64,000 nt of DNA, taken from assembly GCA_963921275.4 (NCBI GenBank), contig OZ001293.3, positions 2,240,001 to 2,304,000 of the forward strand, in the 5' to 3' direction. The position numbers were made by a program, and so were the translations under genes. The notes below the pieces were generated by a model. That model saw nothing but the letters and a program-made list of their open reading frames with translations, did not search any database and was not told the DNA's origin. This DNA is from an uncultured Hormoscilla sp. Lineage in GTDB: Bacteria > Cyanobacteriota > Cyanobacteriia > Cyanobacteriales > Desertifilaceae. Below, piece by piece: positions 1 through 64,000 of this stretch (within the stretch, counting starts at the first letter, position 1; each line of letters begins with the position of its first letter).

Positions 1-93
1 GGGGAATTTAACCCCCATGCGGTCAGAGTTCCCGGCTAATGAAACCGGGCTAGCGTTCCGTGTTTGACCACGTTAGGCTAGAACGAATCGCAC
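1..93 (-). ncRNA. Group II intron 5' end (third copy of ORF-less intron B, runs off the window)
   Basis: Minus strand starts GTGCGATTCGTTCTAG at 93. Positions 1-93 match the 5' ends of the copies ending at 25872 and 46806. Confidence 0.9.
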
Positions 94-246
94 ACACTCT
101 ATATGGATCTCCTGGGTTTATAGCAAAAAATGTATTTTAATATACAATTTTTTTTCCAAGAAGGAAGGCTAAAACCCTTAATTTTGCGTACTCATAACCT
201 TTACTTATCACCCAAAACCCAGGATCGGGGTAAACCCATCTAAATT

Positions 247-320
247 GGTCGGGGTCGAGCTGGGAATCGCTTCCCAACCGGACCTTTCGGAACCATGGGT
301 GCGACTTTCACCGCACCAGG
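247..320 (-). ncRNA. Group II intron 3' remnant (domains V-VI only)
   Basis: Minus strand reads CCTGGTGCGGTGAAAGTCGCACCCATGGTTCCG...CTCGACCCCGACC. It is cut off at the edge of the 321-879 duplication. Confidence 0.85.
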
Positions 321-879
321 TCACTCAATTGACTTTGAAACACAAAGTCCCACAGAACTTGCTCTCACATTATTTGCTTGCGGCTTCCTCACACAGTCAG
401 ATTACGAGATACTGGTAAAAGCAATTGCAATCTCAGACCGCGTGATAGAACAACAGGAGAAAGTAGCAGTTGCACAAAATTTTGCTGACCAAGCTTTTGA
501 GGTGGTGCAGCGTCTTGTTCGCTTCCATTCCCAAGTATAGTAAGTTGGTCCCACGACACTGGGGAAGACCCAGATAAGGTTCTATCCTCTCGGGCCGCGC
601 CACCAGGCAGCCCCCTATGCTAAATTAACACTAAGCCATGTTCATGTCGGACCGGGTCCGAAACGATAACTATGTCTCTGGGAAATTTGCGCGACCTCTA
701 TCAACAAGTTATTCTAGAACATTACAAGAAGCCTCGGCATCGGGGTAAAACAGAACCGGTGCATCGGTCCCAGCGGGGACATAACCCCAGTTGCGGGGAT
801 ACCATCGAGCTGACTCTGCAACTGAATGATGCACGCGATCGCATCTGTGATGTAAAATTCTCTGGGGAAGGCTGCGCGA
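321..879 (+). repeat. 559-bp direct duplicate of 1766-2324 (3' end of a hypothetical gene plus 5' part of sufU)
   Basis: Constant offset of 1445 with about 2 mismatches. Explains ORFs 295-540 and 672-920. Confidence 0.95.
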
Positions 880-946
880 CCATCACCCAGCTAGGAACGC
901 GATTACTAGACCGGCGTTAGAGGACGATCGTCAAAACAATTGATTC

Positions 947-1383
947 ATGCATGAATTTATCGTAATAGGTAAACCAGTTTCCTTACAGTCAAATAATCGG
1001 ACTCTCCTGCGATCGTGGAAAGCTAAAGTATCTCAAGCTGCGGTCGAGGGCTGGCCAGCTGTGTCCCCCGGGAGCGCTACTCGCACTACCCGGGGGACAC
1101 AGCCGAGGCATCGCTAATTACATATTCAGTACAAGTAATTATTACTCACTATTATGAGAGTAGACCACCAGATATCGATAATATCATTAAGCCGATTCTA
1201 GATGGCTTAAATCTTTTAATATACATTGATGACAGGCAGATTACCGATCTGACAGTCAGACGACGTAAAATAAGGAGGGTTCAAACAATATCCGGCATAA
1301 TTGCTCAAGCCCTAGCAAAGGGACAAGAGTTTGTCCATGTTAAAATAGATACAGCACCTGCAATAACAGAGTTAAGCAAATGA
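947..1383 (+). pseudogene. RusA-family resolvase, frameshifted by a 44-bp palindromic insertion
   Basis: MHEFIVIGKPVS...WP[insert 1059-1102]AEASLIT...PDIDNIIKPILDGL..YIDDRQI motifs. Removing the insert restores the frame. Confidence 0.8.
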
Positions 1384-1985
1384 CTACAGCATTATCAAAA
1401 TTGTCAGATCCTATGAGCGACGAAATTGCCGATCGCTATAGACAGCAAGGTTATCGAGTTTTAGTGAAGCCGCGCGTGGCTCCCTTGACTGAATTTATTT
1501 CCAGAGCGGATCTAGATTACATTATCCACGCGGAAAAATCAGCGGTGATTGTAGCCTTAAAACCTTCTGATATCCGGCCTGTAGTTAAAGATGAATCTGA
1601 TAGCGAGCAAATACCAACATTGTATGATTATCCGGTGAGAGATTTGACAGATATTTCCATATATCAGTCGAGAGCAGGGTATCTAATAGCAAAAGGAGAT
1701 TTTGATGCAGCTGTTTGTGGTGCTGTGTTTATAGCTAAAGTAGTGATGCGGATGATAGCAGAACATCACTCAATTGACTTTGAAACGCAAAGTCCCACAG
1801 AACTTGCTCTCACATTATTTGCTTGCGGCTTCCTCACACAGTCAGATTACGAGATACTGGTAAAAGCAATTGCAATCTCAGACCGCGTGATAGAACAACA
1901 GGAGAAAGTAGCAGTTGCACAAAATTTTGCTGACCAAGCTTTTGAGGTGGTGCAGCGTCTTGTTCGCTTCCATTCCCAAGTATAG
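1380..1985 (+). CDS. Hypothetical protein (possible degenerate REase-like N-terminus plus HEPN-like helical C-terminus)
   Basis: 201-aa ORF with an ATGA overlap with the RusA-like gene. Domain assignment is tentative. Confidence 0.55.
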   Translation: MTTALSKLSDPMSDEIADRYRQQGYRVLVKPRVAPLTEFISRADLDYIIHAEKSAVIVALKPSDIRPVVKDESDSEQIPTLYDYPVRDLTDISIYQSRAGYLIAKGDFDAAVCGAVFIAKVVMRMIAEHHSIDFETQSPTELALTLFACGFLTQSDYEILVKAIAISDRVIEQQEKVAVAQNFADQAFEVVQRLVRFHSQV

Positions 1986-2116
1986 TAAGTTGGTCCCACG
2001 ACACTGGGGAAGACCCAGATAAGGTTCTATCCTCTCGGGCCGCGCCACCAGGCAGCCCCCTATGCTAAATTAACACTAAGCCATGTTCATGTCGGACCGG
2101 GTCCGAAACGATAACT

Positions 2117-2596
2117 ATGTCTCTGGGAAATTTGCGCGACCTCTATCAACAAGTTATTCTAGAACATTACAAGAAGCCTCGGCATCGGGGTAAAACAGAA
2201 CCGGTGCATCGGTCCCAGCGGGGACATAACCCCAGTTGCGGGGATACCATCGAGCTGACTCTGCAACTGAATGATGCACGCGATCGCATCTGTGATGTAA
2301 AATTCTCTGGGGAAGGGTGCGCGATCGCGATGGCGTCGGCGGACTTGATGGCGGAGGCCTGCATCGGCAAAACAGTTGGAGAAGCTCTGGAAATGGTAGA
2401 AAGGTTCCAAGGGATGATGAAAGGAGAGGTAGAGTTTCCCAAAGAACTGCGGAAGTTGAACGTCATGCAAGGCGTTTCCCAGTTCCCAGTCAGAATCAAA
2501 TGTGCTAATCTGACTTGGCATACCCTGAAAGCGGCCCTGAAAAATCCCTTAGGCAGTCAGCCAGAAGCAGGGTTTGTCAGCAACGAACAGGATTAA
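2117..2596 (+). CDS. sufU: SUF-system NifU-family Fe-S assembly protein
   Basis: LYQQVILEH, NPSCGD, GCAI, RIKCA motifs. Confidence 0.93.
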   Translation: MSLGNLRDLYQQVILEHYKKPRHRGKTEPVHRSQRGHNPSCGDTIELTLQLNDARDRICDVKFSGEGCAIAMASADLMAEACIGKTVGEALEMVERFQGMMKGEVEFPKELRKLNVMQGVSQFPVRIKCANLTWHTLKAALKNPLGSQPEAGFVSNEQD

Positions 2597-2650
2597 CACA
2601 TAATCGCTCTTCTGTTAAGATAAAAAACCCAAAACATCGGACAAAATCTC

Positions 2651-3178
2651 ATGCCAACAACAGCTTTATTTGTGCTAGCAGCTAAGTGGGTAGGAATTGC
2701 TACTGCCGTCTGTGCTGTCGTGACAGTCCTCAGCTGGGTGCTAAAATGGGGCATCAGGTTCAGACTGGTGGGCGTTACTAGCTTTATGGTGATTTTGACC
2801 GCTGGTTTGTTTACCTTGAGTATAGCGGCAGTTCCCCTGATAAAAATACCAGGTGCGGTGCCCTTTACGGTGGTGTACGATAATGGCTCAGCCCAAACGG
2901 CGATCGCAGTGCCACCGGAGATTACGGAACCCCAACTGGAAGCTACCCTCCGTCAAGCAGCTTACGATCTGTTTTCGCCAGGACGCGGTAGCAGTACAAG
3001 TACCCAGCTGACGATCAGGGCCCGGACGATAATTCATCCAGAGGAAAATGTCTCGCAACCACTGTACCTGGGTTATGTCAAGCGATCGCTTAGAGATCGG
3101 GAAGACGATAATATGGAGATATTCATAGACTCGGAAAAATTAGCCTCCTTGCCAGGATTGCCGAATTCCGCAGAGTGA
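2651..3178 (+). CDS. ycf51: Ycf51-family (DUF2518) protein
   Basis: WGIRFRLVGVTSF, VVYDNG, LEATLRQAA motifs. Confidence 0.85.
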   Translation: MPTTALFVLAAKWVGIATAVCAVVTVLSWVLKWGIRFRLVGVTSFMVILTAGLFTLSIAAVPLIKIPGAVPFTVVYDNGSAQTAIAVPPEITEPQLEATLRQAAYDLFSPGRGSSTSTQLTIRARTIIHPEENVSQPLYLGYVKRSLRDREDDNMEIFIDSEKLASLPGLPNSAE

Positions 3179-3208
3179 CTGGGGATAAGGTACGGGCGAT
3201 TAAGCCTG

Positions 3209-4384
3209 ATGACGGAAGGAAAAAATACCACGATTATGTCTGAGGAAGCTTTATTACCTAAATTAGCAGCGGCAACAGCCAATAAGCCCTTAATATATAT
3301 GAGCGTTGCCCCAGTCAGGGTGATGCGGGGGGAAAACTGTCTGTCCCAAGCAGGAGAGGCGATCGCCCGTTTGGGTTCTCGTCCCCTGATCGTAGGGGGC
3401 GATCGGACTCTAGAGGTAGTGCGACCCCCCTTGCAACCAGTCCTGGAAGAACAGCAACTAACTGCTGAGTCGGCGGACTACTCTCCTGATTGTAGTGAAG
3501 CAACATTAGAGTCCCTGAAGCAAGCTGTGAGTAGCCATGCAGCGGATCTGATTATTGGCGTCGGCGGCGGGAAGGCCCTGGATGCGGCCAAATTGGTGGG
3601 TCACTATTGTCAACTGCCAGTGGTAACTATTCCGACATCAGGGGCAACCTGTGCTGCCTGGTCAGCCCTTTCTAATGTATATTCTCAGGAAGGTGCCTTT
3701 CTCTACGATGTCAGTCTCGCCCACTGTCCGGAGTTGCTAGTGCTAGATTACAATCTGATTGCGACAGCTTCACAGCGGACTCTGGTGGCAGGCATAGGAG
3801 ATGCGATCGCCAAATGGTATGAAGCATCTGTCAGTAGCGGTCACTCCCAGGAAACCACGATTATTGCTGCTGTCCAACAGGCGAGGATCCTGCGAGATAT
3901 TTTATTTCAAAAGTCAGCAGAGGCCCTCAAAGAACCAGGAGGAGAAACTTGGCGGCAAGTGGTAGATGCTACAGTACTGCTAGCAGGGGCGATCGGGGGA
4001 CTGGGAGGTGCCCAATGTCGCACGGTAGCGGCCCATGCGGTCCACAATGGCTTAACCCATATCCGGGGGGCCCCTCATATTTTACATGGAGAAAAAGTCG
4101 CCTATGGTATTCTAGTGCAGCTGCGCTTGGAAGAGATGGTACAGGGAAACAAACTGGCAGCTACGGCGAGACAACAGCTGTTACAGTTTTACACAGAGAT
4201 TGGTCTTTATAAAACCTTGGATGACTTGGGACTGGGGAACGTCACCCTGGCAGAGTTGCGTAAAGCAGCGGACATTGCCTGTTCCCCTAATTCTGACATT
4301 CACCGACTCCCTTTCCAGGTGGGGCCCGACCAACTGATGGCAGCAATGGTTTCGACTTCCACTCCTACTCAGTATAGCCTATAG
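3209..4384 (+). CDS. Iron-containing alcohol/glycerol dehydrogenase family
   Basis: GVGGGKALD, IPTS, GIGDA, AHAVHNG, HGEKVAYG motifs. Confidence 0.9.
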   Translation: MTEGKNTTIMSEEALLPKLAAATANKPLIYMSVAPVRVMRGENCLSQAGEAIARLGSRPLIVGGDRTLEVVRPPLQPVLEEQQLTAESADYSPDCSEATLESLKQAVSSHAADLIIGVGGGKALDAAKLVGHYCQLPVVTIPTSGATCAAWSALSNVYSQEGAFLYDVSLAHCPELLVLDYNLIATASQRTLVAGIGDAIAKWYEASVSSGHSQETTIIAAVQQARILRDILFQKSAEALKEPGGETWRQVVDATVLLAGAIGGLGGAQCRTVAAHAVHNGLTHIRGAPHILHGEKVAYGILVQLRLEEMVQGNKLAATARQQLLQFYTEIGLYKTLDDLGLGNVTLAELRKAADIACSPNSDIHRLPFQVGPDQLMAAMVSTSTPTQYSL

Positions 4385-4801
4385 CTATGATGATGGATAC
4401 AAATCCAGCACCAAATCTAAGGGGATGATGCCGATCCGTTTGAGTAGTGCAGCATCAAGCACAAATCCTCCTTGACCATTTTCTGAGGAAAAGCCACAAA
4501 ATATTTCTATGTCGCATACCGACATTAGTTCTTTGAATCGCTCAACCTTTGACTCAATCAACAACAATAATTTGCTAATATGTAACTTGAGCGGTTCCGA
4601 TTCATCTAGGCCGCTTTCGAGAATCCACGATGACTCTTGCCTAATTTTACCGCTGGGGTTACGGGGATTGACAGGTGTTCCGATCGCGTAGGCACAAGTT
4701 GGTTCTATTCCCAGAGTTTTAGTAATTACTGCTGGAGTTATAGTCTTGCTAACGATCCGCAGAGATGCAGAATTCCATTTTTGGTCTATTTTGGGGTCCA
4801 T
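4385..4801 (-). CDS. DUF4279-like putative immunity protein
   Basis: ITKTLGIEPT, SSWILES and C-terminal LDLY pattern. AT-rich. Confidence 0.7.
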   Translation of the reverse strand: MDPKIDQKWNSASLRIVSKTITPAVITKTLGIEPTCAYAIGTPVNPRNPSGKIRQESSWILESGLDESEPLKLHISKLLLLIESKVERFKELMSVCDIEIFCGFSSENGQGGFVLDAALLKRIGIIPLDLVLDLYPSS

Positions 4802-4812
4802 TATTTACAAAT

Positions 4813-5100
4813 TTAGAGTAAGTAGTCAAAGATATTTCCAATCGAGTCGCCAACTCCTCCACCCTCCATTTTAGGATAAACTTCACCTGTCTCAGAATCT
4901 ACCATAACGTCTGGATTCCGTCTAGATCCACTTCTCGGTAAACCATCCCTTTTTAATTTATGAATCGCCTTGCGGATTTCTGTGACAGGTAGATTTAGTT
5001 GGTTTGCTAGCTGACTGAGATTTTTTGTTAGCCTTTCGGGATCGGGTATATTGCTGGAGCCGTTGTTAGAGCCAAAAGTGATATGAATCCTCTTTTTCCT
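4813..5100 (-). pseudogene. Start-less polymorphic-toxin tip (Ntox33-like)
   Basis: Open frame ...EIRKAIHKLKR...NPDVMVDSETGEVYPK..GGVGDSIGNIFDYLL* directly upstream of the DUF4279-like gene, with no ATG. Confidence 0.5.
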
Positions 5101-5280
5101 TTGCGTCGTACTGGTGATTTTCTCTTGATGACTTCGCTTTTGAGGATCTCTCTACCTCCTCGCGATGAGCTTTCCCAGAAACAGATCCTCCCGTGGTACT
5201 GGAGGCTCTGCCTCTGGTAGACGTTCCCAGGTTCTACCTGGGAACGAGATGCAGGGGGGCCCCGTCCGACTCAACTTTTC

Positions 5281-5715
5281 TTAGGACATGGACGTTAAAA
5301 TGTCCTGGGCGTGGGTTGCAGTTTGCACTTTGTCGATGACTTGGGAAATTTTGCCTTCACTGTCGATAATGTAAGTGACGCGCTTGGCGTAGCCGCCACC
5401 ATCGACATCGTAAGCCTTAGTAATTGCACCGTCGGTATCGGCCAGCAATTGGAACGGCAGGCCGTATTTCTCGGTAAACTGCTTGTGAGATGCTTCGTCG
5501 TCCGTGCTGACTCCCAAAACGACCATATCCTTGTTCTGGTACTCGGCATAACTATCTCGGAAGCTTTGGGCTTCCTTGGTGCAGCCGGGAGTGTTGTCTT
5601 TGGGGTAAAAGTATAGCACAACGGTTTTGCCCGCGAAGTCGGACAGCTTGACGGTGTTGCCGTTGGTGTCCTTTATGGTGAAGTCGGGCGCGACTGTACC
5701 TACTGTCAGGCTCAT
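5281..5715 (-). CDS. bcp: Peroxiredoxin Q / BCP
   Basis: YFYPKDNTPGCTKEA motif. Confidence 0.92.
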   Translation of the reverse strand: MSLTVGTVAPDFTIKDTNGNTVKLSDFAGKTVVLYFYPKDNTPGCTKEAQSFRDSYAEYQNKDMVVLGVSTDDEASHKQFTEKYGLPFQLLADTDGAITKAYDVDGGGYAKRVTYIIDSEGKISQVIDKVQTATHAQDILTSMS

Positions 5716-5807
5716 GGAATAATGCTCCTTATTAATTTTCTTCTAGCATGATATCATTATCGGAATATCAGCAATTATTCCATCTATAATAAATCTTCAC
5801 AAATAAT

Positions 5808-7082
5808 TCATAAAGCTTCGCCTCTATCGGGGATTATATGATTGAGGGCATCGACAAGCATATGCAGATGAGTGGCTTCATGAGTCGCCATAACTGAGAT
5901 GCGAATGCGACTGGTACTGACGGTAGGCGGGCGGATGGCTGGGGCAAAAATCCCCGCAGCTTTCAGTTTCTCTCCCACTCTCAAAGCTTGGGCTGCACTC
6001 TCCAGGTGCAAGCAGAGTATGCTAGACTCAGAAGGCAAAAGTTTCAGATGGGGCAGCTGTTGAGATATTAGCTGTTTCAGGTAAGTGACATTTTGCCAGA
6101 GTTGAGTGCGCCGTCGCGGTTCCCGTTGGCAGATCCCGATCGCCTGGAACGCGGCAGCAGTATCTGCAGGAGTCAGAGCCGTGGTATAGATCCAGCTAGG
6201 GGCGCGATTTCTGAGAAAATCGATCAGCCTTTCACTGCCAGCGACATACCCGCCCAAACTGGCCAACGCTTTGGACAGTGTGCCAACTTGTATTAGTTCC
6301 CGCCCCGATGTGCTCTGCGCAGTGCGAATATGATGTCCCCCGGGTTTCTCCGTGGGTCCGGGGGACATCAAGCGCGCATCGCACATCGGACTCAGCCCAA
6401 AATGTTCCACGCAACCAGCACCGGTAGCACCCAATACTCCCGTGGCGTGGGCTTCATCTATCAGCAGCATACAGCTAAACTCTTCTGCTAAGTCTAGCAG
6501 CTCGGGCAAAGGACATAAGTCCCCATCCATGCTAAAGACGCTGTCGGTGACGATCAAACAGCGGCGGTAAAACAGTCGGTGCTGATGCAGCTTAGCTTTG
6601 AGCTCCTCCAGGTTACAGTGGGCGTAGTCAAGCACCCTCGCACCGCTGAGTATTGCTCCATTTTTGAGACTAGAATGATTGTACTGGTCAGAAAGAATCA
6701 AATCGCGCTGGCCCACCACAGCGGCGATCGCCCCCAGGTTGGCCAGATACCCTGAACTAAATACTATCCCATCTGCTGTTTGCTTTAAAGAGGCGATCGC
6801 CCTTTCCAAGTCTCGGTGCAACTGTCGATGTCCGCTTAGCAGTCGCGAACCCGTACTACCCGTTCCCCATTTAGAGGTAGCATTAACAGCAGCTTGAATC
6901 AGGCGTGAGTCTCCTGCTAGTCCCAAATAATCATTACTAGCAAAATTGAGCGCCGACTTTCCTGCCAACTGTATCACTGGACCGGGCCGACTGTCAATCG
7001 TCACCACCGATCGATACCAGTTAGCGCGGTGAATGGTTTCCAGGGATTTTTCCAGCCATCCATAAGGATCCGTTGACAGCAT
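5808..7082 (-). CDS. bioF: 8-amino-7-oxononanoate synthase with an in-frame 28-aa repeat-derived insert
   Basis: [35 protein letters not shown] motifs. Confidence 0.92.
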
Positions 7083-7126
7083 TACCCAAAATAGTATAAG
7101 ATTTAAATGATTATATCCTAAACAGG

Positions 7127-7978
7127 ATGACAGAGAATATGGTAAAAACTAACGTGGAATTGCCCTATTTTGACGGGCTGCTCGCAGAATTTGGCAAAGG
7201 GAACGAGCAGGCGATCGCCGCATTTAGTCGCCATGTCCATTGGGGCTACTGGGATAACCCCTATGCCGCAGATGGTACAGTGGCAGACTTTGCTGCTGCG
7301 GCTGAAAGCTTGTGCAAGCGGGTGTGCGATGCTGGTGGGGTGGATGCAGGCTCACGCATCCTCGACTGCGGTTGCGGTTTCGGCGGCACGATCGCCAGTC
7401 TTAACGATCGTTTCTCCCACAAACAGCTAGTTGGCTTGAATATTGACGATCGCCAGCTAGCCAGGGCCAGAGAACAAGTGCAACCGAGCAATGGCAATCA
7501 GATCGATTTTATACTTGCAGATGCCTGCGAAATGCCTTTTGAGGACAACTCCTTTGATGTGGTGCTAGCAGTGGAGTGCATTTTCCATTTTCCCAGTCGA
7601 GAGCGCTTTTTTCAAGAAGCCCGGCGAGTTCTGGCCCCAGGAGGCAGATTGGCCATCTGCGACTTTGTACCCCTGCCAGTGCTCCTCTTCTTTGGCAAGC
7701 TGACGGAAAATTGGATCAAACCTTCTGTGGCTCGCACCTACGGACCAGTTAACAGTAACTTTACCCTGGAGAAATACCGGAGTCTAGCCGCAACTACTCA
7801 ATTCTCGCTCCGGCATTCCGAAGACATCACAGTTAACATTCTGCCAACTTACCCAGTAGTACGCAAACTACAGCGTCAGGTGGGAGACATGGCGACGGAG
7901 AAAGTAACGGCTATGGTAGAATTGATTAACCGCTTGGGACTGTTTCGTTATCTGATTCTGTCCTTTGAAGTTGTTTAA
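7127..7978 (+). CDS. SAM-dependent methyltransferase
   Basis: [24 protein letters not shown] motifs. Confidence 0.88.
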
Positions 7979-8079
7979 TATTTCTGTCATTTTATCCGGC
8001 TTCTTATCCAAACAACAATCTGATTGTTCGTAGTGAGTCCTCACTACGAACCTGTTCTTAACCAGTTATATCAGGATCT

Positions 8080-8324
8080 TTCATATAGCTTAACAGCCAG
8101 TTAGCCGCCGTTGCCCGCATTCGAGTCTAACTGGGACCAAATTCACCGATCTTGTAGCCCTTAAACCCCAGATGTTCCTTCAATAACTGCTTATTCTCTT
8201 TGGGAATGGAACGAGTCAGCTTTACTGTTGGTTGGCGGTTGGCAGTAAAATCCGGTGGTTCAAGATATGCTTCGGACCAGTCACCTACAACCTGCGATCT
8301 ATTCCATTTGCCCATAGACAGCAT
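8080..8324 (-). pseudogene. C-terminal remnant of a conserved hypothetical protein
   Basis: VKLTRSIPKENKQLLKE..GFKGY, then an internal stop before RATAANWLL. Confidence 0.45.
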
Positions 8325-8619
8325 TTTGGCTAACTATCTTTTTAAATTAGATATTTATCACCAGATAATATAGCGTTTCTCAAATTGATGTAGTATAGAA
8401 AATTGCCTACTTGTCATTGTGAGGGGGAAGGAGATTAGCGACTAACTTATGATTTATTAGTTACCCCCCCGACGCAATCTCCGATATTATATCACACTAA
8501 TCTGAGAAATGCTATATGCATGTACGGGCATGGTAAGTTTTTAGTTGAGGAAGATGGCCTGCGATCGCCTCCAAGCAGCCAAGTTGACCGATCGCTAGTT
8601 AAGCGCTACTTCTGGTTCT

Positions 8620-9140
8620 CTGATGCATCGTGTATCGTTGACTTAGCTAAAGCAGCTATCTTGGTAATTGACATGCAGAACGACTTCTGTCATCCCGATG
8701 GCTGGTTAGCACATATTGGGGTAGATATCAATCCTGCCAGGAAGCCGATCGACCCCTTAAATCAACTATTACCAGCATTGCGGGCAGTTGATGTCCCGGT
8801 AATTTGGGTAAACTAAGGGAATCGTCCAGACTTATTAAATATTAGCGCTGGTTTGCGTCATGTTTACAATCCTACGGGAGAAGCGGTGGGACTGGGAGAC
8901 CCCTTACCCAAAAATCATGCGCCAGTCTTGACAGTTGGCAGTTGGGCCGCTGCTGTAGTTGACGAATTACAGCAGTTGCCAGAAGATATTAAAGTGGATA
9001 AGTACCGGATGAGCGGTTTTTGGGATACGTTCTTGGATAGCATTTTACGGAATCTGGGCAAAATAAGCCTATTTTTTGCCGGGGTGAATGCTGACCAATG
9101 CGTGATGGCCACTCTGCAAGATGCTAACTTTTTGTACCAT
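8620..9140 (+). pseudogene. Isochorismatase/cysteine hydrolase
   Basis: LVIDMQNDF, in-frame TAA at 8814 in place of Trp (VN*GNRPD), KYRMSGFW, GVNADQCV. Truncated. Confidence 0.85.
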
Positions 9141-9279
9141 TTTGCCGTGCTTGTTCGATGCACCGCTCCGCTTTTTGGTATGCTGTGTCTGCTGCCATCG
9201 CGTTTTACCCAAACTTGTACATTAACGCCTATGTTATCACATTAGCGTGGATTGACGGGTAATCCGAGGAGAGGGCTCT

Positions 9280-9590
9280 CCCCCCAGGGGTGGGAGGACG
9301 ATAAACTTGACCAGATTTCTCTCCTTCCAGGGGTGGGAGGACGATAGGCCAGATCATATTCCTCTCCTCCTAGGCTAGGTTAATGATAGACTTGACCAGA
9401 TCCCTCTTTTTTTGGAACTAAGAGGATGATAAACTTGACCAGATTCCTCCCTCCTAGGCTGGAAAGACGATAAACCTGACCAAATTCCTCTCTTCCCGGG
9501 GCTGGGAGGACGATGAATTTGACCAGATTCCTCTCCTCTCGGGGCTGGGAGGACGATGAACCTGACCAAATTCTTCTCCTTTCTGGAGAA
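9280..9590. repeat. Degenerate ~42-43-bp tandem repeat, about 7 units
   Basis: Recurrent GGAGGACGATAAACTTGACCAGATTCCTCTC core. Confidence 0.8.
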
Positions 9591-10060
9591 ATTCACGGTC
9601 CTCCAACTAAATGGGTGCGCTCACAAGTAGTTGATAGCCGGGTGCATCTGGTGATGCATGTAATATAGCCGGTGCAAGCAGCGCATCCCGGATTGAGCGC
9701 GTCAGCGAGGGCGGAGAGAAGAGCACTTTGTTTCTGTAGCCGGGCCCTAAAAGGCGGCTCCGCTAAATTTTTCTAAAGTTCCGCCCCTATCTACCCGGAA
9801 TCCCGTTCTACATAGTTTTGGCGATTTCCCACATGTCACTCTCATTTGAGAACTACTATAATAGAGAAAGTATCCATAGGTTGGGGGAAGGGAACAGGGA
9901 ACAGGGAACAGGGGAACAGGAGAATGGGGGGAACAGGGGAACAGGGGCTCGGGGGGATCGTGAGCGAGCAGAACTTCATCTCCAGATGCCCTATTTTTGG
10001 TACTCCCCCAAAGTTTGGATGCAGAGAAAAGTAAAACCTTTTGAACTAGATGAAGCGATT

Positions 10061-10726
10061 ATGACAGATTATATTCCCAAAGGAAACGATTCATTTAAGG
10101 CTTGGGCTGCTCAGTTTATCAACTATGCTAGCAATAACACTGCTGCCTTGGGAATAACCGCAGACGATTTTACTCAACTCACCCAGGAGCAAGCCCAATG
10201 GCAAACTGCCTTCGACAATTATATGGCGCTGCAAGCTTCTTTGTCCCAATCCCGTCAAGAAGCTAAGAATGCTCGCGATCGCCTAGAAAAGAGTTTGCGT
10301 CGCTTTGCTCAATGGTTGCAGCACAATCCCAAGATAACTGATGTCCATCGCCTGGGTTTGGGAATTACTGTCCCAGATACGAGCAAAACTTCTGTTGTTG
10401 CCATACCCACAACCGCTCCCGTAGTCCAGGTGGATCTGAGCAAGCGCTTTGAACATATCATTAATTTTGCTGACAAAGAAACTCCCAATCGCAAGACAAA
10501 ACCTAAAGGGGTAACGGGGTGCGAAATTTGGGTGAAGATTGGTGATAATCTTCCCAAGGACGCGAATGAATTGAGGCTGCTGAATGTGGCGAGAACGACT
10601 CCCTTTAACGCCAAATATAGTGGTAATGAGGCCGGCAAAATGGCCCATTATATGTTGCGTTGGGTGACTGGCAGAGGTGAACCTGGTCCCTGGAGTCAAA
10701 CCTATAGTTTCACTATTCCTGGATAG
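10061..10726 (+). CDS. Hypothetical protein (helical N-terminus plus beta-rich C-terminus ending GEPGPWS)
   Basis: MTDYIPK start. The upstream ORF extension is made of GGGAACA heptamer repeats. Confidence 0.75.
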   Translation: MTDYIPKGNDSFKAWAAQFINYASNNTAALGITADDFTQLTQEQAQWQTAFDNYMALQASLSQSRQEAKNARDRLEKSLRRFAQWLQHNPKITDVHRLGLGITVPDTSKTSVVAIPTTAPVVQVDLSKRFEHIINFADKETPNRKTKPKGVTGCEIWVKIGDNLPKDANELRLLNVARTTPFNAKYSGNEAGKMAHYMLRWVTGRGEPGPWSQTYSFTIPG

Positions 10727-10827
10727 GGCTATACTCCGCGCGGTAATCGCACAAAAGACACAGCTCGAACCCGTTCCAGGCGGGAGCCTCTTAACGAGGG
10801 ATCCGGCTACGAGAACCGCCTGCTTCG

Positions 10828-13800
10828 ATGTCTCCGGAGAGCGCTAGTCGCACTACTCCGGAGACATCGAGGGCTATATTACATGTCCGCAGAAGCTCAG
10901 ATGGCCTATGGGGGCATATTGATCCCCCCCAGCAGGAGTATCAGGCCTTAAGGGCTCTCTATCAAAGCACCAATGGGGCTTCTTGGACGAACAATACAGG
11001 CTGGCGGGACTGGAATTTCAACAGCCAAACTCCCCCCGAAGCTTCTGTTGTTAATGGTTGGTTTGGGGTGACGGTAGATAGCGACAGGGTGACTGAGCTC
11101 CAGCTGAACGTCAACTTCCTGACTGGCAGCATCCCGACGGAGTTAGGGAATCTTTCCAATTTGGAGGATCTCTGGCTGGACTTCAACCAACTGACTGGCA
11201 GCATCCCGACGGAGTTAGGGAATCTTTCCAATTTGGAGGATCTCTGGCTGTTCTCCAACCAACTGACTGGCAGCATCCCGACGGAGTTAGGGAATCTTTC
11301 CAATTTGGAGGATCTCTGGCTGTTCTCCAACCAACTGACTGGCAGCATCCCGACGGAGTTAGGGAATCTTTCCAATTTGGAGGATCTCTGGCTGTTCTCC
11401 AACCAACTGACTGGCAGCATCCCGACGGAGTTAGGGAATCTTTCCAATTTGGCATCTCTCTACCTGGACTCCAACCAACTGACTGGCAGCATCCCCCAAG
11501 AGGTTCTAGATTTGAGTGCCTTCAAGCGGTTGGAAAACCCCCCTTATGTTTTAACCGAGATTTCCGACGTCCAACTCTTGCTAAGTAATAACCTCAACAT
11601 AGACATTAGCGCAAATTTCGGCGACATCAATAACAACATCGACAATTACACAGCTACCGGTTTACCAGGGGGCGTAACGATCAACAGTCGGGGAGTTATC
11701 AGCGGTACTCCTACTACCGCAGACATCTTTACCGTAACGGTAACTGCCACCGACGCTGCTGGGAACAGTTACTCAGAAGCCTTTACTATTAGCGTCAATG
11801 AGATCCTCCAGCAGGAGTATCAGGCTTTAAGGGCTCTCTATCAAAGCACTAATGGGGCTTTTTGGAGGAACAATACAGGCTGGCGGGACTGGAATTTCAA
11901 CAGCCAAACTCCCCCCAAAGCTTCTATTCTTAATGGTTGGTATGGAGTGACGGTAGTTAACAAGAGGGTGACGGAACTCTGGCTGCACTCCAACTTCCTG
12001 ATTCGCAGCATCCCGACGGAGTTAGGGAATCTTTCCAATTTGGAGGAACTCCGGCTGTCCAACAACTTCCTGACTGGCAGCATCCCGACGGAGTTAGGGA
12101 ATCTTTCCAATTTGGAGGATCTCTGGCTGGAGGAAAACCAACTGACTGGCAGCATCCCGACGGAGTTAGGGAATCTTTCCAATTTGGAGTCGCTCCGGCT
12201 GGACGACAACTTCCTGACTGGCAGCATCCCGACGGAGTTAGGGAATCTTTCCAATTTGGAGGATCTCTGGCTGAACTCCAACGAACTGACTGGCAGCATC
12301 CCGACGGAGTTAGGGAATCTTTCCAATTTGGAGTCGCTCCGGCTGGACGACAACTTCCTGACTGGCAGCATCCCGACGGAGTTAGGGAATCTTTCCAATT
12401 TGGAGTCGCTCCGGCTGTACTCCAACCAACTGACTGGCAGCATCCCGACGGAGTTAGGGAATCTTTCCAATTTGGCATCTCTCTACCTAAACTCCAACCA
12501 ACTGACTGGCAGCATCCCGACGGAGTTAGGGAATCTTTCCAATTTGGAGTTTCTCAATCTGAAATACAACCAACTGACTGGCAGCATCCCGACGGAGTTA
12601 GGGAATCTTTCCAATTTGGAGTTTCTCTGGCTGCGCTCCAACCAACTGACTGGCAGCATCCCGACGGAGTTAGGGAATCTTTCCAATTTGGCATCTCTCT
12701 GGCTGACCTCCAACCAACTGACTGGCAGCATCCCGACGGAGTTAGGGAATCTTTCCAATTTGGCATCTCTCGTGCTGACCTCCAACCAACTGACTGGCAG
12801 CATTCCGACGGAGTTAGGGAATCTTTCCAATTTGAGTCGTCTCCGGCTGAACAACAACCAACTGACTGGCAGCATCCCGACGGAGTTAGTCTTTCCCATT
12901 TGTGGACGTTCTACCTGAACAACAACCAACTGACTGGCAGCATCCCGACGGAGTTAGGGAATCTTTCCAATTTGGAGTTTCTCAATCTGAAATACAACCA
13001 ACTGACTGGCAGCATCCCGACGGAGTTAGGGAATCTTTCCAATTTGGAGTTTCTCTGGCTGCGCTCCAACGAACTGACTGGCAGCATCCCGACGGAGTTA
13101 GGGAATCTTTCCAATTTGGAGTTTCTCTGGCTGGAGGAAAACCAACTGACTGGCAGCATCCCGACGGAGGGAATCTTTCCAATTTGATTTGGCTCTGGCT
13201 GGAAGAGAACCAACTGACTGGCAGCATCCCGACGGAGTTAGGGAATCTTTCCCATTTGTCGCAGCTCTACCTGAACAACAACCTCCTGACTGGCACCATC
13301 CCCCAAGGGGTCTTAGATTTGTGGGCTGAAAAGCGGTTGGAAAACCCCCCTTATGTTTTAACCGAGATTCCCGACGTCGAACTCTTGCTAGGTAATAACC
13401 TCGACATAGACATTAGCGACAACTTCGGCGACATCAATAACAACATCAACAATTACACAGCTACCGGTTTACCAGGGGGCGTAACCACCAACAGTCAGGG
13501 AGTTATCAGCGGTACTCCTACTACCGCAGACACCTTTACCGTGACGGTAACCGCCATGGACGCAGTGAGCAATCAAGGGACAGATATCTTTGACATTGTT
13601 ATAGAGAACTCCCCTCCTACCGAGCGTAGCGAGCAACTCTACGAAAACGGGGGGAACGACTATCTCATCGGCAGATATGAAAACGACAGTCTCATCGGCG
13701 GATATGGAAAGGATACCCTCATCGGCGGATATGAAAACGATACTATCTACGGAGGAGGTGGGAACGACTCTCTCATCGGCGGACGTGGAAAAGATACCAT

Positions 13801-14203
13801 CTACGGAGAAGATGGGAACGACTCTCTCATCGGCGGACGTGGAAAAGATTACCTCTACGGAGGAGATGGGAACGACTCTCTCATCGGCGGACGTGGAAAA
13901 GATTACCTCTACGGAGGTGATGAGAACGACACCCTCATCGGTGGACGTGGAGACGATACCCTCGAAGGAGGGGAGGACGCCGATATTTTTGTTCTGAAGC
14001 AGGGCCATGGCCGGGATACCATTATAGACTTTGAAGATGGCACGGACTTGATTGGGCTAGCAGGAAGTTTGAGTTTCGAAGATTTGGCGATCGTCAGGAT
14101 AGGCCGAAATACCTCAATTAACTTTGAAGGGGAAACCCTTGCCACTTTGCAGGGGATTGATTCAACCCTGATTACTAGCGATGATTTCACTGTGGTTACT
14201 TGA
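10828..14203 (+). pseudogene. Putatively secreted LRR protein: 2x(N-cap, LRR array, Ig-like domain) plus RTX Ca-binding tail, with two frameshifts
   Basis: 25 plant-type 24-aa LRRs (LxxLxLxxNxLTGSIPTELGNLSN), ATGLPGG..ISGTPT Ig-like domains and GGxGxD nonapeptides. 4-bp deletions near 12889 and 13168. Confidence 0.9.
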
Positions 14204-14354
14204 AGTTTATCACGATGCCTGCGCGATGCCTTCCGGGTTTTCGCCGTGCGTCCGGAAGGCATTGTAGGTTGCCTGCGTTGCCTGCGTTGCATCCCGATTT
14301 TTCCGGGGCTGAACCAGTTAGATATTAAGCGTAAGCCGTTAAGGGAGGGATGTC

Positions 14355-15656
14355 CTAAGAAGCCGAATGCCTGGGGTAATGCCCGGGATGTGTACCAGTT
14401 ATTGTTCTGGTGCCCGCTGACGTAGATAATCCATATTTGTTAAAATTTTTTAAATAGGTCGCAACTTGAGTTATGATAGATAACGGTGCGACTCGTTCCG
14501 GCGTAAGTCGAAAATATGACGATAGTTCGGGCTGGGGGTGCATTGATGATACATGTATATAGCCGGCGCAGGACACGCTGCCGCTGCCGCTGCCAGCTTT
14601 TTCCTTCCAAGTCTCGGGATAGTCAATATTCAAACCATAACGATCGTTTTCATAGGTGAAATATTTGGGTCCGCGAGTTAGGATGTAATAGGCGACGATC
14701 GCACTCAATCCCACTGCTAGAACTATCCCCGCGATGATAACTTTTTTCCAAGATGAAGGGGGTGGCGGGGGCGGCGGGGGCGGGGATAGGGCCTGCAAGA
14801 CTTCAGCAGCCGACTGGTAGCGATCGCCTTGGTGGTGGCGCACCATTTTATCGATAATATCCGCCAGGCGATCGCTCACATGGGGTGCCCGATCGCGCCA
14901 GACTACTTCATTATTAGTATCTTTTCGCAGGTTAGTAGGGAGTAACCCAGTGAGGGCCTGGATAGCAATCATCCCCACAGCATAGATATCACTACAGAAG
15001 CTAGGACGACCGTGGGATTGTTCGGTCGGCATGTAACCGGGAGTACCAATCAATATGGTACTAGGCGCCTGTCCTTGAGGGTTAAGTATTTGGTTGCCAA
15101 TTTCTTTAACCGCCCCAAAATCAATGGACAATCTTGCCATCCTGTCGGCGCATGATATTGGCCGGTTTCAGGTCGCGGTGAATGGCATTGTGTTTCTGGA
15201 CCCATACTAACACTTCCAGGATCTCCCGCAATAGGGCGATCGTCTCTGCTTCACGCCACTGCTTACCCGGAGTAATTTCGTGAGAGAGTTCCTTTCCCTC
15301 AATATATTCTTGTACCAAATAGAATTGCTGATTTTCCTCAAAATGAGCCAGCGATGTCTCCCCTTTTGTGCGAGTAGCGCTCCCGGGAGACATCGAAAGT
15401 CGCGGGATCTCGTCGTGACTTCCTAACTTTTCCAGCACTGCTGCTTCTCTGTCGAATGCCTTCGACAGTTTCTGCAAGAGAGACGGAGGGAAACTGGATA
15501 GCTTGAGTTGCTTGACAACGCAGTGGGGATGACCTGGACGTTGCCATCGGATGCCAGAAAAGTTATCCCGAAAGTTCCCTCTCCCAATTCCCTAAAGATC
15601 TCATATCGCCCGCCGATAGTCATGAGTCTGTACCCAGTCTTGGTAGTTGGCCGCAA
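14355..15656 (-). pseudogene. Ser/Thr protein kinase with TM segment, frameshifted and C-terminally truncated
   Basis: LGEGTFG, HRDLKPAN, IDFG, GTPGY, SDIYAVG motifs split over three frames. Confidence 0.88.
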
Positions 15657-15877
15657 AATCGGGTGTGGTCAAAACCCGTTGATAAAAATGGGATACCCCA
15701 GCCCCCGGATCCCCCCAAACCCCCCTTAAGAAGGGGGCAAATGAAGCCCCCCCGAGTTCCCTGGCTCTGCCTGGGAACGCAAGGGGGGGTTGGGGGGGGG
15801 ATCCCCTATGCAACAAATGCATGACCACACCCCGCAAAATCTGCCCTTGCTGCGATCCATTTTGCCACAAAAATTGC

Positions 15878-16657
15878 TTAACTGGAAGCGCTAGTATAGA
15901 AGCGCAATGCCAACCGCCAGAAGGCACTCGCTGCCCAAAACAGTCCCAGGGCCAGGGCCAAACTCCCAATCGCCCAGGTAAACTCCCCCCGCGCGAGCAT
16001 CATCTCAGCGGGGACAGTCGTTAAAAATGCTACCGGAACTACGAAAGTAAAGAAGAAGCGGTAAACAGCAGGATAGGCTACTAGAGGGTATCTCCCCGCT
16101 TCTAGCAGACTTCTGAGCACTTCCGTCACATTGTATATTTTCATGAACCAGATGCTAGTAGCTCCCAGCATAAACCACAGGCTGTAGAGGCTGAGAATGC
16201 TGCATAAAAGCGGCACAATCGCCAGTAGGTAATTGCTAACACCAAGTTCTAAATGTTCTCCCGCATAAACGATGATAACTAGACCAAAGAACAAATCTGG
16301 CAACCCCCACAGGGAAAGGGTGCGGGTGGAAAGCCAGAATTGAGAACTAATCGGCTTCAGGAGTATAAAATCTAGCGTACCTTCCTGTACGTAGTTGACT
16401 ATATCATTCAGGTTGGGAATGAGGAAGGTAGCAGAAAGGCCCTGAAGTAAAGTAAAAATATCCATGACTATGAGAGCTTCGGCCCAACTCCATCCGTCAA
16501 AAGTATAGCCAGTGCGGTAAAATAAGAAGAGCCCAAATAAGCTGCCTGCCAGATTACTCAGGCTGCTGATGGCGGCAATGATAAAGTTGAGTCGGTATTC
16601 TAGCACAGCCGCGATCGCGGTTCCCCAGAATAGTCCTAATACTTTCAGATAGCTCAT
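15878..16657 (-). CDS. ABC-2 family (DUF990-like) permease
   Basis: LEYRLNF, GTLDFILLKP, GRYP motifs. Hydrophobic. Confidence 0.88.
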   Translation of the reverse strand: MSYLKVLGLFWGTAIAAVLEYRLNFIIAAISSLSNLAGSLFGLFLFYRTGYTFDGWSWAEALIVMDIFTLLQGLSATFLIPNLNDIVNYVQEGTLDFILLKPISSQFWLSTRTLSLWGLPDLFFGLVIIVYAGEHLELGVSNYLLAIVPLLCSILSLYSLWFMLGATSIWFMKIYNVTEVLRSLLEAGRYPLVAYPAVYRFFFTFVVPVAFLTTVPAEMMLARGEFTWAIGSLALALGLFWAASAFWRLALRFYTSASS

Positions 16658-16713
16658 TTTGTGGTAAGTTATTAGTGGTTTGTAGTGAGGACTTTAGTCC
16701 TCAACCGCTAGTT

Positions 16714-16883
16714 GACGAGGCCAGGACTAAAGTCCTTACTACGAACGGACGAGGCCAGGACTAAAGTCCTTACTACGAACGGACGAGGCCAGGACTAAAG
16801 TCCTTACTACGAACGGACGAGGCCAGGACTAAAGTCCTTACTACGAACGGACGAGGCCAGGACTAAAGTCCTTACTACGAACG
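16714..16883 (+). repeat. Five perfect 34-bp tandem repeats
   Basis: GACGAGGCCAGGACTAAAGTCCTTACTACGAACG x5 with no spacers. Inverted arm at about 16680-16702. Confidence 0.95.
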
Positions 16884-16899
16884 GATAGGAACGGAGGCA

Positions 16900-17568
16900 A
16901 TGAATTATCTTAACTTAGAGGAACTGGCAAACCAGTTAGAAAGCAAAAATTCTCGCGATCGCCTGCTAGCATTAGTGGCCCTGCGGGAGGTACCAGCGGA
17001 ACAAGCCGTGCCTTTAATCAAAAAGGTATTGTACGACGAAATCCTGCCCGTGCGATCGATGGCAATTTTCGCCCTGGGAGTCAAACCCACATCGGAATGC
17101 TTTCCCATCCTAGTACAGTTGCTAGAAACAGATTCAGACTACGGCATTCGTGCTGATGCTGCGGGTGCTTTAGGCTACTTAGAAGATGCCAGAGCCTTAG
17201 AACCCTTAGTGCGGGCATTATATGAAGACACCAGTTGGTTAGTGCGCTTCAGTGCCGCAGTTTCCCTAGGTAATCTCAAGGATAGCAGAGCCCGTGAAGT
17301 TTTAATCCAGGCTCTCGATAGCACGGAAGTAGTGCTCCAACAAGCCGCGATCGCCGCTTTAGGTGAAATAGGCGACATAGAATCAGTCGATCTGCTGCTA
17401 GAATTTGCTGGATCTGAAGATTGGTTACTGCGGCAAAGATTAGCTGAAGCCCTCGGCAACCTGCCCATTTCCAAGAGCATTTCTGCCCTCAAATACCTGC
17501 AAAAAGATAGCAATATTCCCGTGGCTCAAGCAGCAGCATTTTCTCTCCAGCGCCTGTCGGAGTCGTAG
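16900..17568 (+). CDS. nblB: HEAT-repeat phycobilisome degradation protein (NblB-like)
   Basis: RSMAIFALG, DYGIRADAAGALGYL, WLVRFSAAVSLG motifs. Confidence 0.8.
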   Translation: MNYLNLEELANQLESKNSRDRLLALVALREVPAEQAVPLIKKVLYDEILPVRSMAIFALGVKPTSECFPILVQLLETDSDYGIRADAAGALGYLEDARALEPLVRALYEDTSWLVRFSAAVSLGNLKDSRAREVLIQALDSTEVVLQQAAIAALGEIGDIESVDLLLEFAGSEDWLLRQRLAEALGNLPISKSISALKYLQKDSNIPVAQAAAFSLQRLSES

Positions 17569-17597
17569 GGCGGGCGACAAGAGCTGCCCGAGACAAT

Positions 17598-18531
17598 TCA
17601 CAATTGGACAAACTCAAGCTTACCAGTATCAGCATCCAGGTGAACGGGGACACCTACAGGCAAAGCAGCATTAGGGCCATTGTGGCCAAAAGGGAGGTCA
17701 GAGACGATCGGCAGGTTGAGATTACTGAGGCGATCGCGCAGGACTTCATCAACAGTAAAACTAGGAATCCCCAGAGGGGACTGACATTGACTAAAACGGC
17801 CCAAAGCAAGGCCGCGAACTTGATGTATCGCCCCAGTCATGCGCCATTGAGTCAGACATCTGTCAAGGCGGTAAGGAACCTCAAAAACATCCTCAAAAGC
17901 CAAAATCACACCCTCTAGTTGAGGCTGCGCGGGCGTTCCCAAAAGATGAGTCGCCACAGTTAGATTTCCGGGCAACAGCATACCACTAACCCCTAACCGT
18001 CCCCCCAACCGCGACCAAACAGAGGTAACAAAGGGCGTCCCTCCACCCAGCCAAATAAGCGATCGCGAGACCACTGTGGTTCGGCGGCCAGGGTCGTTAG
18101 TACCGGACCGTGAACGCCAGAAATACCAGCGGAGTATTGACTCCAGAGTAAAGCAGTAATATCAGAAAAGCCAATCAACCATTTAGGATAGCTCTCCCGA
18201 AGAGATTCCCCCTGTCCGGGCCAAGTCCAATCTTCCAAAAGTCTGGTGCTACCGTAACACCGTAACCCCCTCTGGCGCAGAGAATAGCGCGACATTCTCT
18301 ATCCTTGAAGGCATCCAGTAACTGCTGACGGCGGTGGGCGTCCGTACCTGCCAAATAGCCCCATTCTCGAGCAAATTCGGTGCCCAACTCTACCCGATAG
18401 CCGCGTTTTTTCCAAATCTCCACACCCTGAAAGAAAGCCATCATATCTCTCAAAGCACCACTAGGAACAATTACCCGCAGTAGATCCCCGGGTTGTAACC
18501 ATTTAGGAGTTAGCACTTTAGCATTAGTCAT
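17598..18531 (-). pseudogene. LD-carboxypeptidase (S66), frameshifted
   Basis: RGGYG, GFSDITAL, GNL, LAFEDV, PFGH motifs across three frames. Confidence 0.87.
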
Positions 18532-18699
18532 CTGGGATCTAAGTATGAAGTCGTAAGCTGGTATCTCGGTGAAATTATCTTTTCCAGTATATCATGGCGG
18601 AGGTGGGCGGTGCCCACCCTACGAGTAAGTCCTATCTTCATTTTACATAGCGAGAAAAGCGCTGCAATCTTTCATTTGCTTCTCTCAACTCTGCTTCTA

Positions 18700-19154
18700 C
18701 TTGCTGAGGTTGTTTAATTTCCTGTTGCAAACGTTTATTTTGATCCTGAAGCTGTTTTTGCAGCTAGCGCATAATCAGATGAGTCTTGACACGGGCTAAA
18801 ACCTCTTCAAACTGAAAAGGTTTAGTAATATAGTCTACCCCACCGACATCAAAAGCCATCACCTTGTCCATTGGCTCATCTAGGGCGCTTAAGAAAATTA
18901 CCGGAATCTCCTTTGTTTGCTCAGATGCTTTCAGTTGTTGACATACTTCATAACCATTCATATCTGGTATCTGAAGATCCAGCAAAATTAAATACGGTGG
19001 CTCTAACTGCACTGATTTTAAGCAATCGGCCCGTCGATCGCTTTCCTCACTTCATATCCCTGCTCCAGCAGCATCGTGGATAAAAAACGCAAATTGTTGT
19101 ATCTTCAACAATCAGTATTTTCTGTTTTTCAATATCAGCTTGATTACTATTCAT
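18700..19154 (-). pseudogene. Response regulator receiver, disrupted
   Basis: LILLDLQIPDMNGYEVC, DYITKPF motifs with frameshifts and a stop. Confidence 0.75.
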
Positions 19155-20358
19155 CTTGTATTTGTTCTGTTAAAGCGACTATCCGATAGAACTCAAAATT
19201 ATCTACCTTTTCTGCCAAAGCCTGGGCCAGAGTTGCGTGACTTTCAGGTATTTGCTTGATTAGCTGCAACATCCGCCCATCTCTACTCGAGACTACAGCT
19301 TTATGAAACTCTGCTATCCAATCAGCAGGCATTATCGATAAGCTGGCAGCCTTCAGGCGATCGCCATCAGATCTTGCTTGAGGCTGACTGCTCATCTCCT
19401 GAGACTGATGGCTTTCTTCATAGACATAGCTCGCCCCTACATGTTCAGCTATCTTTGATAAGAGTACCTCTTTCTGGAAAGGCTTGCGCAGAAAATCATA
19501 ACAACCCAAGCACAGGATCTGATTGCGTTATTCTTCAAAGGCGCTGGCAGTCAAAGCCACGATCGCGGTTTTCTCACCCTCCAAGTGCGCTTTGATCCGT
19601 TTGGTCGCCTTATACCCGTCCATCACCGGCATCTGTATATCCATAAAAATCAAGTGCGGCTCCCAAGTGGACCACAAAGCAATGGCTTCTCGACCGTTTT
19701 CAGCCTCGCGCACCTCGAACCTCAGCCCCCTGATCATTTTTACTAGCAGCAGGCGGCTGACTTTGACATCGTCCACCACCAGGAGGCGATATTTGGGTTG
19801 GTCGGGTGCTAAACCCATTACCTTGCGGGTTGGTGTCGGAGTCTGACTCTGCTGGGGAAAGTCGCGACGCACCTGGATATCAAACTTGAACGTTGTTCCC
19901 TTACCCGGCTGACTGGTTACCCCGATCTCTCCGGACATCAGTTCTACGAATTTTTGGCTAATGGGTAAGCCCAAACCCGTTCCTGACTGGGATTTTCGGC
20001 CAGTTTCCGTTTGCACAAAAGGGTTAAACAAAGCTCCCAACTCTTCCGGGGCAATGCCTGAATCCGTGTCTGATACCTCCCACTCTTGGGGTCTATAGGC
20101 CGTTTCGCCATCCAGGACTGCCTGTTTAGCCAGTTTCTTCCCTTGCTCAAATGGATCGATATCCTTGTCTTGATACTGGGTTTGAGCGACTAAAATTGGT
20201 GGAGATGGAAATATGGCAAAACTCTTGGTTGGGCCACCTACGAAGCCCAGGCAAGTAATGCAGCTAACCAGAAGCCATATCGATCGTCCTGAGGACTTGT
20301 GCTTGGACTGCCCAGATATCTGAGATTGCTGACGAAAGCAACTAACTGCTTTATCCAC
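19147..20358 (-). pseudogene. C-terminal fragment of a hybrid histidine kinase fused to an unrelated gene start
   Basis: GTGLGLPIS (HATPase), receiver domain MDIQMP..KPF, junction near 20080. Confidence 0.78.
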
Positions 20359-20566
20359 TTGCTACGGCTACAATTATTTGCCAACTGGGTATCTCAATCT
20401 ATCTTATACTTAATTATCCTGAATGAATCAAGAAACCCGGTTTTTACAGAAAACCGGGTTTCTGGGCCAAAGAGTGAATCTGCTCGTAGCTTCATTTCGA
20501 TGCTCTCATTTTGATCGGTATCAAAGCTTGCTCAGCATCAGATGCTTCTAAAGAGTCCTCCTCTGG

Positions 20567-21538
20567 CTAGCCAGTAGAAGTTGCTTTACCTTTAGCCAAC
20601 CATGATGGGATTGTATCACGCCGATTGATCAGATAAATGCTGACCAGAGTGAGGCTGACACCCATCCATTGTAGCTGGCTGAGGACTTCCGACAGCAAGA
20701 TATTGCCGAACAGCAGGGCAAATACTGGGGTGAGAAAGGTGAGGGCACTCAGACTGGTGAGACTGCCGCTGGAGGCAAAGTAAAAGAATAATCCGTAGGC
20801 GATCGCACTACCAAATACTGTCCCATAGGCCAGTGCCATCCAGCCACCCAGGTCCATATGCACCCACTGGCCCGACTCGCAAAGGCCGGAAAGGGCAAAC
20901 AAGGGCAACCCTCCCAAAATCATATGCCAGCCTGTAGCTGCCACTGGGTCAGCATAGCGACAGACGTAGCGAATCATAATCGTCCCTACTGCCATCGACA
21001 GGGCTGATACCAGCATCAGCCACTCTCCATGGGCAAACAACTCCGAGAAACCTATCTGAGATATCTGGCCAGTAAATATACTCCCAATCCACTCCGGCGG
21101 CAAGCCGATCGCGCTAATTCCCACTATACCCAGAGCTAATCCTAACCAGCCCCAAAACCCGATCCGCTCTCCAAACAGCCACAGGGCCAATACTGCCACT
21201 GCCAGGGGTTGAGAATCAATCATCACCGACCCCAGGCCAGCGCTAGTTCTCACCAACCCTTCTGCCAGAAAGCCTTGAAATATACTCCCATCGACCAGGG
21301 CAAATAAGCTAATTGTCAACCATGCCCGCCATCCCTGGGGTTGCGGGTGTCCCATCAGCGCCGCAGCGGCCACTATCAGGATTCCAGCTGGCAGCAAACG
21401 CACCCCGGCCATAAACAAGGGCGTGGTATTGTCGATCGTCCCTTTCATCGCTACCATCGCCGTCCCCCATAGGAAAAAGGGCGCGATCAGTAACACTGGC
21501 GCCAAGGGGATTCTTGATTCTGTCAATTTTACATACAT
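20567..21538 (-). CDS. DMT/EamA transporter
   Basis: About 10 hydrophobic segments. PFFLWGTAM, IDSQPL motifs. Confidence 0.9.
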   Translation of the reverse strand: MYVKLTESRIPLAPVLLIAPFFLWGTAMVAMKGTIDNTTPLFMAGVRLLPAGILIVAAAALMGHPQPQGWRAWLTISLFALVDGSIFQGFLAEGLVRTSAGLGSVMIDSQPLAVAVLALWLFGERIGFWGWLGLALGIVGISAIGLPPEWIGSIFTGQISQIGFSELFAHGEWLMLVSALSMAVGTIMIRYVCRYADPVAATGWHMILGGLPLFALSGLCESGQWVHMDLGGWMALAYGTVFGSAIAYGLFFYFASSGSLTSLSALTFLTPVFALLFGNILLSEVLSQLQWMGVSLTLVSIYLINRRDTIPSWLAKGKATSTG

Positions 21539-21753
21539 GCCATGATTCCTTGCCAAATAGATTAATATTTATTATATTATATGTATGATTGTTAAGCTAA
21601 TGATACAAAAATTTAACCCACAAGGCTGTCGAGCGGGCTTCTGCCGAATTGGGCCCTTTGGCTCTTTTGTCTATAATCGGCTATGATTGATTTTATATGT
21701 CAATTTTCAATTTTCCTCGTTCCCTGGCTCCCGCCTGGGAACGTCAATTGCCT

Positions 21754-22575
21754 ATGATTTGGTTTTTTAAGCGCAAGTCCAAGAAACAAATAGCTCGGAT
21801 TGAAATTACCGGGGCGATCGCCGCTTCCACGAGGAAACAGGTACTAGAAGCGCTGGAGATGGTTGAGGAGAAAAAATTTCCGGCCTTACTGTTGCGGATA
21901 GACAGTCCAGGCGGTACAGTAGGAGATTGTCAAGAAATCTACAGCGCCCTGATGCGTCTGCGAGAGAAGGTGAAGATCGTCGCCAGTTTTGGCAATATCT
22001 CTGCTTCCGGAGGAGTCTACGTTGGTATGGGGGCTGAATATATCGTGGCCAATCCGGGCACAATCACCGGTAGCATAGGGGTGATTGTGCGGGGAAATAA
22101 TCTAGAGAGGCTGCTAGAAAAGATCGGCGTTCAATTCCAAACGATCAAATCTGGTCCCTATAAAGACATCTTGGCATTCGATCGGGAAATAACCTCCGCA
22201 GAACAGGATATACTGCAACAGTTAATCGATATTAGCTATCAACAATTTGTCGAAACAATAGCTTCGGCCCGCCAACTGGCAGTCGAAACAGTCAAAACTT
22301 TTGCCGACGGTCGGATTTTTACGGGTCAGCAAGCTTTAGAATTAGGGGTTGTGGACCGACTGGGCACGGAAGCGGACGCCCGGCAATGGGCAGCAGAACT
22401 GGCGGGGTTGGATCCTGTCAAAACTGAGTGCAATACGATCGAGGCACCAAAATCCTTCTGGAGTCGCTTGATATCAGGGGAGAGTAGGGTAAAATCTGAT
22501 CTGTCGGTGGCTATTGACTGGGTAGAGTGGGAAATGTCTACCAATGGTCTGGCTCTTTGGCTGTATCGACTCTAA
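21754..22575 (+). CDS. sppA: Signal peptide peptidase SppA (short form)
   Basis: RIDSPGG, SASGGVY, TGSIGV, KSGPYKD motifs. Confidence 0.93.
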   Translation: MIWFFKRKSKKQIARIEITGAIAASTRKQVLEALEMVEEKKFPALLLRIDSPGGTVGDCQEIYSALMRLREKVKIVASFGNISASGGVYVGMGAEYIVANPGTITGSIGVIVRGNNLERLLEKIGVQFQTIKSGPYKDILAFDREITSAEQDILQQLIDISYQQFVETIASARQLAVETVKTFADGRIFTGQQALELGVVDRLGTEADARQWAAELAGLDPVKTECNTIEAPKSFWSRLISGESRVKSDLSVAIDWVEWEMSTNGLALWLYRL

Positions 22576-22593
22576 GAAGAGGAGGAGAAGCGC

Positions 22594-23055
22594 GTGGATT
22601 GGCGAGTGCGGGCGATTCGCGGGGCAATTACGGTCCCAGAAAATACTATCGAGGCAATCACTCTGGCAGTGACGGAACTACTAGATGAACTGGAAGGAAA
22701 AAATCGGATATTCCCAGACCAGATAATCAGCATGACTTTTTCGGTGACTCGCGATCTGGATGCGATTTTCCCGGCAGCGGTTGCCCGCTTGCGTCCCGGA
22801 TGGGACCAGGTGCCCCTACTGGACGTGCAGCACATGCATGTAGAGTCGGCATTATTACGCTGCATTCGCTTCCTACTTCACGTTAACATGCCAGCCGAGC
22901 AGGTGGTTTACCATCCCTATTTGCGCCACGCTCAAAAATTGCGACCGGATTGGCTAGAGGCACAATCAGTGTCCCTCGGGATCGCATCGTTCCCAGGCAG
23001 AGCCTGGGAACGCACTACCCGGGGGACGCCAACTCCTCATTTTAATCAATTGTAA
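22594..23055 (+). CDS. aroH: AroH-type chorismate mutase with a repeat-derived C-terminal tail
   Basis: RAIRGA, FPAAVAR, LRPDW motifs. Confidence 0.9.
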   Translation: MDWRVRAIRGAITVPENTIEAITLAVTELLDELEGKNRIFPDQIISMTFSVTRDLDAIFPAAVARLRPGWDQVPLLDVQHMHVESALLRCIRFLLHVNMPAEQVVYHPYLRHAQKLRPDWLEAQSVSLGIASFPGRAWERTTRGTPTPHFNQL

Positions 23056-23079
23056 GGTGGGCATCGCCCACCCTACATG

Positions 23080-23964
23080 TTATTGTTTGGCCTGACCGTT
23101 CCAGCGAATGCCCAGAAAAATGTCGTACAGAAAGTTCCCCAAATCTTTTGCTTGCAGCAGTCCCAAGGTTTGATGACAGCCTTTAGCATCCAGTAGGGGC
23201 TTGACAGCCTGGTAGGCAGGCTGATATTTGTACCAGGGCATGGAGGGCCAGAGGTGATGAACCAGATGGTAATTCTGTCCGCCAATCAGCAGATTCAGCA
23301 TGGGACTGGGGTAAACTCTGGCATTCTTCCAGCGATCGCGTTCCTGAAAGGGACGATGGGGTAAATAATCGAAAAATAGCCCCAGGACCAGTCCCACCAC
23401 CCCAGCGGGGACAAACCAGAAGTTAAGAATATACCCGATAAAGCCGTAGTGACAAGCAAGCAAGACGATCGACGCTAGGAAAGCCCGACTCAAAAACCAT
23501 TCGAGTAACTCGTACTTACGCCACAGCCGACGCTGGAAGAAGTATACTTCATGGTAAAAGAATCTGGCGTTAATCAGCCAGAGGGGACCGCCAGTGGAGA
23601 CAAAATGATCTGGATCATTTTCAGGGTCGTTGACATGGGCATGATGATGTAGATGTACCCGGGTGAACACCGGAAAGGTAAAACCTAGCATCAGCGCACT
23701 GCCATGTCCTAAAATAGCATTCAGCACGCGGTTAGCATGAGCTACATGATGAGAGGCATCGTGAATTACGGTTCCCACCATGTGTAGGGCAACTACGTTC
23801 AAGCCAAAGCAGCACCAGTCTGGCCAATTCCAACGCCAGTAGCCGCAGGTGGAGAGCACTACCATTCCTACCGCTACCAGAAACATCAGTAAATTGAGAT
23901 TGAAGCCGCCAGTTGGACCGAGAAACTCTTTGGGAACCGTCAGGGGCTTGGTCGCCTCCGACAT
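23080..23964 (-). CDS. crtR: Beta-carotene hydroxylase
   Basis: HDASH, HLHHH, DYLPH, QNYHLVHHL histidine boxes. Confidence 0.92.
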   Translation of the reverse strand: MSEATKPLTVPKEFLGPTGGFNLNLLMFLVAVGMVVLSTCGYWRWNWPDWCCFGLNVVALHMVGTVIHDASHHVAHANRVLNAILGHGSALMLGFTFPVFTRVHLHHHAHVNDPENDPDHFVSTGGPLWLINARFFYHEVYFFQRRLWRKYELLEWFLSRAFLASIVLLACHYGFIGYILNFWFVPAGVVGLVLGLFFDYLPHRPFQERDRWKNARVYPSPMLNLLIGGQNYHLVHHLWPSMPWYKYQPAYQAVKPLLDAKGCHQTLGLLQAKDLGNFLYDIFLGIRWNGQAKQ

Positions 23965-25001
23965 TATTTTATACTCCTGATGATGTATATTATTACTTGG
24001 GTAGTATAGGATATTCTTGATAAATTGTAAAGTTTTGTGATGTGAGCTGACAACATCTACAGCTGGCTGCGGTTCGCCCGTGGTTATACGGCCGTCAGCT
24101 TAAATCACCAATTAATATCATGTCGGGTTGAATGCACCTGATTAAGCGGCCTTGATTTTTGGCCACCAATGATATAAGGTCAACCCCTCAATTAACTCTT
24201 GCTGTTGGAGTAATTGGCGACATCGCTCAACCGGTGTCTTCCACCTCATCAATGCTATTAAACGCTTTGTTGGCTAAAGGTTCATCGATTAATGGCCATA
24301 ACCGCTCAGCTGGTTGCAACTCTGGTGAATAGGGGGGCAGGGGGAACAGGTGAATCCCTTCAGGCACCTGGAGCTTTTCCGTCATATGCTAGCTAGCCTG
24401 GTGGAGAGGGAGAATTACCCGTTTATCTTTGCCAACTTGGAAATGATAGGCAAAGTCTTCGAGCACCGCAGCGAATAGCTGGCTATTCACCTCGGGAAGA
24501 AGCCACCAGTATCTCCTGTTTGGGGTTGGACAAAACCGTACAACCACAACCATTCCCGTTTCCAGTTGACCTTGGCAATCGGCACTGAGAGTGCTTCTAC
24601 CCAGACAGGGCGAGTCACTGGCTGCAATCCGATGGGATGTTCATCTTCTGCCCAAATCTCGACGGTAGCTTCGGAATTGACTGTTGAATCCGTTCCACCT
24701 CTACGAGCAGTTTTTTTTGCCATTCAGACTGAACTTCCTCTACCGCCTCAATATGCTCAGGACGCGGCACTCTTAAACGAAACCCCATCGGCTTAAGATC
24801 TACCCACCCTTGTTGCCAGCTAATACAGATACCAAAGGCATCCCTCAAGTAGTCACAGACAGAGGCGCCCATTCCAAAGACCTCCATCGGGGGCGAGCCC
24901 ACAGCAATTGGGCCTGTTGTATATCATCGAGTTTCGAGTGCGATTCGTTCTAGCCTAACGTGGTCAAACACGGAACGCTGGTCTAGGAAACTAGAAACTC
25001 T

Positions 25002-25872
25002 GGATGGGGTCGAGCCGGGAATCGCTTCCCGACCCTCCCTTGAGGAACCGGACTTGCGATTTTCACCGCATCCGGCTACTGGGTACTAGGCCCTTTTCAT
25101 AGGTAGACTTAATAGGAATTACTTCCGTTAGCCCTTGCCGCCTATCTTTTCTTCCCTTTCCTGGTTTAGCGAGTGGTTGTTCTGATAACCGTTAGTATCA
25201 CCATTTTCAAGTCAGTTTTACCAGTTATCCATACCTTATCCTCCACTTGCGTTTCGGATTAGTTCCGTGGCTTTTTAGGATTACTCATTCCAGCAGCTTC
25301 CTAGTATCACCGACCCACGTCAGCGCTGGCTACCCAGCATCATCTACATTACTGTAGATGTTATCCCAGGAATTACCCCGGGCATTCGCTTCTTGGGCCA
25401 TCCCTCCCCCCGTGGCTTGCGCTTAACATCTAACTTGTCCTGATGGACAGCACACGAGAGGTTACTTCGTTCCCTAACAACATTTCGCGATACCTTTAGG
25501 TCCACACTATACCCCGGGAGCTATTTGAGTACTATATTAGCCAGAGTCTAAAACTAATACTAGCTACCATTTCCTTTTTAGGCCAGCGCATATAGCCTTA
25601 TTTCGCTGGTTCCTTATAACGAGGCTTGCACATGTTTGCCTGCTCTAACCTTGGATATCTTTCCTAGCGGCGTCACCGGCTTAGGCTGCCAGTTATCCTA
25701 CATTTGAGTCCTCGCTTAGCACCACGATGATGTCGCTTCGTAGCACCGAGGACCGGTGTCACCCCCGTACCTGGGGGGAGGGGAATTTAACCCCCATGCG
25801 GTCAGAGTTCCCGGCTAATGAAACCGGGCTAGCGTTCCGTGTTTGACCACGTTAGGCTAGAACGAATCGCAC
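25002..25872 (-). ncRNA. ORF-less group II intron B (antisense within intron A)
   Basis: GTGCG...DV/DVI. Nearly identical to 45937-46806. Confidence 0.93.
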
Positions 25873-25896
25873 AGTACTCATGAGGGTTAGATTCCC

Positions 25897-26653
25897 GTGC
25901 GATGAGTTCCAGCCTAACGTAGTCATATACGGAACGCTGGCCTAGGAAACTAGGAACTCTGGTAATCATGGGGGTTTAATTCCCCCTCCCCAGGTACAGG
26001 GGTAACACCGGTTGGAGGCGCTGCGAAATAACATCGTCGTGGTGCTAAGCGAGGACTCAAATGTAGGATAGCTGGCAGCCCAAGCCAGTGAGGACGCTAG
26101 GAAAGATGTCCATGGCTAGAACAAGCGAACCTATGTAAACCTCGTTAAACCCAACCAGCGAAATAAGGCTTAATGCGCTGGAACAAAAGTTAATGCAGTT
26201 AGTGTTAATTAGGGAATTGGCTAACATTGTACCCAAATAACTGCCGGGGAAAAGTAGGGGCCTAAAGGCATCGTGAAATGATACCAGGGAACGAAGTAAC
26301 CCTTCGTGTGCTGTCCTAAAGGACCAGTCAGATGTGAAGCGCAAGCCGCGAGTGGGAAAGATGGCCTAAGAAGCAAATGCCCGGAGTAATGCCTGGGATA
26401 TGCAGACGTAGGTCGGTGATAGTTGGAAGTCTTGGGTAAAAGTAGCCCTAAATATGCCTACAGCTCGGGGGAAACCTGTCAGAGATGGATAAGCTCAAGG
26501 GGCCAAATCTCATGAGACGAGGGACAACGGGAGTAATCCCGAAGTTACCTACCAGTGACAAGGACCAACTACCCAGTAGCCGTGTGCGGTGAAAGTCGCA
26601 TGCACGGTTCCGAACGGGAGGGTTGTCCCGCGAGGGACAGCTCGACCCCTAAT
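25897..26653 (+). ncRNA. ORF-less group II intron C (sense within intron A)
   Basis: GTGCGATGAG start, DV at about 26577-26610, end ACCCCTAAT. Confidence 0.93.
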
Positions 26654-27637
26654 TCTCCCCAGGCACGGGGGTAACACCGGTTGGAGGTGCTGCGGAGTAA
26701 CATCGCCGTGGTGCTAAGCGAGAACTTAAATGTAGGATAGCTGATAGCCTAAATCGGCGACGCCGCGCTTGTTAGATGTCCAAGGTCAGAATAAGCGAAT
26801 TCATGAAATGATACTAGGGAACGAAGTAACCTCTCATGAGCTGTCCTCATTTGGACAAGTTAGATGTAAAACGGAAGCCATGAGGGGAGAGATGGCCCAA
26901 GAAGCAAAAGCCTGGGGTAATTCCTATGGATACGCTGACGTGGGTCGGTGATAGATAGAGTCTTTGGGTGAAAGTAACCTTAATGTTTTAGATCAGGAGA
27001 AATCCTAGATAATGAATGTTGGACTAAAGACCTGACCGGGTAAAACTTGGAGAACCTAGTAAATTAGGTAAATGTTAGTAAAGAGCGGTTAAAATGGGTT
27101 GGTACTGTTATCCCCCGCGAACCTTCCGGAGTTAGGCATATATGTAGTCTGAGACTAACCATAAGGGGTGAAATTGCATGAAGAAAGGGACAAAGGGAGT
27201 AATTCTGAGTAATTATACTTAGGACAAAGGCTATCTACCCAGTAGCCGTGTGCGGTGAAAGTCGCTCTTCAGGTTCCGAAAGGGAGGGTTGGGAGGTGAC
27301 TCCTAGCTCGACCCCAACTCTGCTTTCCCCAGCATTGTGACGCCGTAAATCTCCCAACGCAGCTACAAGAAATGCGGTTGTAACTACGAACCAGCTCGTA
27401 AATCCAATCCCGACTGTAGCCCGTCACCGCTGCTACTTCCTCTCGGGGTCGGCCTTGGGCTAATAACCAGATGATTTGATAATGTGAGCGCTCAATCGGA
27501 TGAGAAGTCTGACGGTAGCGTTGTTCCAATTCCTCAACTGTGAGATGGGAGAAAATACTGATGCGTTTGGGCATTACCAGTGTACCAGGAGGGGACTATT
27601 CTATATTAGGTGCATTCAACCCGACATGATATAACAA

Positions 27638-28837
27638 TTAAGATAAGCCAAATCTTGTCGGAGACATCTGAGGGATAAAGTCATCGGGAACTCCGCCAGC
27701 CATATGGTTAGCAAATCTCTGGGCAATGGGTGGCACAAATACCATTGGATAAGTGAAACTGGAGAAGACATGAATGCCTATCATCCCAGGAATAGGACCA
27801 ACGGAAGGCAGCATATCCCCACTAAAGGCGACTAAGCAGCTGTGCCAAGTTCCTGCTAGCTGTCCTAAAGCTGGTAAAATCTTCCCTACATGGGTACGAA
27901 TAGCGGCTTCACTGGCAGCTGAGTCTACTTTAGCCTCCGGGTCAGTCAATACTCGACTCATCTGACCTAACCTGATACTACCATCAAGGAACTGAACTGC
28001 ACCAGGATCGAGAATTGGTGGTACGGGTTCGTGCCCCGGGTAGTCCCACAAGCTGTCAACTTCGCAGGCTTTGGCTTCTAAGCCATACCGCTGTAAATTA
28101 ACTGGCATTACAATTGTTCTCAGCTGAATCGGGACAGGTGCAATCTCAATCAGTTCGGCGTGGGTGAAATACAATCGTACTGAAATCCCAGCAACTTTTA
28201 GCATCCGGCGCGAAAAACCACCAGCACAGATAACGGTATTGGCACTGTAATAGCTTCCCCTATCTGTAATTACCCCAGTGATGCGACTTCCATCTCTTAC
28301 TAAGTCCCGCACTTTAGTAATTTCCATCGCGCCGCCATTTCTTCTCATTGCTTCCCAGTAGCCTTTGGCCGTTGCTTGGGGATTGATGTGACCAATCTTG
28401 ACAGTTAAAGCACCACTAATTGCATCTGGATTTAGCAGCGGTTCCCAGCTACAAGCTTCTGCAGTAGATAGTAACTGTGGTTTGATGGCACAGTGCTCAT
28501 ATTCAGCGAGAACAGCTTGGGGGTTATCATCCCTGTCAATGGTTAAGAGCAAGTCTAACTCGCGGAACTCGGTATCAGCGCCTAATTCTGCTGAGAGGAT
28601 CTGATGACGTTCTTTTCCTTCAAGACATAGTTGCCTGGTAATATCAGAAGTACCAGACCAGTAAGCAAGAGTTCCATAACTATAACGAGTGGCATTTTCA
28701 GGTGTTGCCTGTTGTTCTATTAGCAGTACATAAAAGCCTTTTTTCACGAGTTCGTATCCTAGGGCCGCACCAGTAATGCCTGCACCGACCACGATCCAAT
28801 CGTAAGTTTTCATATAAGTTTTTATAGTTGCTACCAC
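27638..28837 (-). CDS. FAD-dependent oxidoreductase (DAO family)
   Basis: WIVVGAGITG dinucleotide-binding motif. Intact 399-aa ORF. Confidence 0.88.
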   Translation of the reverse strand: MVATIKTYMKTYDWIVVGAGITGAALGYELVKKGFYVLLIEQQATPENATRYSYGTLAYWSGTSDITRQLCLEGKERHQILSAELGADTEFRELDLLLTIDRDDNPQAVLAEYEHCAIKPQLLSTAEACSWEPLLNPDAISGALTVKIGHINPQATAKGYWEAMRRNGGAMEITKVRDLVRDGSRITGVITDRGSYYSANTVICAGGFSRRMLKVAGISVRLYFTHAELIEIAPVPIQLRTIVMPVNLQRYGLEAKACEVDSLWDYPGHEPVPPILDPGAVQFLDGSIRLGQMSRVLTDPEAKVDSAASEAAIRTHVGKILPALGQLAGTWHSCLVAFSGDMLPSVGPIPGMIGIHVFSSFTYPMVFVPPIAQRFANHMAGGVPDDFIPQMSPTRFGLS

Positions 28838-29049
28838 TTTTGATCGTAATTAGTCACCAGTATCACTTGACTGCGGTGTCTCCTGGGAGCTCGATGTCCC
28901 CCCTCCAGGAGACACGGCGGAGACATCGTAGTCGCACATGCATAGGAGACACCGCAGCGTGATATAAAATTATCACGCATGTCAAGTGATACTGCGTGCG
29001 GGTGTGGCAATGACACCCTGAGATTATAGCACGGCGGCAACCCGCAGAA

Positions 29050-29735
29050 TTAAGGCGCTGTGTCTCCCGAAAGACACAGTAGGGGCGATGATAATGTCAA
29101 CTTTGTCGAAAACTTCTCGCAGGCGATCGCGATACCAGGTACGAAACCGCTGGGCTTGAATATACCAGCTAGCGGGAATGGGGGCGTGATGCAAAAGTCT
29201 GCTAAATGCAGATTAGCACCTTCACTAGCAGTAATTATATAAGCTGCCGCCCGGGCCCGGGCAGATCTTTGAACAGGTACGAAAATCAACCACCTGGACC
29301 TTTGACGCCCAAAGCAGTAGCTGCTCACTGCTGTCATGACTTCGGGTTGCGCGGCGAAAATATGAGTCTGCACTGCCATGGGAATACCTTCAATGCCCTG
29401 GGATGATTGGGGTAACACTGGGTTACCAGGGATATCTCTACAAACCGGATCTCTAGGATCTGGTCCTGGCAGCGCATCAAAAGCGGTAGCAATATCCCGG
29501 ACCGATCGGGCAAAGGGTCCAATCTGGTCTAAATTACTAGAAAGTAGCATAGTCCCAGCCCGTGACGGGCGTCCGTAGGTAGGTTTGAACCATAAATGCT
29601 GCACAAAGCAGCTGGGACGCGGATGGAACCATTAGTATCGGAACCAAGAGTCAGAGGTACTAACCCAGCTGCTACCGCCGCCGCCGTTCGCGTAGCGTGG
29701 CGTAAGCCATATTGCCCGAGGAACTTCCGGCTATT
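29050..29735 (-). pseudogene. Amidase (AtzE-like), central fragment
   Basis: [30 protein letters not shown] motifs. The N-terminal part lies at 32283-32492. Confidence 0.8.
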
Positions 29736-29739
29736 CTAG

Positions 29740-30150
29740 TAAGTAGTCAGACAAAATTAATTACATAGTTTTCACCAAATTATTTGATATTTTTTTCAAC
29801 AGATGCAACTAATTTTTTCCAGCAAGAATAAGCATCTATTTCCAGCCATTCGTATTTAATAAACTGCCACAAAATTTCAATGAAATTAAACTGAGGGGAA
29901 TAAGTAGGGAGGAGAAAAAGTGTAATATTGCGTTCTTGCCATTCTTCAAGTTTATCTTTAATAGCATTACTAGTATGAACAAGCGATGATGCATGGTCTG
30001 CGACAATCACTGTCAGCTTTTCCATCTTCCTAGGGAAAAACGCATCAATACGAGCAATAACTACATCGGAATTAATACTTTGAGTATATCTATAAGATTC
30101 TAATTGATTGTGTCCATAATTCTCAATACATTTAATCTGCGACTACGACT
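29740..30150 (-). mobile_element. IS630-family transposase remnant
   Basis: LPTYSPQFNFIEILWQFIKYEW motif. Confidence 0.8.
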
Positions 30151-31394
30151 TAAGTCAATAGTCCGGACAATTTTGAGAATAATTTTTATAATTCACTGTT
30201 GTTAATATCCAGTCATCGTTATACATATGTAACACTCCTGGGATAGTCTCGGAGAGTCTTCTAGTCTTACTGATGGAAACAGTAGGCCATTTTTACAAAC
30301 CCCTTGCCAGGTTTTTGACCATTGATAACCACCATTTTCGTGGCTGTTAGCCGTTGTTAACTACACTCTCCCCCTCGTCGGTACTGCCATTTGTCAACCT
30401 AGCGCTGCGCGCACACGGCTACGCCTGCGCGATCGCACTACCCCGATGTGCTCTGCGCGCTCGATGTCCCTGGGGTGGTGCTTCTAGCGCTCCCGGGGGA
30501 TATTGTATTCGCTCTGCGCAGAGCACATCGCAGAGACATCGTTGTGCAATTGGGGTTACACTCCTTGCAGCGAACTGCTCGCTGCTGTGAGGCTAACCGA
30601 GATGTCTCCTGTGTGCCGTATGGACCCTGGGACAAGAGCACTGGCAGAGATATCGAAAAGTAAGAAGTGCATCGGACCACAGAAAAGAAGGGGAAGGTTT
30701 TATCGATGCTACAGGCTACGCTGGTAAGGTCGATAAAACTTTTCTCAGTCGCTTTCAGTTCCTTAAGACCCGCATTGGACGGCGTCTAGCAGGAGAGAGC
30801 GATTTCTTTTGGATATTGACAATAAGATGCGATCGCATTTCGGCAGAGGCGCCCTTGTTCCAGATTGAATTCATTTTCCGCTCGGGGGCGTCAGTTTACT
30901 GGGCTTGCCCATTGTCAGGCACCCTCACGACTAAGCAGGAGATTCTCATGTCGATGTCTCCTGTGTGCCGTATGGACCCTGGGACAAGAGTAAGGGGCAG
31001 TGATATCTTTCACGGCCAGTCCGGAAAGCCAAAACGGCAAGACAACAGTCAAGGGCCAGCAACCTGTGTCCCAAGACATGCATGAGATACTATCGTCTCA
31101 TGCATGTCTTGGGACACAGTCACGGAGTATAGTTTCGAATCTTGCCTTTTCTAAAGGCGCTTCACAGAGCGTATGCATGAACTTATTTATTTCCTTGGCT
31201 CCTCCAAGGAAAGATTAAGTCTCACAAAGATGTCTCCCCAACAGTTGTGCTTTTAGCGCGCTGCCGAAACGTGGGTAGTGCTCAACCGCGCTCCCACGTT
31301 TCGGCAACTCCAGGAGACTTCGAAGGAACTACCAGAACCTGCTTGCCTACGGGGCCATAGCCTCCTAATTTTGTCCGGAGTATTGTCAAGGAGA

Positions 31395-32170
31395 GTGATT
31401 TTGTCCGGAGTATTGTCAAAGAGAGTGATTGCACTTTCTACATCATTGAGCCATAACAATGCTTCCGCTCTCTTCAAGAGTTTAATCGAACTTTCTAATT
31501 TTTAGGGATTTTCTATGAGATGATTCCAGTCTAATATCTCGCAACGTTGCGTTTCATTGCTGATTTAACTTTCATATATTCCAAATACTATTATGATTAT
31601 ATCCTAAACAAATAATGGGCTTTGATAATGGCTGTTCATTTACCCACTGTACTAATTTTTTATTTTCGTGAAAAAATGCTTCAACGCTATGGTTGTGCAG
31701 GTTAACGGTTTTATAATCTCTCTATTCACAGGGTTGACATGACTGGTGTACGCAGTCGTACTTTTCCACTGTCAATACTCATCTCTTTTTTCACTTGACT
31801 GCGGTAAGGAAAATTCCTGGCGCTGAACTAATCGTTGTTGAGTGCTATGTTCAACAGTAATTCCTGTTAATATAATAATATCTTGTTCGGCCCTAGGATT
31901 CATTGGCACTTAATAATAAGCAACACTTCTCTAAATCCGGACTGAGAAGAGTGTTTTTTTAACTTGTAGTTTCTCTGCTTGTTTTTCGGGAATTTTCAAG
32001 TTGCTAATAATTCTTTTCACAATTCGGGTACGTCCCGCAGTTGTTTCTGTTTTGGCTTGAATGTTATACCTGATAATGAACTTTTACTATACTATGTTAA
32101 CCCAGTTCCGTAAAGAAGAGGGATAAATATCCGAAAACTGTTCGAGAATTCGCAAATCTTCTCTCATGTT
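31395..32170 (-). mobile_element. ISKra4-like transposase remnant
   Basis: Degenerate HSTQQRLV, SIDSGKVRLRTP, EILDWNHL, AEALLW segments. Confidence 0.7.
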
Positions 32171-32282
32171 CTAGCGTAAGCATTTATGCTCATTGCCTGG
32201 TATGCACCCTGCGCATCGCACATCGCTGAGATATCGTAGTCGCACAAAAGGGGAGGCATCGTACTCGCACATGCATAGGAGA

Positions 32283-32492
32283 CACCGCTGGCTCATTTCC
32301 CGCTGCTACCGCCTGATCGATTGCCTCGGCAGCCGCAATTGCTGTATCGTTAGTGATGGCGGTAAGGCTGTTGAGTGTTTTATTATTGGTAGCAATGCGC
32401 CACAAAGCAGGGGTTCGTAGTAAGCACTTTAGTGCTTGCCTGGGTTCTACGTGAAGACACATTTTACGGCTTGCCTGGGGGTGGAGACCCAT
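32283..32492 (-). pseudogene. Amidase N-terminal fragment
   Basis: LNSLTAIT..AIAAAEAIDQAVAAG, ended by a palindromic element. Confidence 0.7.
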
Positions 32493-32668
32493 TGATTGTA
32501 GAATATACTAACTCAAATGAGGATTGAAAGCAAACGGATCCTGACAATGATTAATCTTTCGTCAGCAATTATCACCACAGCGATTTCAAGTTAAAAATTA
32601 TTTCTTCAAAATGAAATTTTTACAACTGACAACTAACCACTGACAATTAACGACTGACAACTGACAAC

Positions 32669-32918
32669 AAAAATCATGCATTGGAGTCGAGTAAAGTTTG
32701 CAAGGTAGCGATAAGGTTGTTTAAATCTAAAGGCTTACTCAAATAAGCAGCGGCTTCAGCAGCAAAACAAGGATCGCGAGGGTGCATCTCCTTAAAAATC
32801 ATGCATTGGAGTCGAGTAAAGTTTGCAAGGTAGCGATAAGGTTGTTTAAATCTAAAGGCTTACTCAAATAAGCAGCGGCTTCAGCAGCAAAACAAGGATC
32901 GCGAGGGTGCATCTCCTT
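32669..32918. repeat. Perfect 125-bp tandem duplication
   Basis: 32669-32793 is identical to 32794-32918. Contains the receiver C-terminus and an IS end. Confidence 0.93.
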
Positions 32919-33666
32919 CGCTAAGTACAAATACTGAGATTTCAGAGAGAGGCTTTGAGGATAATCTATAAAAGCACTTTTCATCTTGGTAGTAGTCATG
33001 AACCCAGAAATCCAAGCCCAATTGAAGCCTATGCTCAAGCCCGGAAGCGGGCCGACTCCATGAGCAAGCTTTGGCTACCGTACCGGAGCAACTCACACCG
33101 GAGCAACTTACCACTCTTGAAGGTATCGAAGCCACGGTCCGCTCTCTTGTTCTCCAATATGTCAGCTCTGAAATCGCCCTTTTTTGATCGCCAAGGAGAG
33201 CGGGACAAGCGCAGGACACTTTAGCACTGTCAAGAGCTTTGTAGGGGAACTGAAGCTCACCAGTCAGCAAGCACAGTATTTTGAGGTCAAAGCCTATAGT
33301 CAGTGGAGTCCTTACCTAAAGTAATGTTGCCTAGAGTTGAGTGGGAACTCATCTGATGAACAATTGGCAAGGCAAATCAAGTTACTGACGGGGATGAAAG
33401 TCGGATCGAGGGACACGGCAGCGACTGGTGCAGCGTGATGATTTTCCCGAAGGGCAAGCGTCACACCCCGTGCAGGCATTAACTGCGGATGGATCAGGGC
33501 AAGTCGAATCAACAGTAGGCCGAGGGGCAAGGGTGAAGTTATCTGGAGCACAGTGGAAGGAGGAGAATGTCTCCCAGGTGTTACGACATTGTTGTGCTTG
33601 CTTGAACGGAGTTTTTACAGCACTCACTATGAGTAATAATACTTACCTAACTACTGGGATGCACCC
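32905..33666 (+). mobile_element. Internally deleted ISKra4-like element
   Basis: TIRs GGGTGCATCTC / GGGATGCACCC, 8-bp target duplication GATCGCGA, remnants MNPEIQAQ.. and RVKLSGAQWK..LNG. Confidence 0.85.
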
Positions 33667-35758
33667 GATCGCGATCGCCTGGCATGGCCATTGCGGTAAT
33701 AGCCACTACAGGCACCTGTTGCCAGACAGAGTGAGCTTTCAGTTGACGGATAAGCTCCAATCCATCCACCTCTGGCAGCTGGATATCCATTAAAATTAAG
33801 TCAGGCAAAGTTGGCGGCGTCACTAGGGGAGAGGAGATGGCCGACAGCATCGATCTACCGTCACAGATCAGCTCAACTACGTAACCGGACAACTTCAGCA
33901 TTTCCGAAATCAAAGCTTGATTATAGGGTTGGTCTTCTACCACCAAAACCCGCTGAGCATCGACAAACTCCTGCTTGGGTTGTTTAGTAGCATTTTGACC
34001 TTCTGTTGCCTAGGACTGAGACTTTAATGAGTGCCGCGTTTCTGTCAAAGGCAACCAGACACGAAAAATACTGCCAACTCCTTCAGTAGACTGGAAAGAG
34101 ACAGTCCTCCCATGCAGTTCCGCCAGTCGTTTTGTGAGTGCCAACCCCAGTCCCGTGCCGTTATGACGCCTAGTTAAAGAAGAATCAACCTGTTGGAAAG
34201 GATGAAACAGCAAATGCCACTTAGACTCAGGAATGCCAATGCCAGAATCTTCTACCTCCAAACACAGGTAAGGAGTGCTAGCATTGATCACAGAGCGATC
34301 GGGGCGATAGTCACTCACAATCTGACTACCATAAGCGAGACGTACAACTAGCTTCACAGATCCAGCGGACGGCGTAAACTTGACCGCATTAGAGAGCAAA
34401 TTAATCAAAATCTGGCGGGTACGGCGCTCATCCACCTTGTCTAGAGGATAGTCCACTTCTACAGAAAGGGTCAGTCGCTTTTTATCCGCCCGGGGCTGAA
34501 TCATTGCTAGACAATTATGACAGAGAGCATGAACTGAAACCATATGCAAGTCCAGTTGAGTCTTACCCGCTTCAATCTTCGATAAATCCAGAATATCGTT
34601 AATTAGATCCAAAAGGTGCTTACCGCTATTATAGATTGCCGTTGCATAATTCATCTGGCTTTCTGTCAAATTTGCACCTTGTCGCAGCAGCAAATCAGAA
34701 AAGCCCAGAATACTATTGAGGGGAGTCCGCAGTTCGTGGGACATGGACGCCAGAAACTCCGACTTCAACTGAGAAGCACGCTCTAAATATTCATTTATTC
34801 GACGCGGATTATTTCGAGCTTGAGCGTGTTCAATTGCCACACTCTGGGTACGATAAGCTGCTAATAGCATATTTTGGTGCGGTGCTTTCTGAAGTTTATG
34901 TAGCGATCGCGACTCCAGGGTCAAGACACCAATAATTTTACCATCCGTAGCAGGGATAGGAAATATGCCCAGCTGACCAATACCCGGATGGCGAAATGCT
35001 GCTACGGCTTGCGGGTGCTTGTAATAATCCTCAACAAATAGGGTTTGCCAGTTTCCACCACTGACCACAGTAGCCCTTCCCCGTAGGAGATCCCCTGATT
35101 CAGCATCTCGGACATAGAAGCGATCGCAGGGGGGCCGTAGGTAGCAACAAACTGACTGGAAAATTGATTACATAGAGCTGCTGCTTGCCGTTTTTTTTCC
35201 TCACCATTGATTACTTTTACATCTCCGAACGCAGCATTCATCGCCGACATCAGGTAGTTGAGAGCAAATTGAGTAATTTCCTGTAGGTCTTCGGAATTTT
35301 GCATTCGTTCATTTAGCCCTAATAAAAATCTCAGCCGCTTCACTTCTGCGTTTAAGTTAGCTTGCATCCAGGCACCATCCAACAGAGCTTGCCTATCTCT
35401 GGTAACATCACGAAAAGTAAATAGACGCCCTCCATTGGATGTCACAGTAGTAGACACTTCCAAGTAAACCCCATTAGCTTGCTCCACATCCAAGACCAGG
35501 CTCTCTAAGATAGCTGTTTCCATGATTTCCCCTAACTGCTTATACTGCGCTCTCGACCAGTATCCCCTGTTCTACCACAGGGGCAAACACTTCCGTAAAA
35601 TGAGGTTTTTCTCTCAGCTCTGAAATCGAAATTCCCCACATCTGTGCTAATTTATGATTGAAAAACACCAAGTGCTGCGACTTATCAAATAGGGCGATCG
35701 CATTATCCACTTGAGACAGGATCAACTCCTGTTCTTCCCTTAACTGTTGTATATCCAT
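33667..35758 (-). pseudogene. PAS/GAF hybrid histidine kinase, frameshifted; receiver domain split by the IS
   Basis: MSHELRTPL, NLLSNAVKF, GTGLGL, MDIQLP motifs. The tail YLSKPL lies at 32799-32900. Confidence 0.87.
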
Positions 35759-36302
35759 CTTTTTGCTAATTGTTCATTGCTAATTGTTCATTGCTAATTG
35801 TTCATTGCCCAATCACCATTGACCATTACCCAAGAGTCATCACATCGGATGGACTACTCTAACTCCGGGCACTATTGCGATTGGATATGTGGCATTATAT
35901 CATTCAGCGGTGTCTCCCCTGCGAGTTCGGTGTCTCCCCTCGTTCCCACGGCTCTGCCTGGGAACGTGTTTAAGGCGCTCCCGGGAGACACGGAAAGGCC
36001 CCGGCTAGCAATCCCCGCCCTGTATGGGATGAAGAGCGCTCCGGCGTTGTCGGGGAGATTGCTTCTCTTGTCTGATCGCGGCGATCCCTATAATGTCGGT
36101 TTGGGCCCCCCCTCGCGCAGGACAGGTTATTAACCGAGAAGTATTGGGTGGGACTGCCTGAGTAAGCTAAGCGTAAAAATTAAAAATTAAAAATTAAAAA
36201 TTGACCACTGACTACTGTCCTCTGAGTACTGACCACTCACCAAAATCCTGATAAAGTTTCAGTGTAAGCTGTTGCTTTCAAAAATACCGCTGTCCACCAA
36301 CC

Positions 36303-38474
36303 ATGCCTAAGACCAAGACAAAAACTCAAACCAAAGACAAAATAAATCTGGACGATGCGCAATATTACTTCAACCGAGAACTCAGCTGGCTAGAGTTTAA
36401 CAACCGAGTATTGCACGAAGCCCTGGATGAGCGGACACCACTGCTAGAGCGTCTCAAGTTTCTGGCCATATTCAGCAACAACCTAGATGAATTCTTTATG
36501 GTGCGCGTGGCCGGTTTGAAGAAACAGGTAGAAGCAAAAGTGAATAAGCTGACCCCCGATGGACGCACGCCCACTGAACAGCTAAACCAGATTAACCAGC
36601 GGCTGCACCCGCTAGTTAGGCAACAGCACCAGCACTTCCAGCAAATTCTCAGACCCCTGTTAGCGGCAGAAGGAATCCATCTTCTGGACTATATAGACCT
36701 CAACCAAGAGCAACGAATTTATCTGCAAAACTATTTTGAGCAGCAAATCTTTCCCGTGCTCACTCCTCTAGCCGTTGACCCCAGCCATCCCTTTCCCTAC
36801 ATTTCTAACCGCAGTCTGAATCTGGCCGTAGTAGTGGTTGACCCGGAAACTGGTGCAGAACATTTCGCCCGGATCAAAGTCCCCAAAGTCTTACCCCGAT
36901 TTGTGCCCCTATCAGAAGAGTTACAGTTCGAGTCCGAAAACAGCCCCGCTTTCTGGACTGGCGTTGCCTTGGAACAGGTGATTGCCCATAATCTGGAACC
37001 TTTATTTCCAGGGATGAAAATTCAGAAGTATTATCCTTTTCGGATTACTAGAGATGCTGACCTGTCCGTACAAGAAGATGAAGCCGACGATCTGCTGCTG
37101 GCCATTGAGCAGGAATTACGCAAACGCCGCATTGGTGGGGACGTCGTCCGGATGGAAATGCAAGTTAATTCATCGGATCTGGTGCGTGAAGTGCTGATGC
37201 GGGAGATGCGCTTGGCAGAGATTGATGTCTACGAAGTTGAAGGCTTGCTGGGGTTAGGGGATTTAATCAGCTTTATGGCACTGCCTCTGCCAGAATTGAA
37301 GGACTTCGTGTGGACTCCCGTTGTGCCTGCTCGCTTGCAACGCCTTCCTAACCCGGAGACAGGGTCTTTCCCCATAGAGACGGAAGGCGCCGAAGAATTT
37401 TTCGCCACCATCCGCAAGCAGGATTTGCTGGTTCACCTTCCCTATCATTCTTTTGCCGCTACTATCGAGCGTTTGATCACTCAGGCGGCTCACGACCCTC
37501 AGGTACTGGCAATCAAAATGACCCTCTACCGCACCTCTGGGGATTCACCTATTATTAATGCCTTGATTGCCGCAGCCGAAAATGATAAGCAGGTGGCTGT
37601 TTTGGTGGAACTCAAGGCCCGCTTTGATGAAGAAAACAATATTAACTGGGCCCGGAAGTTAGAAAACTCAGGGGTGCATGTCGTCTATGGTCTGGTGGGC
37701 TTGAAGACTCACACCAAAATTGCCATGGTGGTGCGCCGGGAGTCAGATGGCATTCGTCGCTACGTTCACGTTGGCACGGGTAACTACAATCCCAAAACGG
37801 CAAAGCTTTATACGGATTTAGGCTTGTTGACCTGTCGTCCAGAGTTGGGAGCGGATTTAACCGATTTGTTTAACTATTTAACCGGTTACTCGCGGCGGCG
37901 GTCTTACCGCAAGCTATTGGTTGCCCCAGTCAGCTTGCGATCGCGCATGCTAGAGCTAATTCGCCGCGAGATCGAACATTGCCGCAACGGTTCTCATGCT
38001 CGCATTGTCGCCAAAATGAACTCCCTAGTAGACCAAGAAATGATTGCCGCCCTCTACGAAGCCTCCCAAGCTGGCGTCCAAATCGACTTAATCCTGCGGG
38101 GAATTTGCTGTTTGCAACCTGGGGTGGAAGGCGTTAGCGAAAATATCAGCGTCGTCAGCATTGTCGGTCACTTTTTAGAACACTCGCGGATTTTTTACTT
38201 CCATAACCAAGGTCAGGACGAAGTTTATCTTGGTAGTGCTGACTGGATGCCCCGCAATTTAGACCGGCGAGTAGAAGCCGTCACCCTAGTAGAAGATCCA
38301 GATCTTGTCAAAGACCTGCAAGAGATACTCGGGATTATGCTAGCTGATAACCGCCAAGCCTGGGACCTACAGCCAGACGGCACTTACATCCAGCGCCATG
38401 CAGAGGACAATGCCAGGGACCAGAGTTGCCAAGCCATCTTCATGGCGATGGCTAATGCTGAGTCTAGTGCTTAG
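36303..38474 (+). CDS. ppk1: Polyphosphate kinase 1
   Basis: NRELSWL, LDEFFMVRVAG, ELKARFDE, KTHTK, FLEHSR motifs. Confidence 0.97.
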   Translation: MPKTKTKTQTKDKINLDDAQYYFNRELSWLEFNNRVLHEALDERTPLLERLKFLAIFSNNLDEFFMVRVAGLKKQVEAKVNKLTPDGRTPTEQLNQINQRLHPLVRQQHQHFQQILRPLLAAEGIHLLDYIDLNQEQRIYLQNYFEQQIFPVLTPLAVDPSHPFPYISNRSLNLAVVVVDPETGAEHFARIKVPKVLPRFVPLSEELQFESENSPAFWTGVALEQVIAHNLEPLFPGMKIQKYYPFRITRDADLSVQEDEADDLLLAIEQELRKRRIGGDVVRMEMQVNSSDLVREVLMREMRLAEIDVYEVEGLLGLGDLISFMALPLPELKDFVWTPVVPARLQRLPNPETGSFPIETEGAEEFFATIRKQDLLVHLPYHSFAATIERLITQAAHDPQVLAIKMTLYRTSGDSPIINALIAAAENDKQVAVLVELKARFDEENNINWARKLENSGVHVVYGLVGLKTHTKIAMVVRRESDGIRRYVHVGTGNYNPKTAKLYTDLGLLTCRPELGADLTDLFNYLTGYSRRRSYRKLLVAPVSLRSRMLELIRREIEHCRNGSHARIVAKMNSLVDQEMIAALYEASQAGVQIDLILRGICCLQPGVEGVSENISVVSIVGHFLEHSRIFYFHNQGQDEVYLGSADWMPRNLDRRVEAVTLVEDPDLVKDLQEILGIMLADNRQAWDLQPDGTYIQRHAEDNARDQSCQAIFMAMANAESSA

Positions 38475-38650
38475 CTTGCTTCTGAAGGAAACGTACGCTT
38501 AAATTCGTCAATCAGCTCGTCAATTTCCTCCAATGCCTGATTGACATCAATCCTCATCGTTCCCAGGTCTGGTTTCTCTAGTAGCTGCACCAAGGCTTCC
38601 CGTTTGCTGGCGATCGCCCTAATCTTGTCTCTAATACTCTGACGGTCCAT
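38471..38650 (-). CDS. Small conserved hypothetical protein
   Basis: MDRQSIR...LGTMRIDVNQALEEIDELIDEF. Confidence 0.65.
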   Translation of the reverse strand: MDRQSIRDKIRAIASKREALVQLLEKPDLGTMRIDVNQALEEIDELIDEFKRTFPSEAS

Positions 38651-38765
38651 TGACTGCTCCCTTTGCCTACTCACTTCTGTCATCAATTGTCACATGTCTA
38701 TGCCTTACTGGAAAAAAGGATAACTTTTGGCGTTTGGGGACTTGCTCCGGTGTCTCCTGGGAGCG

Positions 38766-38972
38766 CTAAGAATGATAGCTTATGGGTCGAGGGCGTGATA
38801 TGCTATGGCTGCGCCACGCTACGCGACCGGCAAAATCGATAAAGGTCTGACGCCCCTGCCCATCCCGCGTTCCGTGCCCGATCGCCAACAGCGGGCGTTG
38901 CAGCGGTAGTGGCGGTAATTCTATTAGCGGTTTTGGGTTATCCTGAGTTGTGAGTTGTTGCATTAATACCAT
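38766..38972 (-). pseudogene. cbiX: Sirohydrochlorin cobaltochelatase N-terminal remnant
   Basis: [12 protein letters not shown] motif, then repeat insertions and truncation. Confidence 0.75.
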
Positions 38973-39009
38973 TTTCCCGTGCGAGGCAGGAAATTTAGTT
39001 TACAAGTAA

Positions 39010-39130
39010 CAGCTAGGTATTCTGGCTGAGGATTTTTCCTTTACAGTTACCGCATAGCCCCTGACTTACACCGGTGTTTCCCTAGTCTGCCACAATTTGC
39101 GGGTGCTTTGATATCTTAGCCCATTCTGCT
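39010..39130 (-). promoter_or_regulatory. Cobalamin riboswitch-like element
   Basis: Minus strand reads AGGGAAACACCGGTGTAAGTC...AACTGTAA...AGCCAGAATACCT directly upstream of the cbiX remnant. Confidence 0.7.
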
Positions 39131-39221
39131 GCTGCTGACTTTTGACGTTTTTTATGGGAGGCCGATCGCCACCTGCCTCTGACATGATATAATACCATAA
39201 ACTAACATATCCGATCTAATT

Positions 39222-39580
39222 ATGCAACAATCTCCCTCCCGCAAGAACATTCCGCCCAAAGTTAGCAGCCTACTCCGTAATAAGTCGGAAGTAGCGGAAT
39301 ATCTCTGCATGTATTAGATGGCGATCGAAAAGAGACGCCTCAAGCAAGAACTGGACAACCTAGATTTACGCCGCGAACAGATTAACCAGCGCCTCTCCAT
39401 CCTAGATGGGGAGATGAGTGAGATTATCAACAGCACTAATTTCCAACTCGAAAACCCGGAAGCAACTCCACAAACGGGGGCGACCTCTCGCGGAGATCGA
39501 GTTCAGAAAATACGGAGTAAACCGACTCAGAAACCCCAAGATTCTCAGTCAGATCAGTTTCGTTCCTACTAGAATATTAA
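39222..39580 (+). pseudogene. gvpV: Gas vesicle protein GvpV-like
   Basis: PKVSSL..YLCMY*MAIEKRRLKQEL with an internal TAG. Adjacent to gvpG. Confidence 0.65.
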
Positions 39581-39840
39581 ATTTTCCTGTAGTTCGTCGT
39601 CAGTAGTAGGATGGGTTAGGCGCACAATCATCTCTATTCGTAACTATATCTTATGTTTTTTTGCGCCGTAACCCATCGCCAGCGCTTACTGTTCAAACAC
39701 TTCCGAGGGGAGGATGCGTTACCCTTAAATTCTGGTTGGGTTTGCTTCGTCAACCCAACCTACATCTAATCATTATCTGTTTCCCTTGCTTCCATACCCT
39801 TAAATTGTTGTTGGGTTTGCTTCGTCAACCCAACCTACAT

Positions 39841-40086
39841 CTAATCGTTATCTGTTTCGCTATCCTCCATTTCCTGAATTGCCAGCAACAACTCTTCCTC
39901 TTGTTCTTCAAAATCCTCCTCAGATATTTCTCCCATGTCAAAAGCTAACTGGAGTGCTAACAATCGCTTATGTAAATTTTTTTTATCGTCCAATTCCGCA
40001 TTCGCACGTTCCAGGATTTGCTCTCCAATCCACGCAACACCCTCGATCGGGCCCATCAGCGGTAAAGTCAGTAAACGTAAAAGCAT
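39841..40086 (-). CDS. gvpG: Gas vesicle protein G
   Basis: LLALQLAFDMGEISEEDFEEQEEELL motif. Confidence 0.88.
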   Translation of the reverse strand: MLLRLLTLPLMGPIEGVAWIGEQILERANAELDDKKNLHKRLLALQLAFDMGEISEEDFEEQEEELLLAIQEMEDSETDND

Positions 40087-40096
40087 ATTCTTCTAT

Positions 40097-40835
40097 TTAT
40101 TCTAGTTGGGCAAAGTTAAAAGGAGCGGTAAAATTATTATAGCGAATCCGCAAGCGCCCGTCAAATTTATGGTCTAATGCTTCTACTGAGTCTGAGAATT
40201 TCTCCTCACCATCCCAAGGGATTAGATAGGCAGCATTATAAATCATTTTCTCCATTAACGTGTCATTTTCCACCACATCTACTGCCAAGGGATTTAATGT
40301 CCCTTCAAATACCTCAATGATGCCCTCCTGTCGCGAGCGCATTTCTTTTTCCAGGGTTTGCCCGATCGCGATCGTCTCATCTACGCTAATCACCTTTCCG
40401 GACAGACTATCCCGTTTTTCCCTCAATTCCTGATTTTCTGCCAACAGCATTTGTAACTCAGCATCAGGATCCCAGAAAATTTTAATTCCCACCTCTCGGC
40501 GTCCATCTAATTTAGCAAACAGTCGTTGTAACCCTTCACCTTGAGTCCTTGTCAACTGTTGACTCACCGTTTCCCAATCTTCTACGACCAGTCCAAATTG
40601 CAAAGGTAAAAGCGTCCGATAACCCGCCTGCATCGCCAACTCTAACACCTTTTCATGACCCAGCAAATTGCGGCGACTAGCTAAATACTTTTCTTTTAAT
40701 GCTTCTGAGTACAAAAAACAAAGCCATCTACGGACTCAGTCCTTACCGGTTGTTCATCTAAACCTTGTAACTCCAAGTCAACTGGACCCGGAGGTGGAAA
40801 AATTCCGTATAGATAGATGCCATAGCATACCATTT
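40097..40835 (-). pseudogene. gvpF: GvpL/GvpF-family protein with 5' frameshifts
   Basis: YLYGIF, HEKVLE, LPLQFG, TAPFNF motifs. The frame is broken near 40715 and at the start. Confidence 0.8.
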
Positions 40836-40847
40836 TCAATTTGCAAT

Positions 40848-41260
40848 CTAGGAACGGGGAATTCGTTGAGATGTTAAAAGCAATCTTAACCGCAGGTGAA
40901 TCAAATTTATATCTGCCAACCCCACATCGACATCACCATCGACCACTATACCAGTGTCTAGTAGTTGGTCTAGCAATTCTAAAATCGAAGCATTTTCCGA
41001 GGTTTCCCCTGGATAGTAGCCTGATTTAGGCAGCAAACTACCGATTTCTCCCAAATCAACGTTCAATTCTGCGAGGTCGATGTCAAACACCTCACATAAT
41101 TGTAACACTTGTGCTTCCAACTGGCGCAAACTCTCAGCAGCGCGGTCTATTTCTGCCTCACTGAGATTTCCCGCTTCCATGCGGCGTATCACCTGCGCTT
41201 CCATCAACTGACGTACAAGTTCCACTATTGTGAGTAGCAACTGTGCTAAACCGGCATCCC
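40848..41260 (-). pseudogene. gvpK: Gas vesicle protein K, N-terminally truncated
   Basis: AGLAQLLLTIVELVRQLMEAQVIRRME motif. Confidence 0.85.
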
Positions 41261-41512
41261 TGTATGAACAAAACCATCTATTAATGCTAATAATTGAGCT
41301 TCTGGATGGCCGAGATAGTAACCGATGGTCAGATAAACATCTCCTAATGATAGAGTTGAGTATCGCTGAACGATTGACTCGGGAGACGCTCCATCCTGGA
41401 AAGCTTGAATCACTATTTCTAATAAAACTCTTGAGATTCCTACTCTAATCGCCCCGGTTTCGTCTTCCCGTAGGGGGAGTGGGAGGGTTTTCGGTTCTAA
41501 AACTACACTCAT
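41246..41512 (-). CDS. DUF433-family protein (C-terminus fused at a deletion junction)
   Basis: IRVGISRVLL..GASPESIVQRYSTLSLGDVY motif. Confidence 0.75.
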   Translation of the reverse strand: MSVVLEPKTLPLPLREDETGAIRVGISRVLLEIVIQAFQDGASPESIVQRYSTLSLGDVYLTIGYYLGHPEAQLLALIDGFVHTGMPV

Positions 41513-41643
41513 AATTTACCTCTTAATTTTTTTACCATTTTTACAAGCTGGTCTTATAACAATATTACCCTGATTTCATCGCCTTTTCCACCTTCTCAAC
41601 TGTGCGATCGCTAGTGCTGTCACCGGTGGTGCGCTCGTCGATT

Positions 41644-41923
41644 CAGTATTTATAGTCGCTTTCAAGCAGTTCTAGACCGACAGCCTCAAACAAATTTTCC
41701 AGTTTACTGCGGTAAATCGGTTTCTTGCATTTCAATATTTTCGAGACTGTATCTTTCGAGACTGTATTGGGAGCTAAAGGGTCTGCACCGGTTCCTCCTG
41801 TGAGTGCTGATATATTTTCATAGGTGCGCTTCTTTCCTTCCTGCTTTAGCTTTTGGTTGATTGCCTTATTCAGTGTCCTGACTCAGTGAGTATAAGACGG
41901 CGTGGGGTGGGGAGCTTGTTCAT
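41644..41923 (-). pseudogene. Small HTH-like domain remnant
   Basis: TYENISALTG..TVSK[15-bp duplication]ILKC...LFEAVGLEL..SDY, frameshifted start. Confidence 0.4.
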
Positions 41924-42029
41924 CGATTGACGCGAGGTGAGCGAACTTCTGCTTTTCCCATATTATGACCGATTTTCAAGCATTTTTTCCCGATTTTCGG
42001 AAATTCGCCAATTTCGAGGTAAAGATTCT

Positions 42030-43681
42030 CGGGGGGTTTTCCGTGTCCGTTCTTGCCCGTATGATATTTGCCTACCTCATATTGCCTTACATTGAACCCC
42101 AGAAAGTCAAATCCCGGGTTATCACTGTGTAGCGTATGGGTTATCTTTGTCTTTTCCGGCTTGAGTTCTAACCCCATTTCTTTCAGCCATTCTGCTATGA
42201 CCCTCTGCCCTTGCTCGATCATGTCGCGGTCCTTGTGCAGAACTACAAAGTCATCGGCGTATCTAACTACTGTCAGTTCCTGCCTTTTCACCTTGTTATT
42301 TCTTGCTAGGGACTTGACCCTTTCTTCTATTCCATGTAAGGCCACATTTGCCAGCAGAGGCGATATGACTCCACCCTGTGGGGTCCCTTCTATGGTTTCA
42401 AACATCTGTCCTGCATCTATCACACCGGCTTTAACCAGGCGCGTATCTGTCTAGGAAAGGTAGGTGAGGTATTTAATTTTGTGAGCAGCGCTTGGTGGTC
42501 AATCTTATCAAAGCATTTAGCAATGTCTGCATCTAAAACCCATTTGGATTTTTTGTTGATGCTGTTGTATATTGCTTCAATTGCATCATGGCACCCTCTA
42601 CCTGGCCTAAAGCCGTAGGAATTTGCTTCAAAATACGCTTCCCATTCGGGATAAGTGCGCAAGTTTTACTAATCCCTGTAGTGCTCTGTCATACATCACT
42701 GGTATTCCTAATGGACGTTTTTCATCCCTTCCTGGCTTCGGTATCCACACTCGTCGTGCAGGCTGAGTAGAGGTTGAGATTGTTAGTTGTCCTACCAATT
42801 TCAGACGCTGCGCTGGGGTCAGGGATTTTACACCATCCACACCGGCAGTCTTCTTGCCTTGGTTTTTTTGCGTTACCCGTCGTACTGCTAAACACTTGGC
42901 TGACCAGGATTTTACCAGTAACCTCCTTTGCTTGCGAACTGTCCGCTTATCACCACGTTGTGCCGCTCTGTAAATTCTCAGAAGCAGCTTAAAGACCCTT
43001 CGCTCTAGCTTGCGCCAGGGGATTGTCTTCCATTCATATTCATGATGACGATGTTTGCAAAGGACCCTGTTCATAACGTTTGTACTGCTACTTACAAATT
43101 CACAATTGACATTACCATGAGGGCGTCAGCATATCCTATCCATTATAGATAGGCATTTGCTTTTCCACTCAATCCTTCCCAGTCATGACCTGCTATCATG
43201 TAAGCTCTTGTTGCGCCTTTGGTGGCTACTCTATCTATCGACCAAGATACGAGAGTACATAACCGGGTTACTTCGTTCCTACAGATGATTGGTTGTAGCT
43301 AAGGATGGATTCCTTACGCCGGGTTTGTTGTCGGTGCTTATTGGTCGGAACATTATCCGCCAACGACCTATATCCTTTCCCTTTTGGGCCAGTGTGTCAG
43401 CCTTATTACACTGGTTCGCTCTGACGACGTTGCAAATCTTTGTTTTATGCTCATCATGGCTACTTCCTCGACGATAACCGATTTGGGCTACCAGTCAGTG
43501 CGCCTTTCATTCCCGCTTTACGGATTGATGCCATCGCTACCGTCGGGAATGTGCTGTCACTCCTGCACCTGGAGGGATGGACTTTCACCATCATCATCTG
43601 TAAGTTGTCTAGGCTAATGAAACCTAGCTAGTGGTCCCCCATATGACTCGTGTCATGTTTTTTACACGAAAAGAATCGCAC
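42030..43681 (-). mobile_element. ltrA: RT-encoding group II intron E, frameshifted and 3'-truncated
   Basis: GTGCG at 43681. ORF from 43074 with TAGVDG, RPLGIP, YGFRPGR, PQGGVISPLLAN, YADD, FLGF. Predicted EBS1 AATGTT is complementary to the flanking AACATT. Confidence 0.92.
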
Positions 43682-44202
43682 AATGTTGATATCGCCGTGC
43701 CCCGCTCCCACGCGATCGCCCAACAGCAGCAATGGACAGTAACAGTCAGGGCACGGCAAGAGATAGATATTGTCCGATCACATTATATCCCATATTCCGC
43801 ACGACAATTTGTAACATGCTAGTAATATGTAATGTTACGGTACGATTGCAATTGTCAGACATTTTATCATACATAATATGTCTGGCGATTTGGCCAACCA
43901 AACGTATTATTTTTTATACGGATAAGAGTTTTTCGGTTCGCTTTCATCACAAAGCGCTCGTAATCATAACATAATACATTTTATATTGCGTAATGTAGGT
44001 TATATTATTGATGCCAACCCACCACCCCATGCCCTCACCAAAATATCATGGCTGTCTCGAAGGCGATCGCGCCGCGCCCAGATATCCATAGGTTCATTCT
44101 ATTCAATTCCTTCACAAAGAGTCCGATCGCCCGTTTCAACATAGGGGTTATGCTGGAGATAATCGGACAGCCAATAGCAACCATGCATCTGCAGGTTTTC
44201 TA

Positions 44203-45097
44203 GGGCGTGTCATCAGTTAAGCCAAACAACAGTAGCAGCCAGGTAGATAGCACCCAAGAAATTCTGAGCCCTCTTATCGTAACGGGTGGCAATGGCTCGA
44301 TATTGCTTGAGTTTGGCAAAAAAATTCTCAATCAAATGACGTGCTTTGTATAGATATTTGTCATAACGGCGTTGTTCTTTTCGATTGGATTTAGGCGGAA
44401 TCACAGGTTCGCATTGCTGGGCTTCAAGACGTTTCAAAACCCGTTCGTCAGCATCAGAAGCTTTGTCTGCGAGTAACGCATCAGCCTTAATATTATCAAG
44501 TAACACATCAGCCCCTTCCAAATCGTGAGCTTGACCGGCTGTTAAATGAAAACCCGTTGGGTTCCCCAATGCGTCACAGGTCGCGTGAATTTTGGTACTC
44601 AAACCCCCTTTACGGCGTCCGATGGCTTGGTCGCAATCTTTTTTTTGAGCACCTGCACTATGTTGATGAGCCCTTTATATCGTGGCATCAATCATCGCAT
44701 ATTCGTTATCGGCATCGGACGCAAGTACCTTGAATACTCTTTCCCATACCCCGGATTTTGACCACCTACTATGGCGCGTATGAATTACCCTCAAGTCCCC
44801 AAATCGCTCGGGTAAGTCCCGCCAAGGTATCCCAGCTCTATATCGATACAAGACAGCATAGACAAATAAGCGGTTATCCTTAGCTGTCCCCCCCACATAA
44901 CCCTCCCGACCTGGCAATAGGTCCCTGATTCTCTCCCACTGGTCATCTCTTAAAGCATAGCGACGCATTTCTCAAATTCTCCTGCTCTAACCTTTACCCT
45001 CTTAGATCACACCAATATATCCTGGTTGTCAACTCAATCATCTTGTTATATATTTTTGGTGGGGACCCATATCGTTAATCTAACTGATGACACGCCC
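44203..45097 (-). mobile_element. IS5-family element (two-ORF transposase)
   Basis: TIRs GGGCGTGTCATCAGTTA within CTAG sites, GIPWRDLPERFG, TKIHA, AIATRYDK motifs, and an A-run at the ORF overlap. Confidence 0.93.
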
Positions 45098-48000
45098 TAG
45101 AGTCCAAAGTTTGATAATTTTGTCCCGACTGGCTGAAACTAAGGTTTTACCATCCGGGCTGAAGGTGACGCTACTTACCCAATCACTATGTCCCATCAAG
45201 GTGTTCAGCAACTTACCCTGAAGACTCCAGAGTTTGACCGTGTTGTCCCCACTCCCAGAGGCGATCGTCTCCCCGTCGGGGCTAAAGGCCACAGAGAAAA
45301 CGCTATCATCATGACCTCTGAAGGTGTCGAGCAATTTTCCCGACCGACTCCAAAGTTTCACCGTTTTATCCAAACTAGCTGAGGCAATGCGATCGCCTTG
45401 GGGACTCCATTTTACACTGGTGACCTGATCGCCGTGATCCTTTAAGGTGTTCAGCAATTCGCCGTTGCGTCGCCAGACCTTGATTGTCTTATCCGCACTT
45501 CCCGAGACCAGATACTGCCCGTCGGGACTCCAACTGATACTGGTCACGGGTCCGGCATGTCCTTCTAGGGTTGTCAATAGCTTACCGTCCCGCCGCCAGA
45601 TCTTAACCGTGCCATCCCGACTGGCCGTGGCTATCAGCCGACCATTGGGGCTGAAACTGACAGACAAGACTTCCTCTTTATGCCCCTCTAGCATGATGAA
45701 AGGCTGTAGTTTTTTCTGTTCTTGCAGCAAACTCGATCGCCGCCAGATTTTGACAGTCCCGTCCCAGCTTGCCGAGGCTATCAGTCTGCCATCGGGGCTG
45801 AAACTGACGCTAGTGACCCGATCGCCATGTCCGGACAGGATTTTAATCAATTCACCGTCAGTCCCCCAGAGTTTAATCGTATTATCTGCACTGGCTTAGG
45901 CAATCAGCAGATCGTCTGAACTCCAGCTGACACTATGGATGGGGTCGAGCCGGGAATCGCTTCCCGACCCTCCCTTAAGGAACCGGACTTGCGATTTTCA
46001 CCGCATCCGGCTACTGGGTACTAGGCCCTTTTCATAGGTAGACTTAATAGGAATTACTTCCGTTAGCCCTTGCCGCCTGTCTTTTCTTCCCTTTCCTGGT
46101 TTAGCGAGTGGTTGTTCTGATAACCGTTAGTATCACCATTTTCAAGTCAGTTTTACCAGTTATCCATACCTTATCCTCCACTTGCGTTTCGGATTAGTTC
46201 CGTGGCTTTTTAGGATTACTCATTCCAGCAGCTTCCTAGTATCACCGACCACGTCAGCGCTGGCTACCCAGCATCATCTACATTACTGTAGATGTTATCC
46301 CAGGAATTACCCCGGGCATTCGCTTCTTGGGCCATCCCTCCCCCCGTGGCTTGCGCTTAACATCTAACTTGTCCTGATGGACAGCACACGAGAGGTTACT
46401 TCGTTCCCTAACAACATTTCGCGATACCTTTAGGTCCACACTATACCCCGGGAGCTATTTGAGTACTATATTAGCCAGAGTCTAAAACTAATACTAGCTA
46501 CCATTTCCTTTTTAGGCCAGCGCATATAGCCTTATTTCGCTGGTTCCTTATAACGAGGCTTGCACATGTTTGCCTGCTCTAACCTTGGATATCTTTCCTA
46601 GCGGCGTCACCGGCTTAGGCTGCCAGTTATCCTACATTTGAGTCCTCGCTTAGCACCACGATGATGTCGCTTCGTAGCACCGAGGACCGGTGTCACCCCC
46701 GTACCTGGGGGGAGGGGAATTTAACCCCCATGCGGTCAGAGTTCCCGGCTAATGAAACCGGGCTAGCGTTCCGTGTTTGACCACGTTAGGCTAGAACGAA
46801 TCGCACAAACTCCATGAGTATGACCCTGCAAACGGTTGCGCTCTTTGATTTTATATACCGCCTCTTGGAGAGCCGTCTGCACCCGGTCCTTTGTCTGAAC
46901 ATCTGCCCAGTTGCTGGCATCCAGTTTCTTGGCAGCCCGTATCCCTTTTTGCAATGCATCCAGCTGTTTATGGGAGGCGAACAATGCTTATGAGGATGCA
47001 CTCACTGCTTTAATTTCGTTGATTACCGCTTGTCTGAATTGAGATACGGCTTGAAATGTTGAGCCCGCTAAGGTCAATATTACTACCACTGAACCAGCTA
47101 GGGCTAGGCGAAGAAAATTCTGGCGCTGCTTGTCACTTTGCCTGTGCTTTTGCTTCGCGTCTGCCAGGGCGGCCAGTAACTCTTTTTCTTGGCGCAGTTG
47201 TTCCAGCCGAACATAGCTGAGTTCTTCCCGCTTTCGCGCTGCTGACAATTCTGCTAATGACCCATTTTTATCGTTCTCTTTACTCTGGGAAATATATGTT
47301 TCTAGGTCTTCTTGCAGGATTTTATAGCGTTCGTCTGCCAGTTCCGCTAACATCGCTATTTCCTGACGCATTTTTTCTATATACTGATGATTTTCTGCTT
47401 CTTTTTGCCTCAACTCATCCCGTTCTTTCTTTAAGACAACGTCTTCTTGCTGTTGGATAAATTTCCCTAAATAATCATGAACTAGCTGATAGCGCGGGGC
47501 TGCCAATTCCGGAATTAAAGATACTAAACCCGAGCCAACTAAAATATCTAAGATTAAATTGAGTTGCTCCGTATTTGCCAAGTCTGCTGCTAACTCCGCC
47601 CGACTTTTCAGGGGACGATTACCATTTTCATCAGTCAGCAAATACAATACTCGTCTCGCCAGGGGTTGATTTTCTGTGCCGCAGTCCTTGACTAGCTGTT
47701 CTAAAAATCGCTCCACCAGTCTTTGCTTCGGTCCCGATCGCCGATACATGGCCAGAGTGGTAATGTTCTCTGCTTGCAGTTGATATCCCACTACCTGTAA
47801 CTCTATGGGGCGGACTTCTCTCCTTTCTCCTGCTAAGTCCTCGACTAATTCCTTAATCAGAGAGTCTTCTAATTCAAAGTTAGCTTTCTTAGTTAAGCTT
47901 TCGATCACTTCATAGGCATCCTGTGGCGATAAATTACCCAAAGGGTATCTATTGTTTTTATCTAGCAAGTTGCAGTTAATTTCCTCTAAGTCCATCTGCC

Positions 48001-50141
48001 TTTCAAGTTCTAATAAGTTGTGCAGATAATCTTCTCGGATGGAAATGATGACTTTCAGGCTGGGAATATTTAAACATGCCTGCAAAAACTCGGCAAAATC
48101 TTTTCTCGCTTCTGGGTCCGAGCACACTAAGAATAATTCTTCAAACTGGTCAAAGATGAGGACTGTTAACAGATTTTGCTGTTCGGTCTCTCGTAACAGT
48201 CCCAGAATAGCTGATGTCGAATATAATTTCTCCGGCAATTGGAGAGCGGGAATTTGACCCAGGGCCGCTACCAGAGTTCGGCCTAATACTCCCACCCAAT
48301 CTCTGTAAACTCGCAGAACTACTGGTAATGCTAACCGATCGCCCACAGTATGAGACTTGAGGGTAGGGACTAATCCGGCGGTGACGATGGAGCTTTTACC
48401 GACCCCTGATTGACCGTGAATGACTGTGAGTTTATAATCCGATCGACCGATTCTTTGCAGCAAGCCGTGAAGATCTTGCTGGCGATTGGAAGCGGCGATC
48501 GCTTCGGCCACGCTACCTCGGGATTTAGTTGCGATGTCTCCGGAGTAGTGCGAGTAGCGCTCTCCGGAGACATCGAAGGGTGCCAAGGCCGGGTTAATAG
48601 CATGTCTGGCTGGCAGCAACTGACCGGCACCGATGAAAGCCCGAAATCCATACTGCTGTTCGATGGAACGCTCTTTTTGCTTAATCTCAAAGGCTTCTCG
48701 ATAGCGACCTAAATTAAAATAGAGTAGGCGCAACTCTTTTAACAGGCGCAGGTAACAATCGGGGCCGTAGCGGTGCTCCGTGGCGGCGATCGCGCCTTTT
48801 AATTCCTGACAAGCCAGTTCCAGGTTATCGTCAGCGGCTTGAAACTCAAAGTTGTGCTTTTGGGCCTGGACCAAAATTAATCGCCAGATTTGCTCCCATA
48901 GCAAGCGATATAATTCGTGAGATTGGGCCAGGAGAGAGGTTTGCTCGACTGCTGGCGCCTCAGCGAGGAGATCCAGGGATTTCTGGGCCAGTTGACTAGC
49001 TGAGGCCCATCTCAACTCCCGAGCCGCTATTTTAGCCAGATATCCGTAGTCCAGAGCCAGTTGCAACTGACAGCCATAGGTCTGATGCAACCTCAAAGAC
49101 TTGTAAGTCAGAGATGACAAGGCTTTCCATTCCTCTAGGCTTTGCAGCACCTCCATCAGCCAATAGATAAACTGAGCCACCAAGTCATGACGCCCAACCT
49201 CTTCAAACACCTTCACCGCTTGGTTAAAATAAATCCTAGCTTCCTCCCCTTGGCGGACTGATTCTGTGGGATATCTCTGAGCCTTGCGGAAATGACACCG
49301 CCCCAGATAATATAGCAGCACTGCCGATTTTTCCCGAACAATTGGCTCTAGGCTATTGCTTTTGCGCCAAAACCGCAAGCTTTGACGATAATGCTCTATG
49401 GCTGCATCTATCCGGTCATTGGCCAGGTCATCCTGACCGAAAATAAATTCCAGACTGGCTTGTAGTTCTGGCTCTAAGTTCACCGAACGACGCCGCAATT
49501 CCCGATGGGCCGCATCCAGTTCTAATCGCTGCTGTCCTTGCACCAGTTCACACAGCTTTTTCCTGGTGTTTTGGGTCTGTTTCTCACTAGGATTTGGAGC
49601 TAAAACGTTCGCAAATAGGAAGTTGGCTTTTTGCAGAATTAAATCCTGCAACTGCTCTGTAGCCAGATTTAATTTAATCGGGTTAGCGGCAAAACTGGCG
49701 AAGTCGGGGGCCAACCTGCGTAGTTTTTGCAGTACCTGGTCGTTCACCCACAATACCAGGGGGCATGTCAGCTGTTTTTTCAACTCATCCCGGACAAAAT
49801 TTGTGGCATACAGCAGCTCATCGATCGCCTTTACCGACTCTAAACCCACTACCATCAACGCCGATGGCTTGCCTTTTTATTTCCCTCATGCTTGCCCCGA
49901 TCCTATTGTAAAGACTGGTTGTTTCCGGGAGCAACTCTATAATTTTTATTTCCCCCAGTTCATTTACATCTTCAACCTCGGAACCCAGTTGAGCTAGCAT
50001 GCGCTTGCGCAACTGGGCATAGTTGCAGCGGGCAAAAATCAGGGAAAATTGCCCCTGTCCCAGGGCGATTGCCCTGGCCAGACTCTTTAACGAGCGCTGA
50101 TTATCGACTGTGTTATTCTCTGCTAGTTCCCGTTCAGCCAT
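45098..50141 (-). pseudogene. Large TPR-like / STAND-type NTPase / WD40 protein; frameshifted, intron-interrupted, IS5-truncated
   Basis: GQSGVGKSS, LIFDQFEE, YQLVHDYL motifs and GH..WD repeats. Confidence 0.88.
45937..46806 (-). ncRNA. ORF-less group II intron B copy, in sense orientation within the WD40 gene
   Basis: Removing it restores GHTHGV-Y-SVSWS. Confidence 0.93.
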
Positions 50142-51500
50142 AGTTGGTATTTTTTCGCCTCTGCTAAAGCCGGATTTATCCCGAACCATGATCCTTCCCG
50201 ATCGCGGTATTCATAGACAAACATACTGCGCAACAGGGTTTGGTATTCTTCATCACCGCTGACATTTTGCCTGGTCACCAAATTAAACAGCAGTTCCCAC
50301 TCATCATCTGTAATCGATGATATCAGATAATCTCGGTGTTCGCGAATGACAGTTTCTAAAGAGTCCCTGTCAAAGGGGGGGTCTGCTTGCTGGAGACAGC
50401 TATAGAGCAATCCTAGCAAGTTGCGCACGTGACCGCCACTGATCCGACATAGCCGATCGAGGGTTTCGGGACTGTCAAATAGTTCTGTAATTAAATTCTG
50501 CTGCCCGATCGGGTCTAGCTGGGGAAAAGCCCTGGTCATTACCATTTGCCGGAGGAGATCCATACCCGGCCTGAATTCGCTGCCATCACGCATTTGCACT
50601 GGCACCATCGGCAATACCTTAGGAGTTAACCCACCCCCTAAGCGATTTTTGAGTGTTTCCGCATCATTGGAGAACACCAAGGACAAGGGGATGGTGTAAA
50701 CCACATGGCAGGCAAGTTGCCGTAACTGTTGTCCCCGATCGATAAACAAATATTCTGGCAGCAAGCGTCCGCTGGCCGTGCGTTTATTATTCACCCGATC
50801 GAGGTTGTCTACAAGCATCACAAGTCCTTTTTTACCCTGGCGGGCGAGTTCCTTGGTCGCCTGATCGAAAATTTCTTGATTGATGGTTTGCAAAATTATA
50901 TTAGTCCGAGGTTCCAACCAATTTCTCAAGCGCTGCCGCAAGGCCGGACTTTCTTTGGTTGTCGCGGTAATTTGACCAATTCCTCCCGGGAGGGAAAATC
51001 CCAATTCCTCACTGCCTGCTGTAATTTCACCCACTCCGGGCACCCCAATCGAAGCCTTCAATTCGATCGGCGTTTGCAAAAAATCTGCCGCATCTTTCAG
51101 CAAATTCTTGAACCCTCGGGGCCGCAAGCTGATTTTCAGCAGCTCTAGGTTTTCACTCACCTGACGGGCGATCGCCAGTAAGATATCGGTCACATCTACA
51201 TCGGCCATGTCCAAGTCTTGAGAGGACTCAAAATAAATCACGTGGAAGCCCCGTTCTTCTAACTCAGCAGAGAGCCGCAGCAATTCTGTAGACTTACCAC
51301 AGCCGATATGTCCTGTAAACAACTGGCAGGTAGGTCGGTCTGGGGACAGGGTGGTGATGGTGCGGCTCAATGCCTTGATGATCTTACCACCTCTGACTGA
51401 GGCAAAATCGATATAATATTGTCGTTCCTCGGGCATTTCCCATAGCTAGGGGTTTGCTCGGATTACATGCGGCATAGAATCTTGGTAAATCTAATCCCAT
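50123..51500 (-). CDS. P-loop ATP-binding protein (partner of the WD40 gene), frameshift near the start
   Basis: FTGHIGCGKSTE, LVDNLDR, SGGHVRNL motifs. The first ~22 codons are in another frame. Confidence 0.85.
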
Positions 51501-51544
51501 AACTACTCCTTGCTGTAAATCACTCTCCATTGCACCCATGCTAC

Positions 51545-51757
51545 CTATTCGGGACAAGTTCCTAACCAGCGGCATTGTTCTGTCTGCTCATCTCTAGCCG
51601 CTATAATCATACGGGCTGCCAGCTCAGGGGGCTGTTCGGCGGCGGCGCTCCCAGAACGGCTGGCGAATGCGCTGTCGGCATGTGTCAAGGTCAACTTGGC
51701 ACCAGTCACGAATAGAGGTAATGCCATAAGCAGCATCAAAAGAGTTCTCTTATACAT
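51545..51757 (-). CDS. Small putative exported protein
   Basis: Signal-like N-terminus and C-terminal CRWLGTC. Confidence 0.5.
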   Translation of the reverse strand: MYKRTLLMLLMALPLFVTGAKLTLTHADSAFASRSGSAAAEQPPELAARMIIAARDEQTEQCRWLGTCPE

Positions 51758-52015
51758 ATAACCTTCACCGTGAATATTAGCGGCTCCTAATTCCTTCATT
51801 ATTTTTTCTTTCTGCTAACCTTCCTGTTAATCAGGACAGGTATTATTATCTAGATAGTTTCTTCAGAGATCCTGTCATAGGGTTTACCCAACCAAGAAAA
51901 AGCAGCGAATCTGGTAAAATATGTTACCTAATTTCATATGTGGGGTCACGGTCCCCGAGTTACCCCGATCTGTGACACTATAAAGAAATGTTCACCTATC
52001 GAGCAGCCGAAATCT

Positions 52016-53154
52016 ATGCACCATTACGACTCTCTCCAGCTTGTCATGTTTAGCGGCAAGGGGGGTGTGGGGAAAACCACCTTATCCAGTGGGTTTGCAC
52101 GTCGATGGGCCCAGCAGTTTCCCGACGAGCAGATCCTGCTACTGTCTGCGGACCCGGCCCATTCCCTGAGGGATGTGTTGCTGCTGAAGGTTGACAATAC
52201 GCCTCGTCCCTTGGCGGATTTGCCGAACCTGACTGTCAGGGCCCTGGATGCCGATCGCGGCAGCGCGGCGCCAGCCGTGCAGTTGCTGGAGGAGTTCAAA
52301 AACCGCTACGGAGAGGTTTTGCAGCAACTGGTGGAACGGGGCAGCTTTGCGGAAGCCTCAGACTTGACTCCGGCGTGGGATTTGAGCTGGCCGGGACTGG
52401 ATGAGTTGATTAATATTTTGGAGATTCAACGCCTGTTGACGGAGAAGGTGGTAGACCGAGTGGTGGTAGATATGGCTCCCAGCGGTCATGCGACTGCTTT
52501 GCTGGGCCTGATGGATTTTTTGGATACTTTGTTGCAGGCATTGGACCTCTTTCAAGAAAAGCATCGATCGATCGCCAAGGCCTTTACCGGGCGCTATAGC
52601 CCGGATGCAGCGGATGATTTCCTCGAACAGATGCAGCAGGAGTTAACCTCTGGACGAGAGCTGTTACAGGATGGACAGCGTACTACCTGCTTAGTAGTTA
52701 GTATAGCAGAGCAGATGAGCTGGCTGGAAACTAAAAGATTTCTTGAGTCCCTGCAACAGCTACAGATTGCTTCTGGGGGCTTGTTGATCAATAGGGTTGT
52801 CGATGAGGGCCTATCTGCCAGAGAGGGCGATCGCTACAGCGAACAGCAACAGCTCTTACAAGATTTTATCACTCTGGCAGGCTCGCGCCCGGTCTTTACT
52901 GCACCTCAGCAGCCTGCCGAACCCTTGGGAGGAGAAGCCCTAGACCAGCTTGGAGATCAAGTTCAAAGGATCGAGGCCGGAATTTCCCTGCCAACAGCAG
53001 CGCCCGTGGTGGAATGGCCGGAAAAAATCCCCCCTGGTTTGAGCGATTTTGTCGCTGAAGGTCGCCGCTTAATCATTGTCGGCGGGAAAGGGGGCGTTGG
53101 CAAAACTACTGTATCGGCGGCGATCGCCTGGGGTCTGGCCCAAGGGCATCCGGA
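52016..53154 (+). pseudogene. ArsA/Get3-family ATPase, truncated in the second domain
   Basis: Two GKGGVGKT motifs, DPAHSL, DMAPSGH. Confidence 0.87.
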
Positions 53155-53300
53155 CGATTGCTCAGATGCTGCATTGTCATAAGAATACAGTGTCTGAACT
53201 GCGCAAACGGTTGGTGGAAAAGGGCTTGGCCGCAGCGCTGCAAAGGAAGAAACTCCAGACACCACCCAGACCACGGCTTTTTGATGGCGTGATGAATCGC
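53155..53300 (+). mobile_element. IS630-like HTH fragment
   Basis: IAQMLHCHKNTV..RKRLVEKGL..ALQRK..PRLFDG. Confidence 0.7.
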
Positions 53301-53309
53301 ACTGGCCTG

Positions 53310-53858
53310 GTGCGATTCGTTCAGTGTAAACCACCGGTGAACCAATCGAGGGACACCGGTGGGGGACCACTGGCAGGGTATCATTAGCCCTGATAACTTC
53401 TAGACGATGGTGGTGAAAGCCCACCCCTCCAAGTGCAGGAGTGACAGCACTTACCCCACGGTAGCGATGGCATCAATCCGTGAAGCGGGAATGAAAAGCG
53501 CTCTAACTGATAGACTCCAGAGGTTACTGGTAAGCTCCCGGGCTGCCAAATGTCTAGCGGTACGACGGGTAACGCTAGACAACCAGGGAAAGAAAACCGC
53601 CGGTGTGGATGGTGTAAAATCACTGACCCCAGAGCAAAGACTAGAACTGGTAGGACAAATTGAAATCTCAAATAAGGCTAGGCCTACACGTCGTGTATGG
53701 ATTCCTAAGCCAGGGAGAAATGAAAAGCGGCCATTAGGAATACCCACGATGCACGACCGCGCGACTCAAGGGCTCCTTAAGATTGCGCTCGAACCCGAAT
53801 GGGAAGCGTATATGGAAGGGAACTCATACGGATTCAGACCGGGTCGGGGATGCCACGG
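53310..53858 (+). mobile_element. Deleted RT-encoding group II intron F
   Basis: GTGCG start homologous to intron E. About 200 nt of DI is fused directly to an RT N-terminal fragment (TAGVDG, RPLGIP, YGFRPGRGCH). Confidence 0.88.
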
Positions 53859-54130
53859 CACACAGGAGACATCGAGGAAAAGTTGCTTATCCGATGTACT
53901 CTGCGCGCTTGATGTCCCCCGGATGCACGGCGAAACCCGGGGGACATCATAATCGCACTACGCAGAGCACATCGGAGAGTAATCAGGTAGGGGAGTCATG
54001 TCGATATTCTCAAAAATGTGGTATATTTTGGGTTACTCTTCCATTTGTCTATTGACTTTGTCACAGACTCAGTTCATAATCAAAAGTTGAACTCGTGGTT
54101 TTTGTTTATTTTGAGTAGAGGAGAATAAAA

Positions 54131-54493
54131 TTGAAAAAGCTACTTGCAATTATTCTGGCCGTAGCACTGTTTACCTTTTCCCTGAGCAGTCCCGCCCTTG
54201 CCGCCAGCTGTGAGGTAGACGCTTCCTATCCAGCCGGTATTGCTGCTAAGGGTGCCAAAACATTTAATTCCAAATGTATTGCCTGCCATGCTGGTGGTAA
54301 AAACAACGTTAAGAAGGAAAAAACCCTAGAGAAAGATGCGTTGCAGAAGTACGAAATGTATGATGCCATGAAAATTATCACCCAGGTGAAATGTGGCAAA
54401 GGTGCCATGCCAGCCTTGGGCAAGAGGTGGAAGCCGCAGAATCTCGCAAATATCGCTGCCTATGTGCTAGAGCAAGCCGATCAAGGCTGGTAG
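54131..54493 (+). CDS. petJ: Cytochrome c6-like protein
   Basis: Signal peptide, CIACH heme motif, KTLEKDAL, GAMP. Confidence 0.85.
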   Translation: MKKLLAIILAVALFTFSLSSPALAASCEVDASYPAGIAAKGAKTFNSKCIACHAGGKNNVKKEKTLEKDALQKYEMYDAMKIITQVKCGKGAMPALGKRWKPQNLANIAAYVLEQADQGW

Positions 54494-54644
54494 TAATAGC
54501 TATGGCGATCGTCGCTAATGGTGAAGCGAAAGGCTTCGGCTGACTGCTGACGGCTTCATCAGTATTGACAGGAGGGTTGGCAGTTGACCGGCGAAGACAT
54601 GAACGGTTAACTGTCAACCCTCCACTGTTGGCGTTGTACAGATG

Positions 54645-54793
54645 GGGTGCATCCCAGTTTTGCTTCTTGAGAATTGCAAATTGCTTCTTGAGAATTGAGA
54701 ATTAAGCGATTTTCCATTCGACCTAGCGCACTGCGTATATGCTATTCGCAATTAGCAGTATTTAATGCAAAAAGGCAAAAGTGAGATGCTCCC
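54645..54793. mobile_element. 149-bp MITE with ISKra4-like ends
   Basis: GGGTGCATCCCAGTTTTGC / GCAAAAGTGAGATGCTCCC ends flanked by an 8-bp duplication TACAGATG. Confidence 0.88.
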
Positions 54794-55058
54794 TACAGAT
54801 GTGGATGATGTTGCGACGAGGCTAATTCAAAATTCAGAATTGCTAACTCATATATTTAGCCAGATATAGATATTTCTCACCTGAAACGATGCTGGTCACA
54901 GGGCGACTGGGTTGTGCTGCGGAGCGCTCGGCATGGTACTGTTGGGCATGGTACGTTACGATCTCCGATACGATCATCTATTGACATGACGCGATATAAT
55001 ATCTTATCACCCATGTCAAGTGATACTGTCGCTCGGATTTGACGAGAGGAGAACAATA

Positions 55059-55427
55059 TTGAAAAAGCTACTTGCAGTTATACTGTTGGGTGTAGTACTG
55101 TTTACTCTGGCCCTAGGCTCTCAGGCGATCGCCGCTGTCGAATGTCCGCCAGACTTAGCCAACTTCCCCAAGGGCGATGCCGCTGCCGGTGCACAAGTAT
55201 TCGGCGGCAAATGTGTTGCCTGTCATAGAAATGGTGGCAATATCGTTAAACGGAATAAGACTCTCAAGAAAGCTGCCTTGGAAAAGTATAACATGTATTC
55301 TGCCAAGGCAATTATCACGCAGGTGACCTGTGGCAAAGGTGTTATGCCACAGTTTGGCAAGCAGTTTACTGAAGAGCAGATCGCAAATGTCGCTGCCTAT
55401 GTGCTACAGCAGGCTGATAAGTGGTAA
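55059..55427 (+). CDS. petJ: Second cytochrome c6-like protein
   Basis: GAGGAG ribosome-binding site plus TTG start, CVACH, KTLKKAAL, GVMP. Confidence 0.85.
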   Translation: MKKLLAVILLGVVLFTLALGSQAIAAVECPPDLANFPKGDAAAGAQVFGGKCVACHRNGGNIVKRNKTLKKAALEKYNMYSAKAIITQVTCGKGVMPQFGKQFTEEQIANVAAYVLQQADKW

Positions 55428-55554
55428 TCGCTAATCTAAGCCAAGGCTCGTGATTAAATAAAGGTAATATATCATAATATTACTCTGATCTCAAGCAACT
55501 TTAGGTTGGGTAACGCGGGACAACCCAACCTACTAATGTTGTAGCAAAGTACAT

Positions 55555-55872
55555 TTAAATTAAGCCTTGCAAGCGCCCCATCAGCTGTTCGGCTCGGAGG
55601 ACGCCCTCGATTTTATCAACTGGCTGGCCGTTTTGGAACAGGACCAGGGTTGGCAACGTCTCAATTTTATACTGAGAAGCTAACTGGTTATATTTATCGG
55701 TGTCGATTTTTACTATCTGCAGGCGATCTCCCATCTGTGCGTTCACCTGCTCGAGAATTTTTGCCATCATATGACAAGGCCCGCACCAGGTGGCGTAAAA
55801 ATCTACCAAGACTGGCTTCTCGGACTCGGCGATTAAGACCTGAAAACTGTTGAATTGCTTTTTAACTGCCAT
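55555..55872 (-). CDS. trxA: Thioredoxin
   Basis: WCGPC active site. Confidence 0.92.
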   Translation of the reverse strand: MAVKKQFNSFQVLIAESEKPVLVDFYATWCGPCHMMAKILEQVNAQMGDRLQIVKIDTDKYNQLASQYKIETLPTLVLFQNGQPVDKIEGVLRAEQLMGRLQGLI

Positions 55873-56019
55873 TTGACTTGCAAATTGAAATTGGGAATAG
55901 AAAATTTGGGAGAATTGACATACATGGGGGACGTCCGGAGAAGGCAACCCACAACTGACAACGAATGAGAAAGAATGAAGTCTATAACTTGATTATAGTG
56001 CAAAATTACTCGAACCTAG

Positions 56020-56799
<780 letters not shown>

Positions 56800-56876
56800 G
56801 TCCCTGAGCATCCCATCCCCTCGTTCCCAGTCTCAGACTGGGAACGAAATAAAAATCTCGAACATAATGAAAAGAA

Positions 56877-57290
56877 ATGGAACCAACGATCGCTCTGATT
56901 GCCCACGACAGCCAAAAAGAGAATATCGTTGCCAATGCCCAAGCAACATGCTTTGGTGCTTTCCCGTTATAAATTGATAGCGACAGGCACCACGGGACAA
57001 AAAATTCAACAAGGAACGGGGTTAGAGGTTTCCCTTATGCTGCCCGGTTCTCAAGGGGGAGACGTGCAAATTGCTGCTGAAGTTACTACAGGTAATGTGA
57101 TGGCTGCGATCTTTCTGATTGACCCCACCAGACCTCTATGTCTCCGTATCGGTGCTCTGCGTAGTGCTTCTAGCGCGCGTAGAGCACATCGGGAGTAGTG
57201 TTTTTAGCGCTCTGGTGGAGACATCGAAAACCCCAGGAACCAGATATATCGACATTGCTGCACATCTGTAACTTGCATAATGTCCCAGCT
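56877..57290 (+). pseudogene. mgsA: Methylglyoxal synthase
   Basis: IALIAHD, ATGTTG, GGDVQI, EPDI..L..ICNLHNVP motifs, broken by frameshifts and repeats. Confidence 0.82.
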
Positions 57291-57535
57291 GTGTTCCCCG
57301 GTCGCTCGATGTCTCCTGGTCGCTCGATGTTCCCCAGTCGCTCGATATCTCTTGGTCACTCGATGTCCTCCGGGAGCTCGACGTCTTCTGGGGCGAGGTA
57401 TGTCCCGGGTAGTGCGATTAGCGCTCCCGGGACATACCTCGCGCTAATTGCACTACCCAGAAGACATCGTAACCGCACAAAAGGGGGGACATCGTAGTCG
57501 CACTACCCAAGAGACATCGTAATCGCACGTTCCCA
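57290..57535. repeat. Multiply nested palindromic elements
   Basis: Stacked CGATGTC left arms followed by stacked GACATCG right arms. Confidence 0.85.
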
Positions 57536-57657
57536 GGCAGAGACGGTGAAACAGGATAACAGTAGACTACTCTTAACATGACCGGTTGTTCCCTAATGTT
57601 TTTGTTTTGTTTAGGGGAACGGGGTCTCGTTGTGCTTAACGCGGTCTCGTTGTGCTT

Positions 57658-57975
57658 AACGGGCACAAGTGAATATCTAACGGGCACAGGTAAATATCCA
57701 ACGGGCACAGGTGAATATCCAACGGGCACAAGTGAATATCCAACGGGCACAGGTGAATATCCAACGGGCACAAGTGAATATCCAACGGGCACAGGTGAAT
57801 ATCCAACGGGCACAGGTGAATATCCAACGGGCACAGGTGAATATCCAATGGGCACAGGTGAATATCCAACGGGCACAGGCGAATATCCAACGGGCACAGG
57901 TCACTACCTAACGCCGACTGTTTACTACCCAACGCCAACTGTTCGCTACCCAACGCCGACTGTTCACTACCCAAC
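57658..57975. repeat. 21-bp tandem repeat array with two unit types
   Basis: AACGGGCACAGGTGAATATCC about x12, then AACGCCGACTGTTCACTACCC about x3-4. Confidence 0.93.
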
Positions 57976-58811
57976 ACGGGAGATTAACTGTGTTGGACAC
58001 AGTTTATTTGCCTTGTCTAATCTATCATACTCACAACCTCGCTACCTTGTCAACCACCATATTCTCCCCATATTAATTTACATTTCTGATGCCCTGCTCC
58101 GACATTCTATCTGGCCGGGGCCCGGCGGTAATCCCATTTTCCCACGAACCGAAATCTTTTTAATGCCTTGCCCCGACATTCTATCTGGCCGGGCCCGGCG
58201 GCGATATCGCCTTTTCCCATGACATGAACCTACAGATCTCTGATGCTCTGCCCCGACATAACCTTGGCGATATCGCATCCCGACATGATTTTTGCCCTCC
58301 CATCGGCATTGTCGTGCTATTAAATTGCATAGGCCAAAAAGCTGAGCTCCTTGTTATCAAATGTTTTCTAAATTTTGAATGAGAAAGAAATAATTTTTAA
58401 TTGCTTACCAAGTCGGTCACTTCTGAATAATTCGAGCGTTTTTCCTAAGGGCGATCGCCGCCCCCAAAGCCTCTGTTTTTATAATAACAGCCAGTGTTTT
58501 TCTCCCGCCCCCAAACTCTTACCAATCAATTAAAATTATTTCCCAAACTCCTTGACATTCAGATTTTAATGCCTTAATATAATCAAGGAATAGTTCCCAG
58601 GAATGTGCAAATTCTCTGAATCAACCCTCCAAGAAGAACCGGTAAGGATTATCCTCATTGGGGCACCGAAAGCCGTCAAAATCGTCATAGACATGTTGTA
58701 GTACTGGCGGATTGTCTAAATTGATGAATGGACTGAAGTTAAGGGTTTCAAGGATTATAAGAAAGTGAAGATAATCGCGATTAAGATCGTATATATCTTC
58801 TAAACCTCTGG

Positions 58812-59098
58812 CCCTTAAAACCGAGTTTTTCAGTTCTTGAACCGGATGCTTAAATAGCTATTTTAGATGCCTCGGTAGGGAAGTTCTGGGAGTGTCTTGA
58901 TTTCGTATTTTTCGTACTGAAGAGCTATCTTTGAGAGTTGCACAAAGATGACCAGATAGCGAATTACTGTCCACAACAGGAATATGGCAATTGCGTAGAG
59001 TAACAGGTATTGCACGATCAGATCCTCTGTTTGATATGTACTTATCTTAGCACAAGAGCGCTCATCTAACAATCCGCGATCTCCATTGCTTGCCCTTT
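58812..59098 (-). repeat. Diverged duplicate of ~61146-61430 (intergenic region plus 5' end of the M50 peptidase gene)
   Basis: Shared GATCCTCTGTTTGATA..TGTACTTATCTTAGCACAAGAGCGCTCATCTAACAATCC and flanking coding similarity. Confidence 0.88.
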
Positions 59099-59106
59099 GA
59101 CGTATG

Positions 59107-61344
59107 TCACCATTGAGATGCTTCCAGATCCTGAGCTTTTTGCTCGTCGGCGTGAGCCCCCTCTTCATCTCCCAACTCACGGCAGGCCTCGCTGCGGAGC
59201 CAATAGGCTTCGGCAAAGTTTGGTTTTAGCTTGATCGCTTGACTGGCATCGGCGATCGCGCTCTCGTAGTCCTGCAACTCCATATTTACGCTCGCACGTT
59301 CGAGGTAAGCATTGGCATCCTTCGGGTTCTGCTGTATGGCTCGATCTATATCTGCGATCGCGCTCTCGTAGTCCTGCAACATCATATTTGCATGGGCACG
59401 TTCGAGGTAAGCATTGGCATCCTTCGGGTTCTGCTGTATGGCTCGATCTATATCTGCGATCGCCTCTTCGTAGTCCTGCAATATCATATTTGCGCGAGCA
59501 CGTGTAAGGTAAGCATTGGCATCCTTCGGGTTCTGTTGCAACGCTTGGTTAGCCCGATCCTCGATCGGAGCGGCGATCAAGGCATTAGCTTTGAGGTCAT
59601 CTTCCTTTGCACCCTGTTCGTCACCCATCTGACGACGAACCGCACTCCGCATCTGATAAGCTTTAGTTGAGTTGGGGTCGATCTATATGGCTAGATATAG
59701 ATCTGCGATCGCGCGATCGTAGTCCTGCAACATCCTATTTGCCTGCGCGCGTTTTAAGTAAGCACTAACATCATTAGGGTTCTGTTGCAAAGCTTGATTT
59801 GCACTCTCTATTTTCTCCTGAATGAAAGCTTGATTCGCACTCTCCCTTTGCTCATCAATGATTGTTTCAATGATTGTTCCGATAATTTTTTCTGGAAATT
59901 TTGCCGGATTTTCAATCGCAGTTATATATCTTTTCCACTGTGGAGCCATTGCCCGAATAGTTCCCGCCAAGCCTCCCAGCAAGCTTGCACAATATAGTCC
60001 TATGAGCAAAACTCGCGTCGTCCATTTGCTCCGAGCTTCTTGATGCCGCTGCAGCAGGTTTTTGGCTAGCTGATACCGCCGAGCAAAATCCTGTTTTCCA
60101 TAGCGGGACTGCTTAATTGTTTGATAGATTAAATGCAGGAGACTATCTTTGTCTACCGATGATAGCTGACGTAGTTCTTTTCGCAATTTTACATCAATTT
60201 CGGCAGTTTTGAAACCCAGGGGAATGGTCAGACCCACCCCAACGGCAATGAACAGCAGGATCGGATATTCCATTCCCAGCAATACCAACATTACCACAGC
60301 AAACAGCTTGAACATCACGTCTGTATAGGGATAGCGAGAAAACAATAGTAAGTCAGCGACTTTCTCACCATCCAATGGATAGATAGGCAGCAAGTTAAAC
60401 AAATTAATACCAATCAACATCCCGCTGGCTGCTGCTAGCCATACGGGAAATTCCGATTTCTCGTAGATGGCAATAGCAAGTCCGATGCCCATGACTAACC
60501 CTGGAAGGGGTCCGGCCAGTAGTACCCAAACCTTTTCCGTGAGAGTAGCTTCCTCCTTATGTCCTGTGGCTGCTGCGCCAAAGAACGGTATGAAGAAAAT
60601 CGACTTATCCTGATAGCCAAAGCATTTCATTGCCAGAAAATGACCGGCTTCGTGCAGAAAGATGACGCCGATAAGAATCAGCAAAAATTGCAGATGCAAA
60701 AAACTGACCCAGTCTAACAGTGAGATAAACGAGATGGCAAACAACACCAGACTTCCCACCAAGATTGGGCCTGCCATTTTTCGCTTAACATAGTCCCTTT
60801 CTAACTGCTGCATCCAAAGAAAATTCTCAACTTCAATTTCTACGGGAATGTCTACCTCAATTGTCGGATCGGTTTTAACAAGTTCCTGGCGTTCCTTATT
60901 GAGTTTTTGTAATAGGATCTTATTTTTTTCAAATTTTATTGCTTCTTTTATGACCATTAAAAAACTAGATTTAAATTTTTTTGTTCCCTTAATTTGTAAT
61001 ATTTGACGTAAATATACAAGACTATCTATGTATATTTTTTCGCATATTTCTAGAGCTTTCAAAAATGTTATTAGTGCTAGTAATACACCCCATTATTGGC
61101 GCAGATATAAACTAAACATTTCCTCAATTTGTAAGCAGCAACATCCCTTAAAGCCGAGTTTTTTCAGTTCTATAACCGGATGCTTAAATAGCTGTTTTAG
61201 ATGCCCGGGAAATTCCTTGATATCCTTGCTTTCATACTTTCCATACTGGATCGCCATCTTTGAGAATTGCCAAAATATAACTAGAAAAGCAATTACTTTT
61301 CACAACAGGAATAAGGCAATTAGGTAGAGTAACAGGTATGGCAC
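59107..61344 (-). pseudogene. Site-2 protease (M50) plus TPR protein, broken
   Basis: HEAGH, LAGP, NLLPIYPLDG motifs and 102-bp TPR repeats at about 59240-59545. Stops and frameshifts at the 5' end and near 59685. Confidence 0.85.
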
Positions 61345-61397
61345 GATCGGATCCTCTGTTTGATACTATGTACTTATCTTAGCACAAGAGCGCTCAT

Positions 61398-63240
<1,843 letters not shown>

Positions 63241-63244
<4 letters not shown>

Positions 63245-63999
63245 TTTGTTTTTGTCCTTTTTTTGTTCTCATTCACCCATGATAAAGCCTCTTTAGCCGC
63301 TGCTTGTTCTGCAGCTTTGCGCGATCGGCCCTTTCCCGTCCCGTACCGCTGACCCAACAGCCAGACTTCCGCTGTAAATTGATCCTTACCATTATCCTGA
63401 GTGGGCCTAGTGCGATATTCTGGCAAAACTTTGTGGCAGGCTTGAGTCCATTCTTGCAATGCTGATTTATAGTCCAGATAGGCGGTATCGGCGATAATTT
63501 CTGCTGCTAACCTTTTGAAGTGGGGGTCTAACCAAGGTCGGATTAATTCTAGGGTGTGAGTGCTCAGGTAGAGGGCTCCTAACACCGCTTCAAAGGCATC
63601 TGCTACCCGTGATTGACGCCCCATTTCGTCTCTGGCCGCACTGCGATCGATCAGCAGATATCGCTCAAATCCATATATATCCGCTAACTGGGCCAGCACC
63701 CGATCGCTCACTAGAACTTTTCTGATCGCCGAAAACTGCCCTACAGAACAGTCGGGATAGATTTCTAATAGCAAATCAGACGCTGCCATCCGCACCACTG
63801 CATCCCCTAGGAACTCCAACTGTTCGTAGTTCGATCGCGTAGCGTGCGCGCAGCGCAATCCTGGTGAGAATGTCGGATGGGTGAGCGCCTTGTCCAGTAA
63901 AGGCCATTTCAGTTGCACCCGATCTGGCAATCCCAGTTTCTGTACTAAGCTTTCTAACTCCCGCTGTCTGCGCGGATAAACAACTTTCTCTTCTACCAT
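63241..63999 (-). CDS. rnc: Ribonuclease III with an 8-aa repeat-derived insert
   Basis: YEQLEFLGD, ADAFEA, DYKSALQE, AEQAAA motifs. Confidence 0.95.
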
Positions 64000-64000
64000 C

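Follow-up and report, generated by a model that had tools for sequence, protein, structure and literature searches.

The nested mobile element at positions 24116 to 27631 of the window (the whole stretch of 64,000 nt that was analysed) is real, yet ordinary for a genome crowded with hundreds of group II introns. An IS630-family element holds intron A on the plus strand, and A in turn holds intron B on the minus strand, antisense to A, and intron C on the plus strand, in sense orientation (Table 1). The locus is very probably a graveyard of mobile elements, formed by successive independent retromobility events and without any function of its own. Taken alone it has little importance, and no plausible function can be assigned to it. 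The genomic context, with at least 290 paired introns, 489 domain V/VI ends and 138 copies of B, deserves more attention than the nest itself.

Anatomy of the nest

Table 1. Features of the nested element, in the order of their positions in the window
Feature	Position	Strand	Basis or remark
Left terminal inverted repeat, IS630-family element, including terminal TA	24116..24139		reverse complement of 27608-27631
Transposase pseudogene, remainder (HTH_33, DDE_3), several frameshifts and stops	24150..24937	-	Pfam
Intron A, 5' segment, reconstructed nt 1-64, start GTGCGATTCG	24938..25001	+	nhmmer 5'-end match, 63.2 bits; alignment
Intron B, 871 nt, ORF-less, intact	25002..25872	-	Rfam RF00029, 44.4 bits at 25004-25080
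EBS1 of B, AGACTC on minus strand	25544..25549	-	complement of family IBS1 consensus GAGTCT
EBS2 of B, AAGGTT on minus strand	25647..25652	-	complement of family IBS2 consensus AACCTT at -15..-10
Intron A, domain I hairpin piece, 24 nt, AGTACTCATGAGGGTTAGATTCCC	25873..25896	+	colinear with sibling intron and D
Intron C, 757 nt, ORF-less, intact	25897..26653	+	Rfam RF00029, 43.9 bits at 26575-26653
EBS1 of C, GGGAAT	26212..26217	+	6/6 pairing with ATTCCC immediately upstream (25891-25896)
Intron A, 3' segment, nt 89-754	26654..27319	+	alignment
140-nt deletion junction in A; EBS1-bearing part of domain I gone	26801..26802	+	alignment gap
Broken domain V/VI of A	27241..27318	+	Rfam, 21.7 bits (cut-off 40)
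Degenerate IS630-type transposase, N-terminal part (HTH)	27320..27574	-	Pfam HTH_23, 26.2 bits (cut-off 24.6)
Right terminal inverted repeat, IS630-family element, including terminal TA	27608..27631		identical, 24 nt

Elements of the IS630 family have terminal inverted repeats flanked by TA, following the TA rule. At the locus the two ends are identical over 24 nt and include TA, and the intron termini between them were confirmed, as expected from the earlier note, in which inverted IS630 ends were said to bracket three ORF-less group II introns. The gene between these ends has the HTH and DDE_3 parts of an IS630-family transposase and is a pseudogene. Its N-terminal part is 75% identical over 76 aa to residues 1-76 of a 354-aa homologue (P0003), and the remainder is 74% identical over 98 aa to residues 226-323 of the same protein with an internal stop (tblastn), other parts being in another frame. 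In the remainder, HTH_33 passes its Pfam cut-off with 34.2 bits, and DDE_3 is represented by a 52-aa fragment of 27.2 bits against a cut-off of 28.6. PF13551, PF13592 and PF13358 are all present in the 354-aa homologues, which share 74-75% identity with the fragments at the locus. Beyond the junction of A, at least three frame changes plus stops were counted in the gene. No close copy of the left IS arm (822 nt) was found in 40 relatives, the best outside match being 74% over 140 nt; in its own genome the single other copy is a fragment of 450 nt that is 93% identical. An uninterrupted allele of the IS was found neither in these 40 relatives nor in the own genome.

The coordinates and strands proposed earlier for B and C hold, and the two introns lie 24 bp apart in domain I of A. 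The absence of coding capacity was likewise upheld: the longest ORF inside the nest has 95 aa, and none of the 93 matches to PF00078 (reverse transcriptase, RT) in the genome falls within it. Cutting B and C at their exact termini leaves an uninterrupted outer intron of 754 nt, as is characteristic of a twintron. This reconstructed A was aligned with intron D elsewhere in the window (62038-62872; 72.5% over 669 aligned nt) and with its nearest relative in the genome, hereafter the sibling (C1:1540259-1542146, after removal of the inner intron that it holds; 96.7% over 754 nt). Both alignments run without a gap across the two junctions, confirming the proposed colinearity with D; a misalignment of A across the junctions, which had been named as grounds for rejecting the nest, did not appear. 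Nucleotides 237-754 of A are 96.5% identical over 519 nt to C1:1541629-1542146.

Two details of the earlier description are corrected. Intron A ends at 27319 (…GACCCCAACT), and it lies on the plus strand and the transposase gene on the minus strand, so that A is antisense to the gene and could not be spliced from the transposase mRNA. The idea that excision of A rejoins the transposase frame was examined with the junction placed by means of protein homologues, and it stands only in part. Frame 0 is open across the junction, reading …GKQ before and SKLDDIQQ after it, but comparison with the 354-aa homologues (…ALGDLRRHNPGAMPKLNDVQQAQLL…) shows that upstream of it the gene is natively read in another frame (…ALGDLRRHNAGES). 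Excision of A would bring back colinearity and not a working transposase frame. The argument from the frame is weak, given the antisense position of A and the many breaks already present in the transposase gene.

Intron A is a group II intron by homology, being 96.7% identical to an intact sibling, but it has decayed. The 140-nt deletion is seen as a gap against the sibling, B, C and D alike. In the 3' strand of domain V/VI, A has TCTTCA where the sibling has ATGCAC, and its domain V folds with -7.2 kcal/mol and a disrupted helix, compared with -14.3 kcal/mol for C and -17.4 kcal/mol for B. In the search with the Rfam Intron_gpII model (RF00029), for which the cut-off is 40 bits, B and C pass and domain V/VI of A fails; in the sibling twintron the two domain V elements exceed this cut-off (48.0 and 47.9 bits). 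The group-II-D1D4-2 model of Rfam gave 22 bits only, against a cut-off of 36. The class label CL (chloroplast-like) for cyanobacterial introns is taken from the literature (PMC8919778). The EBS1 of the sibling (GTCAA) does not fit the 5' exon of A (TTTCGA), and A's own EBS1 is deleted. With the EBS1 region gone and domain V broken, neither its exon-binding sites nor its catalytic end being intact, A is to be regarded as dead.

Inner introns and intron load of the genome

Intron C begins with GTGCGAT, in agreement with the group II 5' motif GUGYG, and its IBS1, together with any IBS2, is carried by the plus strand of the 24-nt spacer (25873-25896). The assignment of EBS1 is supported by covariation with the 5' flanks, observed for D (77 copies) and seven further introns. 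An EBS2/IBS2 pairing was sought for C and D and none was convincing, the targets of D fitting a CTAG core only. In 13 of the 14 genome copies of its 5' end, the C lineage is immediately preceded by …ATGRGGGTTARATTCCC, within domain I of another intron, and the hosts belong to several intron families with the same domain I site. Judging from these flanks, the C lineage has its homing site in a single domain I hairpin of its host introns. Since 313 of the 327 copies of the motif are empty, either this homing is inefficient or the motif is insufficient. The identity of C to its relatives is uneven along its length. Its nearest relatives are 754-nt copies in unrelated hosts (97.1% and 97.0%), nt 101-200 share only 87-92% identity with each of the seven other C-type copies that align along its length, and the last 57 nt are 86% identical to the two 754-nt copies. 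This mosaic pattern suggests that recombination also shaped C. Copying of the divergent patch (nt 95-205) from the host A was considered and rejected, A not being among the best matches.

Intron B, which also begins with GTGCGAT and has an EBS1 complementary to the IBS1 consensus of its family, is present in 138 full-length genome copies including this one, with at least 97% and mostly 99.9% identity. The copy at the locus differs from most of its sisters by 1 nt. Its IBS1 and IBS2 are carried by the minus strand of the same spacer, where the target reads AACCCT (IBS2) and GAGT(A)CT (IBS1) with A at +1. One bulge or mismatch is required for the pairing of IBS1, and three of six positions pair when no gap is allowed. 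Scored with a weight matrix derived from 114 distinct sites of other B copies, the site reaches 9.65 bits, which is above 26 of these 114 sites and is reached by 0.016% of 200,000 random genome positions. Four further loci have B in antisense orientation within an intron RT gene.

A conservative census counted at least 290 paired introns in the genome. Nests number 15 or more, at least four of them with an antisense inner intron, and there are 489 domain V/VI ends in 7 Mb. The view that a doubly invaded nest with both orientations is unusual is not sustained, given these nests and the published precedents. RT genes that could serve in trans are present, many of the 93 PF00078 matches having open frames of 480-609 aa, and one 609-aa RT encoded by a related intron comprises RVT_N, RVT_1, GIIM and HNH domains. 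With 138 copies of B and 93 RT matches, the genome resembles the situation of the TeI3-like ORF-less introns mobilised in trans, the mobilisation itself being predicted here. The highest published count of group II introns found was 101 per genome (PMC8919778). Among titles and abstract openings, neither a cyanobacterial genome holding several hundred such introns nor a report of antisense nested ORF-less introns was found.

Proposed history and alternative explanations

The following succession very probably accounts for the locus. An IS630-family element would first have entered between two minus-strand genes, and the ORF-less, group IIB-like intron A would then have entered the transposase gene on its antisense strand. 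Both have since decayed, and A no longer has an EBS1 region or an intact domain V helix. Two intact ORF-less introns of active lineages would later have reverse-spliced into the DNA of A's domain I hairpin. C would have used the sense strand of A, where its lineage has its cognate homing site (EBS1 GGGAAT, IBS1 ATTCCC). B would have used the other strand at a distance of 24 nt, where the sequence happens to match its own target. As all three introns lack a protein gene, the functions for splicing, reverse splicing and cDNA synthesis would have to be supplied in trans, presumably by RT/maturase/HNH proteins of full-length introns elsewhere in the chromosome. Both this mechanism, retromobility by reverse splicing with a trans-acting RT bearing an endonuclease domain, and its timing are what we infer from the sequence. 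Mobilisation of ORF-less introns by the protein of another intron (IEP) has been demonstrated experimentally for TeI3/TeI4 of Thermosynechococcus, and insertion of group II introns into IS elements and other introns has a precedent in the same work (PMC2882425). The earlier reading of the nest as a record of insertion order is retained for IS630 before A and for A before B and C. For B and C relative to each other the geometry gives no order, since the 24-nt spacer contains both target sites in full.

The order of A before C would not be recorded either if C had already resided in A and the twintron had entered the IS630 element as one unit. A's closest relative (96.7%) indeed holds a C-type intron at the same position 88, a twintron with identical flanks recurs in five copies of 1,739-1,740 nt (inner intron at position 767-768), and composite mobility of twintrons is regarded as possible by Mohr et al. 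(PMC2882425). Nevertheless, such joint transfer is unlikely. The inner intron of the sibling is a 994-nt subtype only 85.5% identical to C overall, and the inner introns seem not to track their hosts, the nearest relatives of C residing in unrelated ones. Independent homing is also the simpler explanation for C-type copies at one site across several host families. Far less probable is a mis-join of the assembly among hundreds of near-identical repeats, even though B is so abundant, Logan contigs bridge none of the four inner junctions among the pieces listed, and one run contains a chimeric contig path (24961 to 25927). All junctions coincide exactly with intron termini, both segments of A and the unique spacer of 24 nt are colinear with an independent sibling copy, and each inner intron occupies a site fitting its own guide sequences, whereas a repeat-driven mis-join would connect homologous positions and not create termini within targets. 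In addition, contigs from two runs, possibly from the source sample, span both junctions of the IS with A (24336-24966 and 27265-27750), and the chromosome is assembled into one 6.88-Mb contig free of N.

An inversion by recombination between inverted intron copies could in principle explain the orientation of B in place of insertion on the opposite strand; the first 42 nt are identical in A and B in inverted orientation, and B and C are inverted copies, 72.6% identical and 24 nt apart. This is slightly more improbable still than a mis-join. Undoing the inversion would leave the 5' segment of A inverted relative to the rest and B abutting the IS, which is less parsimonious, while the flanks of B match the target consensus, A is perfectly colinear once B and C are excised, and B occurs antisense in other introns too, at independent sites. 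Hardly any weight can be given to a functional twintron in which stepwise splicing, C then A, controls transposase expression. Sequential splicing has been documented for a cyanobacterial twintron in a protein gene (PMC4649490), and one frame is open over the rejoined A junction. The proposal is refuted by strand and decay: A and C are opposite in strand to the transposase, in A the EBS1 region is gone and domain V is broken, and the transposase gene contains several further frameshifts and stops. The outer intron A is predicted to be unable to splice, and B lies on the other strand.

Successive independent insertions therefore remain the preferred reading, and under it the locus illustrates that ORF-less group II introns may still move after the death of their hosts, that one lineage may specialise in invading a conserved hairpin of its relatives, and that a high-copy lineage may insert in either orientation at short guide-sequence matches. 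A bolder extension, on which the balance is somewhat unfavourable, is that B is a currently active ORF-less retrotransposon of relaxed specificity, inserting on either strand whether or not it can be spliced, and that the nest is a datable snapshot of an ongoing burst. Dead introns in dead IS elements would then be cost-free landing pads, with the domain I hairpin hit from both strands, and would let the genome carry several hundred introns. If so, the genome, with a load well above the published 101 (PMC8919778), could be a natural model for intron proliferation of the eukaryotic kind.

Comparison with known systems

Bacterial twintrons, including those of cyanobacteria, are known, as the earlier note stated, and nested group II arrays have already been published for Thermosynechococcus (PMC2882425) and Methanosarcina (PMC4424553). 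The TeI3/TeI4 introns of Thermosynechococcus elongatus (Mohr, Ghanem and Lambowitz, 2010, PMC2882425) share with this genome a cyanobacterial burst of related group IIB-type introns, in which there are more ORF-less derivatives than ORF-containing introns and the former are mobilised in trans, as is likely here. Both show retargeting of lineages via the EBS, a lineage with a conserved homing site in other introns, and insertion of some introns into IS elements. The inner intron of T. elongatus, however, lies in domain IV of an ORF-containing host, between the first two ATGs of the IEP gene, whereas the present site is a domain I hairpin of a dead, ORF-less host with two inner introns on opposite strands. 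Copy number also differs, with 28 introns in Thermosynechococcus (PMC2882425) and at least 290 paired introns here, about ten times more.

Closer in position is the twintron of Tery_4732 in Trichodesmium erythraeum (Pfreundt and Hess, 2015, PMC4649490), in which the inner intron is likewise inserted in domain I of its host, near theta-theta', and the 5' consensus GUGCGAUUC is shared. The Trichodesmium genome also has ORF-less introns dependent on trans factors. There, the exons belong to a conserved protein gene, both introns have IEP ORFs and sequential splicing was shown, whereas here the exons are a dead IS, ORFs are missing, the outer intron is dead and the nest is known from DNA alone. 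The arrays of Methanosarcina acetivorans (Dai and Zimmerly, 2003, via Zimmerly and Semper, 2015, PMC4424553) resemble the present locus in repeated site-specific homing into group II introns, ORF-less ones included. Up to five introns are nested there without coding exons, forming a perpetual homing site; unlike the present case, the host is an archaeon and homing occurs into the ORF regions of introns.

Anatomy of the nest and the transposase remnant

The inverted ends of the IS630-type element enclose 3.5 kb, and its two 24-nt terminal repeats, each including the terminal TA, are identical when one is inverted. As the earlier note had proposed, they bracket three ORF-less group II introns, A, B and C: none of the 93 RVT_1 matches of the genome falls within the nest and the longest ORF there is at most 95 aa. 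When B and C are cut out in silico by their coordinates, a 754-nt intron A is obtained, which aligns without gaps at both junctions with intron D, a separate intron of the window, bearing out the proposed colinearity. Junctions are likewise gap-free, with 96.7% identity over 754 nt, against the nearest relative of A in the genome (the sibling, at 1540259-1542146 of the chromosome contig C1), after removal of its inner intron. The Rfam Intron_gpII model (cut-off 40 bits) recognized B (44.4 bits) and C (43.9 bits), but A reached only 21.7 bits. Overall, the nest is genuine and its stated limits hold.

A and B begin with the same 42 nt, in inverted orientation (24938-24979 for A, 25831-25872 for B). 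Together, B and C make up an imperfect palindrome some 750 bp long (72.6% identity), centred on 24 nt; RNA transcribed from the plus strand could fold back, and the locus may be liable to recombination at the DNA level.

Features of the nest and other intron-related features in the window
Feature	Position	Strand	Remark
Left terminal inverted repeat	24116-24139
Right terminal inverted repeat	27608-27631
Intron A	24938-25001, 25873-25896, 26654-27319	+	three pieces
Intron B	25002-25872	-	871 nt
Intron C	25897-26653	+	757 nt
FA_desaturase gene	23080-23964	-	flanking
DAO gene	27638-28837	-	flanking
B copy	1-93	-	runs off window start
Orphan intron 3′ end	~249	-
RT pseudogene	42088-42744	-	10 stops
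Further full B copy	45937-46806	-	99.66%
RT fragment	53701-53898	+	short
Intron D	62038-62872	+

Pieces of the transposase lie on the minus strand, opposite to A, and were matched above cut-off by HTH_23 (26.2 bits) and HTH_33 (34.2 bits), while DDE_3 gave 27.2 bits on a 52-aa fragment against a cut-off of 28.6. They share 74-75% identity with P0003, an IS630-type transposase homologue of 354 aa. Excision of A had been expected to rejoin the transposase frame through GKQ. Colinearity with IS630 transposases is indeed restored near residue 85 of 354, but a working gene is not regained, and the gene carries repeated frame changes and stops. At the insertion point of A the homologues read …ALGDLRRHNPGAMPKLNDVQQAQLL…, and GKQ is off-frame relative to them because ALGDLRRHNAGES and SKLDDIQQAQLL lie in two different frames of the rejoined sequence.

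Target sites and order of insertion

The EBS1 loop (EBS are the intron guide sequences pairing with the exon targets, IBS) was located by covariation with 5′ exons. In B it reads AGACTC, the consensus of its 5′ exons being GAGTCT; in D it reads TTGCAC, and the 5′ exons of its 77 copies end in GTGCA or GTGTA. The same pairing is seen in seven more introns. The EBS1 of C, GGGAAT, pairs at 6 of 6 positions with ATTCCC directly upstream of C. Of the 14 C-type 5′ ends in the genome, 13 directly follow …ATGRGGGTTARATTCCC, a domain I motif, in other introns belonging to several host families; among the 327 genomic copies of this motif, 313 are empty, 13 hold a C-type intron and one holds another intron. 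C thus sits at the cognate site of a lineage that homes into introns, albeit with low efficiency. The remaining C-type end lies at a look-alike site outside any intron.

The site of B, on the strand opposite to A, reads …AACCCTCATGAGTACT/A and resembles the family consensus AACCTT-N3-GAGTCT/A with one base extra or mismatched. With a weight matrix built from 114 other distinct B sites it scored 9.65 bits, above 26 of those 114, a value reached by only 0.016% of 200,000 random genome positions. B is antisense relative to A only, and shares the minus strand with the transposase and both flanking genes. Elsewhere on C1, head-to-tail tandem B arrays occur at 5447656-5450268 (three copies) and 824934-826675 (two copies), in which every downstream copy has the 3′ end of the preceding copy as its 5′ exon (…GACCCCATCC/GTGCG); they look like reinsertion at an occupied site with the upstream IBS1/IBS2 still intact.

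Intron A is dead. It has lost 140 nt (deletion junction 26801/26802), and with them the portion of domain I in which all its relatives carry EBS1. In domain V, the 3′ strand reads TCTTCA (ATGCAC in the sibling), and the fold energy is -7.2 kcal/mol, compared with -14.3 for C and -17.4 for B. The sibling, itself a twintron, has two domain V elements, both over the Rfam cut-off. Most of the 137 full-length sister copies of B are one base away from it. Compared in 100-nt bins with the two C-type copies of 754 nt, C reaches 99-100% identity in six of eight bins and diverges in two patches: nt 101-200 (window 25997-26096), at 87-92% identity to those C-type copies that could be aligned, and the 57 nt at its 3′ end (window 26597-26653), at 86% to the 754-nt subtype and 94.7% to the 994-nt subtype. 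C is a mosaic, which suggests recombination between intron lineages. Copying of the patches from the host A was considered and rejected.

The earlier note read the nest as a record of the order of insertions. The geometry does give IS630, then A, then B and C, but the latter two are not ordered relative to each other because each target lies wholly within the 24-nt spacer. An old A with recently inserted inner introns is consistent with A having decayed while B and C remain nearly identical to the other members of their families. Alternatively, A already carrying C could have entered the IS630 element as one unit, since the sibling also holds a C-type intron, at position 88. Such a composite insertion is disfavoured, however, by the inner intron of the sibling, which is of the 994-nt subtype and only 85.5% identical to C, and by the closest relatives of C, which reside in unrelated hosts; stepwise insertion is therefore preferred. 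That the nest is an assembly mis-join is argued against by its internal logic: its junctions fall at exact intron termini, the spacer is unique and colinear, and each intron occupies a site matching its own guides. Among the matches listed for short-read contigs, both junctions between the IS element and A were bridged in two runs, possibly from the source sample itself, and the inner junctions were not bridged.

Intron load, frequency of nests and precedents

The intron load of the genome is very high, with 138 copies of B at at least 97% identity, 77 of the D family and 93 RT matches; the highest group II intron count per genome in a published survey was 101 (PMC8919778). The interest of the nest lies mainly in the scale of this surrounding intron burst. 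In 13 public sequencing runs (X5-X17; by label 13 other organisms, from 13 studies), 0.26-0.39 of the sampled words were present, roughly the share of B, and a contig of run X5 carries B at a different site, one also occupied in the source genome. Near-identical B is therefore present in other samples.

An nhmmer census of the genome counted 301 5′ ends and 489 3′ (domain V/VI) ends and paired 290 introns, giving 15 nests, in four of which the inner intron is antisense. Besides, at four loci of C1 (around 614358, 826676, 1665452 and 3401340), B interrupts the RT gene of another intron in antisense orientation; the flanks there are nearly identical (…AATCTTRAGGAGTCY/), and the RT match is cut at about model position 24-29. 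Within this genome, the nest is thus not unusual, contrary to what the earlier note had supposed. With a threshold of E ≤ 1e-50, members of the intron superfamily were detected in all four further genomes of this genus and in none of 36 genomes representing 29 other genera. In the genome of a congener (G004), a B-like intron of 90-93% identity, present in three copies (C27:19760-21558, also C13 and C2), is interrupted by a piece of an antisense intron, which lies between B positions 542 and 553. Therefore, antisense nests exist beyond the source genome, and these three may have been copied as units.

Because A, B and C encode no protein, their mobility would have been supplied in trans. Candidate sources are the many open RT frames of the genome, and one 609-aa RT ORF carries RVT_N, RVT_1, GIIM and HNH. 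Mobilisation of ORF-less introns in trans by the intron-encoded protein of another intron was shown in T. elongatus (PMC2882425). The nest probably arose through mechanisms already known, and nests of this kind are common in this genome. Apart from the antisense detail, every element of it is matched by published precedents: twintrons and insertions into IS elements in T. elongatus (PMC2882425), a twintron in domain I in Trichodesmium (PMC4649490) and nests of up to five introns in Methanosarcina (PMC4424553).

Follow-up and report, generated by a model that had tools for sequence, protein, structure and literature searches.

Intron C is an ORF-less group II intron inserted in sense within a related intron, A, at a hairpin of domain I that is conserved in its family, and the two guide sequences of C match this hairpin. 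We consider it probable that C, a IIB2-like intron, reached this position by a guide-directed route and that its lineage forms twintrons. The evidence comes from the window, by which we mean the whole 64-kb stretch of DNA analysed here, and from related introns fetched from other genomes. The source of the window is a filamentous-type cyanobacterium; its gene content includes gas-vesicle, WD40/STAND and polyphosphate kinase genes, and its G+C content is 48%.

Intron C and its relatives in the window

Using Rfam searches, a BLAST search of C against the window and inspection of the sequence itself, we identified related ORF-less group II introns nested in the window. Four matches to domain V/VI scored above the Rfam gathering score, namely those of intron C (26575-26653, + strand; RF00029), intron B1 (25004-25080, - strand), intron B2 (45939-46015, - strand) and intron D (62794-62871, + strand). 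When the Rfam models of domains I-IV were included, the only matches in the window at E<=1 were to the domain V/VI family and, weakly, to plastid D5 models. Intron C (25897-26653, + strand) aligns with B and D over its full length. Intron B1 (25004-25872, - strand) lies antisense within A and is identical to B2 (45939-46806, - strand) at 866 of 868 positions, and intron D occupies 62038-62871 on the + strand. A third B-type intron, B3 (1-93, - strand), starts at position 93 and has its 5' end alone in the window; its exon, ending in ...CCATATAGAGTGT, agrees with the guides of B. B3 is the sixth intron with the target hairpin described below and was missing from the list in the earlier note.

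The host intron A extends from 24938 to 27318 on the + strand and is split into three segments by B1 and C. Its 5' segment (24938-25003, +) shares 87.9% identity with C positions 1-66 in the BLAST alignment, its middle segment with the target hairpin (25873-25896, +) was recognized from the sequence and the alignment, and its 3' segment (26654-27318, +) follows C directly. The segments of A on either side of C align with C and D and become continuous after removal of C, as in a twintron. Excision of 25897-26653 restores a hairpin of A, GAGGG-TTAGATT-CCCTC, that is collinear with D.

Intron C is 757 nt long. It begins with GTGCG at 25897 and ends in ...CCCCTAAT, with the terminal ...GACCCCTAAT at 26653, so that the GUGYG 5' end and the AY 3' end are both present. 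Its domain V/VI match scores 43.9 bits against a gathering score of 40, and the bulged A of domain VI presumably lies 8 nt from the 3' end, as judged from our reading of the helix. All six domains of C align with those of B and D, domains III and IV being shorter in C. At the 147 columns of domain I that are invariant in the other 12 sequences, C deviates at eight, within the family range of 0-11. Since domain V/VI is above the threshold, the six domains can be aligned and the deviation in domain I is within the family range, C looks like an intact and apparently functional ribozyme. The claim that C is ORF-less was borne out, and no ORF across the A|C junction exceeds 48 codons between stops.

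The features listed for the IIB2 subgroup in one report (PMC4649490) include a 5' consensus, GUGCGAUUC, and a stem-less EBS2. B and D begin with GTGCGATTC and C with GTGCGATGA. Two hairpins are present at about nucleotides 13-58 of C, between a basal GUUCC/GGAAC pairing, which we read by eye from the sequence, and the next long-range helix, as in IIB2-type introns, and the EBS2 of C has no stem of its own but is unpaired between two helices. The two hairpins and the unpaired EBS2 suggest that the cyanobacterial family to which C belongs is IIB2-like. The 64-kb window contains one copy of C. In a plasmid collection, eight records matched C, all covering at most 7% of its length.

Guide sequences of intron C

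Relatives were fetched by scanning genome contigs with an 18-mer that is invariant between the EBS2 and EBS1 regions. The scan matched at least 70 loci, mostly cyanobacterial, comprising the broad family and chance matches. Among the matches listed, 58 loci had a recognizable 5' end at the expected distance, which together with four window introns gave 62, and 18 of these 62 carried CCTCGT before EBS2 and were taken as the close family. The closest relatives among the matches listed were in Hormoscilla MAGs. We derived an RNAalifold consensus from the domain I sequences of 13 of the 18 close-family members, leaving out B1 as a near-duplicate of B2, locus L021 as equal to L013, and L026, L030 and L060, in which domain I is disrupted. 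The consensus has 85 pairs, 36 of them with compensatory changes.

In the consensus, EBS1 of C, GGGAAT(T) (26212-26218, +), occupies the terminal loop of a hairpin (alignment columns 364-370), the stem of which (pairs 355-360/374-379) shows compensatory changes on both sides, and it pairs with exon positions -1 to -7. EBS2, (T)AAACCC (26146-26152, +), is unpaired between the CCUCG and CCAGCG helices; UUAAACCCAA is single-stranded between CCUCG...CGGGG and CCAGCG...CGCUGG. Both hexamers are unique in C, GGGAAT at 26212-26217 and AAACCC at 26147-26152, the context of EBS2 being CGTTAAACCC and the EBS1 loop TAGGGAATTGG. AACCC of C pairs with GGGTT at -13 to -9, a register shared with L007, L014, L018 and D.

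Guide-exon pairing was then scored over 14 positions in a register in which EBS1 pairs with exon positions -1 to -7 and EBS2 with -7 to -13; L026 and L030, which have an interrupted EBS1 region, were dropped. Cognate guides and exons of 16 family introns paired at a mean of 10.7 of the 14 positions (range 7-13), against a mean of 5.9 (sd 2.0, maximum 10, n=236) for non-cognate combinations. The 12 introns of other genomes, which had not been used in choosing the register, averaged 10.25/14, and C itself scored 13/14. When the EBS1 arm of C was folded as a single sequence, four weak pairs (U-G, U-G, A-U, G-U) closed across the loop, and the arm was no more stable than its shuffles (z = -0.77). 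As far as sequence comparison can establish it, GGGAAT and AAACCC are confirmed as the real EBS1 and EBS2 of C. The earlier note, which had assigned the guides by eye and had proposed a fold of domain I as a check, gave coordinates and sequences that were all correct, and its assignment is upheld by the consensus fold of 13 sequences, with GGGAAU in the terminal loop and EBS2 unpaired, and by the register test on 16 introns.

Two further segments of domain I co-vary. GGTACA (25993-25998, +) forms the loop of the hairpin adjoining the target hairpin, and TGTACC (26228-26233, +) lies in an internal loop 3' of the EBS1 hairpin. The pair reads GGTACA/TGTACC in C, AGTGTG/CGCACT in D, AATACG/CGTATT in L007 and L014, and GGTACG/CGTATC in L018; in B, five of the six positions pair. 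We take this pair to be alpha-alpha', in the arrangement expected of IIB introns. TGTACCC of C had been suspected as a rival EBS1, since the exon of B1, ...GAGTACT, is complementary to the homologous AGTACTC of B. It was rejected because its covariation with the loop of the 25990-26002 hairpin identifies it as alpha', and because B2, B3, D and the Hormoscilla introns pair with their exons via the terminal loop. The EBS1 loop of the Hormoscilla intron L018 is ATTCCC, the same letters as IBS1 of C; it pairs with its own exon, GGGAGT, and we take the likeness as a coincidence of sequence.

The target site in a conserved domain I hairpin

The IBS2-IBS1 sequence of C, GGGTTAGATTCCC (25884-25896, +), consists of the loop and the 3' strand of the domain I hairpin of A and abuts the GTGCG of C. 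Twelve of its 13 positions pair with the guides of C, 11 by Watson-Crick pairs and one by a G-U pair at -7, and there is an A-A mismatch at -8. The target 13-mer takes in the 7-nt loop of a hairpin with a 5-bp stem (GGGGG-TTNRATT-CCCCC) and most of the 3' strand of that stem. The first long-range helix of domain I encloses this hairpin, and the alpha hairpin follows directly on its 3' side. The stem of the target hairpin (pairs 89-93/101-105) is conserved and shows compensatory changes at pair 90/104 (UA 6, GU 3, GC 2, AU 1, CG 1); in both subfamilies the loop has T at position 1, a purine at position 4 and A at position 5. We presume that this is a likeness to a tRNA-type T-loop.

C carries the same hairpin, GGGGG-TTTAATT-CCCCC (25970-25986, +), which is unoccupied. 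Its 13-mer, GGGTTTAATTCCC at 25972-25984, complements the guides of C at 13/13 positions and is the sole such match in the window. The sites of the three B copies match at 12/13 positions, and A and D share an identical 13-mer, the D site being equal to the occupied A site from -13 to +4. The first base after the site (+1) is a T in A and D; in the B introns and in C's own hairpin it is a C. At position -8, intron C has T, introns A, B, D and L007 have A, and L018 and L030 have C. The occupied A site, with its mismatch at -8 and G-U pair at -7, is not the best match to the guides of C. That the guides fit only C's own hairpin at -8 is weak evidence, since it concerns a single variable position and the chance of such a fit is about 1 in 3 or 4.

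The window contains six occurrences of the motif GGGTTNNATTCCC, where 0.05 would be expected, and 0 of 100 shuffles reached this number. All six sites are in hairpins of family introns (A, C, B1, B2, D and B3), so that within the window the site is restricted to introns. A's alone is occupied; the other five are empty, including those of B1 (25781-25793), B2 (46715-46727), D (62116-62128, identical to the occupied one) and B3 (2-14). With up to two mismatches to the ideal target of C, eight matches were found in the window, against 2.03 expected; six are the intron hairpins and the remaining two, at 17076 and 48248, are outside introns. A matched site had been reported in C, A, B and D, and our search bears this out for six sites, each in a family intron.

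These data have to be weighed against the view that the insertion into A was a single event, the usual home of C being a non-intron GGGTT..ATTCCC sequence in a gene or in the T-arm of a tRNA. The hairpin of A would then be a look-alike, and the family-wide match would follow from the conservation of the hairpin itself. The single copy of C, the imperfect match at the occupied site, the five empty sibling sites and the two near-matches outside introns would all fit this view, as would the fact that other family introns occupy ordinary genes, a WD40 gene for B2 and an oxidoreductase gene for D. It does not account as readily for the hairpin of C being the only 13/13 match in the window, nor for six of the eight matches with up to two mismatches being intron hairpins, and we regard it as unlikely. 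A tRNA T-arm is a candidate for the alternative natural target; no tRNA genes were found in the window.

Host intron A and the sibling introns

The alignment gap blocks show that A is without the stretch equal to C positions 235-374, which contains EBS2, EBS1 and alpha'. Domain V of A (27240-27318) gave no match to RF00029 even at E<=1, and B1 lies antisense in A, 24 nt from C. Since the EBS region is missing, domain V is decayed and the intron is split by antisense B1, A is dead. B1, being antisense, cannot be spliced from A's own transcript, and the degenerate state of A makes splicing of the outer intron unlikely. A itself lies antisense in the decayed remains of an IS630-type transposase gene, pieces of which (HTH_23 and HTH_33, - strand) flank it on both sides. 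The present arrangement is thus simply a mobile element nested in debris: the IS630 remnant, then A, then B1 and C.

The exon flanks of B1 are at 24990-25003 and 25873-25896. This exon fits EBS2 of the B guides at 6/7 positions and EBS1 at 4/7, compared with EBS1 scores of 7/7 for B2 and 6/7 for B3, read by eye. With its poor EBS1 fit and its near-identity to B2, B1 looks either like a recent off-target insertion or like a case in which the exon changed later. B2 lies in sense within a WD40 repeat of a STAND-WD40 gene (45640-47110, - strand), but the joined exons of this gene shift frame and run into a stop. A Gfo/Idh/MocA oxidoreductase gene (61740-63170), in which D lies antisense, likewise has a frame change and a stop. 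The host genes of B2 and D both look like pseudogenes.

The earlier note had offered a second interpretation, in which C suppresses its siblings. As a suppressor, C would be a selected brake on their spread or a hyperparasite; it would split domain I, and the siblings would depend on its excision. The position of C would suit such a role, since the site is inside domain I and adjoins alpha, an unspliced 757-nt insert should block folding of the host intron, and inner introns often must splice first, as stated in a review (PMC4424553). However, the sole invaded intron is A, and the loss of its EBS region, the decay of its domain V and its interruption by antisense B1 have left it non-functional, independently of C; B1 and B2, apparently recent, and D are uninvaded; and there is no sign of selection at the host level. 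Nothing is suppressed at A now, as A was or has become dead. We found no support for suppression and consider it highly unlikely. The interpretation given in the earlier note is partly supported: what stands is an ORF-less intron with real guides that match an occupied, family-conserved hairpin, also present in C. That the hexamers are no functional guides and that C reached A in some other way, for example by recombination, is hardly credible, even with an EBS1 arm no more stable than its shuffles, given that both hexamers are exactly in the family EBS registers, that 12 of 13 positions pair and that the junction is precise, with the hairpin of A restored on removal of C.

Nested introns in other genomes

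Two of the fetched loci, L060 and L033, likewise contain an inner intron whose guides match the site that it occupies. L060, from a Hormoscilla MAG, has a three-level nest (2726-5833): the middle intron, inside the outer one, begins at 3144, and the innermost intron, nearly identical to the middle one, begins at 3256. The innermost intron occupies a site in domain I of the middle intron. Its EBS2 pairing (CAGGA/TCCTG) is at -13 to -9 and its EBS1 pairing (CGAGTTA/TAACTTG) has one G-U pair, in the same register as in C. The guides of this innermost intron fit a site in domain I of introns like itself, whereas those of the middle intron mismatch their own flank. In the L033 twintron (2729-4677), the inner intron at 3456 lies in domain IV of its host, with the EBS1 pairing CATGCAT/GTGCATG, and the homologous stretch of L050, 94% identical, is empty. 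In L030, an intron starts inside the EBS1 hairpin of another intron, at a locus cut by the contig end.

Among the 70 matches listed, neither a C-type copy nor the EBS2 context of C was found, and the junction ATTCCCGTGCG gave one match, in L007, which is ordinary coding sequence with no intron boundary. The same hairpin is present in L007, L018 and L030, none of the three being invaded among the matches listed. In L026, the equivalent domain I hairpin has 18 nt inserted in its loop, and more foreign sequence follows the 18-mer motif.

Proposed route of insertion and comparison with known twintrons

On the reading that we favour, insertion of C by its guides into the family hairpin, retrohoming would be the likely route. 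C RNA would be excised as a lariat with the helper protein of a related intron elsewhere in the genome, its EBS2 (AACCC) and EBS1 (GGGAAUU) would recognize GGGTT..(G)ATTCCC in DNA, and C would reverse-splice after ATTCCC and then be copied into DNA by a reverse transcriptase supplied in trans. This pathway follows the mechanism known for mobile group II introns (PMC2882425). The window itself contains no intact reverse transcriptase gene, only fragments, and the helper enzyme is presumably encoded elsewhere in the genome. The fragments are at 41923-43074 (- strand) and 53407-53949 (+ strand) and share 52-76% protein identity with the proteins of related ORF-containing introns in the fetched loci. 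Decayed pieces of ORF-containing introns of the wider family, with RVT_N and RVT_1 fragments, are at 42314-43585 (- strand) and 53416-53855 (+ strand). Because the hairpin is in every close family member, any sibling and any further copy of C would offer the C lineage a target, so that fresh targets would come with every such intron. Insertion would cut domain I of the host, and a live host would probably need prior excision of C, in line with the order of splicing noted above for nested introns.

The C lineage may habitually live in introns. A single insertion, with five of the six sites in the window empty, is too little to establish that C is specialized on the sibling site. The proposal that the site acts as a self-renewing safe harbour is plausible, and the same reading is already in print for the nested introns of Methanosarcina and the F3 introns of Thermosynechococcus described below. 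It is very doubtful, if conceivable, that the C lineage goes further and is a hyperparasite, with a sibling's reverse transcriptase, the domain I hairpin as its sole home, and the splicing and spread of the host made dependent on C; the internal target might then be a cis decoy that tunes splicing, or might permit chains of C in C.

Introns homing into related introns have already been published, and C adds a case of known behaviour. The F3 introns of Thermosynechococcus elongatus (TeI3a-e, TeI3i) are seven identical ORF-less copies, six of them at one conserved intron site (Mohr et al. 2010, PMC2882425); five copies are in F1 introns, one is in TeI3h and one is intergenic. They are mobilized by a sibling's protein, and insertion into other mobile introns is listed in that paper as proliferation into harmless DNA. 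Like F3, C is ORF-less and cyanobacterial, has guides that match a conserved site inside related introns and forms a twintron. Unlike F3, which has seven copies, C has one in the window; the F3 site is in tolerant domain IV, between two start codons of the protein gene, whereas that of C is a core hairpin of domain I; and a perfect copy of the target is present in C itself, a further difference from F3 as described there.

The nests of Methanosarcina acetivorans are attributed to repeated site-specific homing into other group II introns, which thus offer a "perpetual homing site" (PMC4424553), the same idea as the safe harbour of the earlier note. According to the same account these nests are archaeal and have up to five introns, in contrast to the single nesting of C in domain I. 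The Tery_4732 twintron of Trichodesmium has its inner intron in domain I of a IIB2 host, with sequential splicing established by experiment (Pfreundt & Hess 2015, PMC4649490). It resembles the C/A pair in being cyanobacterial and in the position of the inner intron in domain I of an IIB2 host, but both of its introns have protein genes and a B1-like inner intron lies in a B2 host. It is a single conserved locus in a host gene and has no family-wide target, whereas the target of C is family-wide. For Phlegmariurus mitochondria, Zumkeller et al. (2020, PMC7049729) describe an intron, cox1i1149g2, that is inserted in domain IV of a copy of itself and also in domain I of a different intron. It differs from C in belonging to a plant organelle, in its self-insertion into domain IV, in that its insertions are termed "ectopic" and in that some inner copies no longer splice.

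What distinguishes C in detail is the location of its target in the ribozyme core and the perfect copy of its own target. In a literature search with most subscription journals outside its reach, no description of a family-conserved domain I hairpin as a homing site was found, nor anything on introns of Hormoscilla. Intron targets in Methanosarcina acetivorans reportedly lie in intron ORFs, to judge by the title of a 2003 paper by Dai and Zimmerly. C thus adds a bacterial case of a protein-less group II intron aimed at a core structural hairpin of its relatives, where published bacterial and archaeal homing into related introns is to tolerant domain IV or a protein gene. If more copies confirm the habit, C would provide a natural system for intron competition and parasitism within one genome, and for the tolerance of twintrons in essential ribozyme domains; at present it neatly illustrates how mobile elements insert into one another's remnants.

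Other features of the window

A domain V/VI remnant at about 248-320 (- strand), below the Rfam reporting limit, is isolated; it has no upstream intron sequence, which is the pattern expected of an incomplete, 5'-truncated retro-insertion. An AdoCbl-II riboswitch match at 39007-39092 (- strand) was weak (E = 0.006), its score of 30 bits falling below the gathering score of 36.5.
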